64,000 nucleotides of DNA, from contig MU057651.1 of NCBI GenBank assembly GCA_013265495.1, forward strand, positions 2,582,948 to 2,646,947. Reading direction: 5' to 3'. The translations under genes were made by a program, and so were the position numbers. The DNA comes from Vicugna vicugna (taxonomy: Eukaryota). Shown here in pieces: positions 1 through 64,000 of the stretch; position 1 is the first letter of the stretch; every line of letters begins with the position of its first letter. The notes under the pieces are model-generated. The model saw nothing but the letters and a program-made list of their open reading frames with translations, was not told the DNA's origin and made no database searches.

Positions 1-2864
1 TTACGGATTTTCTCTAGCTTCTTCAAAAGTATTTTTGAACACTTTTGTATCTTTTCTATCCAAAAGAGAAAATATAATTTTCTACTGATATAAGTTACAA
101 ATTTTTTTTTTTTTTGAGGTCTAGTCAGTCTACAATGTTGTGTCGGTTTCCAGCACCATGCTTCAGTCACACATGCATCTTATCTTGGCTTGCTTCAGTG
201 GACTGGGTTTAGGACCGAATTCTCTGGATCCCTTCACTCCCACGGTTCACGGTTTCACAATCTCACACGTCACATCCAATAGTTATGTTCTTAGTATGTA
301 CCGGAGTGATTTAACAGGGTAACATTAAAATTAAGATTTTTTTTTCCCTTCCTTGGAAACTGGTTTTTAAGGAGGTGAGCATTTGACGTGCACAATCTCC
401 CCAGGGCCACACTTCAAACTTGGCCCCAGCAGCCCCCCGAGAGCTCCTCCCAGGACAGGTGCCCGGCAGCATCCTTTGGGGGCAGTGGCGGCCCTCCAGC
501 CTCGCCAGCCCGGGGCCCAGGCACCGTGTGTGCGCCCAGGTTAGACTCCAGGCAGGACAGGAGAGGGTGCCTGGAGAGGCGGCCCCAGTAGCGGGACAGA
601 GCTGGGTCCCCCCCAGCCCATCGGCCCCATCCGGGAGAGCCAAGACGTACCCGGGGCTCAAGAGAGATGTCACATGCTGTATTTGCCCTTCATCCAAAAT
701 AGGCACATCCTCTCCGGCACAGCTCAGCTCTGCAGCTACAAAACCCCTGAGCAGGAAGGATGCCGTCCCACGCTCTGAAGTCCATACCCCGCCCCAAAAT
801 TTAAAAAACAAACAAACACCCAGAGACCACAGCTGGGGGCTGACCCACCAGCTGGGGAAGTGACGTGTGGGGAAGACTTCACCGCTGTTCACAGGGCGCA
901 CTTAACAACCCCCCCAGGTAGCTGCGCAAAAAGCTCTACCCAAACCAATTAGACAGACCGAATGGGGGCGCGGAAACACGAGGCTGCGAGGGGTGCAGAT
1001 TCAATTACGAGACCTTCCTGCCGTGGGGTCTTGAGCCGTCAGCAGTACAGACGCCCACGGGAACCCAGCCCTGCGGGGTCGTTGGGGAAACACTGCATCG
1101 CTCCCTTCCTGTTTGATCCACTCAGGAGCCCTTCGCAGCCTGAGGTCTCCCAGCCGCAGGGACCCCCCCCTTCCCCCGGAGGAAGCTGCCGAGCATCACA
1201 GCAGAACATCCATCAGGCCGACGGAGAATCTGCAGAAACTGGTACAGTGAGGTCTCCCCATATGTCTCCTCGAGGTTCCCCTCTCCATCTGCCCCAGCTG
1301 CTCCGTCCCATCCTCATCCTCTGTCCCTGTCTGTCTACGGGTCAGTGGGCCCCTGACCCCTCGCTGCGTGGTTCCTGAAGACAGGAACAGTCTCTTTCCT
1401 CAGCACAGCCGAGGGTCAAGATCGGGAAATCCCGTGGACACACCACCACCGGCGGATTTACAGGTCCCATCCCATCCAGCCCCTGTCCAACTAGGGTCCT
1501 TCTAAGAGCAGGCGGCAGAGGCCCTTCTGGGTTCAGGATCCCTTCGGGGACCCCTTCAGCTATCTCACCTGCTTGGCCTCTGTCAGCTGGACAGCATCTC
1601 CGATTTGGCTGTCCTGTGGTTTTGTTTTCTGGGTGTGGGATGTGGAGACGCATGCCCGGGACCCTGCCGGCCACTGTGACTGGGACACTCCCTCGGGGGT
1701 CACCCTTCCGGAGCGGGGACCATGGGAAGGTGGAGCTGTGCTGCAGAGCTGACGGGCGCACCCCGGGTCTGCGGCCCGACGCCACTCTCATGCCGAGGTC
1801 CGCACCGCAATCCATCCCCATAGCCCCACTTCGATCCCTGAGCTGCACGTGGAACAGCATGGGGAACCTGACATGCAGGTGGTCCAGAGTCTCCTCCTTC
1901 TCCTCTGTGGGCACCACAAGGGACACATCTGGAAACAGTCCTGGGACAGCCAGAGACTGCCAAGGCCACTGCAAGGCGTCCAGATCCAAGAGGCTGCATG
2001 TTCAACCACTGAGACAGGACAGGGCCAGGAGGGCTCTCCCGTGTCCCCCCCCACAGCCCCTGTCCCTTGCTGTCCCTGCAGCTGAGCGCCTGGGCAGGGA
2101 GGGCCACCCCCGCTGGGGGACAGCAGGCTTCCAAAGCCACTGTGTGCTGCCTTCACAGACGGAGACACATGACGTTGCATCTACTTGGACTGGAAGCGGA
2201 TGATAAGATACAGAGGGGACTGGAGTAAACTAGGGGTGCGTGGAGACAGCGCCAGTGTCTCTGACTCGGGCCTGTGTGAAGTTGGCGCTCAGGGCCACCC
2301 CTGCCCTCCCCGGCTCCGGCTGCAGGGCGAGAGATGCTTTCTGCAAAGGTGCCGCCCGTGACCGACATGCTCTCCCATCTGTACCCGAGAAGGGTTTTCT
2401 CGACAAAACCGAACCCCAAGAATCCCAGGGTCTACAAATGGGATGCCAGGAAACGGTTGCTCTGATTCACAAGAGTCCCTGTGCTGAGATCACAAGGCGG
2501 GAGCCATTTGGGGCGAGGAAAAAAAAAAGCCATATTAGTCATTAGGGTTTGGTTCTCCATCGAGGGCCAAAAATAAATTTACCAGCAGAGGCTGTCCACT
2601 TAGAGCTGTTCCAAACGGGGCCACGTCTGTGTTCTTTTTTTCCTAGAAATGCCGAACTTGGCTGCAAGGCATCTGGCGGGGTGGGGGGAGGATGTTTACT
2701 GAACTCTCTCTGAAGACACCCAAGACGCAACATGCTGCACTTGGTTTCCTCCACTGAGTCTTACTCTTCTGTTTTTAAAAACACTCAAATTGCTTTTTCT
2801 TCTTGCTTATTAGGAGACTGAGGTGAGAACCCAAGAAAAGAACAGAAACGCTATGGAGAGATCC

Positions 2865-3215
2865 AAAATAGATAGACAGCAAGGTCCTGCTGTGGGGGAG
2901 CTTGGGGACCCACATTCAGTTCCTCGTAACAGCCCATAATGAAAAAGATTATGAAAAGGAACATATACAGGTATATACATGTAACTGATTCACTGTGCCG
3001 GACCCCAGAAATTAACACAACAGGGAAAACGGACAATTCTTCAGTTAAAAACAAAAAATCAGTAACCGAGGTCCTGCCGTATAGTAATCTCCTGTAACAA
3101 GCCACGGGAAAAAGTGTACGCCTACATAAAAGTGAATCACTCTGCTGTACATCGGGAATTGACCCAACATCGTAAATTAACTACCTCAATAAATTTTTTT
3201 TTTTTAATAAAAGAA
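2865..3215 (+). mobile_element. Two head-to-tail LINE-1 3' end fragments
   Basis: Both 2865-3058 and 3068-3215 align by eye to the L1 tail at 45940-46110 (aaggtcct...tgaatcact.tgctgtac...gaaatt.acacaac...A tail). Confidence 0.75.
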
Positions 3216-5165
3216 AAGCTACGGATGGAGGGAGAAGCAGACTCCAGGCAGGCAGGTGCCATGCGGGACAGGAAGGGGAGGCCGGGGCTGCAGGCCTGGA
3301 CTGGGGCGTGGGGGGCCGGCCGGAGCGGGTGTAGACACCGCAGAAAGGCCACGGCCGGCCGCGGGGACGCTGTATGGGAGCTTCTGGTTAGCGTCCTTCA
3401 TGACTGTGGGAAAGCTTGGACCCAGCTGGGAGCCGGCAGGGTGGCCACAGCACGAAACCCCTTCCACCAAGACTGAAAGGTCTGGTAGATCCTTTCCAAC
3501 CTCTTAATTTCGTAACACTTTGCCTTAAATTGCAGGGACATGACACACGGAGAGACCACAGAATGGAACTGAAGTCCCCTCGTGACTGTGCACCGGCTTT
3601 GGCAAAAGCACAGACATGCAGGTCCGGGCATGGGATGAGCTGTGGTCTGAACCACGGACACAGGCAGAAATGCGGGTGTGCCGTCTCGTGCATTTAAGAC
3701 ACTGCCAGGAACGGTAATCCGGCCAGAAGTTCACCTGCTGGTTCTTCACCTTTTCCTAAAGAAACGTCAAGTCGGGGCACCTGTAAGAATGAGCAGGTTA
3801 GGCGCTGGGCGAGGTGGGAGGTTTCCTCTAATGAGGCCACATGTCACCGCGGCCTCGGTCCCTCCCCGAGTGGCTCTGCGCTCTCTCGCTTTATGGGCAA
3901 AGCCAGAGCTAAATGCCAACCAGCAGGCTCGGGTTTGCAAATATTAAGAAATAAACGAACCGCGGTTGTTTTAGCATTTATATAATGCAATGAGAGACAC
4001 AGAAAAGCCAGGAAGACAGACGACCCTGAAACATGATGTGTGAGCTGGGGCCGGGCAGGGCGGGGCCAAGGCGGGGACGTGGGGACAGCATCGCAGGGGA
4101 CAGGGCGGAGCCAGGACGCCAGATCCAGGGCTGGGCCGTGTTTGAGGGCCCCCCCACCGTGTCCAGTGTCCACTTTTCCACCACTTTGGAGCTCCTGACG
4201 GGACACTGACGACAGCTGCCCCCATCACGGTCTGCCCCCGAGACTGGACGGGCAGTTCGAGGCTGCCCAGCTCTGGTACCCGCGGCACAAAGGGAACGCA
4301 CAGTCGGGGAGGTGAGAAGTCCGATGGACCAAGATCCATCGCTCTGAGTCAGGCAGGAAACCATGAGGGACACCAGTTTCCCCAGCAGCGCCGAGGGCAC
4401 GCACCCTCCTGGGCGCCGGTCCCAGCGGGCTGGGGGAATCCGAGCGACAGAAGGCAGACGCCGATTTGATGTTCTTGTGGGAAGCGAACGCCCATCCCAA
4501 GAAAAACATCAGGCAGGATTCCTGGGTTCCCTGATTCTGTTCACAGTGTCCGACAGCCCAAGGGGGAGGAGGCCGGGCTTCGTGCCAACGGCTGTGAGAG
4601 CCAGGGAACATTTCCACGGTCTTATTTTAGGATGGGTAACGCTGTAAACAACCCCGGTGCCCAGGCCGCAGACGGCTCGTCTAGACCCTGATGTGAAGCA
4701 GAAGGTCACCAGGGAGGCAGACAGCCCAGATGTGCTCGGCCCATGTGACCAGGGCTGAGGCCCGGCCAGCGCTGGCTCCCGGACAGGGACACTCGCCTCA
4801 CCTCCCGGGTGCTGAAGCTGGGACACCGCCGCCTGCGCCGGGGCATGAGGTCAGGGCGCCAGCAGCTGCTGGGGAGCTGGCGAGCGGGAGGAGACACGTG
4901 TCCCCGCCAAGGGCGCCCACCCCGTGAGGTTACCAGAGAAAGAGGGTTTGCGGCTGATCGAGCCTCGAGGACATCAAAGGCAGAAAAGTCAAGGGAGTGG
5001 AGGGGAGTGATGCTGGCAGAGGTGCTTGCTGGAGACAAAGAATGCAAGGTCCCAGGAAGGGCCAAGTTTTGTGGCTAAAATCACAGGTGCCAGATCTGGA
5101 TGTCAGGTCCCCCTTCCCCTCGGTCCCCAGCCCCTGGCTCACATCTCAGCTCCACTGCTCATACC

Positions 5166-5335
5166 GGGTTCCCTCCTCCCAGCTCCACCACCTACATGGA
5201 GCCCCCAGCCTCACACGCACACTGGGTTCCCTCCTCCCAGCTCCACCATCTACACTGCATTCCCCCGCAACCCCACCACTCACACTGGGTCACGTCCCAG
5301 CTTCACCGCCTACAGCTGGGCCTCAGTTTCCCAAA
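5166..5335. repeat. About 58-63 nt tandem repeat, three units
   Basis: gggttccctcctcccagctccacca... at 5166, 5224 and (degenerate) 5287. Confidence 0.85.
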
Positions 5336-6149
5336 TGCAGATCAGACGTAACATTTGCGTCTCAGGTTTGTTTGGTGGAGTAAATGCACTCATATAAATA
5401 CGACAGACACACAGACCACTCAGCATCTGGCGCACAGGTCACTCAGTGAACGTGAGACGCTCTGCCATCACCTCTGTCGGGCAGGGCATCGCTAACTCCC
5501 CCGAAGCCTGCAGCCCACCCGCGCCCAGGCCGTGCCAACTAGGAGTCACAGAGCCGCCAGCCTGCTCCCCTGACAAGGTGGCTCCTGGCGATCGGACCTC
5601 CGACAGCTCACTGGAACTCTGCCTCAGTGTCCCCCACCCCTCGGGGTCGGGGAGAGCAGCTGTATTATGGACACCTGGGTCTTGCTTCACAATAGAAGGT
5701 GGCTGTCACCTTCAGGGTCAAGTGAAAACTCCTCTCCCCTGAGGAGATGAGATTCAAAGCCAGGAATGTTACAAGGACGCTCCTCCAAGCCTCCTCTGGT
5801 CCTGGCGCTCAGGGAAGCCCGGTGTTCATGGCCCCGTTTATCCAGATGAAGATACCGGGCTGACATTTTTTCAGAGAACTAAAATTCATCTTTAGGCACC
5901 AAATGATTTGCATTATTATTACTTTTTAACCATTTTTATGAGACTCTTTCTATAACATATAAACAGCCTGTAATGCCCCTGATCTAGGCGGAATTTGGGC
6001 CAATACGTTAAAAAGTCTCACAAAGCAACAAGTACAGAAGAACCAGGGAAAAAAAAACAAATCCACTGGGCCCTCCAGCCTCCCACAGGTGGAATCAACA
6101 CGTCCACACCCCAGCAGCCGGGTGCTCAAACTCGGGCCCAGGGGCTCAC

Positions 6150-6291
6150 CTGCTTGGCGACGTCCTGGCGGGGAGGTAAGGAGCCGGGCGCGAGCACAGG
6201 GGGGCTCTCCAGGCCACAGAGCTCGGGGAAGGGGTTGGGGATGGCCGGCAGGGACGAGGTCCTGAACTGCTGGTCCTCCTCCTGCAGGCGC
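6150..6291 (-). CDS. GRB10: GRB10 coding exon 4, proline-rich region ([47 protein letters not shown])
   Basis: Contains the GRB7/10/14 family motif P(S/A)IPNPFPEL. Acceptor tctctgccctcccag|G, donor CAG|GTGAGC. 142 nt, phase 2 to phase 0. Confidence 0.97.
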
Positions 6292-6475
6292 CTGGGAGGG
6301 CAGAGACAAGGGCTCATTAAAGGCTGATGCGCTCAGGGTCCGGCAGCCCCGCTTCTGGGAAAATGAATGAACATGAATGAAAAACCTGAAAGAGAGACTC
6401 CAAGAGATGTCTGCACACCCGTGTTCACCCTGCGCTGCTCCAAACACTCGGAAGGTGAAGCAGCCAAGTGACCAT

Positions 6476-6600
6476 GGCTTCCCTCCTCCCAGCTCCACCA
6501 CCTACACCAGGGCCCCAGTCTCACACACACACTGGGTTCCCTCCTCCCAGCTCCACAACCTACACGGGGCCCCCCAGCCTCACACACACACCAGGTTCCG
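6476..6600. repeat. Two further units of the same about 58-nt repeat
   Basis: gg(c/g)ttccctcctcccagctccac.acctacac...ccccag.ctcacacacacac twice. Confidence 0.85.
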
Positions 6601-6639
6601 TGAGCCGCCACGGAGTGATACCACATTCTCCCACATCTG

Positions 6640-6935
6640 GTATCAACACGCAATGGGCTACAACTCAGCCTGAACAAACCCTGCAGGGGACCACTTCATT
6701 GAGGTCCCCGGATGTGTCACATTCCTGGGGACAGGAAAGGGATGGAGGGTGCCGACTGGGGACCAGGCAGTTGGGGTTTAAGGGCTGCAGAGTTTCAATT
6801 CTGCAAGATGAGAGAGTCCGGGATTTGGTTGCATGACAATGTGAATGTTCTCAGCGCTAAGCAAGTAGACACTCAACATGGCCGAGACGGTCAATTTTAT
6901 GCTGAGCGTACTTTACTACAACTAAAAAAAAAAAT
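6640..6935 (+). mobile_element. Old L1 (L1MB-like) 3' end
   Basis: gggctgcagagtttcaattctgcaagatga...gacaatgtgaatgttct...ttttactacaac plus A tail. Confidence 0.75.
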
Positions 6936-8104
6936 CTTAAAAAACCCCCAAAAAACCTCTGACATTCTCAGACCCAAAGGGTATATAGATTTCCAACTTC
7001 GCGGGACACCCAGGGGACAAGTGGTGGCTCACGCCACAAGTGCCACTCCGCGCGTGACGCGGCCTCGGCACCCCCTTCCAAGAGCTTCCTCAGTTTTGTT
7101 CAGTGAACCCCTGAAGCGGTTTTGTGTGTCAAAAGCATTTTGCACAAGAGCAACTATTTTTCAGTGACCCTGCAATGAACACTTGTCTCACCCAGTGAAA
7201 ATGTTCGAAGAGGCTGTCCTTATCTGAATAGTGAGACGAACGCTTATGTGCACGCAAAGGACGTCGATGTGGAATTAGTCGGAGATAAACGCTTGCTGGA
7301 GCCAGTGTCTGGGCACCTCTGAAACGGCCCCCTGCACCCCGCTCACGTCCCCGAGAGCCACGTCTGAACTTGCATCAGACCGTCCCCTCTCTGGCACGTC
7401 TCCAGGGCCACCCCCTACCTCCTTCCCAGCATCAAACCTCACTGGTCACACAAGAGGCCAGACACACAGGATGACGGATCAGATAGTTATGCAAACAGCA
7501 GAAAAGCGAAGCTCAGTGTCAAAGCCAAAAACGATGCAGCGTGCTCTGTGTTTCCGCTCCCCGGAGTCCTGCCCACGTGTCCAGGCTCTCCTGGGAGGGG
7601 AGCCCCTCCGGCCACCCTGGACATCGCTGCCCAGGGCACAGACGCCCCGAGCTGCAGCAGTTTGGCCCCTGACCTCGCTCCGCATCCCCAGCCCTGCTCC
7701 TAACACACCCCTCCCGAACCCCTCATGTAGCCTGCGTCTTCACACTTTGGGGACTAAATCAGTGATCCACTGGCTTCCTTGGGAGATTTGCCCCTAGAGG
7801 CACAGCGGCTGCAATTCGCCAGACAATGTGCCGGAGAGCTTGCTTTTAATGCGAACAAATCCCACCCCTTCGGTAACAGCTTCCTGGTGGCCTCCAAGGG
7901 GGTCCCCTGTCACACTCAGAGCGCCAGGGCGGGAGACGCAGCCACGCTCCGCTCTCGGGACCTTCCAGCCCAAAGCTGCCGCGCCCCCGGCACCCACGAA
8001 GGATGAGTTTTCCTTTGCTCCGAATCACAGCACCCGAAGCTGGCTTTCTGACATCCTGGCTGTCCATGGAAGCTTCTCTCTTTAGTACGTCGTCTTGAGC
8101 CTTT

Positions 8105-8410
8105 TTAAAAAAGTCCTGCGCTAAGTCACAGAGGCCAGACACAGAAGGCCACCTGTCACCCGATTCCATTTGTAGGATGCATCCAGCTTAGATACACCCA
8201 CAGCTCGGAGGGCAGATGGCTGGCGGCCAGGGCCGCGGGGAGGGGGAGCCTGCTGAGTGGGCAGGGTGCCTCGGCCGTGATGGAGATGCTCTGGGCCCAG
8301 ATGGAGGGCGTGTCCGGAGGGCGCCCAATGCCCCGGAACATACCCTTTACAGGGATACAGTTTGTGCTGCAGGAATGTCACCTCAACAAGGGATTTTAAA
8401 AATTGGAGGA
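8105..8410 (+). mobile_element. Old L1 (L1MB/MC-like) 3' end
   Basis: gctaagt...aggccagacacagaaggccacct...gattccattt...cacctcaacaag. Confidence 0.65.
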
Positions 8411-8908
8411 AAAAAGTCGCATGTTCACATGTATCATCCAAAGCAAAGCTAAGGGACGTGAGACAAAGCTGAACACAGTCCCATCTGAGAGGCTGGCAGT
8501 CAAAGCTCACACCGGTCCGTCCACACTCAGAGATGTGGGGAGCAGAGCTGAGGGGCGGGGTCAGGGACAAGGTCCGTCCAGGTGACAACACGACCGCTGC
8601 CCTTCCCCTCACTGCAGCGCCCCCACCTCCTTCAGCACCGTAGCCTCCTCCAGGAAGCCCTCTCACTGCTTCCACCGTCTGCTCGGCTCTTGCCCTGTCT
8701 GAACTCCCTTCAGATGTGTGACAAGCTCCGGGGCATCCTCTCCAGGACAGCCCCTGCTCCTTGGGCCCCTGACCTGAGTCCGCATCTGGGCTCCCCACTC
8801 ACCAGGTGTGGGCCAAGGCACCGCCTCCTGAGAACTGAGGGTCACCACACCACCCACCTTGTATGGCTGCAGTGACTGTCACATCGGCCAATATATGAGG
8901 ACTCAACA

Positions 8909-9427
8909 GATCAGCACACACAGAAAGTGATCAGCACACATGGGAGGTGCTCAGAACACATAGGAAGTGCCCTGCACACGTGGAGGTGCTCAGCACACAC
9001 AAGAAGTGCCCTGCACACGTGGGAGGTGCTCAGCACACACAAGAAGTGCCCTGCACACATGGGAGGTGCTCAGCACACACAGGAAGTACCCTGCACATAT
9101 GGGAGGTGATTAATGGGAGGTAACTGACATACACGGGACATGCTTGGCACACATAGAAAGTGTCAGCACACACAGGAAGTGATCAGCGCACATGGGAGGT
9201 GCTCAGCACACACAAGAAGTGCCCTGCACACATGGGAGGTGGCTGACCTACATGGTACGTACTTGGCACACACAGGAAGTGATCAGCACACATGGGAGGT
9301 GCTCAGCACACACAGAAAGTAATCAGCACACACAGAAAGTGCTCAGTACACAAGGCAGTGATCAGTACACACAGGAGGTGCTCTGCACACACAGAAAGTG
9401 CTCAGCATACACAGAAAGTGCTCAGCA
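8909..9427. repeat. Minisatellite, about 20-nt unit with about 40-nt higher-order period
   Basis: Alternating tcagcacacacaggaagtgc / cctgcacacatgggaggtgc. Confidence 0.92.
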
Positions 9428-10112
9428 GACCTGACAGAGGCCCAAGACGTATTGCACTGCACATCCTCCGGCCAGAGAGCCCCGGAAGGTGGCAGGTGTC
9501 AAGCTCTCAACGATCCTCACCTGAACCCACCAGAGCCCATGCAGACCTGGGAGAGGCACGGGCAGTTTCTCAGCTGAGCTTCACAAACATCTCCACCCAA
9601 AGGTCTCTGATGCCACCATCACCCTCTTCACAAGCACTGCCAGCTAACTTCTCGCCTATCCGCCCGCCCGGGCAGAGAGGTGCCCTGGACACTGTCCCCA
9701 CAATCCCCCAATCCACGTGCCAACAAATCTATCATCTCCGCTTTAAAATCCCAGATCAGGATGCCACTGCTCTGGGCTGGGCCCTGAAGCAGCTTCCAAA
9801 TCCCACTGCCCCCGACCCCAAGATGCCAGAGCTACTCACCAAAACCCAAATCCAACCCCCCTCGCCTGTTCAAACCCCTTCCCGGTCTCACCCCTCGGAA
9901 GGGCTCTGGGACATGGCCCCAGCCTGTCACACTATATGTTCTAACTGCCTCTGCGGAGGGATGACGGATGCACAAAAAACGTGCGTCTGTAATAAGCACC
10001 CCCTGGACCAGTTTAAAGATAAGGACACAGAGGGACCACCTCCAGTCTTGCCATAAACATGTCCACCCCTTCCACACGCCTACTCCTACCCTCTTCATGT
10101 ATTATTATTATT

Positions 10113-10246
10113 TTAAAAATATTCTTGGTTGTTTTTTGGGGGGAGAGGTTTTCTTTAAATTTTTTTAGAGAAGGTTCTGGGGATTGAACCCAGGACCTCC
10201 TGTATGCTGAGCATGTGCTCTGCCACTTGAGTTATACCCTCCCCCC
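10113..10246 (-). mobile_element. Vic-1-type tRNA-derived camelid SINE
   Basis: Minus strand reads ggggagggtataactcaagtggcagagcacatgctcagcat...gtcctgggttcaatcccca plus A tail. TSD gtattattattatt at 10099-10112 and 10247-10260. Confidence 0.88.
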
Positions 10247-10269
10247 GTATTATTATTATTACTATTATT

Positions 10270-10668
10270 ATTATTAGTGTGTGTGTGTGTGATCAGAACA
10301 CTCCACATACGAGCTGGCCCCTCGGCAAACTGTTCAGCACACGACACTGCACCGGTGATGGGCCCAGGACCTGCCCACCTTGTAAAACTGAAATTCTGCA
10401 CCCTCTGACCCGCCCCACCCATCCGCCTCCCCCAGGCCCTGGCAACCACGCTCCACTCTCTGTATCCATGCATTTGGCTGTTTCAGGCTCCTTGGGGACG
10501 TGGAGCCATGTGGTACTTGTCCTCCTCTGCCGGTCTGATTTACTGAGCACACTGTCCACGGGGTCCCAGGTCGGATGAAGGGATGGATAAAATGTACACA
10601 CGTATGATGGAATATTATTCTGCCATAAAAAAGGAAGAGGGTCCTGCCCATTTCGACAACAGGGATCA
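10270..10668 (-). mobile_element. L1 (L1MA-like) 3' region with inverted 5' segment (about 10570-10668)
   Basis: 10270-10565 reads as L1 3' UTR on the minus strand. 10570-10668 (atggaatattattctgccataaaaaaggaag...cgacaac) is the adjacent upstream L1 segment on the plus strand. Confidence 0.7.
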
Positions 10669-11132
10669 TGTCTTTGGCTCATGAAATCTCTTCTCCCATC
10701 CCTCAGCCCCTGCTCACCCTTCAGCACCCAATTCAGAGAGCCGCCACCTCCAGGGAGCCCTCCGCCCCTTCCCAGAGGCCTCCCACAGCCCCAGGATTTC
10801 CACAGAGGCTGTGTGTCCTCCGCTTTATGCCCTGGGAATGTGACCACATGTCTGAGGCTGCCCGTTTCTGATCAGTCCCAGGTCCCCAGGCCCCACTCTG
10901 GGCAACTGCCTGCCCAGCCCTGCTCTCATTTTTTCCAGAACATTCTCCTCTGCACATCCCACCAACTTGGCCCAGAGCAAGTGCTCATTAAAGTGACCTG
11001 AATCAAACCAGGTACCAGGTCCATCCTAGGGCCGCTGTGCTGGACAGAGAAAAGGACTGGGTCTGGGGGTAGAGCATGGTACTGGGACCCTGACGTGCTC
11101 TGTGCTCCGGGAGGGGGTGCCCCGGGGCCCAC

Positions 11133-11352
11133 CTGGCGGCGAGGATGTGCACGGGCTGGGAACGCTGCACCTTCTGCCGCGGGGACAGCTGCGGCTGGAT
11201 GCACCTGGCTGCAGAGGGCGGCGGCGGACCACGGGTGTGCTGGCCGTTCTGCAGGAGGGGCGTCGTCTCCGACTGCATGCCACACGCCGAGCACAGACTC
11301 TCCAAGGACAGGCTCATGTCATTCACGAGGGCCTCCAGGTCCACGTCATCCT
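11133..11352 (-). CDS. GRB10: GRB10 coding exon 3 ([21 protein letters not shown]...[10 protein letters not shown])
   Basis: Matches GRB10 [13 protein letters not shown]...QRSQPVHIL. Long polypyrimidine tract then gcacag|AG, donor CAG|GTGGGC. 220 nt, phase 1 to phase 2. Contains the internal Met corresponding to the start of short human isoforms. Confidence 0.97.
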
Positions 11353-11844
11353 CTGTGCATCAGAAAGGAGAAGAAAAGAAAAAAAAGAAACCTTAGCAGC
11401 AGTGAGGTCACAGAGCTGGACCCCCACCCCAACCTCAGCTGGCGGATCACAGGTCCACAATGAGCCCTGAGTGGGGCCGATCAGGGCTGCTCCCTTCCCT
11501 GAGGTTCCAGAAGACAAGCATCCAGTGGGAACGGAACAGCATCGGACACTGACAGCAGCCTGGCCTGCTAAGGCCACCGAGTGGACGGGCTCCCTGGGCG
11601 GCCACTGATGGAACATGCAGCCCCCAGCTGCCCCTCCTCCGCCCTCGACTGGCCCGAGGCTCCGAAGGGTCATTTTACACATCAGCTTGGCCGGAACACA
11701 GTACCCAGAGTCAGTCCATCTTCATCCCAGACGTTTCTGTGAAAATGTTTTTTTTTTTTTCTTAAGTTAAATCGTGCCTGCTAAACTGAGCACGCGCTCC
11801 ACCACTGAGCGATTTCCCTCCCGTCATTTTTAGCTGAGGGTAAC

Positions 11845-12066
11845 ATTTAAACCAGCAGACTGTGAGCGAGGGGAGGTGAAGGCCTTGAGAGAAGACCGAG
11901 GATCCCCGAGGAAGAGGGGACTCGGCCTGCAATCTCCAACTGCGGCCCCTGCTGGGTCTCCAGCCGGCCACCTGTCCTGCGGACAGCGGATGTGCGAGCC
12001 AGCGCCTTAAAGTCACCACCCCCACGTACAGACACATGCACGGCCCGCCTGTTCCGTTTCTGGTGG
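11845..12066 (+). mobile_element. MLT2-like ERVL LTR fragment
   Basis: taacatttaaaccagcagact...gaaggcct...ctgggtctccagcc...ccttaaa...gttccgtttctggt resembles MLT2. Confidence 0.6.
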
Positions 12067-12254
12067 TCGGTCACTTTTTAACAACATGGCAAATACAACC
12101 TAGGCTGCGTTGGTCACAAGTCACGCAATCACAGTCCCCAGCAGCCTAAGTGATGCGCATGGAACAAACAAGGGGCTCAGAGCTCACCCTACCGGAGGGG
12201 ACCAGCCCCTACTGGGCAGGAAGGGAGAGCAGAGGACACCTGCTGCCACGGCCA

Positions 12255-12860
12255 GGACCCCAGTCCCTGCCCTGCCCCAACCCTGCCCAGCCACGCCCCA
12301 CACTATCCCCGCCCTACCACGCCCACGTCTCTGGCCACGCCTTTGTCCCATCCCAACCCTACCCTGGCCACGCCCCTGCCCCGCCTCACACTATCCCCGC
12401 CCATGTCCCTGGGCCCTCCCCTGTCCCACCCCAGCCCACCCTGCCCTGGCCACGCCCCTGCTCAGTCACGCCCCACNNNNNNNNNNNNNNNNNNNNNNNN
12501 NNNNNNNNNNNNNNNNNNNNNNNNNNNNNNNNNNNNNNNNNNNNNNNNNNNNNNNNNNNNNNNNNNNNNNNNNNNNNNNNNNNNNNNNNNNNNNNNNNNN
12601 NNNNNNNNNNNNNNNNNNNNNNNNNNNNNNNNNNNNNNNNNNNNNNNNNNNNNNNNNNNNNNNNNNNNNNNNNNNNNNNNNNNNNNNNNNNNNNNNNNNN
12701 NNNNNNNNNNNNNNNNNNNNNNNNNNNNNNNNNNNNNNNNNNNNNNNNNNNNNNNNNNNNNNNNNNNNNNNNNNNNNNNNNNNNNNNNNNNNNNNNNNNN
12801 NNNNNNNNNNNNNNNNNNNNNNNNNNNNNNNNNNNNNNNNNNCCGCCCCCGCCACGCAGT
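12255..12860. repeat. C-rich degenerate minisatellite spanning an assembly gap
   Basis: Repeated ccctggccacgcccc(tgc) units up to 12476; similar ccgcccccgccacg after the gap. Confidence 0.75.
12477..12842. other. Assembly gap (366 N)
   Basis: Run of n characters. Confidence 1.
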
Positions 12861-14265
12861 CCGTGGTCCAGCGTCTCCCTCCCTCGGTGCCCGCAGCTCT
12901 CACTCGGGCTCACAGTGGTCCCCAGCCCAGTGTAGACGTTCAGTCAACGTTATTTATTAGCTCTATTTCCCTCACTCCTCAGAAGACAGCAGAGTGGTGA
13001 CAATTAACCCGGTTTAACAGCTGAGGAAATCCGTCTAGGGGACCCGACTCACTCGCCCCAGATCACACAAGCGGTAAGCAGGGAACCCTGAGCCTGCAAA
13101 CAGGCTTTCCTGCTACCAAGGTGGCCTCAGCAGGTGTGCACGCGATGAAGGAGCTCACGGATCTCTCCAGAGCACCCTGACCCCCCTGCCTCTCCCGCTC
13201 CCCCACAAAAACCTCTGATGCCTCTGCGTCAGCCTCCCCGCCTCCCGGGGCACAAGGAGGACGGCGGGGTGGCCGCGGCGGGGGCCTCTGGTCAGGTGGG
13301 TGGGGTGGAGTGCAGGCAGGGGAGACTGGGGGAAGCAGGGAGACCACTGACCAGCACCTCCTCCAAGCTCCTTGGCCCTCCAGGCAGCGGTGCCCAGAAG
13401 AGGGCCCTCGGGTCCGGAGGGCCTGGCCTGGGTGACGGACGCTACCAGCAGCAGGCAGGGCCCGAGGAGGGCAGACACCCGGATGGACGGGAGGCTTCTG
13501 AAAAAGCAGCGATGAGAGGCCGAGGCAGGGTGGACAGGGCTGGGGAAGGACCCGGGACAGGAGGAGGGTGCCGGCGAGTCTGGGAGGCCTGCAGACAGAG
13601 CCCGGCCCCCAGGTGAGGGCAGACCAGGAGGCAGGGCCCCGGTGGGGAGAAGGGAGAAGAAAAATGTTGCTGCAGCTCAGGATCTAAGTCATCAAATATT
13701 AATCCTGTGGCCAGATATTAAAAGGACAAAGTGCTGAATCAAGCATTAATAATTACCAAGAAATCAGTATTTAATATGTCACAAGGGAGAACGCGGGAGT
13801 CCGCGGGCCGGGCCGCGGCCCGGAGCTCAGCAGGCAGGGATCGGGGGCAGAACATCCGGACTCCCGCAGGGCCGGTCCCCTGGTCCCCGCAGGTCCGCTG
13901 GCCTCAGACAGGTCCTCCCCTGTCTAAGCCACACACGAGAAGAGTCGTGGACAGTCGCTGCCAGAAGAGAACAGGAGACTTCTGTGTACTGGCGGAGACC
14001 TAAGGCCTTCACCTAGTGAGGAGTTTAAGCTGTGCCGGCGCTCACAGCTCTGGAGCGTCAGGAAAGTTCTAGAATGTGTCCCTCATGAACAGCACTCATC
14101 TCCTTTACGGGGCTGATACAGAATGGTTGCTTAACTTAAACTCAGGGAGACATCTAAGGACACTGACATCCTTCCTCCCCTGGTAACAACTCGGTGCATT
14201 TCCATCTTAACGGACCGCGCAAGAATCAGCTGGGTGAAACGGCAAGTCCACTGGCGCTACCGAGC

Positions 14266-14411
14266 TGGCCTTGGTGTGGACAGGTGGCCTTGGCCATGGA
14301 TAGGCAGCCTTGGCCATGGGCAGGTGGCCTTGTTATAGACAAGCGACCTTGGCCGTGGACAGGTGGCCTTGGCCATGGACCGGTGGCCTCAGCCGTGGAC
14401 AGGTGGCCTTG
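14266..14411. repeat. 20-nt minisatellite (ggacaggtggccttggccat), about seven copies
   Basis: Seen directly in the sequence. Confidence 0.9.
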
Positions 14412-15736
14412 TCTCCTGCGCACTTCTTTCTGCTCCTCCTCTCTGTCACCCGGGTCCTCCCTGGGTCACCCCTCTCTGCGGTCAGGCCACGATGCTTTCA
14501 GGAACACAAGGTAATTCTGACACCACTCAAAGCAAACAGAAAGGTCAACTGGACGTGAAGTCCCAAAGGCAGAAGTCTCAGTGCGACCCACATCGTCACC
14601 GAGCGTTAACTCCCCTCGGAGGTGGGTTAGCGATTAACCTGCTTTCAACTTTAAATACGTTTAACTGTGAATCTGTTAAAAGCCAGGCACTTCTGACAGC
14701 ACTCGCTTAGGGGGCTGTAGTTTTCACGAATCAAATCCAGCCGCTGGCTCGGCATGTTCCATCCACAGCCCTTAGAGCAAAAAGAAAACAGCGTAGAAGA
14801 ATTTAAAATACTCTGTTCCGGGGCAACCTGGACCATTTCCTGGGAGCGGGGAGGGGGTTCGGTGAGCACTGTAGCTGTTCAGATAATGGAATCACTCAGG
14901 GGTGTCTGATTTTACTTGAACCACGTCAAGTTCTAATAAAGACTGGCATTTACATCTTCCAAACAGAGGTCTTAAAGGATTGATTCTAACCGTCCAAAAA
15001 CCACTGCACGCATTCTTGGAAACACTCCGTGAGCGAGTGCATCTCAGAGGGAGACTCCCTGTGTCCCCTGTGCACGTGTGGCGGCTGCACGGATCCCTGG
15101 GGCTGCCCCTCACCCGCGTGTGGTAGCCCTTCTGCAGGGACCAGCGAGTGGCGGAAGCCGACAGCCAGGACGTTAGCAGAGGGGACGCTTCTGGGAATGC
15201 ACGTCCCGGTTAAGTGCCTCCTACACGGCCTGACCTGTTCCTAGTGAATCGCAGAGTTTCACACGTTTTTCCATTAAGTTTGGAAAAAATGACTAGAAAT
15301 GATACATTGTCAGATTAATTTTAGTGCATGGTAGTATCTCATGCAGGTTTTCCCTTAAGCAGTTTGATCTGCTGTCTTTGTCAAGTGGATTTATGATTCA
15401 TTCCATGTTTGTTAAAGGGTCTTTTTTCTGAATCATACTCTGCTGGGGAAGATAGTTTTAAGAATCACAAATGCCACGTTGGTTTTAAAATCTTAACATA
15501 GTTGTACACGTTGTAAAAAAGAGCAGGGCCAGCAGCCAACCCCCCACCCCCACCCAACTACTAAATTTTCTGATTCCCGTTACATTTCTTAAATTGAGTG
15601 TGTTCAACTTGCGATGCCTTATTTTACGGAACTTTGGGAGTTCTAGAGATGATGTCATTTTAGGAAGGTACGGTTTATCATTCTGACCTAGGTTTAAATC
15701 GGGAGGGTTTTAAAAAGTTTAATTATAAAGCTTTAT

Positions 15737-15920
15737 GGGGGAGAATACAGATCAGGGGGAGAGCGCGTGCTTAGCAGGCGGGAGGTCCTGGGTTCCAAAC
15801 CCAGTCCCGCCTCTAAAAATAAATAACCTGAGTTACCCCACCCCCACACACCAAATTAAAATAATACAATAATAAATAAAAAACATCAAGCTATGTTTAA
15901 AAAATTTTAAAAAAAGAAAC
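15737..15920 (+). mobile_element. Vic-1-type SINE (diverged)
   Basis: gagagcgcgtgcttagc...gaggtcctgggttcc, followed by an AAAT-rich segment, C-run and A-rich tail. Confidence 0.8.
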
Positions 15921-16934
15921 ATAAGTTAAAAATAAAGCCAAATATTAAAATAACCTCCAAGAACCTTACGAAGCGGTGCCACCTTGAAAGGGGTGGCGGG
16001 GTAGGGAGATTAAGTGCCTCTTCACTGCTAACTTGAGGCCAAAATATTTCCCCTGAGACTGTCTCTCTGAAAGGAGTAAGACACTGGAAGGGAAACGGGC
16101 ATTGATTTTATACATAAACTTTCAGTCCACACAGATCTCTAAGGTTGTATTTACGGGACAAATATTTACGGGTCAAACGACACGGCCGTCGATCAAGTTA
16201 TTAATAGCCACCTTCCTTCCTGAAATGGTCCAAACCAAAACCCGGGGCTCTGACTTTTGTCCCCAACATCCGAGTAGATCCTCAGATCTCAAACTCACAC
16301 CTGTATCTTGTCCCACTGCCATGAGCCAACGGCGGCAGATTCAGGGAAACACGTCCCTGTTGGGATTAATGAAGGATTCCGGTGAAGGGCTTCCAGAAAC
16401 CCAGCCAGGAGGAGGCCAGGTGCTCACCAGCCAGACCACAGGTGCGGGGGAATCCGCAGGGAGCAGGTGCCTGCGGCCGACCCCGCTGATTCCCTGGTTC
16501 ACAGCACCATCTAGCGTCGCCTTCCATCCGCCATTGAAGACAGCCGTCCTGCATTACTAGATCATTCCCGTACGCTGAAGGAATGCTTCTGCCCCCCGGG
16601 GGGCAGGATGCCTCAACTCTGTCCTTACTTCCCGACCCACGGAGCACCTGCTCACAGGCAGCGACTTCCCCGTTTCCTCCCACTGTCACCCTCGGGGGGT
16701 AAGGGACAAGGTGGGGCAGGGTGGCCGGCTTGCCTACTGTGCCCGACAGAACCCCAGAGGGTGGCAAAGTCTAAAGAGGAGAAAAAAACTGTGAGGCTGG
16801 GATAAAATCAGACGCATCTGTGTTCATCTTCCTCCGTGGTACCCAGCACACAGCGCCTAAAATCATCGTAATTTCTACGTGATAAGAGTACAGAGGGCAT
16901 CTCTGCTATAACATTTTCTTTCTTTCTTTCTTTC

Positions 16935-17530
16935 TTTGGTAGTTTTTGAAATAGCTCCAGAGCCGGGGTAAAAGCTGAAAGAAGTGTCTTTTGTTATTCA
17001 TAACAAGCCCTTTCAATCCTTTGAGTTTGTGCTAATCAGGTGACTCCTGGGAGGCCCCCAGGTAAGCACCTGATGGGGGCAGGTGGCCAGGGAAAACAGC
17101 CGCGTGGTTAGAGGGGTGGGGCTGACCTGCAGGGAGGGGAGAGGGGCTCGAGCTGGCCTTAATTGCCAACAGCCAAGGATTTCCTTAACCTACGCATGCG
17201 ATGAAGCCTCCAAAAAAACCCCCAAAGACGTGGCCGGAGAGCTTCCCGGCTGGTGAGCAGGTGCAGATGCGGGGAGGGTGGTGACCCCAGGGGGCAGGGA
17301 GCTTCACACACACCACCCTTTGCCCCTGTTCATCGGGCCCTGCCTGGGTGGGACCCTCCGTAGCAAACTTGTCACCTAGTCAGCAGACCATCAGCTCTGC
17401 GGATTGCTCTAAAAAAAATCATCAAACCAGTTATGTGGCGCCGGAACCGAATGGCAGGAACCCCAGCCGGTGTGGGAGAATCACCTGGAGTTGTCGGGTG
17501 GGAAGGCACCCCAGTGAGAGCAGGAAAGAA
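16935..17530 (+). mobile_element. MER21-like LTR
   Basis: gtgtcttttgttattcataacaagccctttca...gagtttgtgctaat...gaggggctcgag...gatgaagcctccaaaaaaaccc...gagagcttcccggctggtga. Confidence 0.75.
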
Positions 17531-18078
17531 AAAGGTCGTTTTTCTTGACAGCACCATCCGTACCTGGAAGTTCCCAGGCGGGAGTGCAAAGGCCAAAACT
17601 GACACATTTCCACCTGGCCGAGCACTGTCACGGGTCCAGCCCGCAGAAGCACTTCAAACCCAAACCGAGTTCCCTGGGCAAGCTACTTTTGGTGACCCAC
17701 GAGCTCACATGAATTCAATTTTTGCTGCGTAGCGTCGCTGGGACATAAGCGAGCAGAGGAAGAAACATCAGGTGTCACCCCATTGAGAGTATTCGGCCCT
17801 GTTGACTCATGATATGTAAAGATACTCAGCAAATAGAAAAGCCGATCTCTTGACCACAACTCCAAATAAAAACACGAATGCAGCTCCCAAATGCCGTCAC
17901 TTAAAAACAAATTATAAAAAAAATGAACCAATGCTCCATTTCAGTGGTAAGGATGAGCAGGCAGGAATGAAACCCCGTTTAGAGTTAGTCTGGCCACCAG
18001 GTACAAGAAATACACACAGGGAATTGGAGCGATTCGCAACTCCTGGTTGTTTTTGTGTTTTTACAAGAGAAACTTGCG

Positions 18079-18211
18079 ACATCCTCTCGTCTCTCCCGCC
18101 CCAGACAGCAGTAACCACACATTCAGTGTGTGTTCATTGAGAAACATCCTCTCGTCTCTCCCGCCCCAGACAGCAGTAACCACACATTCAGTGTGTGTTC
18201 ATTGAGAAACA
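18079..18211. repeat. Perfect 65-nt tandem duplication
   Basis: 18079-18143 is identical to 18144-18208. Confidence 0.95.
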
Positions 18212-20139
18212 CACTGTCAACACACTGATTAATCCAATAACCTGTAAGAATCTGTGTGTGGGTTTTTTTCTTTCTACTAGGACCACATAGTTTTGAAAGA
18301 GCCCTGCCTCCCCTTTGGGGGAAGTTGTGGGGCCCCTCCCCTCCCCACCCGCTCCCAGGACCCACTGGCCATCACCCAGCGCGCGATCGGGGTCCGCCGG
18401 CCACGTGAAACGGGCCAAAAATCCACGCGCATCCTGGGACCCGTAGAGCCGGACGAAGGGCAAGTTAACACAGTCCTCTCGGCTCTGCTGACGCCAGGAC
18501 AACCTGCTCCTCGCTCTGCATCACCAATTATTTTTCTGGCAAAGCCTTTCCTTTCGCTAATCCAAACGCAGGACTGCGCACGGCGGCCTCAGTCCTGTGC
18601 CCAGTTCCTTGGGAGCTCTGGCGTTTTTTTCTATTATTTTGGAACTCCATCTGGACCCGAGAGCACCCTACGGTCAGCGGCAGAGCCAGGATCCTGCCAG
18701 GCAGCTCTGTCGGCACAAAGCACTGGGATCCGGGATCCCCTGCTTCCACGAAGTTTGGAACCTGCTTTCCTTCAACCCTCGCTGACGTCCACAGTCTGTG
18801 GATCTAAGCGCCACCCCTTATGGTGACTTAAGTGTCTACAGCTTCTAGAACCACTTTGCTGTACGTGGGAAATTAATACAATATTGCACACCAACTCTAT
18901 TTCAATTGAAAAAAAAAAAGAGTTCTGACTTCTAGAACAATTGAGAAGTGATTTAGAACCAAACCCTCGTCTACCACCATGAGAAAGGCCGCAGGTGACT
19001 GTTCACTCATTGGTGACTGTGCCAGGGGCCGGGGACAGAAGGGTGGAGAGGACTGGCCGGTCCTAGGAGCCTCTAACTCCCCTACGCCAGGGAGCCTGGG
19101 CTCCAGCCCTGCCCGGGGCTACGGATTCGGACCTCCTTTTGCTCCCGACTTCTGAGGGGTGATGCCCAGCTCCCTTCAGCTTTGTTTCTCTGAATGCACG
19201 AGTGGGTGGAGACAAATCAATTATTCCAAGAACGCACGGCTAAAATCCCACCTCCTCCAGGAGAACCTGAAACCGGAAACCCCGGAGTTGCTGACTGAAC
19301 CCCAGGTTTATGGTCCCCATCCTCCACATGCACGCGGCCCGCCACGCAGCATTACAGCGCCCGTCTGCGCAGCGGAGCGGAGCCAGGTCCACGGGGCTCT
19401 CGACCCTGGACAGCACACACTGGACACACGTGGTGCAGGTCCTCTGTGCCAGAGATGCGGGTTCGTGGCACCCTGGGAAAGCATCCCGCACAGGCCTCCT
19501 GTCCCCGCACCCAGGAGAGTGCAGCGTGGTCCCGAGTGAGGCAGGAAGGCACCGAGGGTCTGCGAGCTCTCACGGTGGCCCCCAACCCCCGGACGGAGCA
19601 ACACACATTTAATAATGGAAAGGACTCTCCCAGATTAGCAGGTGCAAACGCCACATCTGACCATTAGGGAAAGTGAGGTCCACAGCAGCAGAGACGCAGC
19701 GTGCCACACGGTGACCTGGTGGCCTGGCCGAGCCGAGGGCCTGACATCTGAGCTGTGTGTCCAAGGGCAAGGCGGGAGCCACCAGGAGGAGCAGCCCTGC
19801 CTGCGCGCTCGCCACGGGCCCCTACGTTTGACATCGCTGATGCGTGTACCCCTCCAGATCAAAAGTGTAATGACAGCTCTTGATCGCTTCTCGATGCCTC
19901 AGCCCCAGGAGGGCCCGTCCTGGACGGGAAGGGGACGCCGCCCAGGGCAGGGCCGCCAGGGTGACTCCAGCTGAAGACAGCAGAGCCCCTCCCCGCCACG
20001 TGGCCCGGACGCTGCTCGGACACATTCCGGACCCACCAGCTGGGAGCCAGGGAGCTCCCCAGCCAAGCACCCGACCAGCCTGGCCATTTCGGACTCACGA
20101 TCGAATACACTCGGTGGCAACATTCCGGGCAGTGGTTTT

Positions 20140-20312
20140 TTAATTTAATCTAATTTTTTATTGACGTGTAGCTGATCTGCAACGTTTCAGGTGCACGGCA
20201 AAGCGATTCTGTGACACGTCTACATACATATCTATTTCCTTTCCAAATTCTTTTCTATTATTTCTTATTAAGAGAAATTGACTATAGTTCCCCGCGCTGT
20301 CCAGGAGGTCCT
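20140..20312 (-). mobile_element. L1 3' end fragment
   Basis: Reverse complement of the L1 tail seen at 45960-46110 (ttttattgacgtgtagctgat...atagttccc). Confidence 0.7.
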
Positions 20313-20774
20313 GAGGGTGGCGGGTTTTAAACATTTGGGGGGGTCAGAGTCCCCTTTTATAACTGGTTTTCCTCCCCCCATTTCAGGTCACACTTTGAAA
20401 TTTTTCAGTAGGGCACAGAACATTCCTTTAAATCAGAAATGGGGAATTAACACTTGAAAACAGATCTGAATCTGAGAGGCAGGGTGGCCCATGGAATTGG
20501 AGCAGGATTTCAGGACAGAAAACGCTTTTTGTTCATTAGCCCACGAATCGCCCAGTTTCCAGCCCGATCAGAAAGGTGTGAACACCAATCAGGTGCCACC
20601 CCGTGCTTATCGGATACCACGGCGATGAAAACTTTGGGTTTATTAATACTCAGTTGTTAGGTATCTCCAATAATCAGAGCGAAGAATTAAGACGATCTGG
20701 TTTTTCCTTTCTCTGAGACATTTTTAAAAAGAACAAGTGTATAAACCCTGCACCTGTCCCCGTCCCCCCAAAAT

Positions 20775-21252
20775 CCCCAAAAAACTGAAAGCCAGGACTC
20801 AAGAGGTATTTTGCACACCCATGTTCATAGCAGCAGTATTCACAACAGCCAGGGGGTGACGACACGCTGGAATCCATCAGTGGGTGTGTGGATACACACA
20901 ACGCTTGCTGCATGCAAGGGAACAGTCCCTGTTACTGAAGGATGAGGCAATTCGGACTCACATGAGATAAACCAACACTGCATGGTGCCATCTACCCGAG
21001 GTCCCTGGAGCAAACTCCTAGAGGCAGAGAGGCGAAGGGTGGGTGCCGGCGGCTGGGGGAGGGTGAGCTGGCGGGCTGGTTTCGCGGCTGCAGAATTTCC
21101 CTTTTGCCAATGACAACAGCTCTGTGGGCGGGTGGGTGGTGGTGACAGGCTACAGGACGGTGTAACTTCACGCAGAGCCACTGAATGGCCCACCTGACAT
21201 TGGTGAAGACGGTGCATTTTATGGCAGGCGTGTTTCACCACAATTAAAAATA
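20775..21252 (+). mobile_element. L1MB-like 3' end
   Basis: tgcacacccatgttcatagcagcagtattcacaacagcc...ccactgaat...tttcaccacaattaaaaa. Confidence 0.75.
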
Positions 21253-24200
21253 ATACTGCGTTAGTAAAACGCATTTAAAAGGTGGAATGTTCAGTATCTT
21301 CCAATGTGGACAATTGAAGCCTTTTTCTGGCTAATCTACTTGGGCACCTTTAAGAAGCCCTTGGGCCTAAACCCAGCGCCACTGGCTGGGGCTTCAGGGG
21401 CACAGGGTCCCGGGCAGCCCCACCCCCGCTGGTGCACCTGCCGCAAGCCCCGCCCCTCGGGGGGGCAGACGCGCCCCCCTCCCCCGACTCTGCGCAGGCG
21501 TCGTCCTCCCTCCTGCCCCGAGCGAGGCCACCCCGCCTGCTCGCCTCGTCCCCTGGGCCCGCGCACCTGCTCACGGGCGGCTTCCTCCCCCACCAGAACT
21601 GAGGGCACGGTGCGAGTCGCTCCCGATGGGCTCCTGGGGGCCAGTGCAGGTGGCCCGGGGTGACCAGCGGGGACAATGGTTTAGTGATGAAGAGTCCAGG
21701 GTCCCTCCCAGAAGAGAACCACCGCATCTCAGAGGCCCGGCCAGGAGGCCGAACAAGATGCAGGCAATGCCCAGGCCTGGGAGGCTGAGGTGGTGGGGGG
21801 ACCCCTGGGGCTGGCTTCTCGGGTGACCCGCCAGGTAACCTGGGGCACACGGGCTCGTGAAGCCCCAGGTCCAAGGTGCTTGCTTCCTCAGTGACGCCAA
21901 ACACGAATTCCTTTTCCCACCCAACAGTGATTTTTGCTACGAACGTGCACCAGTGCTGTGGACCGCGACAGGTGTTCATAAGGTGTTCATGTCTCCATGG
22001 CTCCTGCAAAGCTCCGCCAGACGGAGGCTGCGAGAGCAGAGCCTGGAGAGATGCAGTCTGCATCCTCGTGCACACAGCTGTGCCCTCAGCTCTTCCCCGT
22101 CTCCCCGAGCGGCCAGAAGGGGCCCGGGATGCTGGCTGCAGCTACTCTCAAGGTGGGGCCTGGGTTACGTACCCCCATCCTGACAAACCCCTCCTTCTCA
22201 CCACCGGGTCTGTGACAGCCTGGGAGGCCGCCACGCACGGAGGGGAGGATGTGTCACAACGCCCGGGAAGATCTCAGAATCAAATGTCCAGATGGTGGCA
22301 GCCCGACGGGAAAAAAGGAACTTAAAGATTAACCACTCTGGATTCTGATCCCAGGGTCACTGACGTTTTTAATCGAAGCTTTAGAGCATTGTGGAATTAT
22401 CCTATCCAAAAAGAAAGAAAAGAAAACAAAAAAGAAAAGAAAAGAAAGAAAAAGGTAGGAAGGAAGGAAGGAAAGCTACTCATTCAATGCAATGATTTGT
22501 TCCATTCATTGAAATCCGAAAGCCGGCACCTGATGGTCAGTGAATATGACCAAGAAATGAGTGGACATTTTCCATCTTTTTTGGACTTTCTCCTGTCTCA
22601 TCATCGCAAGGAAGGACCTGAGTTTCTTTCAGGTCTTTGAAGACTGTGATCTGTACCATGAAGCACACGGCAACACAGGAAAGGAATTTTCCACGACCTG
22701 CCAAGCAAGGACCCAGGACCAGGGCTACAAATTGCAGAAAAAAGTACAGATTCACTTGTGAGATTAAGATCCCTACTTGTACCATTAAAGGACAGTGAGG
22801 GGCGGGGGGACAGAAACATGCTCACAAAATATCACTCAAAAGGGTCAGAGATTACTGGCATCTTTCTCGCATGTTCCTTAATGATTTAATCTGTTTCTTC
22901 TCAACCTTGGAATTTTGCTTCCTAACTCTTCGATGACATCATGCATCAGGCAGGAGCCTGGGTGCAAGAAACTGCAGATGACTTGTCATCCTGGAAGATT
23001 CTCAACTTTCTACGAATCCTAAAAATATTAATCCGAGAACACTGGACTCGCACAGGGGAAACCCAGGGCAGCGTCCCAGAGTCTGTCATTCGCCCGCCCC
23101 GCACTTTCAAAAAGGCAGTTTTTTTTAAAGGTAAATAAATTAAGACACTGGGACGTCTCTGTTACTCCATTAACATGAAAACTCCGTGATTCTGTGAATC
23201 TACCTCCATCAGTGGAAAATTCATCCCTGTTAACTCCTATTTTTTCTTCGTTCGTCAAATATTTACTGAGCACCAGCTCCATCCCTGACATCATTGCAGG
23301 GACTGGAAATACAGACGTTAAGAAAACAGAGGAGAACCCCGCCGCCTGAATGTAGTGAAGTCCTAACCGACAAGCTTTGCAAAAGGTGCGAAACACAGTC
23401 AGGAAGGAGGTGAAACTTCTTTTACTGCCTCTGAAGAACGTAATTCTCTCCGTAAAGAAGCAGAAACGTGCTCTGCTTAGCAGACACCCTGAAGACGGCA
23501 GGGGCCCCATGGAAAGGGGCCACCTCAAACCCACGGGGGGATCCCCAGGTGAGCATCGTGCAAGAGAGGCCGGGGACCTGCAGGTGGCAGAAAAGAGGGC
23601 CGTCTGTGTCCTCAGACCAGAACAGCCTCGGTAAAAGTTAACAAAGTGCTCGAAACCAGGGAAGTATCCCAGAGGCCAGGAACTCCCCCGGGACAGCCGC
23701 GCCCCCCCTGCTTGGCAGGAGGGGAGAGTTTTAACATCAGATCTGTTTACATAAGGCATTAGAGGACAGTCAAGTAGAGGGCACTGAGCTCTAGGAAGAG
23801 CCCGGTTTCTCAGGCATCAGGATGGGGAAAGATCTTCCACGAGGACGAACCAGGCGATTTCAAGAAATGGCACGTCTCCCAGAACGCGATGCCCGGGAGA
23901 GAGGAGCCGTCTTTCTGGGATGTGGGTGGAAACAGGGTTTAACTGGGAAGCTGGGACGTTCGGGACGGGGCAGGTGGGGCCAGGATGGTCTATGTTTGGG
24001 TCTCTGGAATCTGTCTGATGAGCTGGACCACCTGGAGAGCTTCTGTGTGTGTGCACAGGTTCCCGGGACGCACCTAGATCCATTCTGCATCCGAATCAGG
24101 GGTTTTTACTCTTAAGATAATAATTTGTCGCCAAGAGGAATAACAGCTCACATACAAGGGGCACCCTCTGAGCAATGGCCCAGGAGGAGGAGAACTCAAG

Positions 24201-24356
24201 GCGGTCCGTCTGGGAATTCGGGCTGTCACTGATAGCCAGGAATTCTGGTGGAGCCGGCACCGAGGGAGAGGCTGCACATACTGGACCCACGGGAGAGGGG
24301 AGGACGCACATTCTGATTTTTTATTATCTCTCCACGTATGTAAGATTGCATGCATT

Positions 24357-24453
24357 AGGGGGAGGGTGGAGCTCAGTGGTAGTGTGTGCTTAGCATGCAT
24401 GAGGTCCTGGGTTCCATCCCCAGTCCCTCCATTAAATAAACTAATAAATAAAA
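24357..24453 (+). mobile_element. Vic-1-type SINE (short form)
   Basis: ggggagggtggagctcagtggtag...gcttagcatgcatgaggtcctgggttccatcccca. Imperfect TSD aagattgcatgcatt (24342-24356) / aagactgcatgtatt (24454-24468). Confidence 0.88.
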
Positions 24454-26938
24454 AAGACTGCATGTATTTAATGATGATGATAAACACTACCACCAGTTTT
24501 CTAAGCTCCTACAAAGTGCCAGCTTTTATGCCAGGCGCATCTTCCAACCAAAGCAGCCAAGGAGGCATCTTTAAGACTTCAGATAAAGACACGGAGGCGC
24601 AGGGTCACTCAGCCGCCAAGACCATGACAGAGCGTCAAATACAGCTCCCAGGTGAACACACTGCTTCCCTGGTACGTTGTCATTTTAATTTTCTTCCTTT
24701 TTTTTCTTGCTAAGCTTCGAGTTTTAGTTTAACTCTTTAGTTCTCCGTCACTAACCTTGAGTTTCTCCAGGCTGGATGGACTGCATGCTCTTTGGTCCTT
24801 GCGTCCCTACCTAATTTCCCACCTGGCACGCAGCCCGTGTCAGGAAATGAGCAGTGAATGCGTGGGCAATGGAGTCACCAGCCTCCATCAATCAAGCCGT
24901 AGAATTTTCCAGAAGGTCAGACTGCCAGGCAGGGTTCCCAAACTCTTCTGAGTCCCCAGCCCTTTAGCTCCTGGGGGAAAAGGCCCAGTGGGGAGGTCAC
25001 ACACAGGCCACCAGGTGAGTAAGTGCCGGGCAGGGGTGGGGGGCTGGGGGACGAGGCCCGGGGACCTCTTTGCAGGAAGCATCACCCAGCCGGCGGGACC
25101 TGCGCCCACGGGAGCCTGCCTGACCACGTCGGGTCTACCTGGCGGTCCCCGAGGTCGCAGGAGTGACAGAAGGCTCCGATTCTGTCCATTTTCAGGACAC
25201 AGAGCCAAGAGCACGCGCCCTGATGGGAAACCTCCCTCCCTCGGTGCACACGCACTTCCCCGCACGGCCGCACCGCCCCGGAGAGAGGACCATCTTCCCA
25301 CCCATCGCTGCCTCCTCCTTCCCTCCGGCTCCGCGCCCGCGCAATGAAACGCCTGCGTCCTGCTAGGTGACAGTTGCTTCGCGCCATGTGGGGTCAACCT
25401 CTCTCCACACCAGTGCCTTTAATCACCAGCTCTGCCAGCAGAGACCGCGCAGGGACACGAGGAGCTGTGATGGTGGGATGTTGGGCGCTGCACCCAGAAA
25501 GTTCCAGAGTGCAGCTGGGCAGAAGGGCATCCTGTATTCGCTGCCCCCGGCTCCAAGGTCACCCTCGGCGAAGCCTCGATCAGGATTTCACAGCACAAGG
25601 ACCCCCTGACTGCTCTGCCCAACGCCCCATGCGCTGGTCAAACACAGAAGTCCAGAAAGGGGGGCGGCAAGGCAGGGGGCAGCCCTGGAACTTTCCCACG
25701 TGGCATCTTCCGTAATCCCTGCGTCCACACCCATGAGCCAAGAGCCATCAGGCTCACCTCCCAGCTTAGGCAGCCAAGGCTCAGAGAGGTTAACAGCCAC
25801 AGCCAACGCCACACAGCTGTTAGTGGGGTCTCGATCCTCACCCTGGTTTGGCTAAAAAACCCAGCAGCCTTTTGGTTTCCCCCAAAGATTAAAAACCAAA
25901 ACAAGATTCCCTGGTCTCAAGGAAACGAGAAATGAAATGGGAAGCCAGGCGCACATGTGGCATAATATAGTAAGACAAGGCAAAGTGTGGGGAGTTTGGG
26001 GGAGACGTCAGAAGTCACAGGAGAAGACCCTCGAGGAAGCAGCCGATTTAAAGGGCGGGGGACAGAGAGGCGGGGATCCAGGAAGGCGGCCGCGGCGGCC
26101 GGGTCAGGACCGAAGGAAGCAGGAGGTTGTAAAGCTGGAGAGGAGTGATCGGAGTTACCAGCTGCCCCCGACTGAGGCAGGGGAGGACAGAATTGGACAG
26201 CAGGTCCCATGAGAGCAGTCTATGCAGCTGGTGCCCAGGGGACACGTGCAGAGGGAGCTGTCACCACCCGGGTCCCTGAATCCTGCAGCATCTCCTCTGT
26301 GCCCTGACCCCCCAGGAGAAGGTCAGGACTGTCATTAAAGTCTCTCTTGGTCAGAATTAAGCCCAGAGTCGAGCAGGTGTCTGTTACAAGTCCTTGGCGC
26401 CTCCTAAGGGAGGAGCGGAGGGCGCTCGGGGCCACCTGGGAGGTCCTGGCTCCCACACCGGCACCGAGGTATCTAATTCCACTGAGACACCCGCTCCTCC
26501 GAGGGTCCCTGAAAGGATGCGCTAGACACGTGACGACAGGGTCTGCCCACAGGCCGGGGGCTGAGGTCTCCGGGAAGCTTCTTGGCGGTGGGGCTAATTC
26601 ACTGACGACCAGAGGGTGACTTTTCCTTACTGAAAATCTCCAGCTCAAGACCTTCCTCGGGGGGTCGAGTTTAAAATTACATAAGGAAACTAACTCGCTC
26701 CGAAAATTATTTAGCCGGCATGGCTGGTTAACTGTGGTTAAAAAAAAAAAAATTAGTTTAGGTATAGTATAATGGAAAAAATATATTAGATTTCAGGAGA
26801 TAGGAGAGTCTTGTTCTAAAAGCAGCTGAAAGGTGTTCATGCATCACAGATTTTAATAATGAAGGAATCGTATCTAAGTTGTGCCCGGCTGCTTCTAAAA
26901 GGGATTTATACTTTTTGTGGTGAAGAAGTCCGTATTTT

Positions 26939-27135
26939 GGGGGTGGAGGATGTAGCTCAGTGGTGCTCGGTGTGCACGAGGACCTGGGTTCAATCCCCAG
27001 TCCCTCCATGAAAGAAAGAAGAGAAAGAGAGAAAGAGGAACAAAGGAAGAAAAGGGGAGGGAGTGAAGGAAAGAAAAAGGGAGGGAGTGAAGGAAAGAAG
27101 GAAGGAAGGGAGGGAGGGAGGAAGGGAGGGAGGAA
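26939..27135 (+). mobile_element. Vic-1-type SINE whose tail is a GA-rich polypurine tract
   Basis: tgtagctcagtggt...gaggacctgggttcaatccccagtccctcca, then about 125 nt of almost pure A/G. Confidence 0.8.
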
Positions 27136-27499
27136 TCTCATGAGAAAGGGGAAAAACACGGCACACAAAGTCACACTGACAAGCCAGCTCACGCACGTAG
27201 GTGCGTGCAGGCGTTTTCCCTAAATTATCCAAAAATGTGAAGCTGGACAGACTTGGCTTTGACCCCCTGACCCCCATCTCACCACTGCGTGACCTCCCTC
27301 TGATTCCTGAGCAAGTACTGAACCTCCGCCTCGGTCCCCCTTTCTGCAGCGTTGGTGACTGAATGAATGAAAGCACGACATACGGGAGGCTGTTTAGAAC
27401 GGGGACTCCAAGTTACCACCACCGCCATCACGACTATTAATTTTCACGTAATTGTGTGAGCTGAGTGTCCAGAAAGGAATAAACCAAACTGCAAAGGGG

Positions 27500-27778
27500 A
27501 CAGACAAAGAAAAAGACTCACAGATCTAGGAAACCAGCTACGGTTACCAGGGGAAAAGGGGTGGGAAGAGATAAATTGGGAGTTTGAGATTTGCAAATAT
27601 TAATTACTATATATAAAACAGATTTCTTCTGTACAGCACAGGGAACTACATTCACTATTTCGTAGTGACCTATAATGAAAAAGAGTACGAAAAGAAATAC
27701 ATGTACGTACATGCATGACTGGGACACTGTGCTGTGCACCGAAAAGTGACACATTGTAACTGACTCTACTTCAATTAA
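27500..27778 (+). mobile_element. 5'-truncated younger L1 3' end
   Basis: gactcacaga...gataaattgggagtttgagatttgca...tgtacagcacagggaacta...tacttcaatt. Imperfect flanking repeat aa(a/c)ctgcaaag(g/t)gg. Confidence 0.85.
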
Positions 27779-28299
27779 AACCTGCAAAGTGGTTACGGAC
27801 TTGCCCACAGGGCAAGATGGCACAGGACGCAGAACAGACAGCCCCGAACCTGGGCGCCCCAACCCCTGATGGCGTTCAGAAAGGGTCCCTGAAGGGGAGG
27901 GACCAGAGCAAGCTTATCTTCTGGGATCGATTTTACGGCCTCTAGTAAATGACGTTTTTTTCTACTTCGCGGGCTTTTCTGTTTGCAAGCAGATGGTCCT
28001 CAGAGGCCAGGGCTGGAAGGAACCCCTTGGCTCAAGAAGTCTCCATCTGAGCTAGTGGACGGACCACGTGTCCGGGATTCACAACTCCAGGGACCACGGG
28101 CGGTAACACTTTGAAGGCATCTCAGGAGGCCTCCTCCCCTGCGGTCCCCACGCAGGCGCCGTGACCTTCCCGCCTGGGTTTTAAGCCTCTCAGCTCCAGG
28201 GGCATCTCTGCTCAATGATGCTCAGGGGGGAGGCAGGGCTGGACAGCCCAGCCTCAGGGGTGAGCACGGAAAACAATCAGACACGACTGCTTTAAAACG

Positions 28300-28925
28300 A
28301 GAGGACGCCCGGCTTGCAAAACCCCCAATTCACTGAAGCCTCGCATCGGAAACATCTCATCAAGAAAGAGCCAAATACAGAATCCTCACATGGCGAAGCA
28401 ATTCCACTCCCGAGTATCGACCCAAAGGGACTGGAATTGGGGACTCCCACAGATCTCTGCGGCCCCTCGTCCCCTGCAGCGCGAGTCCCAAGGTCCAAAG
28501 GGTGGACGCGACCCGAGGGTGTGCTGACGGATGGGGTGATACCCAGATGTAGTCTCTGCAGCAAAAGCATCACTCAGCTATGAAAGGAGTGAGATTCCGA
28601 CACACGCCACGACGAAGACGAACCTTGAAAACGTGATGCTACGTGAAACAAGCCGGAGGCGAAAGGACAAGTGTTGTGTGAGTCCGCTTGCCTGAGGTGC
28701 CCTGAAAATGCAAGCTCCCAGAGACACAGAGAAGAAGAGAGGTTACCAGGAGCCGGGGGGCCATTATTGCTGAACAGGTGCAGAGTTTCCCTTCAGGATG
28801 ATGCAATTTTTTTTTTTTAAATAGACAGTGGTGAGAATTGCACAACACGGTGGATGCAGTGAACGCCACTGAAACGTACACTCAAAACCGGGTGGGATGG
28901 TAAGTTTCACGTTACGTCTATTTAA
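28300..28925 (+). mobile_element. L1MB-like 3' region
   Basis: gcaattccactcccgagtatcgacccaaaggga...aaccttgaaaac...gaattgcacaacacggtggatgcagtgaacgccactgaa. Confidence 0.75.
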
Positions 28926-29599
28926 AATTATATATTAAAAAATATGTATTTTTAAATGCCATCAAGCGTAATTCCACCTTGTTACAAAACCGCCCACTTT
29001 CCAAGAAAACGCACCCCTCCCGCAGCGGGCTGCTAAGAAATGCGGGAGGCATTTTTCGGCCACCGTCACACAGAAATAAGCGGCTTACGTCTGGAATGAG
29101 CTCATGAAAACAAGAGCGTTAAATCCTCTTTGCCCGGGAGAAGGAACAGGTCGAGGAAGGTCGCAGCAAAGCTTTTATTCCGAGCATCAGGGCCCTTGCG
29201 AGGAAGCAGCCGATTCCAGATCAAAGACATTCACAGGTCTGGATTCGGAGCCCCTGAAGGTCTGTCACCGAGCAGGACCCTGTTGTCACTGTTGACATAT
29301 GGTATTTGCAAGTGCTTAACTGAGTAATCGTTTAAAGGGTTTTTTGCACGCTTTTGCTGACCAGGATTGGGCTGGAGAGCAGGGGGAGAACGCGGGGGAT
29401 CAGCCCATCTCCCTGGTTTTGCTCCCGACACCCCAGAGAAGCAGCTGGGGAGTTCTGTGAATCTCCTTCATAGCTCACCCCAGACGCGCACGTCTGCAGT
29501 AAGTTTCAGCCCCTTGGGGTTTCTTTGTATCCTGTTGTCCCCACCTGTGCAGACCCTGCCTCAGCCCGTCTAAAAGGGCTGAAGCATGTACCGGCCTGA

Positions 29600-29998
29600 C
29601 TTTCAATGGCACACGTTTTTCTCTAGCGCACTTGTCCCCAGACCCCCTTCCTAAGCACCTGTGTTTCAGACACAAGAACATTAGAAGGGTCCCAAAGCCG
29701 GAGGCCAACATCGTACCTGGCGGAAGCAAGGGGACCATTGCATCTGCAAAATTAAGAACAATCTTGCAATAATTTGTTACCCTGCATGTGATCTCTACGG
29801 AAACCAGCTCCGCCCCTTGAACTCTCACTGCAAAACCCCCACCTTCTCTTCCCGGCAGGCTCACAGTCTAGGAGGCATCGGCCCACTGTGACCTCCTTTG
29901 CCTGCAAAGAAATACAGCTGCCTTTTCTGCTTCATCCAAAACCCTGCCCTCAAGTCTCAGTTTGGTAAGTGGGGTGCAGAGGCTGAGTTTCGGCAACA
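29600..29998 (+). mobile_element. ERV1-like LTR (3' part; 5' boundary uncertain)
   Basis: LTR-like ending ...ccaaaaccctgccctc...gtgcagaggctgagtttcggcaaca with terminal CA. Confidence 0.55.
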
Positions 29999-30949
29999 GG
30001 TGAAGGAAAGAGGAAAGAACTTGGGTCTTTGTCAGATGCTGTGTTCCGAGGAGGCTGCGTGTGGAGCCTCCAGGGCGGGGATGGGAAGGACGGGCAGGGT
30101 GAGCCGTGCACACCCCAGCCCCGGAGAGGGCAAGCACCCCTACCCAGGAGGGCACAGGCCTTTGTGCGGCACTGCCGGACACAGACACAGGGGCCGTGAG
30201 GACACCAAAGGGGAGCTGACCTCCTTGAAAGAGACCCGTCCTTTCTGGCCCACGTCCCAGATCCCCGGTCTCCAGCTCAGGTGGCCTCCCGGTTTTTCAT
30301 GGGAAGCGAGTGTCCGGCATCAGACGCAAACCTGCGTGCCAACTGCCTGATGCTTTTTGCCCACTTTTCTCTTGATTGTTTCTCTTACCCAGAGAATTTT
30401 GAAAAAATAAACTAATACTTCACATGTTACGTGCCCTGCAAACATCTTCCCCAGGCTGAGGTGCACCTTTGAGCACTTTGTATGCTGTTACGTTTGCATG
30501 GCAATTTTTACATAAGGCGCTCAAACATCGTTCTTCCTTGAGGGTTGGGCAAAGTCTTATTTAGGAAATCCTTTCTCAGCCTGAAGGTACAGAGATTCTC
30601 ACTATTCATTAATTCTTATTAGCAGAAAAATTTTTTAAAAAAAATGTTATGTTTCACGTTTAGCGAGTAACTGACCTGCAACTGATGAGGGTGGGCCGTA
30701 GGCAGTGGGGCTGCAGTCACGGGCCCTCTGCCCTCGGTGCTCAGCCAGGACGTCTCTGCAAACGTGAGCGTCTCCTTATTCGATGTCTATTTGTCTGTCC
30801 TTGAACCAGTACCACGCTTCCCCAGCTGTGATGCCTCGCCAGAAGCCCTGCTGTCCGACAGTGCGATTCACCCCCACCCTCTCCGTGCCCCTCATTCATC
30901 TCCCAGTTTGTCTTGGCTGTTGGTGAGGCTTGCTCATCCTTGGAAGACT

Positions 30950-31140
30950 TAACAGCCAAATTTTCAACCCATTTGAGCAAATACCAAGAAGTGTGACTGT
31001 CTCACATAGTAAGAGGACGTTTCGTTTGTTTTAAGAACCTATCAAACCGTCTCCCGAAGCGGCTGCACCGTTTTGCATTTCCCACCAGCAGCCAGCGAGA
31101 GTTCCTGCTGCTCCGTGCGCCCTCCAGCATTTAGTGGTGC
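30950..31140 (-). mobile_element. L1 fragment
   Basis: gcaaataccaagaagtg...ggctgcaccgttttgcatttcccaccagca...gagagttcc is the reverse complement of the L1 ORF2 3' region. Confidence 0.6.
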
Positions 31141-32419
31141 AAATCTGCCTCTATATTTTTGCAATACAGTAATGATCCATTTCCCTCACATCTTTACATT
31201 CACTGGCATGACGCTGTTTGTGCTTTTTGCATTTTATTTTTTTAATTCTCCGAACACGGACTTGACGTGGTTCTCCCGCACATCTTCCCTCCCCCCGGGA
31301 GTCTGTGATTTGGGTAGATTCTAGAAGACACCCGGCTTTTGATTCTGTTCCCGTTTATCGATATGTCATCATTTCAGTAATTTCTGATCTTAACTTTTGT
31401 AATGACTTCCTTCCACATTCCTTACTCAATTTTCATCCTTCCCATCTGAATGCTTCCTCCTTTGAAAGATTAGAAATTGAGGCTTGAAAACCATTTCAGC
31501 AGCTTTACATAACTTCCCAGGTGTAGTTCGCGCCTTTTTCAATCCGTCCCAAACAACCAATACTCCCCAGTGATTTAACCAGGAGTGAGTAAGGTTACTC
31601 ATGTGATTACACGTTTCGCTTTGAGTTTGCCGTTGACCTCTGACTTTATGACACTGGGTCAAAGACCACGGCATGTATGCCATAGATTACTTAAAATTTA
31701 GCTCAACTTTCCATACATGGTCACCTTTAAAAAAACTTACATAGATTCCAGAGAAGAATCAAGAGTCTCTCTGCTGGGTGCAGGATTCTGTGTTTCTACT
31801 AATTTGAACCTGTTAAAACTATTTCGAATGTCCTTGCAATCACTCCTGGTATATCATACTTTCTCTGACATCCTTATTTTTTTTTCTTTGTTTATTGTCT
31901 CCTTGCTTTTGAGGTGGACGTGGGCTGTTTTTATGAAACACAGATTCCTTTGCATTTTGTTTCGGCTAGGTTGGAGCCGTCAATTACACACACAGTCTTT
32001 TAGCAATTACAGTCAATTTCTTAGTTGCACCTAATATTTCGAAACGCATATATTTAGATATTTAAAATACGTAACTAAGTACGCTTTTTCCTAATGTAGT
32101 TCACGTTAGTTTACACTCCTCTCATTCTAAGGTCTTATTATGATTTAATGACACATTTAATGCACATTCTCAATGTCTCATTATCCAAAGTCTGGGTTTT
32201 AACCTTGTTGTAACAATACTGTGTTGTAACACAGTATCCTTTCTCCGCCCGTTAACGCGTCTCAGTCCTCGTGCCTCCCCCGCCACTCCCGTGTCTTCTT
32301 CTGGAAATGCAGTGTCTAGTAATTCTCTTAGTGAGAACTGCCAGTAACGAACTGTCTGTCTCCATCTGAAAGCTTTATTTTGCTTTCATGAGATGCTGGT
32401 GAAAATTTTTATTCATTGT

Positions 32420-32584
32420 ATTTGTTTTTCATTGCTTTTTTTAATTGCCATTCTTTTTCTTAATGGTTTTTTATTGGGGGGAGGCATTTGGTTTATTTAT
32501 TGTTTTAATGGCGGTACTGGGGCTTGAACCCAGGACCTCGTGCATGCTAAGCACGCACTGTACCCCTGAGCTACACCCTCCCCC
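32420..32584 (-). mobile_element. Vic-1-type SINE
   Basis: Minus strand ggggagggtgtagctcaggggtacagtgcgtgcttagcatgcacgaggtcctgggttcaagcccca plus A-rich tail. Confidence 0.88.
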
Positions 32585-33373
32585 TAGGGTTTATTCTGGG
32601 CTCGGCTGTCTCTTTCGGAACCGCGCCCCAACTCCATAGGAGATAAGTTTTAAAATTAAAAGCTTGCTTTCTTTCTTTTTCTTTCCTTTCTTCCTTCATC
32701 CCTCCCACCCTTCCTTTCTTAAAGCTCTTACAGTGTAACTTTTTTCTAACTTTCTGGTTGATTTTTGTATGAACATTAATCCCCAGACTTCAATGCTTTC
32801 AGTTAGAATGACACCACTGTTTAAGCTGTGAAATATAATAAATTAAAACGTCCGAAGTTTCAAAGCCAAGATGATGAAACTGGTACCCCTCGTGTGAAGG
32901 CGTTCTAAAAGATGACCCCAATATTACGCTCGAACCAGAAATCCTGGCTGCTTTTACAAATCCTCTAATGCTTGAGGAAACAGCCCTTCGACTTCATGGT
33001 CTGAGCCCAGACTTTATTTTTTCACATCCTTTCATCCTTTTTCTCCTGAGGCAATTAAGAAAATCTGATTATGCTAATTCCCACGGGCTCTCCACCCTGC
33101 AATTTCTGATACGTAAACTCTCCAATAATCCCAACCACCAGCCATGCATTAATCCTCTCGTAGGAGACCAGCTGTCTTCGGGGGCCCCCATCCTCCAGCA
33201 GAGAAAGCTCGTGTTTGTCACGTGAGTCACCTTCCCTTGTCCCCACATCCCGCACTCCCTTCCCTCCCATGCTGACCCCTCTGAAGTTCACCAGGAGGAG
33301 CAGGAGCCATCGCGGGAAGGTCAACACGCTTAAGTGCAAATATGAACACGCCCGGACCAAAAGGCTGCCACGA

Positions 33374-33516
33374 GGGGAGGGCACAGCTCAAGCGGTAGGG
33401 TGCGTGAGGTCCTGGGTTCCATCCCCAGCACCTCCTCTAAAAATAAATAAATAGGCCTAGTTACTTCCCTCCCCCACCAAAAAAATTAAATTAAATTAAA
33501 TAAGTAAAAATTTAAT
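33374..33516 (+). mobile_element. Vic-1-type SINE with internal deletion
   Basis: ggggagggcacagctcaagcggtag...gaggtcctgggttccatccccagcacctcc, then AAAT repeats, C-run and A tail. Confidence 0.82.
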
Positions 33517-33741
33517 AAGAGGCTCCCAGCGTGGAGGAGGTCTCAAGACGCCCTCAAGTTGACTCCTGGGTAATTCACACGAATCCCGTTTGAAGCTTTG
33601 CTTACAGAAGCTGGGTCACGGACAGAAAACACATGAAGATGTCATAACCAAGTGTTTCTCTTTCATCCCATCTGTAAAGGGGAAAAGAGGCGCCGAGGTC
33701 AGAATCTTCTTTCCTTTGTGCCCTCGTGACTCCGTCCTTAC

Positions 33742-33832
33742 CTTGGTGGTTGGCGAGCCGCTCGGACTGCGCCGGGAAGGCCGGTCCTGCCAGACTCTGC
33801 GGCCGGTGAGGCGATGTCTGCTCCACCTGGTC
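33742..33832 (-). CDS. GRB10: GRB10 coding exon 2 (DQVEQTSPHRPQSLAGPAFPAQSERLANHQ + 1 nt)
   Basis: Similar to human [29 protein letters not shown]. Acceptor cctgcccttttccag|GAC, donor AAG|GTAAGG. 91 nt, phase 0 to phase 1, compatible with both neighbours. Confidence 0.95.
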
Positions 33833-34017
33833 CTGGAAAAGGGCAGGAGCAGACGGGCTCTGTTCAGAAGCAGCAGTTCACACCTGTCCCAGCCACCAGC
33901 CCCCGGCCTCCTTTCTTCCCCGATGTCCTAACTTCTTCTCGTTTATTTAACTTTTCAGTTTCAGATGATAGTTGTTTAAAATATGCTATAAAAGGGAAGC
34001 TAATCTTGAAAAGGTAT

Positions 34018-34314
34018 AACCTTTGTTGTTTATCTGTTTTATATACATATGTTAGTTAGTATCTGCAAATCCCGAACTCCCAATTTATCCCTTCTCACTC
34101 TCTATCTCCCCTGGTACCTGTAATTTTGTTTTCTACATCTATGTTTACTGTACAGCACAGGGAACTATATTCAATACCTCGTGACAGCCTATAATCAAAA
34201 AGAATATGAAAAGAAAAAAAAATATATATATATGTATAACTGAATCACAATGCTGTATACCAGAAACTAACACAACACTGTAAATCAATTACACTTCAAT
34301 AAAAAAAGAAAAAA
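34018..34314 (+). mobile_element. 5'-inverted (twin-primed) L1 3' end
   Basis: 34018-34146 is the reverse complement of the segment that directly precedes 34147-34314 in the uninverted copy at about 45835-46110. A tail at about 34300-34314. Confidence 0.85.
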
Positions 34315-35439
34315 CAGGGACCTTGAAGAAAAGTTACTCCTGTTTTGTTTTTGGTTTTTTTTTTTTAGCTTAAGTTGCTTCCCCTGAATGGCAATTCAAA
34401 ATGAGTTATCGTCAAGTGCAGGATTTAAGCAATGAGTACAAGTAATGAGCCTTTGCGGGAGCACCTGCCTTTTCTGTGACGATGACTGGGAATCACGCCC
34501 GAGGCGGTCTGCTATCTGGTAGGAAACACCTAGAGAATATTTCATAATCGGGTCCCCCCACAAAGCGTCAGGTGCTTAGTGATATTTTTTTAGACCTCAG
34601 GGTGAGGACAAAAATTTGAGGCAGAAGTTAAAACAGTAATATTGCAGCCAAGCGCACAACTCCAGAAAACCACCTTCGTGGGTTTATAGTTGAGCCCGTG
34701 AAAGATGTATTAAAATGTGGGAGAAGACGGACATGACAAGCCGACAGCTAACATCGCACTCAACGGTGAAAAGCTGAAAGAAAGCCTTTCCTCTTAGATC
34801 AGGAACAAGACAAGGGTGCCCTCTCTCGCTTTTGTTCAACACAGTATTGGAAGCACTAGCCAGAGCAATTAGGCAAGAAAAAGAAATAAAAGGCATCCAC
34901 ACTGGAAAGCAAAATGTAAAACTGTCTGCAGATGATGTGGAATTATATACAGAAAACCCTGCAGACACCATCAAAAAACTGTCAGAACTAAACAATGAAT
35001 TCAGTAAGTTGCAGGGACAAAATCAGTGGTATTTCCATACACTAAAAATGAACTATCAGAAAGAGAAATAAAGAACATAATCTCATTTACAATTGCATCA
35101 AAAAGAATAAAATACTGAGGGATAAATGTAACCAAGGAGATGGAAGGCCAGTGTACCAAGAACAATAAGACATCACTGAAAGAAATGGAAGATGCAAATA
35201 AACGGAAGATATCTCATGCTCATGGATTAGAAGAATCAATATTGTTAGAGTGTCCGTATTACCCAAAGCAATCTACAGGCTCAACGCAATCCCTATCAAA
35301 GTTCCCATGCCATTTTTCAAAAGAATTGAGCAAATAATCCTAAAATTTGTGCATGGAACCATGAAAAGCCTGAAGAGCCAAAGCAACCTTGAGAAGGAAG
35401 AACCAAGCTAGAGGCATCACATTTCCTGGTTTCCAACCG

Positions 35440-35769
35440 CAGTGGCTTCCATATCTGTGGGTTCCACGTCCAATCATTCAACAACTCTGGATCGAAAATA
35501 TTTGAATAAAAAAAAATTCCAAAAAGCAAAGGAACTGCCACACACCACCAGGGTAGCACATTTCTGCTGTATTTCCAACTGCTTGGATACTGTTTATATT
35601 ATAGTACGTATTGCAAGTAATCTAGAGATGATTCAAAGTATATGGAAGGATGCATGTAGATTATATGCAAATGCTCCACTGCTTTACATAAGGGACTTGA
35701 GCATGTGCAGATTTTGGTATCTAATGGGGGTTCTGAACCTGTTTCTCCCTGGATGCCGACGGATAACGG
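35440..35769. mobile_element. MER2/Tigger3-like non-autonomous Tc1/mariner DNA transposon inside the L1
   Basis: Characteristic aagtaatctagagatgatt...tatatgcaaat...aagggacttgagcat...gattttggtatc. Degenerate terminal inverted repeats, TA on the right side, and L1 sequence resumes across it. Confidence 0.85.
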
Positions 35770-35806
35770 TATATTACAAAGCCACAGAAATTAAAATAGC
35801 GTGGTA

Positions 35807-35954
35807 TTCTGGGTCGGGGTTTCGTACGTAGCAGAGCAGCTCCCTCGCTGCGATCTATTGAAAGTCAGCCCTTGACACAAGGGTTTGTAAAAAAAACAAA
35901 AGAAACAAATATTAATTTTAAAACAAAAATGAAAAAAAATACAAAAGAAAAAAG
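35807..35954 (+). pseudogene. Retroposed 3' end of 28S rRNA (about 80 nt, 35807-35888) with A-rich tail; SINE28-like
   Basis: ttctgggtcggggtttcgtacgtagcagagcagctccctcgctgcgatctattgaaagtcagcccttgacacaagggtttgt is recognisable as the mammalian 28S 3' terminus. A-rich tail 35889-35954. Perfect TSD aaaatagcgtggtatt at 35793-35808 and 35955-35970. Confidence 0.95.
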
Positions 35955-37203
35955 AAAATAGCGTGGTATTGGTATAAAAACAGACACACAGATTACTGGA
36001 GCAAAACAAAGAAACCCATACGCATTTGGTCAATTATTTACAACAAAGGAGCCAAGAATATGTGATGGGGAAGACGGTCTCTTCGATAAATGATATTGGG
36101 GGAAACCAGACAGCTACATGCAAAGGAAGGAAACTCAACCACCTCTTACATCACATGCAAAAAAATGAACTCAACATGGATTAAGGACTTGAACATAAGA
36201 CCTGAAATCATAAAACTCCTCGAGGAAGCCACAGATGGTACGCTTCTCAACACAGGTCTCGGGGATGCTTTTTGGAATCTGAAGTCGAAAGCAAAAATCA
36301 ACAAGTTGGAATACGTTATCCTAAAAAGCTCTGCACAGCAAAGGAAACTGTCAACAAAGTGAAAAGGTACTTACTGAATGGAATAAAATAAAATACCTGA
36401 AAATCGTGTATCTGATAAGGGGCCAATACCCGAACTTATATATAAAGAACTTACTGCAACTCAAAAAAAAAAAAAATCCTGTAAAAACTGAGCAGGCACA
36501 CTGAATAGACATTTTTCCTAAGAAAACATACAGATGGCCACCAGGTACACGGAAGGATATTCAACATCACTAACAAGCAGAGAAATAAATGCAAATCAGG
36601 ACAATGAGGTGTCACCTCACACCTATGAGGATGACCTGTCATAAGGACAGGAAGTGAACAAGGGTTGGCGAGGCCGTGGAGAATGGAAGCCGTTGTGCAC
36701 CGTGCGTTGGTGGGAATGCAAGCTGGCGCTGCCACTGTTGGAAACAGGATGGAGGTGCCTCAGAAAGTTAAAAACAAGAGTTACCCTATGACCCAGCAAT
36801 CCCACTCCTGGGCATCTCAAAAAAATGAGAATACTAATTTGAAATGATCCACCCACCCCCATGTTCATTGCAGTATTATTCACAAAAGCCAGGATATGGG
36901 AGCAACCTATGGGGTCCCTCTGCCACCAGTCCTGCAAAGTCCTCAAACATCAGAGACCCTGATAAATTTTGCAAGCCCAGGACTCCACAGTTCGCCTGCT
37001 GCAAGGGCTGCAAAATGCGCCCCCGGCCCCAAATGGAAATACACCCACTGCAAATGACCTAGATCCACTTTGTGCCCCCAATATGACAGTCTACTAGTTT
37101 ATTCTATTCAAGGACGCAGAGAACAAGAGGTAAGCATCAAACTGACCCCAAAAGCAAACCACAAACCAGGCTTCCGCTGGGTCCAGGAACCTCCCCCTGA
37201 GCG

Positions 37204-37922
37204 TGTCGACGAAAAAATTAATCAGTAGTCGATCTGAGAGAGAAATGGACATTTTTATTCGAGCCAACGTGAGTATGATAAGAACCCAGGAGACGGTCTT
37301 TCAGAAAGTCCAGAGGACGGTTCCACTGGTCAGAGACCCTGGCATGGTTATATGAGGCTGTGAGACGGAAGAGTTGTACGTCCGGTGATGGATTCGTGAC
37401 AGTCACGCGGTCCAGGTCTACACGTACAAACTGAGCGGTGGGTCACGCTCATCACGGCCCCTCCCGAGATCAAGAAGGAAGGTTATCTCCTAAGAAGGTC
37501 TGGTTGGAGCAGAAACAAGACACACCGGACAGGGGAGCGAGGGGGCCCCAAAGGGGCAAAGAAAATTATGTTCAAGCATGTCTTGCCCTCAAATATGAAT
37601 TTTATTTCATCCGGAGGAAGGAAAAACTCACCATGCCCGCCCCCCACTGAACCAAAGGCTGAGAGCAACACCTTCTATTTCCAGGCTCCTGAGAGCCCAC
37701 ACGGGAACATCTGGGCCATCTGGTCAGAGGAAGTACCAAAGAATCTTTCCTCCAAAATAGCCAGATGCCGCCCAGCCACGTCCTTCCTCCTCGTCCGCAC
37801 AGGGGTTCTGCGTGCCTGACTCGACCCTGCCCCAGACCTGCCCATCTCTCCAGCCCCAGAAGGGAAACATCAACTCTTTCTGTGTTTGAGGGCGTCTATC
37901 CAGCCCCTGGTCCTTAACTACA
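37204..37922 (-). mobile_element. ERV1-like solo LTR, same orientation as GRB10
   Basis: Minus strand begins TGTAGTTAAGG and ends TTTTTTCGTCGACA. AATAAA at 37259-37254 near the 3' end; TATA-like catataa near 37350. Confidence 0.65.
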
Positions 37923-38765
37923 GGTGTACATCAGAACTAAATAACCCCGGGAGAGGGCACACCCTGACCAGGTCTCCCAGCCAGGTCTGGACGAGGGACC
38001 GCAGAGACCAGGTTTTGCCGTCGGTCAGAGGGACAGTGAGTGGGAACCGCCCCCCTCCACCGGTCTGTGTCTCAGCAGCCGGGGGAAGGTGGGGGAATTC
38101 CTGCCAAAGATGATTTCCGTGTCTGAGAAAAGGAACGGAATCGCTCAAGTCGGTGCAGTCATAACTGACACGACACGTGACGCCACGAGCATCCTTCTTC
38201 GTGGGCACAGGGTTCCCCGTGCCCTGGACCTGACCGTCCGTTCCTGCCTCCCGAGGAGGTGGAAGGAGTCCCAGAGTCATTACCTTGTCGACTTTAAGCC
38301 CAACGGGTGGTAAAAAGCAGTCATCAAGTCGGTGTGTGTCCCGGTCGCCCTCTGGGGGCCACGGAGCTGTCTGGACGTGGCCGGGGAGCCCCAGGTCACC
38401 GGTCTGCACCGAAGCCCAGGGGTTGGACCAGATCGGGGCAGACTTGCGGGGGCGGCCAGGGTGCCAGGGACTCCTCCCTCCCCTCCTGGGAGACACCCGG
38501 TGAGTCAGAGCCAGGCAGCCCCTTCTCAAGGGCCGGGTCACACGGCTGTGGATGTGGGTGTGCGACACCAGGCACCCTGCCCCTGCCCGGGGGACGCACG
38601 ACATCACGGCCCGTTTAAATGATGACTGGCCGGGAGGGGCTGCTGGGAGCTTGACCGAGCAGCAGAAGCAGGATGGGAGGGCCCACGAGTCCCACCACCC
38701 ACCCGGCTGGCCCTCCCTTGTGAAAAGGAGATGAACAGAGACCCTACAGCCACGTGTGCTAACGC

Positions 38766-39475
38766 CGATACGCGGCAGGACCCTGCGGGGTGCTCCCTGG
38801 TGCAAACCTTTCTGTTCTTCCCCCCATTTCCCATTTGTAGGAAACAGGCTTCATGCAGCCGCCCGGAGTCCCAAAGGGCAGATTCAAACAGCTGTTCACC
38901 AGGGAAGGGAGGGGGTGCAGAGACAAGGGGGGAGCAGTCAGCGCAGACTCGGGGGGGGCCCTGGTTACCAAGGCTGTCACTGCCCCCAGGACCATATGTG
39001 CCCCCGCGCCTCCCTCAAACAGAAATTGAATATTACTCTGATCTGAGCCTCAGGAGGCAGCTGCAGAGAAGAAACAAGAGCTGGTTAGAACCAGCGGAGC
39101 CCAAGATGGTGCTCAAGCCTCATTATCCGCTCACTGTAACGTGTTAGCAGCTAAGTGGCATGCCCCCCCCACCCCAGCGCCGTGAAAGCCACCTACGAGG
39201 ATGGAGACAAGGGCGGCTGGCCCCAGCACCGCCCAGAGCAAGGACCTGACGGCAGGAGCCACCCATCAAAGTCCACGTGGCGAGAGCCGCGGCCGGCGCT
39301 GTCCCCACCGGCCACCTCGGCCAGCGGCTCCCCGCTCGGGCATCCTGCCTCCCTTCTCCTCGCTGCAGGGCTGTCTTCCCGCTCCCTCCTCTGAACAATA
39401 AAGCGGCTGTTCACTTGGTCCCTCTGCCTCCGCTGGGAACGCATTCTTCCACAGTCGATGGCAAGGACCTGCACA
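38766..39475 (+). mobile_element. ERV1 solo LTR (MER41/LTR39-like)
   Basis: First about 170 nt homologous to the LTR at 57214. AATAAA at 39397-39402, terminal CA. Confidence 0.7.
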
Positions 39476-40532
39476 TGGGTGGCTTCCTAATTTAGAGGGT
39501 CCCCCATCTATCAATGATACGACATCCATTTGTGAGAGCGGCCAGCAGGTAGGACCTGAATCCACCTTGGGCTCCCCAGCAACTCTGTCCGGGATGCGAG
39601 CCCACAGGACTCCCTGTTCCCATCCTGGTCCCTTGTCCCTCCTCCATCACAGAAGCTGACCATCCCCCCCCCCACACACACACACTGAGCTTCAGGGAGC
39701 CTCAGAGGACCAGGGCCAAATGCCACCCACAGGCTGAATTCCTCCAGGGGGCAGAGGGAACCGGGCCACAACCACACAAGGGTCTGGAATTCACGGGGGG
39801 AGTCATTAAGTGCTGAGCGACAAGGAGGCTGATGAGAGCCCAGCCTTGAAGTTGGGGAGATCTGGGTCAAAATCCCCGGGACTGAGCCGGGCCACAGCCC
39901 CTCACACCTCCAAGCTTCAGCTCCTCGTCTGTGGAGGGGATCCAATCCTGAGAGCCCCCTCGGGGGGCACGCAGAGCACCAGACACCCGGCTTCCTCCGC
40001 CCGAAGCTCCCCACCTTCTCTCTCGGCACGCCTTGCTCTGCCACACCGTCTACACTCAAACCCGGGCCCCCCACACCTGCCCTCGATCAGCAGAACCAGG
40101 AGACGCATCTCTGCCTGGAACTTCTCCGACAACAATCTTAGAATCTGGGAAGGGTTCTCACTGCCCTGGTTGACCAGGAAAAGGCCCCAGGGGTTCATAT
40201 GATGTAACCCTCAGTGGTGACCCTTCCCCATCTCTGTGTCCCTCTGGCACATGCAGGGCAGAAGGCCGGTGTGACTGCAGCCCCGGGCAAGAATGTGGAG
40301 GCGGACTGAGAGCACTGGGTCCGCACTGCATCCCACGTGGGTTCCCACACCACACCTGGACCAGGTGTGACGGCTCCCCTGACAGCAGGTGTGAGGCAGA
40401 GCTGGGTGGGGCAGAGAGAAGCTTCCAGAAGCAAGGTGAAGGGCACCGCGGACAGGTCAGGCCATGCTCCCTTGAGGTGAATCTTCCAGGGGGCTTTGTG
40501 CAAAGCAAGTGGTCAAGACAAACGTGAGGGAG

Positions 40533-40839
40533 CAACACTGTTGGTTGGGATGTAAACGGTGCGGCCACCATGGAGAACAGCACAGAGGTTCCTCAAAAAA
40601 CTAAAAATAGAACCACCATATGATCCAGCAGTCCCACTCCTGGGCATATATCCAGAGGGAACCCTAATTCAAAAAGACCCTGCACCCCAGTGTTCACAGC
40701 AGCACTATTTACAACATTCAAGACGTGGAAATAGCTTAAATGTCCATCAACAGATGACTGGATAAAGAAGATGTGGTATATTTGTACAATGGAATACTAC
40801 TCAGCTGTCAAAAAGGATTAAATAATGCCATTTGCAGCA
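40533..40839 (+). mobile_element. Younger L1 fragment (ORF2 C-terminus), truncated at both ends
   Basis: Translates RFLKKLKIEPPYDPAVPLLGIYP; overlaps in homology with 45480-45700. Confidence 0.88.
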
Positions 40840-43486
40840 TTTCAGAACGGCAGGGCCAGCATGGACACTTGCAGAAGGTGATGCGGGGTCCTGGGGGGCC
40901 CAGGACCTCACCCACCACGTGCCCGGGGGACACAGCTCTGATGGGGTGGGGCAGGCCCTGCTGTGACGTGAGAAATGAGGGAACTTCTTGGTTCAGAGCT
41001 CTGGGGGTTTTACAGCTGCAGACAGTGGGTTGTAGGCCTCAATTTATAAGACCCCAAAGACCTCTCATTCTTGGATGACTTAAACCCACACCCCCTCCCC
41101 TGCCTGGCTCTTTGGGCCAGACACTCTGGCCTCTGGTCCCCAAAAGAGCACCATTCCCAGGCCTGCCTGGGCACCACCCCCAGCTCTGGGCACTTCCCCG
41201 GGGAGGTCCCTGGCCCCCGGCTCCTCTCCCGCTGTCTTATTTGCTTCAGAATCATTGTTATTATTCACGACTCTTATTCACCACTTTTGCCACGTCCACC
41301 TGGCCCACTGTCAGCACCGACACCGCACATGGCATCCGGATGGTGTTCCGTCAGCATCCAAGGAATTAAAGCTCACGGCCCTGGACCGGACTTCCTCCAG
41401 CCCCCACACGCCGGACACCACAAACCCCCTTCCAGCAGGGAAACTGAAACACTGTGTGACTTCCCGCAGGGCCGCAGGGCGACAACTGCACAGTTTAAAG
41501 GAGGAACCTCAAACAGTGACGCCGCCCATCCCTGCCCCTCAGCCCACCCCCACGCCAATCTGCTGCTCGGATGTCATCACTGAAGCCGAAAGCCGGGGAT
41601 GCAGAAGCCCCCGGGCTCTCAGGTGCCTGTGCGTGCAGGAAAAAGCCTGAGTTTGCAGCGACTCACGCGCTGAACCCCACACCTAATCCAAGCCACAGCC
41701 TTCAGCGAGCGGCTAGAAGGGGAAAATGATCCGTTCATGGAAGATCTTAAGAAGAAATTCTCCCCCTATAAAAAGTGGGGAGGTTTATCTAATTGGCTGT
41801 AACCGCCGGTTACTCAAGAGTGAACTCATTGTAAATCATCGGCTCTTCTGAGAAATTCTGGAACGCGCGTCTGATTTTCCAGGAACAGAGGATGAGCGCT
41901 GCCAAGTCAAGTGCTGGATTCTTCCGAGAGCACGACACGGCCCTCGGAAGCCACTGAAGATGACACAGCACTTCCTCCCGGGGTGATGGGAACAGTGGCG
42001 GCCGTGCCCAGGCCGGGCCGCCGCTCCCTGGCTCCGGCAGAGGGGCCTCGGGCCGCGGGCCCGCACGCAGCTAACGTGGCCTGGAAGCCAGGTGCCGCCT
42101 GCAGCTGGCTCTTCTGCCATCTGTCTGGCCCAGAGGAAGTCGGGGATGCCGGTGGGATGAGCTCAAAGGGCCACTTTAGCGCTGGGACCTGCCCGACATC
42201 CCGTGGCCCTTCAGCTCTGCTCTGTACCAGGGAAGCAGACACTGCCCAGCTACCCTGCAGACACGCGTCCCCGGGGCGCGTCTCCCTGGCAGGTCACTGA
42301 AGCCATCCCCTTGGGGCTAACGGTGCGAAGTGCGAGGAGGCGGGGGGCTGGGGTGAGGGGTGCGTTCTGGGCCCAGAGGACCGGCCAAAGCTAACTGGCC
42401 ACATGGGAGTTGAGCCCACAACCTGTGGACACAACACGGAGCTTTAACCCACAAGATGAGGCAACCACGGCCTCTTTGAGAAGCAGAGAACGGTCACGCG
42501 AGAGGCAGAGGGCAAGGCCTGGAGCAGAGCCCACCCACTAAACAGGCCAGTGGTCACCCCGGCTCCGCTAAGGTTGTGACCCTCTTTTCTCACCACAAAG
42601 TGATTCTGGCTTTGTCTCAAACCCCGTAATCACGGGGAACAGTGTTCCTAACCTTCACTCTCTCCCCGACAGTGTGTTTCTCTCTGACACCCCCCAAACA
42701 ACGACAAAGACATCTGTCAGCAGCCATGATGCTACGGGCCAATTATCATCCTTGGAGCTAACAAGAGACTCCACAGGCGAAGGGAGAGAAAGAAGGTCAG
42801 AGACAATGAAACTCGGATGGAGGGTGGACAGCACACAAAACGTAGGGTTCCCACTGGGAGAACGGAGAGCGACATGGGTACCAGTCTTTGCAAGGCTGAA
42901 GGATGGGTCGGGATCAACCCAGACTCCCTCGCCAAATCCAGAGAGCTGAGGATGAACGGCTCCCTCTACGTCCTAAAGTGCAAGTTCAAATGCAAGTCGG
43001 CTTCAGCGGAGGAAGGAAACTGACAGGTGGAACCTGCCCAGCAGCCCGTGCCGAGGGCTGGGGGAGCCCGGTCCCCCACAAAGCCCCGCCTGACACCACG
43101 GCGGGGAAGGACGCCATCAGGGAAGGGTCCCCGGCCGCGCCCTGTGAACTCACTCATCCCAACATCCGCCACCGTCCCCACCCGCCTTCTGGAGATGTTG
43201 GGGGGCCCAGCAGGGGACGACCAAGTGCCCGCGTCATCACAGACAAGTCTGCGCTGCAATGAACACCTTTTAGAAAAGGATGCCATGGTCAAAGGGGACC
43301 CAGTGACAAGCTCTCCCAGGACAAAGCAAAGAAGACCGCGCAACGGTGCCTGGTGGACCGCCCCCCGGCTTGGGCATCTCCTTGTCGGCCCGGCAGCGAC
43401 GGAGTGGGACAGGTTAGCAAATGCACCTGTGCCGGGGCCCTCGGCCAACACCAGCGCGGGGACCTGACAGCCACGCTCAGCCGTAC

Positions 43487-43537
43487 CTGGTAGTAAGGAT
43501 GGTGCAAGAAGGAGTCTGGACAGCCAGCTACAGCCAT
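43487..43537 (-). CDS. GRB10: GRB10 first coding exon, coding part (MAVAGCPDSFLHHPYYQ); whole exon probably 43487-43581
   Basis: Translation matches the human GRB10 N-terminus MALAGCPDSFLHHPYYQ as I recall it. ATG at 43537-43535, donor CAG|GTACGG after 43487, acceptor tccttattccag|G before 43581. 51 coding nt, ends in phase 0. Confidence 0.95.
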
Positions 43538-43581
43538 AGGATCTTCCTCGTCTCCAAATGACACGGACCGCGTCACAGCAC
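43538..43581 (-). other. GRB10: 5' UTR part of the GRB10 ATG-containing exon
   Basis: 44 nt between the predicted acceptor AG (43583-43582) and the ATG. Confidence 0.75.
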
Positions 43582-45469
43582 CTGGAATAAGGACAGACCG
43601 TGAGACACCAAGGCGGAAAAGTCCACAACTCACCCCCGGGTCACGAGCACTTGTGAAAATGATGTGTTTCACAGGGGTAACTGAGAAACAGTTTCCTAAC
43701 CAGGAAGGCATTGCAACTTTGTATCTGTGATGACAAAAGGCATTCTCATTCATCGTTTGTAGAACGACTGAAAAATTGTACCAATAATTTGTCTTTTTTT
43801 ATTCCTTTGGTTAAAGGGGGTTTACTGGCGAATTCAGCCTGCTGCCTTCGTCCCGGGGGGTAATTCTGAAGGTTAAATCTTCCTTGGCAAGAATTCCACT
43901 GTAAATAATGGACTGGAGTCTGTCCATTTTCACTGAGTTTTGAACCTGGGATAAAAATTTAAATGATCTTCCTCGTAAAAGTTCACACTCTCTTCCTCCT
44001 TGGACTGCAGTTCAGGAAAACAGTCCGGGCAAAGTCAAAAGTTTGCCGATTCGAGAGTCAACAGTTTTCTTCGCACTGTCAATATTGACACTTCTGGACC
44101 CAGCTGCTGAATACGGACTTGGCATTTTTCTTTTCAATTCTTTTTTTTTTTTCTTTCCCCATCTTCGGGGCGACTTGTACCAGACGAAAATGATGCAACT
44201 GTCAGGAACTTGAAAACTGGGGCACTCAGTAGCACTTTTTGGGAAAAGCGTGCTGGGTTCCTACCCGAAGTCCCAGGGACTTTGGCCGACCGTGACCTGT
44301 CTTCCATCATAACCGATGACAGATGACATCTGAGGTGGATTTAGTCTCTGCAGTGTTCCCTATGCCACCACGATGGCTCTGACATTCGAAAGACAGCCAG
44401 GATGCAGGGAGAACACTGAAGGATCCTTGTCCCCTCCCCTGCCCCCTGCCCCGCCCGGGCTCAGCAAGCACAAAGGCTCCACGCAGCCCCCTCTGGTCCT
44501 CCCTCTTCTGCTCCGTCTTCCTCATTACAGATGCTGCTCACAACTGATTTGATTTCAAGGCACAGCGATGCGCTGAAACCCACAATTTGAAAATACGGTC
44601 AGGGCTGGGTCTGTGGTCACCGTCCCGCCTCCAAGCTCACCCACCGGCTGTCCTCTGCGCACACGCCCACCTGCAGCACGGAGGCCCCTGCCCAGGGGCC
44701 GGCCGCCCCTTCACCCTGCACCTGTCCACACACCTTCCCTCCGGGCTCAGGGTCAGCAATCCACCCACTCCACACTGCTCCCCAGTGCCCACCTGAAACT
44801 CTGGCCCACTCCTGGGGAAACATGCTCCCAGGACCCCTGAATCACAGACTGGGTGATTGCACCCTTTCTAATTTTATGTAACCACAGATTCAAAAGGTGC
44901 ATTTAAGACTGCTGGGAAAGTCTGCCACTGCTGCTCGGGAAGTCGGCTTTGTACTCTTGACAGCGTCCCCTCCTTTCTCTTCTCTCCCCCGTCACCAAGG
45001 CTGTCCCCTCACCCCCCACAGGACCCTCAGGGGACAGCCAGCATGCCAGCCTCTGCCGACCCGACAAGCTCATCACCCGGTCACCCCCACTTCACGGCCA
45101 CAGCCAGCACCTGGCATCAGTCCTCATCCACTTGCGGGCAGTTAGCAAATTCCTCCTTGTTCAAACATTCAGCCTTGCTCCCTGCGACACCTGGACAGCA
45201 GGCAGGAGGGACACCCAGGGAGGAGGACTGGATAGACTCATAGTATGATGTATAATTTATAAAACTAAGTAGCATAATTGTGTCTGGACAAGTTAAATAA
45301 TAAAATTTGGTTTATAAATTCAATGTTCTGGTAATCGTTTCAGAACAAATTTAAGTCAAACCATTCTGCTGTACACCGTAAACTGATACAGGGCTGAATG
45401 TCAACTCTATCTCAGTAAGACTAGGAAAAGTATTTATCATTTTTTTAAAAAGAAAAAAAAAAGACATAT

Positions 45470-46118
45470 CATATAATTCATCAATCCCACTCCTGGGCAT
45501 GTATCTAGAGGGAATTCTAATTTGAAAAGACACCTGCACCCCAATGTTCATAGCAGCACTATTTACAATAGCCAAGACATGGAAGCAGCCTAAATGTCCA
45601 CAGACGGATGACTGGATAAAGGAGCTGTGGTATATTTATACAATGGAATACTACGCAGCCATGAAAAAGGATAAAATGCTGCCATTTGCAGCAACAAATG
45701 GATGGACCTGGAGATTGTCATGCTAAGTGAACTAAGTCAGACAGAGAAAGACAAATACCATATGAGATCACCCATCTGTGGAATCTTAAAAAAAATGGCA
45801 CAAATGAATTTATTTACAAAACAGAAAGAGACTCACAGACATAGAAAACAAACTTACAGTTACCAGCGGGGAAACGGTGGGGGGCAAGGACAAATTAGGG
45901 AGTCCAGGATTTGCAGATACAAACTACTATTTTTAAAACAAACAACAAGGCCGTGCTGTACAGCACAGGGAACTATATTCAATATCTTGTAATAACATAT
46001 AATGATAAAGAATCTGAAAAAGAATATATATGTGTGTAATTGAATCACTATGCTTTACAGCAGAAACTAACACATTGCAAATTAATCGTACTTCAATTTA
46101 AAAAAAAGAAAAGAAAAA
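45470..46118 (+). mobile_element. Younger L1 3' end with A tail
   Basis: Translates MFIAALFTIAKTWKQPKCPQTDDWIKELWYIYTMEYY (L1 ORF2 C-terminus), followed by 3' UTR and A-rich tail. Confidence 0.93.
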
Positions 46119-46819
46119 CACAGAAAATTACGATCAAAAAAGAGAAGTTTCAAATCTTAAAATAAATCACTGCAGGACTTTTTCAAAGGAAAGCTGCACC
46201 CTTCATAAAGGCCAGAAGACCCTGCCCTTTACGAGGAGAAGTATAATTGAGCAATGTTCGCGATACATTAAAGCAGTCACTTGTAGCACTGAAAGCAGAA
46301 TATTCGCATTTCAAATCATCATAAGAGGATAAAAAGAAACGAGGAATACTTTAAACATCAAAGGGAGATGAAGAAGCATTCAAAGCAGAAAAAATTGATT
46401 CAGAAGACGGATGACCGGGACCAGGAATGTCAACCATCCCATTCCTTTCTTTTCAAAATAATACTCAAAAATATTCTGACGTTAAAAAAAAGCCAAATTG
46501 AAATAGACAAGCTTTAAAAGGCAAGCTAGAAAAGGGAGCGACACAGAGCAAGCAAACAGATCCATGACCAAAAGCCAAACTGAAACACACAACAGCCAGG
46601 GCTGCAGTGAGACGCGTGTGTGTCCAAACACAACATGCACACACCTACAGAGAGCACCCTTGGAGGATTCCCACTGTTTACAAGAGGAAAATGAAGTGTG
46701 AGGGTCAAGGTCGTAGTGATGGGAAGGCCTGAAGGAGGTCAGAGAGCTCAGGCCAGAAGTCCACGCTCTTAACCAGATGCCTACTGTCCTGGGGTTTTCA
46801 ATAAATTGCAGGCGGACAG

Positions 46820-46925
46820 CCCAGGCATCACTTGGAAACGTGTAAACGTGCAAATTCTGCAGCCCAGATGCAAACCGACTAAATCAGAAAGTCTGGGGCT
46901 GGGCCCTGCAAGGCACTGCGTGCTC
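46820..46925. mobile_element. MER5A-like hAT DNA transposon fragment
   Basis: gcatcacttggaaac...tgcaaattct...actaaatcagaaagtctggggctgggccc. Confidence 0.6.
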
Positions 46926-47347
46926 ACTGCACACTGGCTGAGCTCGCCCCCATTGCTGGTCCCCACCCGCATCCAATCCATTTCCGGAAGTTTTTAAAAA
47001 CCCCAGGTAACCCGTGAAAATAAAATCTTGAAGCCTTGCATTGCTTTAAGTGCTGTGGGTGTTTCTGCCGGTAAGGACCACCCTTCTCATCTCTTTCCTT
47101 TACAATTATTAGTCCTTTTTTTTATGATGTTTGCAAAGGAAAAAAAAAATCGGGAGAAAATTGCAAGAAAGCTTTGAAGAGTCACACCTCACTTTGTGGG
47201 GGCTGGGGAGCGGGACCTCCCGCCACGGAGCCGTTTGAACTGAAAACACCATCATTTACTCAAAATGCTGTAACGGAATCCCAACTGGAAGCTTGTGCTT
47301 CGTACGTTTTTGCCTTTTTAAAAATCCATTATTTTTTTCCCGTGCAA

Positions 47348-47524
47348 TTTTTTTTTTAAGATTTTTAACTTTTTTTTTGTAAAAACATGTATTTGTGTGT
47401 GTGGGGTGGGATAATTAGGTTTATTTGTTTGTTTGGTTTTTTTTAGAGGAGATGCTGGGGCTGGAACCCAGGACCTCTTGCATGCTAAGCATGCACTCCA
47501 GCCCTTCGAGCTATACCCTCCCCC
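47348..47524 (-). mobile_element. Vic-1-type SINE
   Basis: Minus strand ggggagggtatagctc...gcatgcttagcatgcaagaggtcctgggttccagcccca...aaacctaatta. Confidence 0.85.
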
Positions 47525-49747
47525 TCCTATGCAAATAGAAAGAATCCTTAAGTTCAGCCTTTTCTCCTGCAGGCATCCGTGGGAGGGGGCTGAATGACCA
47601 TCACGATTACCTGCTGCAAAGAATGACCCCATCGTTTCAAACCGTGTGTCATTAAGCACGAGGGTGTAAATCTGCCCACGTGTGTGACAATGACCCACGA
47701 TTTCCCGTTCTCCATCCTTTGAAAGGGAGTCCTGTGAGATGGGCTCTGCGAGTTTCAACAGGACGTCACCCCAGCCGGGCAGCCCGTCCTCCAGCTGTCC
47801 TCTGCCCAAATCCAGGGCCCGGGGCTAGGACACAGACTCCCCACAACAGGGACTCCTCTCAGTCATTCCTCTCTTGACTTTGCCGTCTGTCTGCATCCGT
47901 CTGCACAAACCTTGATAAAGGATCTTCTAAACCCACTGCCTCCACCCCTCAAAGCTGTGCACTGACTGCCTGAGAGGCCCCACGCTCTCCAGGGAGACTG
48001 TCTCAGCTGCCCGAACCCCACTCCTCTCGGGGCTCCTCCTGGGCTCCACGGAAAGTCCTCCTGCCCGTCACACGGAGGTGCTCCCGGAGGCCCTCTGGTC
48101 CCCATGCCAGTCTGCACACAGCTCCGTCTTCCAAGTGACCTCACTCACCCCCGCGGCGTCCACCTCCGTCTCAGCAGGGACGTGGTCCCATCCTGCCCTC
48201 TGGTCACCACGCTGCCTGTAGTCCCCACACCCCAGCGCCATCCCCGCCTGGTAAAGGACACCTGGTCCCACCCGTGGGCAACCCACCCTGGTTAATGGGG
48301 CACAGCCCACAGACCTGCACGCCCCCCACCCCATCTGGGAGCATTTAGGGACCAGGCCAGGACTCAGGGTGCAGCCACGCGAGAGGACAAACTGGCTTTA
48401 GAAAGCCGAAGACTTTCCACCTTGGCTCCTCCCCGGAGAACCGCATCACTGAGAGCTGTGACACAGGGAACAAACAGGTGCCCGCGCCCCCTGCCCTGCC
48501 CCTCGAGGGCCTCGGGAGCTCCAGGCCCCAGCCCAGCTGTGGGAGCCCCCCTCGGGCTGGAGGAGAGGGCATCGGAGCGAGCAACCGCGGTCAAGGGAGG
48601 GGTGTGCAGCTTGGAACTTTTGGGGGATTCCCCCCGAGAGCAATCTTGGGGTCACACTCTGTGGTCCCTCTGAGAGTCCAGCTCAATCCAAGCAGGGCAG
48701 GACCCCCACGGACAGATGCAGCTCCCCACGCCGTGCTTCCCACGTCAGGGGACCCCACTGCGAAAGCCGCCATTGATAATTCGATTTCAAACCCCAAACG
48801 GGGGGATTAGCTGTGAAGCGAGGCTGCGCTTCCACACTGTGTCCCCGCCCAGAGGTGCCTGATCGGGCTCCCGCCTTGGGAGGAGGCTGCGTTCGCCTAG
48901 GACCACCAGGAGGAGCGACACAAGGTGTAGGCTGGTCAGATGGCCCAAGAAGACGGGGCTCAGGGCGCTCAGGGGTATCTCCTGCCTTTTTCAGGTGGGT
49001 CTCTTCAACACCGTGAAGGCTGGTCAGAACCCAGGCCCTGGCCTCCAGGCATGTCAGCGCCACTCGTAAGGGCTCTGGTGTCACAGGTGAAGGACCAGCG
49101 TGGGCGCATCACCCAGACCCCGGATGGCCAGGATCCTCCGTGTGCCCATGCCGCCCGCAGAGTGAAGACAAGGTCCCAGACGCCCGGCCCCGTGCCCTGA
49201 GCCTCGGACACCGGAGAGGGCATGCTGAAATCAGCCACGGAGCACACGTACGGGGGCTGAGAAAGTTCGAGAAGTTCGCGGTCCATGGGAGTGAGGGTGG
49301 GGGCTGGAGATGCTATGGCTCCTCTAACCCCGTAGGGGGACTCGTCCCTGTCTTCATGGACCCCCTCTATTTCTTCATCCTTGCCGACTCACCACCCCAG
49401 GAAAAATCGGCTGTCATGTCCGCTTCCAGAGAAACACGAAAACTTCACACGTGTTCTTCTGGAACTTGGAACAGGACATGCGAAATGGCACTTGGCACCT
49501 GGGGTAAGGCTGAGCCTTGGGAAGAACCTGCTGAGTGAGCCTGAAGCGTTAAACATCCTTCCGTTCTGCGCTGTGGGCAGTAAATGCCACGGGGAGCAAG
49601 AGGTCGGGAAGGCAGGTGATGAAAAGGAGGAGAAATGAGGTGGGAAAGGGAGGAGGGCAAGATGGAGACACCCCACAACCCCCGTACCAAGGACTGTGGA
49701 CCCCAACTCCCCAGCCCCTCTTCAGCCCGTTGGCCCGGGGGTCCCTC

Positions 49748-50129
49748 TGTTAGGGGCTAGTTCAAACATCGCCACATTGAAGACTTCAACCCCAGGGCCT
49801 CAGAATGTGACTGTATTTGGTGACACCACTTTGAAAGATGTAATGAAGGTAAAATGAGGTCTTTACAGGGACCCTAATCCCATATACGACTGGTGTCCTT
49901 CTAAGAGGAGACAGAAACAGATCACGAGACGAGATGGAGACACATCCTGAGAGGACACAGGGAGGAGACGGCCTTCTACGCACCAAGAGACGCCGCCGAA
50001 GAAACCAGCCCTGCCGACAGCTTGATCTCAGACTTCTGCCCCCCACCCCCAGAATTGGGAGGAAATCCACATCTGTTGTCAAGCTGCCCAGAAGGTGCTA
50101 TTTGTTACATGGCAGCGCTGACTGATACA
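49748..50129 (+). mobile_element. MLT1 (MaLR) solo LTR
   Basis: TG...CA ends; cagaatgtgactgtatttgg...gactggtgtcctt...aaccagccctgccgaca...ttgatctcagacttc. Flanks ccctc / ctctc give a 4-of-5 TSD match. Confidence 0.85.
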
Positions 50130-53100
50130 CTCTCCAGTACCCGCCATCCACCCTGGGGTGAAGGTTCCAGCAGGCGCGTTGGCTGGAAGACGACTCCAGC
50201 CTCAACCCTCTAAGGAAGACCTGGGACCCGCTGACAGCATGGTAAGGACCCCACACCCGGGCTGGTGCATTTCCACAATGCCCGCTGCAGGTGAAGCCCT
50301 GCCCTGGACAACATGAGACGTGTGTCCTCATCGCCGAGCTACGGGGGCAGCCCCTGGGGATCCCCCAGCCCCACCCAGCTCAGCTCAGAGAGCAAAGACG
50401 GGGAGGGGAGGGGAGGCCACAGAGCAGGAGGGGGCTCCCTGCAGAAACCCTGGAAGAAACGGCCTATTGTGACCCGACGCCTTTACTGACCTCCCCTGAA
50501 TCAGTACTTAACAGACCAGATGGGTCTCCTGCAAAGAAAGCCCGGCCACAGGTGGAGGTCACCCAAGGCTTACCTGCTGGAGGCTCGCCCAGGCCCTGTG
50601 TGTCTGGCGGCCGCCCGGCTGGACTGGGAGGACCCAGGTGAGGAGCAGCGGCTGGTCACGGTCAAGGTCACGGGCCCGCTGCTCCCCGCAGCCCCGTCCT
50701 CGGGTTCAGCATGGCGTGCAAATCCAAGGCTGGAAAGGCAAAGAAAGAGGCTGTCACTGAACGCACTGAACTCGCACCGACGTGGACTTCACGCTCTGCA
50801 CCCCGGGATAACGTTTTTTAAAAGAGACACACAGAATATTGTTTTTCAAGGAGATCCTTTCAAAGATGGACTCCGGAAGAAGTCCACAAGAGGCACGTCT
50901 GGAGTCACCACGTCACCTGACCGCAGGGACAAACAGAGGAGCCCTGGGAAGTCACTGGGCTCCCAGGTCACTGCCCGTCGGCTTCCCGCGCGGGGCGGGT
51001 AAGGAACAGGCCTCTTCAAGGCCAAGGTCACCCACAAGGCAGGCTGCGAGCGCTGATCAGCGCGCACGTTCCTCGCCGGGCCCTGCCAGGCCGCCGCCCT
51101 CAACCCTGCCCACGGGGACCGCCACCATCCCGCATCCCAGACCGGGTTCCGGTGTCCGGTGCCCCGTGCCGCGAGCTCCTCCACGTGGCCCCTGAGTGTC
51201 CCCCGGGAGGGAGGGAGGGAGAGCAGGCGACCTGCACGTTGAATCCCGGCCACTGCCTTTGGTTCATTTATCCAGCTCCCATTCCTGCGGGCCGAGGCGC
51301 TGTGCGAGGCGTGGAGGACAGGGTGGGGACCGAGACAAACGCCGGCCCTGCCGGAGTGAGTGTTGAGCCCCCCGGACAACGGTGTCCCTCACCCTGGCCC
51401 CTCCGCAACGCAGGGGACAGAAAGGCCGCCTCCCTGAGGATTTTAACACACGGCACTGGAACGCCACGGAATCTTCCTCCGCCTAAATGAGACGCACTCG
51501 GGCCAGGACGCGGCGGGGAGGTCAGCCCAGACCGGCGATGAGCATCTTTAGCAGCCTGTGTCCCCAGCTCCGAAATCGGCACGAGGCTGTACCTCCCCCC
51601 AGGGCGTCTGTGAGGATGCAGTGAGCTAATGCAGGGACAGACTCAGCATCGCACCCAGAAAATGATCGACAAGGATACAGTTATCTCCAACTACGGCATG
51701 TCCAACAGCTCTCCGACCGTCGGACGCTGAACGCGTCGGCCGCCTGCAAGCTGTGAAGCCTGCGACACATGCAGGGCACGCTGGTCTTCTGGGATCAAAA
51801 GGGAAACTCCTGGCGTGTGATCAGCTGTCTGCTCAAAGCTGGGCATGAGCTGCACGCACGGAGGCGTTTTATTAAAGGTGCCTGCTCTCACCCTCAAAGA
51901 TTTGTAAGTCTGGGAAGCATGATAAGGTGTATTCTGAGTGGAACATCTCTGAATTCTGGTTAAAAAAAGAGTTAAAAAACTCAAGGTAAGAAAAAAAAAA
52001 AGGTGACTCAAATAATGGGCTGGAATGTCACGTTGGGAAGTGAACCTGGGGTGACGGGATGGCAGCTGAAGCCTCTGGGTCACCTGTAACCCTCAGACGC
52101 TAAGACGTGTCCCCTCTTCCCCGGAGAACTTCATCTTCTCCTGGATTCCAATCCAAACGCCCCAGGACCACTTCCAAACACATTGTTCACGCAGCTGCCT
52201 TCAAATTTCCAACACGTGCCTGGCAGATTGGCATTTTTTTTTTTTTTGCAATAGGCAAAATAAATTTATCTATAATGAAGCAAAGACGACCTAAGAATTA
52301 CCTGTCAGACTGCTCACCGCTTCAACCATTCTGGGCTATTTTTTAAGAAAGTGGATGTTGAATTTCACATCGACATTACACTGATAAAACAGAGACCATA
52401 AGATTTTTGAACTTGAACTGATAAACTGAAATGTTCCCAAGACCCAGGATCTCCAGGACCGACCAACAGACACGAGGCAGACAAACCTCTAGGCTCTGTT
52501 TCCAGAGGCCCCACCCAGAGCCCCCACATCCCCACCTCCCTGGACCCCGGCGACGCCCCACAAGCTCCCCGCGCCGACCTGGCCGGCTGCGCGCCCACCC
52601 ACAGGGGAAATGGCGCCCTCTCGTCCCCAGTCGCCCATCAGGCAAAGTCACACTCCCCACCCAGTTTCACGGCCAGACACGACACACACGTCAAATCTTA
52701 AAGAATATACGAACTTGGGCAAAAAAAAATAAATAAATGCCTTAACTTACTTCCAAAGGGTTCCAGAAACAAAGGACCTCTTGGTTGCCCTTTCGCGTCT
52801 TTGGTATCTTCCAGAAATTCCTGAGTTAACGTCAAGTTTTCCTTCGGTCCAACTTTCTCCCACTAAATATTTAGAGTCATAACAGTGACTATTTAGACAC
52901 TCAACAACCCGGAGCGCTCGTGAGGGGAATGTCCAGCCCGTTTGGAATGAGGTCTGGGGCTTCTTACAAGAGGACAGAATATCCTTAATCAAAAAAAAAT
53001 TATTTTTTTAAATTAAGTTTTGTGAGAAGGTGCTTGTGAAGACAAAGTGAGAAATACACGAATGAAACGGGATGGAAGACGAGGCCAAGCTTTTTAAGCA

Positions 53101-53829
53101 ATTTTAACACTTCTGAATGCTGCTGCTGGCGCCGGCCGACAGCTTAAAGAAGAAGGGACAGTTGACACCATAGTGTCACCCGCTCCTCGCTGCCCTCGCG
53201 TGCACCCGCACGGGACCACGGAGGCTTGTGTCGTCGAGGCAGCAGAACTGAGAACCAAGGATGCTGGAACAGGAGGAAGTTACAACGGGGACATTCCCAC
53301 CCAAACGCCAACACCAGGAAGGGCCCTCCCATGGGAGCCTGTCCACCAGGCGACACTCGGCGCTCCACCCACAGGGATGGAGGGCGTGGCCCAGGACAGG
53401 GTGCTCACATCTCAGGAAGAGCGTCCCACCTGTCCGCCGTCACGGAAACCGATAAGACGTAACCAGAACGTGTGAACAAGCCCAGAGCCCACCTGGGTCT
53501 CATTTTCAGGGGCAACCAGGTGACCCTGCCAGTCCTCACCACGGGCCTTCCGGGCGACACCAAGCCAGCCTGAGCAAAAGCGGGTTGTCCAAAGGACGCC
53601 TGTGCAAGACCACACGGACGGCCACACGGCGAGACAGAAGCGCAGCCTCTTCCAAAGGGGCAGAACGCTTCCCTCCAAAACTAGCCCAGAATCTGCAGAG
53701 CAGACGGACAGGACACCTGCAGACACACAGACACGGTAACTGACCAGAAAAGGGCGGAGAGCGCCCTCTCTCCAGGGCGGACACCCACACATGCACGTGT
53801 TAGTTCAGTCCTAGGAACAGCCCTAAAAG

Positions 53830-54400
53830 ATCCACGATTTGAGAGAGAGAAATTATTTGGGAGAGATTAAACACCTGGATGGATGTAAATATGCTAAGTT
53901 CCTGGGCGGGGGAGGGTGTAGCTCAGGAGCGCATGCCTAGCGCGCACAAGGTCCTGGGTTCAATCCCCAGCCCCTCCATCAAATAAAAAAAAAATAATAA
54001 TTATTATAAATAAGTAAATAAACCCAATGACCTCCCCCCCACCAAAAAAAAAAAAAAAAATAATATGCCAAGTTCCTAAATAGGAAGATCAACCAGCACA
54101 AAGATGTCGAGTCTCTCATACAAGCAATTCATTTACAAATTAAAATTGGTTTTGCAAACGAGATGCACGACCGACCTGGATTCTTTAAAACTGACAGAAA
54201 AAGCGGGAAGACTGTCGATCCGTGAGCGTCACGGGAGAACTACTCACTTCACGTTGTAAGACATCATAGAGCAAAAGCGATTCAGACAGTGCGGTAACGG
54301 CCGGGGACACACGCTAGTGTCCAGCAGGAAGAGTGGGGTGTGCAAATGTGAATTTGAGTGTCTCATGGTAGCACCATGTGTTACATGAACTATCCTAGCA
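53830..54400 (+). mobile_element. Ancient L1 ORF2 remnant, possibly continuing at about 56000-56600
   Basis: ataggaagatcaa...aaagatgtc...taagacatcatagagcaaaagcgattcagacagtgcggta resembles degenerate L1 ORF2. Confidence 0.5.
53904..54061 (+). mobile_element. Vic-1-type SINE inserted in an old L1
   Basis: ggggagggtgtagctcag...gtcctgggttcaatccccag with poly-A. 16-bp TSD aatatgc(t/c)aagttcct at 53888-53903 and 54062-54077. Confidence 0.92.
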
Positions 54401-55269
54401 GGAGTGTGTCTGCATCTTCAAACGCCTGCAACCTGGCACACCCAGGGTCCGTGGGACTGGAATCCCTGGGCACCTCCCGTTTCTTGACTCTCCCAACGAT
54501 GCCACCCAAGATGAAGGTGACAACCGTGGCAAAGACCGGATGGCAAAGACCGTCACCCTTCCCTCACCTCTTAGACGTCAGATATTCCACCAAACGCTCT
54601 CTGCTGGAGGCTGTCGGAGGTTGAAAGCAGTAAAGGCACGTGAGAGACAAAACAAGACACAAACATTAGTGGTTCTTGATGAAAAATAACTAAATACAGT
54701 CAATTCTTGAGGGAGAAGCATGGTCCCATTTTACAGATGGAAAAACCAAGGCTGGAAGCCGGAAAAGCACCTGCTTAGGTCACTCAGCTTTTCTGTTTTT
54801 TTCAATCACACTGTTTGCAACACGGTTTATCTTTCTCTTTGAGAGAGAAAAATAGCCGAAAGACAGAGCATGAAATTCAAAGCAAAAAAAGATCGAGGGA
54901 GCATTCCCGCTTGCAGAAATTCAGATTTCAGCGTGGGGTCTTAAATAAGGAGCCGTCTTCACCTGGCAACTGGCACCTGTCAGACACCTCCCGCAGGAGG
55001 AAGACGCACCAGAAACCTCCCCGTTAAATGAGGGCCAGGCAGCGCGCGATTACACCGTTAGCCACAACTGTTTTAAGATCCTAGACAACACGGTGAGACA
55101 AAGAACAGAACCGAAGTGTAAATGTTGACCAGGAAAAGATCAGCCGGCGTTATGCGCAGACGAAATGCGGGGCTATCAGCGAAAAGAGTTGGTGCTAATG
55201 CCAGCATCTAACAGGATGGAGCTCCCAGAGTCCGCACATCTCAGCCCTCGGGTATGTGGGCACCGAGCC

Positions 55270-55717
55270 TGCAGAACAAAACGGCCTCCACGCTGGGTCT
55301 GTTTCTTTTACTTTAACCTTTGTACCTACTGTTTCCCCTACAAGTTAAGAATGTTGCCTCGAGCCTGAAATAGACGGGAGAGCCCATTCTCCAGGCTCTG
55401 ACCTTTAAGGGTGTAACGCTTTCCCATTCATTTAAAGATAACAAGTTGCAGAATAGAAAATAACATTTGTTTTGTTGGAGGTTTGCAGGGGCACCATGAC
55501 CTGACCCCCGGGGACAGCTGCAAGAACAAAGAATTCCCACACCAAGAGGTTTGCACCAGCCAACCACATCCCATCTCCTTTTAATATAAAAGGAGCCTGA
55601 ATTCTAACCTGGGGAAGAGGGTTCTTTGGGACACGGGTCCACCATCTTCTTGGTCTGCTGGCTTTCTGAATAAAGTCACTATTCTCTGTCCCAACACCTT
55701 GTCTCTCGATTAATTGG
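55270..55717 (+). mobile_element. ERV1-like LTR, 3' end apparently truncated
   Basis: TG start, TATAAAA 55585-55591, AATAAA 55669-55674, U5-like ccaacaccttgtctctcgat. Confidence 0.75.
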
Positions 55718-57213
55718 GGAAAACAAAACTTTTAGTGAGGGACCTGAAAGAAACTGGCAGGAGGACGTGAAGGGGAGCCAAGCCCTTCCCTCCCGTCAGT
55801 GAGCGGTGAGGCCGGTACCACCCCAATGAAGAGCCCAGTCTTCCAGGGTCTCCGTTTGCAGGTCCCCAGACAGCGAGCAGACACGGAGGCCTGGAGAGCC
55901 CACCTGGACGAAGCAAATGGCAATGCAGGGATGAGAAGTAAGACCAAGGATTCCTGGCTATCGCTGCTCAGTTAGACTCAGGCAAGTCCTGCTCCTGATG
56001 GACATAAACACACCATGAACATGACGAAATGCCCTAAGATGAACTATGGAAAAAGAGGACGGTGTTCCTAAGCAAGATTCTTAACCCGGAGGCCAGGGAG
56101 GAAAAATCAACTCCTTTACAGCGGAAGGCCCTCTGAATAAAATCAAAAGACACGCCGACAGCCTTGGGAGCAACTGCTCTCAGCACAGGCAGCAAAATGC
56201 ATTCAGTAAACCTCTTGTTTATTAAAACAAGAAAGCATGAGTGGCCCGGCGTAAAAACAGCGAAAAGACGGAAGCAAACAATTGGCCAAACACACGTGGA
56301 AACCCACTCAACTCCACAGGTAACCACGGGAACACAAACTAGGACGGCCACAAGTGAGCTATACATTTTGACTCATCAGACTGCCGACAGTTTTAAAACC
56401 AGGATGGGCCCCGAGGGCTCGGCACGGCCTGGGAGGCAGGGCTCCCCTAAGCTGGCGGCGGGGTACCCTGAACACACTCTGGGCGGCCATCTGGGCAAGC
56501 ACGTCCCACACTTCAGCCTTCGGGGCAGGAATCCCACTTCTCGTAACTCATGCTCGTGCACCAGGCGACTACTGCCACGGTCTGCAGCCCAGGAATGCTG
56601 GAGGTGACCCAAATCCACCTGCCTGGCACCACCGGCTCACAGCAGCGGCCCCCGGCAGGTACACACGGGAGAACCCAGGGGTCCGGCTCCAGCCCCCGCT
56701 TCTCTCACCCCTCCCTCCCATGCAACCCACCAGGCCAGTCAAGTTTGGCTGCAGAAGTATCTGCAACCATCCACTATTTCCATCTCAGCTGCCAACACCA
56801 GGCCACCACTCTCATCTGCCCCGGGACCATCTCCCACCACCTGTGCCTTCTACCCTTCTGAGGCCAGCAGTGGGCTTCCGATGCACCCCAGTGCCCACCC
56901 ACAGCCACCAGTCCAGATCCAGGGGATCCTGTCCCCACCTCGGGCTCCCAGGGAGCGGCTGACCCAAGACCGATCCCGCCCGCTGGCCGCCTCCAAGTCC
57001 TGACGCTCCCCACCCTGGTGGCCTTTGCATGTTCCATGTCCTCTCGCAGGGACGTCCCCACCTTTCTTCCTCCTCCCCTTGCAACCGAGTCACCCTAAAG
57101 CCGAGTTCTCCAGCCGAGTTTATCATTAACCTCTCCATCCAAAACCTTATTTCCTTTCTTGCCCTGAACCTGTTCCCCTCAAAATTGAGGAATATCGAAG
57201 AAAAAGGGGGGAA

Positions 57214-57816
57214 TGAAACCGAGCAGGACCCGGGTACAAAAGCCCCTCTGTGTCCCCGTCTCTTGTTTGTAGAGAAAGGCTTTAGTCTCCTAGGCCTTTT
57301 CTGAGTCCCCAAGGGCAGGCTCACGCTCGTGCTAATTGGGGAAGTGAGGGAACACAGAGACAGAGCAGAAGCAGTAGAGCAAGAAAAGCAATGAAAGCTC
57401 CAACGACAGTCGACAGTAAGACAGAGCCCCATTTCCTCCAGGGACAAGGGACATACATGGCAATCAGATGCGTATCCCTGAGTGGTTCTGCAGGAACTGA
57501 GACCCCCCCCCAGGTGAAGGAGGCTGACCATAAGCACATGGACCCCAGACTGATTGGAACCCAAAGGCTGATGATGAAAATCCCTGTTACCTCACCACCA
57601 GCCAATCAGAAGAATGTCCATGAGCGGCAACCCTCCCCCCAGATGCTGCCTTTAAATCCCCTTCCCTGAGGCCATCTGGGAGCTCCGGTCTTTTGAGCCT
57701 GAGCTGCCCGCTCTCCTTGCCGGGCGCCTGCAATAAACACTGTGCTCTACTTCACCACAACCCGGAGTCAGCAAATCAGCTCTGCTGTGCACGGGCACGA
57801 GTTCAGTTCAGCAACA
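57214..57816 (+). mobile_element. ERV1 solo LTR (MER41-like)
   Basis: TGAAACCGAG...CAACA ends, CCAAT 57602-57606, tttaaa 57651-57656, AATAAA 57732-57737. Confidence 0.8.
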
Positions 57817-58194
57817 GCCTCCCGGCATTCCATCCACCCTGTCCGGGCCCCGACCAGTGGCCCCTCCAGCCTGCACCCCCCCCATAAGCCTGGTCTTACA
57901 GTGCAAGGATTCTCTGGGCTGGTAGGCGGCCGGCCTGGCTCAGCCCCAGGGAGCTGCTGGCCTCCACTTCTCAACTGTGAACCAGAATGAAACAGTCCCG
58001 GCCTCACGCAAGGACTGCGTGGTGCAAGTCCCACAAAGGGCCTCCCCCAGAACTGGTGGGAGGCGGCACCTGACCAGCGCGGGCAACTAAGATAAGAGAG
58101 CTGAGGACCAAGGCCACGCTCGTGTGAAAGAAGGTGCGTGAGAAACGTGCACTGTGTGCACCTCTGTGATGGGGCAGGACCCTTCTAAGAGGCC

Positions 58195-58475
58195 ACGTGT
58201 AATGCACAATGTGATTAATGCATGCAAAATTGCTTATGTTATATATGAAAGTTGCTGAGAGTAAATCCTGAGTTCTCATCGCAAGGAAAAAATATTTTTC
58301 TTTTGCCTTTAAAATTCTGCATCTACAGGACATGTGGATGTTCATTAAACACACTGTAGGCATCATTTCACGATGGACGTAAGTCAAATTATTATGCTGA
58401 ACACCTTAAACAGACACAGAGCTGTATGTCTGTTTTATCTCAATAAAACTGGAAGGGGGGAAAATAAATAAATAA
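58195..58475 (+). mobile_element. L1MB-like 3' end
   Basis: gaaagttgctgagagtaaatcctgagttctcatc...atcatttcac...tatctcaataaaactgga. Confidence 0.8.
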
Positions 58476-59749
58476 AAGACCAGAGAGCTCTCGTGTACTC
58501 CGTATCCAACACGGGTGGACACAGGGAGAAGGTGGTGTGTGCAAAGCAAGAGGTGCCCTCGCCAGACACCGAATTTGCCAGGACTTGACCTTGGGCGTCC
58601 TGGATCCGGCAGCGTGGGAAGTGAGTCAGAGCAGCCCCGGCAGATTCGACCAGGGTGGACGCCCTGACCGTGCCCCGCAGCGGGAGCCGCTCAGGAAGGG
58701 AGAGGAAGACCCGTGTGCTGGTCCCCACCCTGCAGATGTGAACGACCCGCACCCTGGCACCGGCCCCCCGGTCCCTGCTCCTCGGCGGACAGGCTCTCCT
58801 CGGGGCTCCGGGTCACTCAGGAGGGACGTCCGGGCTCTGGGGCCTCTTCCCAGAAAGCAGAATGTTCTGGGCTGGCACACGAGCTGGTCTTTGGTCCTCG
58901 TGGCCCATGTCCACTCGTCCCACCGAGAGACACAGGGTTTCCCTCACGCTGACCCTGCGCACGCCCTGAAGTGTCCCCTGGGGCTGAGGAATGCTTCTTC
59001 CACGGTCCTATCAAGGTACATCTCAATCCCGCCCACCAGCGAGCCCCCCACGATGGGGCCTGACCCCCCCGGCTCCGGACCCCTCATCTCCGTGGTCATG
59101 ACGTGAGCCTGGGCAGGGCTGAACCCCGACACCCACTGAGCCTCTCTGCCCTCCCGCAGCCACCGTTCAGCTCCCCAGTCCCACCCCACCCGATGTCCCG
59201 GACCACCTGCCCGGGACTCGGGACATGGGCCAAGTGAGCGGCAGAAACCCCGGGACGCCGTCTGAGCCTCGGGTTCCTCCTCTGTGCAAGGAGAGCCCCA
59301 GCCTCCCTGCTTCCCAGGTCAGGGTGCGGAGTGGGAGCTCATTTGGGTAAAAAAATTTCACACCCAGCATCTCATTCTCCATCTCCCTGTGATGCACGCG
59401 ATTAAAGCTATCACCACGGGCTAACTTCACACAGTCTCTGGGAAAGGTTCCTAAAGTTCATCTCCATCTTTTTAGAATCCTATTGTAATGCACAGCCGTG
59501 ATGCAAAGCGCTCAGGAAAGGTCAGAGCCATCACTCCGCAAGGGAGCCTTCACGGTGGGGGAAGGCGGTGTCCAGATCCGAGCGGGAGTCTCCTTTCAAC
59601 CCAAACCGCCTGCTTGAGCAACCGGAACAGTTCTCTCTACAGATGGACACCATGTAGTCCTCACGCCCTCGCCCTCCCCTCCACACCTCCCTCGCTCACT
59701 GGTTCTCGACACCCCCTGGGTCTACCCTAAGGCTTGCGTGCTTCACCTG

Positions 59750-60280
59750 GATGGGATAATGATTAAAAATAAAGATCTGGTCCTGTCCCAGGTCCTGGGG
59801 CACAGCTCCTAAACCTCTCAGGTTCTCCAGACGATGGAGTACCTTTTAGGAACTTGCAGCCTCATCCATGACCTCCAGGGAGGGGACGGGGGCTGGAGAC
59901 TGAGTTAAGCACCAATGGCCAGTAATTCATCCATCATACCTGCCTGATGGGACCACCACAAAACCCCCTAAAGGGCAGGGCTCAGAGAGCATCCAGGTCA
60001 GTGCACACTGTGGGGTGCTGCGAGGGGGCGCACCCACAGGGGACACGGAGGCTCCGGGCACCCCCACCCCAGCCGCTCCCCTGCACATCTCTAATCTGGC
60101 TGTTCCTGAGTTGGGTCCCTTATGATCCCTTCTGGCCATCTCAGGTCCTTTAACCAGACAGAGAGTGTCACGACTGAGCTGAATTGTAGACACCCAGCTG
60201 GCGTCCCAGTTGGAGAATTGGGGTCACGAGGCAAAAAAAAACCCTCATTCCTTTGGTGTCAGAAGTATGGTGGGTAAAAA
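59750..60280 (+). mobile_element. MER21-like LTR
   Basis: ggcacagctcctaaacc...gctggagactgagtt...ccaatggcca...gaattgtagacacccagctggcgtc...ttggtgtcagaagt. Confidence 0.75.
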
Positions 60281-61859
60281 TGGCTTAACACAGGGCCATC
60301 TCACCCTCCAGCGCTAGTCCGTCCTCCCCCAAGGTGAGGTCCTGGCCAGCAGCACCCAGCGCCCACCCCCACCCTCCGCTGGTTCTGTGGTCACACGGAG
60401 GCCCTTCATGCCCTCGGGGGGCTGCAGGTGTCCTGGGCCTTCTGATCTGCCGGCAGGGGCAGGAGGGAGAGGACACAGGACCCCTTGCTCACCCATCACA
60501 GCACACCTTTCCCGCATCAGATCAAAAGCGCCACCTCGTCTGCCTTCCTGTCTCTGCCGCTTAATTCTCCCTGGTTCCAACGCACTACTCGTCACATCCC
60601 CCACCAGTTAACGATGACTTGAGGGCCAGGCAGCCCACACTGGGCAGGACGCGTAGCACACGCTCAGGGGACGCGCTGGACCAGCGGCTGGAAACGGCCC
60701 TCACATCACAGCCCCGCACTAGTGCCCGGCTTCCCACCGCCCGGTGGAGGCCGCAGCCCCCCGCCGGCGCCCCAGACTCCCAGCTGACCGGCACCTGTCA
60801 CCCCAGCCCATCACGTCAAGGTGGCATGAGCATTTCCACTTCGCACCCACATTTTAACCCCCCAAAATGCCTGAATATGCCGTCAAACCCAAGATCTAGG
60901 CTCCCCCTTTATTTGGCCGCAGTGACTCTGGACCTGGAGTCTTCAGGGCCTCTCTGAGCCCTGGGTGAGGGGACAGAAGCAAGGGACTAACCAAAGGGAC
61001 GGCTGGTGCCCCCGCCCAGTGCTCCCCTCCCTACCTTCCCCGGGGGGAGTAGGGATAGGGACCCCAGCATTCCCAGCCCCTGCTCCAAAACCACCCCCAG
61101 ACACCAAGGTGTGACCTGCCCTGTCCCCTCCATCTCTCCCGACTGCATCCTGCAGGTTCCTAGAGGCCGGGTGGCCTGTGACTGACGTGGCACAGATCCC
61201 AGGACCCCGGCAACTTCCCTTAAGCCATATGCTACAGGGATTTACAAAAGGTGAAATGCTGTGGCTCTCTCTCATTCAGCGTCTTTTATTTGAAAAATAT
61301 GGGCTTTTTTTTTTCCCATTAAAGATGTTGCTTCAGTTTACAAATGACGGGTTTATTATTATTCTATTAATATTTGTCTTCATTTCTAAAATGACAAAGT
61401 CACAGGGCCACGTGGCCACAAGCTCTCCAGGGGCTTCTGGCACTTGTAACAGCATCCTTCGTAAAGGCGAAGGTGGGAGAAGGGGGACACCAGGAGCTAG
61501 GCACCTCTGGACAGAAAGCCTCGGGTCTTGGGAAAGGAACCAGAGACTTCTTCCAGAGATTTTCTCAGAAATGATACTGAATTTCAGAACTCCTCAGAGA
61601 GGTGACCCTCTGCACGGTGTCCCTGGCCAGAGCCCACGTGGAGGGCGCTCCCCTCAGAGGACAGGAGGGGACCCACGCTGGGCGGACCCCTTTGACCATG
61701 GCTCAGCTGCGCTCCCCAAAGGCTGGTCCCGGGCTCATCCAGGCCAGACGCACACTCTGAGTCACTGCCAACCGTCTTTCCTGCCCCCGTCCCCCATGAG
61801 CCACCAAACAGGCAGCATCAGAGGGAAAATGTCACATGTCCAGTATTTCCAGTTTTCAA

Positions 61860-62400
61860 GCAGAGTTCCGGGACAGCCGCAGGGCAGGCGGGCGGGCTCC
61901 CCCTCTTCCTCGGGGAGCGGACGCAGACCCACCGGGCAAGGTAGCCTTCAGGGCGATGCGCGCATGATGCGCGCATGATGTGCGCGGGGTGCGCGGGATG
62001 CGCACATGTTCCCATCACTGCCGGAGCCAGGATCGGCTCCGACCCTGATCCGGATCTGCACCCCGATTCCGGAGGCACTGTCCCTCCGTGGACTTGGGAG
62101 CCCCAAGCGCGCAGCCCTCGGGCACCGCGGTGTCTCCCCGCCTCCTCCGGGCTCGGACCTCCCCGCACCCAGCGCGGCGGGATTACCACGCCAGGGCCTC
62201 CGAGCGCGCTTAAGTAAGGGAAAGAGGATCTATTTCTGACCTGCGTACGCGGGATTGACTCTTCTAAATAGGGCAAGGGCCTGGTAATGCCTGTTATCTC
62301 TACCCCGAGGAGCCGGCCCTGCAAGGAGGGCGGAGAGAAGCAGTGCCGGAGCGCACGTCCTCATCGGCCGGCAGCCCAGGGTCACCCTGAGAGGCTTTTC
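61860..62400. promoter_or_regulatory. CpG-island-like patch upstream of the GRB10 ATG exon
   Basis: Visibly dense CpG, GC box (ggcgggcggg) and tandem gatgcgcgcat units. Function not established. Confidence 0.45.
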
Positions 62401-63469
62401 AAAAGTCAGATGAACTCAGATGGCACACAGATGCCCCGAAACCCGGCACTGACCTACCAGAGCCTACGTGACTCGCCTCGGGGATGGAGGTCAATTCAGG
62501 TGGCCCCTCCCTGCACCTCTGGAACCACCCGCAATGATCTCAATAAATAAGAAAAGGACAAAACTGCGAAGAGTTCCTGGTGCAGGAGCAGGTCCCTGCC
62601 TCCAAAAGGCAAGTCAAAACCCAGGCCCTTCTGGGCAACACGCAGAACTACAGAGTGGCCACTTCTGTGTGATGGTGCATCCCCAGGCAGGGCAAAATAT
62701 ACCTCTGTTTCCGAACTTACCAGCTTCCAGAACATTCTGAACCCCGGAGTCCCAGGACTTTGGAGAACGTAGCATTCTGCCTGCAAAACTCCCCCAGGGA
62801 GCAGGAAACGTATGTTTGTTGAAGCCCTACTGTGTGCCGGGCACTGTGCAATGTATTGACTGACACTTCCCTTTGATATTTACAATCCCTGAAAGAATTA
62901 GCACTGTGGGCGGGGTCTGTGCTCTCCTGACACACGCCCCCCGGGCATTCGAGTCGCTGGAAACACATCACCCCTCTTTCCCCCTTCCTCCTTCCACGGT
63001 GGCATTCAGAGGGGTCCGAAGACCTGGAAGTGTGATTCCAGCTCTTCCACTAACACCCGCTGGACCCCGAACCAGGCACCTATCTGACTGTGAGGGGCGC
63101 CCATTTCCACACCTGTGTAGAAGGAAGTCTCTCCCTCTCCCCCTTGCAGGTTTGTCCTGAGGACCCAATGCAACCCACAGCCTTGCAGAGTAAGGAATTC
63201 ACCACCCCCGGGTCATGTTGTTCTGGTCCTTCCCAAACAGCAGCACAGCACCCTGTCCCAGCAGGGCTGGAGCTCCCTGGGAAAACACACACCTCGCCGT
63301 GATCCCATCCCAGCAACGGCAAGGATGTGGTACCAAAGGCCCACAGCAGCCGATTCAGGTTTCGGCGTTTTATAAAATGTTCTTCTGAACGTAATTTACT
63401 CAGTAACTGCTCACATCTTAGCAGCCTTTCTTCCAGCATAAGGATAGTTCTAAGAAGAAAGGAATGTAG

Positions 63470-64000
63470 AGAAATGAAGAATAAAAAGCTATAAGATACG
63501 CACAAGCCAAAAATGAGCAAAAATGTCAGACGTTCCTCGTTATCCGTTATCACTTTAAACGTAAATAGATTAAATCCTTCAATCAAAAGCAGATACTGGC
63601 AGAATGGAGGACACACACACACACACACACGCATGTGCACGAAACCCAACCATCGCTGTCTATAGAAGACTCCCTTGAGGTCCAAAGACACAATCAGGTT
63701 GAAAGGGAAAAGATGGGAAAAGATATTTCATGTTAAGATTAACAAAAGGGGACCTGAAGTCACTATAGCAACGTCAGCCAAAATATACTTTAAGTCACGA
63801 CTGTTACAAAAGACAAAGAAGGACATCAGATATTGAGAGAGACCCCCCCCCAAATATATGAAGTCAACGCTGACACGACTGAAGGGAGAAAGAGACAGAC
63901 ATACACGAGTTGGAGATTTTAACACCCCCCTGTCAGTAATGGGTGGAGCCACCAGGCAGAAGATGAGTGAGGAACAGAGGACCTGAACGCACCATAAACC
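63470..64000 (+). mobile_element. L1 ORF2 endonuclease-region remnant, runs off the window
   Basis: atcactttaaacgtaaatagattaaat...aatcaaaag (ITLNVN.LN..IK) and gttggagattttaacacccccctgtcagtaatgg (VGDFNTPLSVM). Confidence 0.85.

Follow-up and report, generated by a model that had tools for sequence, protein, structure and literature searches.

How does a short piece of ribosomal RNA sequence come to lie in an intron of a protein-coding gene, and from what template would it have been copied? This question is raised by a locus in Vicugna vicugna (assembly GCA_013265495.1). We analyzed a stretch of 64,000 nucleotides of contig MU057651.1 (positions 2,582,948 to 2,646,947, or C600:2582948-2646947 in our contig numbering), referred to here as the window, and searched the genome (2.03 Gb in 12,405 contigs) for related sequences. 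Positions given below are those of the window unless a contig is named.

Structure of the insert and its target site

The insert, its target site and the two neighboring exons are composed as follows.

33742..33832, minus strand: second coding exon of GRB10 (AG acceptor 33834-33833, GT donor 33741-33740), with a translation identical to protein model P0002
35765..35792, plus strand: left part of the interrupted host interspersed repeat; paralogue alignments of this flank begin at about 35765
35791..35796, no strand assigned: TT/AAAA target nick site of the L1 endonuclease-type consensus, seen in the sequence
35793..35808, plus strand: 5' copy of the 16-nt target-site duplication (TSD), from the sequence and a repeat search; single in paralogues of the host repeat
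35807..35888, plus strand: retrocopied 3'-terminal 82 nt of 28S rRNA (Rfam RF02543; 81 of 82 positions identical to rDNA locus L003)
35889..35954, plus strand: A-rich heteropolymeric tail of 66 nt, 74% A (9 T, 4 G, 4 C), seen in the sequence
35955..35970, plus strand: 3' copy of the 16-nt TSD, from the sequence and a repeat search
35971..36390, plus strand: right part of the host interspersed repeat (4341 first-look candidates, 40 scored matches)
43487..43537, minus strand: first coding exon of GRB10 (ATG 43537-43535, GT donor 43486-43485), matched by tblastn to residues 1-17 of P0002 at 100%

The identity of the insert was assessed with the Rfam model of the eukaryotic large-subunit (LSU) rRNA. 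RF02543 matched a 121-nt query over model positions 3291-3401 of 3401 with 37.2 bits (E 5.2e-08). The gathering score of 50 was not reached, which is to be expected when only 80 nt of a 3.4-kb model are present. When positions 34000-38000 were scanned, nothing was found at E<=1, and the same model matched once only the 121 nt were given; the miss in the 4-kb scan is taken to be a filter effect. Comparison with the genome's own rDNA end (L003) revealed that the sole difference is a C-to-T change in a CpG, at position 67 of 82. Past the motif GTTTGT, the rDNA locus runs into GC-rich spacer, while the window copy has its tail there. Both the end of the model and the comparison with rDNA indicate that the copied RNA part ends at the mature 28S 3' terminus. 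Folding of the 82 nt as RNA gave no independent structure signal, since 40 of 200 shuffled sequences folded equally well (z = -0.81).

Two identical 16-nt direct repeats, aaaatagcgtggtatt, enclose the insert (35793-35808 and 35955-35970; repeat family D4, spacing 162). By chance, such a repeat is expected at a frequency of ~1e-5 (~4.5e4 position pairs within 300 nt, multiplied by 4^-16). The bases tt precede the first copy, so that the site reads aatt/aaaa at 35789-35796. TT/AAAA is the type of nick consensus used by the L1 endonuclease, and the bottom-strand T run at this site would prime on the A-rich tail. At the other end, the 28S part is unambiguous over 80 nt from 35809, since its first 2 nt (TT) are common to the TSD. 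In rDNA and in longer copies of the family, the bases before CTGGG are likewise TT, the last 2 bases of the 5' repeat, indicating 2 nt of microhomology at the 5' junction.

Both flanks belong to one interspersed repeat, which looks L1 ORF2-like. It is old and very abundant, as the 39 scored paralogues besides the window's own locus are 70-77% identical to it. We aligned the left flank (ending with the first TSD copy) and the right flank (starting with the second) separately to 11 paralogues. The two alignments overlapped by exactly 16 nt on 4 of the 11 (L045, L047, L052 and L053), and on the other paralogues the overlap was within 2-4 nt of 16. The 16-nt target is single in these paralogues, which serve as a proxy for the empty site, indicating that the target was one 16-nt stretch that was later duplicated. 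With the paralogues standing in for the empty allele, a single target that became duplicated would fit the prediction of target-primed reverse transcription. The insertion lies in an AT-rich patch of nested repeats, and another repeat ends at ~35770, directly upstream of the host element. The window as a whole is GC-rich (53.3%) and contains 366 N.

An origin at the DNA level, that is, an rDNA orphon captured at a break, a segmental duplication or an assembly chimera, has to be weighed at this point. Long internal 28S fragments without a tail do occur in this genome, and one of them is duplicated 2.9 kb apart on contig C7947. The insert described here, however, ends exactly at the mature rRNA end where L003 runs on into spacer, carries a tail, is bounded by a perfect TSD at a TT/AAAA site and is flanked on both sides by one continuous host repeat. 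Taken together, these features effectively refute a DNA-level origin. The insert is almost certainly an L1-type retrocopy of the 28S 3' end.

To place the insertion in the gene, GRB10 exons were located by targeted family searches instead of from the window's list of 897 open reading frames. The insertion is antisense to the gene and falls within the intron that separates the first two coding exons (9.65 kb), at a distance of 1.96 kb upstream of exon two. The translations of both exons are identical to the alpaca GRB10 protein model P0002. Protein mapping placed further exons of P0002 at 11353-11132 and 6293-6150 (minus strand). Below the window, and on the same strand, follow an exon of the RA domain (C600:2573761-2573907) and one of the BPS domain (C600:2556692-2556817). 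Compared with solved structures, the RA exon scored best with human GRB10 (PDB 3hk0_A, 90.5 bits; GRB7 62, GRB14 53.4), and in a protein database it was closest to GRB10 of three camelids (dromedary, alpaca and Bactrian camel, 98%), followed by proteins at 89%. One of the 4 camelid GRB10 models, P0001, maps differently at its N-terminus. Two more minus-strand segments of the window match camelid GRB10: 50573-50728 matches residues 31-82 of the Bactrian isoform X1 at 92%, and 14702-14770 matches residues 9-31 of a dromedary model at 87%. These matches suggest alternative first exons in the 5' region of GRB10.

The first-pass annotation of this DNA had described a 28S 3' end with one CpG transition, inserted antisense into a GRB10 intron with a complete target-primed signature (A tail, perfect 16-bp TSD, TT/AAAA site at 35791-35796 and 2 nt of microhomology at the 5' junction). 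The match of RF02543 to the last model position and the rDNA comparison bear out the first two points, the sequence, the repeat search and the longer copies the signature, and the two flanking minus-strand exons, with their splice signals and protein matches, the location.

Independent copies or a SINE lineage

For a census of the genome we used an 82-nt query, which gave 72 first-look candidates; 40 were scored, and all 40 matched. These 40 scored matches comprise one rDNA locus (L003) and 39 dispersed 28S 3'-end copies, so that the genome contains at least 39. An internal 28S control segment of equal length gave only 4 candidates and 4 matches, indicating that the bias towards the 3' end is at least ten-fold. 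A census with the Rfam LSU model was unusable (4 of 2519 candidates scored, 6 matches listed), and the equal-length DNA queries were used instead.

In all 39 dispersed copies scored, A-rich sequence starts no more than 5 nt from the rRNA end. Measured from the 28S 3' end, the 39 copies are 70 to over 431 nt long. Lengths were determined against a young long copy, L002, which is identical to rDNA over the 110 readable nt of L003; L031 on contig C7947 was dropped as coordinate reference, as it is without a 3' terminus. When up to 2 mismatches were allowed, 17 of 38 assessable copies had a TSD of 12 nt or longer. They often begin with AAAA, AGAA or AAAG after T-rich bases, and nick-type sites (tt/aaaa, tt/agaa, tt/aaag, at/aaga) precede the TSDs of several other copies. 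Ten of the 39 copies, the window copy and L002 itself included, are at least 97.5% identical to L002 over the whole aligned length.

Two side observations were made in this census. L004 and L005 (C2939:2194903-2194983 and 2196231-2196312, minus strand) lie only 1.3 kb apart on the same strand. Both are young (99-100% identical to the reference), and their different lengths (178 and 235 nt), tails and TSDs (17 and 12 nt) indicate independent insertions; the chance expectation of such a pair is 0.001-0.004, given about 40-70 copies in 2 Gb. The second concerns the fragments on C7947 (2759758-2760853, covered by L031, and 2762661-2763596), which lie in non-rDNA context. By local alignment they correspond to about 2135-3399 of the Rfam LSU model, with up to 844 bits, and stop in a GC-rich expansion segment. 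The lack of a tail and a 3' terminus points to an orphon-like origin different from that of the tailed copies.

A rival possibility is that the template was the transcript of a genomic 28S-derived master, read by pol III as a SINE28 element in the way proposed by Longo et al. 2015 (PMC4994717), and that the window copy belongs to a self-propagating SINE lineage. Pol III-dependent nascent SINE28 transcripts are described for human cells (PMC4994717), and small groups of old copies in our set share changes: L020, L033 and L036 have 31T, 40T and 67T in common (two of them also 65T), and T52C is common to L025, L030, L032, L040 and L041. Either an old variant of the rRNA or limited spread from copy to copy may account for these shared changes. 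Among the young copies, the pattern differs. All of them, the window copy included, match rDNA completely or almost completely, and the ten young copies have no common non-CpG change, their changes being either private or in CpGs. The recurrent variants in the last 82 nt all fall at six CpGs (39 scored copies), and the C67T of the window copy recurs in 13 of 39 copies that otherwise differ. Furthermore, 5' ends vary from copy to copy over the whole range of lengths, the tails have no common pattern, and the entire promoter would have to fit inside an 80-nt copy. Over all sites, 32 of the 39 copies are closer to another copy than to rDNA, and 18 of 39 over non-CpG sites, a comparison that speaks neither for nor against a master, being confounded by the fact that the nearest neighbor is nearly always a young rDNA-identical copy or a shorter one.

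This star-like pattern favors repeated derivation from rRNA over a master SINE, in agreement with the frequent re-derivation of such elements stated in PMC4994717. As the only change in the window copy is a recurrent CpG transition, an independent retropseudogene is favored over membership of a SINE subfamily. We consider a SINE28 master as the source of the window copy improbable, while a minor copy-to-copy contribution to the family as a whole is conceivable.

The same CpG positions bear on the age of the insertion. Across the family, 112 substitutions fall in the 12 CpG columns and 99 in the 70 other columns, and this excess in CpG columns indicates neutral decay of methylated DNA. The window copy itself has 0 changes in 70 non-CpG columns, 0 in the 32 TSD positions and 1 in 12 CpG positions. 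When CpG positions are weighted by the 6.6-fold excess of the family, this corresponds to one change in about 180 site-equivalents. Taking about 1.5e-9 changes per site and year as the neutral rate in mammals, we infer that the insertion occurred some 4 million years ago (Poisson range ~0.1-20 million years). Had the copy been present since the cetartiodactyl radiation, about 16 changes would be expected. This rough estimate from divergence would speak for an insertion restricted to the lineage. Judged by its sequence, the window copy is young, and it appears to be without evident function and to decay neutrally.

The initial reading had supposed a fairly young copy, and this is supported, as the TSD has no mutation and the 82 nt differ from rDNA by a single CpG change. 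It had also proposed to count copies by a 28S search of the genome, which yielded at least 39 A-tailed 3'-end copies, and had named the sharing of diagnostic positions as what separates a SINE family from independent retropseudogenes. The young copies share no non-CpG change, which favors the latter.

Tails, 5' ends and the nature of the template

The first-pass annotation had recorded a degenerate A tail of roughly 65 nt. Its extent was correct (66 nt, 74% A), whereas degeneration of an original poly(A) is unlikely. Non-A bases are frequent even in the eight youngest TSD-bounded copies (L001, L004-L008, L010 and L014), namely 82 in 402 tail nt (45 T, 20 G, 17 C). The 28S parts of these eight differ from the reference by at most 2.5%, and their tails are 5-28% non-A. 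The non-A content of tails did not rise with the divergence of the copies (Spearman rho 0.28, p = 0.27). In copies identical to rDNA the tails are mixed to the same degree, and so the tail of the window copy has probably not arisen by decay of a poly(A). Young tails look mixed at birth or extremely fast-evolving, unlike slowly decayed poly(A).

The T residues in the tails are clustered, with 12 runs of at least 3 T compared to 2.0 +/- 1.5 in shuffled tails (0 of 2000 shuffles reached this number). Some pol III SINEs have A/T-rich tails with T runs, and on this point the tails speak for the SINE28 master discussed above. Regular patterns were also seen, as with the (AAAC)n of L007 and the (AAAT)n of L008, and slippage of such mutated units explains part of the clustering and mixing of T. 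For the window copy, a tail with only 74% A and with T runs is unlike a fresh canonical poly(A), which counts against the account preferred below.

A stable poly(A) tail is not known at the mature 28S 3' end. A rival reading is that the rRNA was never adenylated, and that the L1 reverse transcriptase began on the poly(A) of L1 or another RNA and then switched template to the 3' end of a nearby 28S rRNA, giving a chimera that lacks an L1 body and has only tail sequence 3' of the 28S part. Such a switch would dispense with tailing of the mature 28S 3' end, and it agrees with a junction at, or at most 5 nt short of, this end in 39 of 39 scored copies. In all 30 copies inspected, however, no recognizable non-tail sequence was found between the 28S end and the flank. 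Moreover, in the description of 28S/L1 chimeras, chimeric 28S pieces mostly start near position 3636, whereas non-chimeric ones come from the 3' end (10.1101/2025.02.02.635956). A switch inside the tail leaves the same product, so sequence alone barely separates both models. Weighing these points, we regard the template switch as unlikely, and a tail already present on the RNA before priming as the preferred reading.

The 5' ends of the copies give a further hint. Nine of the 39 copies (L010, L023, L028, L026, L041, L033, L014, L032 and the window copy) start 70-86 nt from the 28S end, and three of them (L010, L023 and L028) exactly at -75. Under an exponential truncation null about 4.8 copies are expected in this bin, so that in this genome alone the nine found are no clear enrichment. 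In the human SINE28 table, 5 of 27 loci start at LSU 4958-4963, and human tails are given there as AT-rich, T-rich or (T)n (PMC4994717). The same 5' boundary is thus seen in a camelid and in human, two mammalian orders, and lies near the base of the terminal hairpin. It is this repetition across species that makes the clustering of 5' ends notable. Clustered 5' ends in camelid and human, ~20% non-A in young tails and mixed tails in human could be explained if the short 28S retrocopies, the window copy included, were not truncated at random but stemmed from one discrete and conserved piece of ~70-86 nt at the rRNA 3' terminus, the terminal hairpin region, which received a mixed A/U-rich tail before capture by L1. 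We offer this explanation tentatively, and the odds at present are against it.

Proposed insertion mechanism and comparison with known elements

Considering all of these observations, the window copy is best explained as a retrocopy, dead on arrival, of the 80-82 nt at the end of mature 28S rRNA, mobilized in trans by L1. In this account, the LINE-1 machinery would act in trans on a 3' fragment of rRNA with an A-rich tail. Its endonuclease would nick the bottom strand at TT/AAAA in the old repeat of GRB10 intron 1, after which reverse transcription on the tail would be primed by the T run. Synthesis would then cross the terminal hairpin region of 28S and stop about 80 nt in, the 5' end would be joined via the 2 nt of microhomology, and second-strand cleavage staggered by 16 nt would give rise to the TSD. 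We infer L1 as the enzyme from the insertion signature alone, and likewise rRNA itself, instead of the transcript of another genomic copy, as the template and a tail on the RNA before priming; a source copy of rRNA-identical sequence is indistinguishable from rRNA as template. With these steps included, we assign the whole account a probability of about 0.75.

Copies of U6, 7SL, Y RNA and tRNA, as well as processed pseudogenes, resemble this locus in target-primed reverse transcription in trans, tail, TSD, TT/AAAA site and 5' truncation. The small-RNA copies differ in their template, which in our case is a fragment of a pol I transcript. Closer in this respect are the classical 28S rRNA retropseudogenes, reportedly found by Wang et al. 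in 1997 and Munro et al. in 1986, which are also L1-type processed copies of a pol I transcript.

The initial annotation had pointed to SINE28-type retroelements in mammals, and these are indeed described (Longo et al. 2015, PMC4994717). SINE28 elements are tailed 3'-LSU fragments, in human 65-437 bp long and flanked by TSDs of 5-28 bp at nick sites of the L1 type; the L1-type nick consensus is likewise used in Table 1 of that paper. Some loci are embedded in other transposable elements, and SINE28 was present in all mammals examined there and frequently re-derived from LSU rRNA in each lineage (PMC4994717). A review from 2024 also lists SINE28 (PMC10946416). The locus in GRB10 is alike in being a 28S 3'-end fragment (82 nt), in the A- or AT-rich tail directly after the rRNA end, in its TSD (16 nt) and L1-type nick site, in its embedding in another transposable element, and in its short size class, which recurs in human (5 of 27 loci) and in this genome (9 of 39 copies). 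It therefore has the structure by which SINE28 elements are recognized in PMC4994717, namely a 3'-LSU fragment under about 500-700 bp with a tail, a TSD and an endonuclease site. The difference lies in element-to-element spread, as the change in the window copy is recurrent, 5' ends vary and tails are unrelated. In addition, the published loci compared here are human, whereas ours is camelid, and SINE status in the strict sense adds pol III transcription from an internal promoter (PMC4994717). In the main text of that paper the word alpaca occurs 0 times, and the titles of the SINE28 literature found name no camelid.

More recently, 28S rRNA has been reported to integrate as pseudogenes through L1, with genomic 28S insertions coming mostly from the 3' end, and 28S/L1 chimeras have been described (10.1101/2025.02.02.635956). 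The chimeras share with the window copy a 28S piece mobilized by L1 enzymes and a TSD. Unlike the window copy, in which the tail follows the 28S part directly, they have an L1 segment 3' of the 28S part inside one TSD, and their 28S pieces often start near position 3636. The L1-like sequence flanking the window copy lies outside the TSD and represents the split target, not a co-inserted segment.

In sum, this 28S 3'-end retrocopy is ordinary and of recent insertion, and its kind has already been published (PMC4994717). As one more neutral retrocopy in an intron and in an older repeat, it matters little in itself. If an empty allele exists, it would provide a clean, homoplasy-free presence/absence marker for camelid phylogeny and population work. 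Its estimated age would also place activity of L1 enzymes in this lineage within about the past few million years. Adenylated 28S fragments with a full 3' end are not explained by known decay pathways according to PMC4994717. If the short copies do derive from a discrete tailed fragment, as tentatively proposed above, they would record a conserved cleavage-and-tailing step of rRNA in the mammalian germ line, beyond the known decay pathways.
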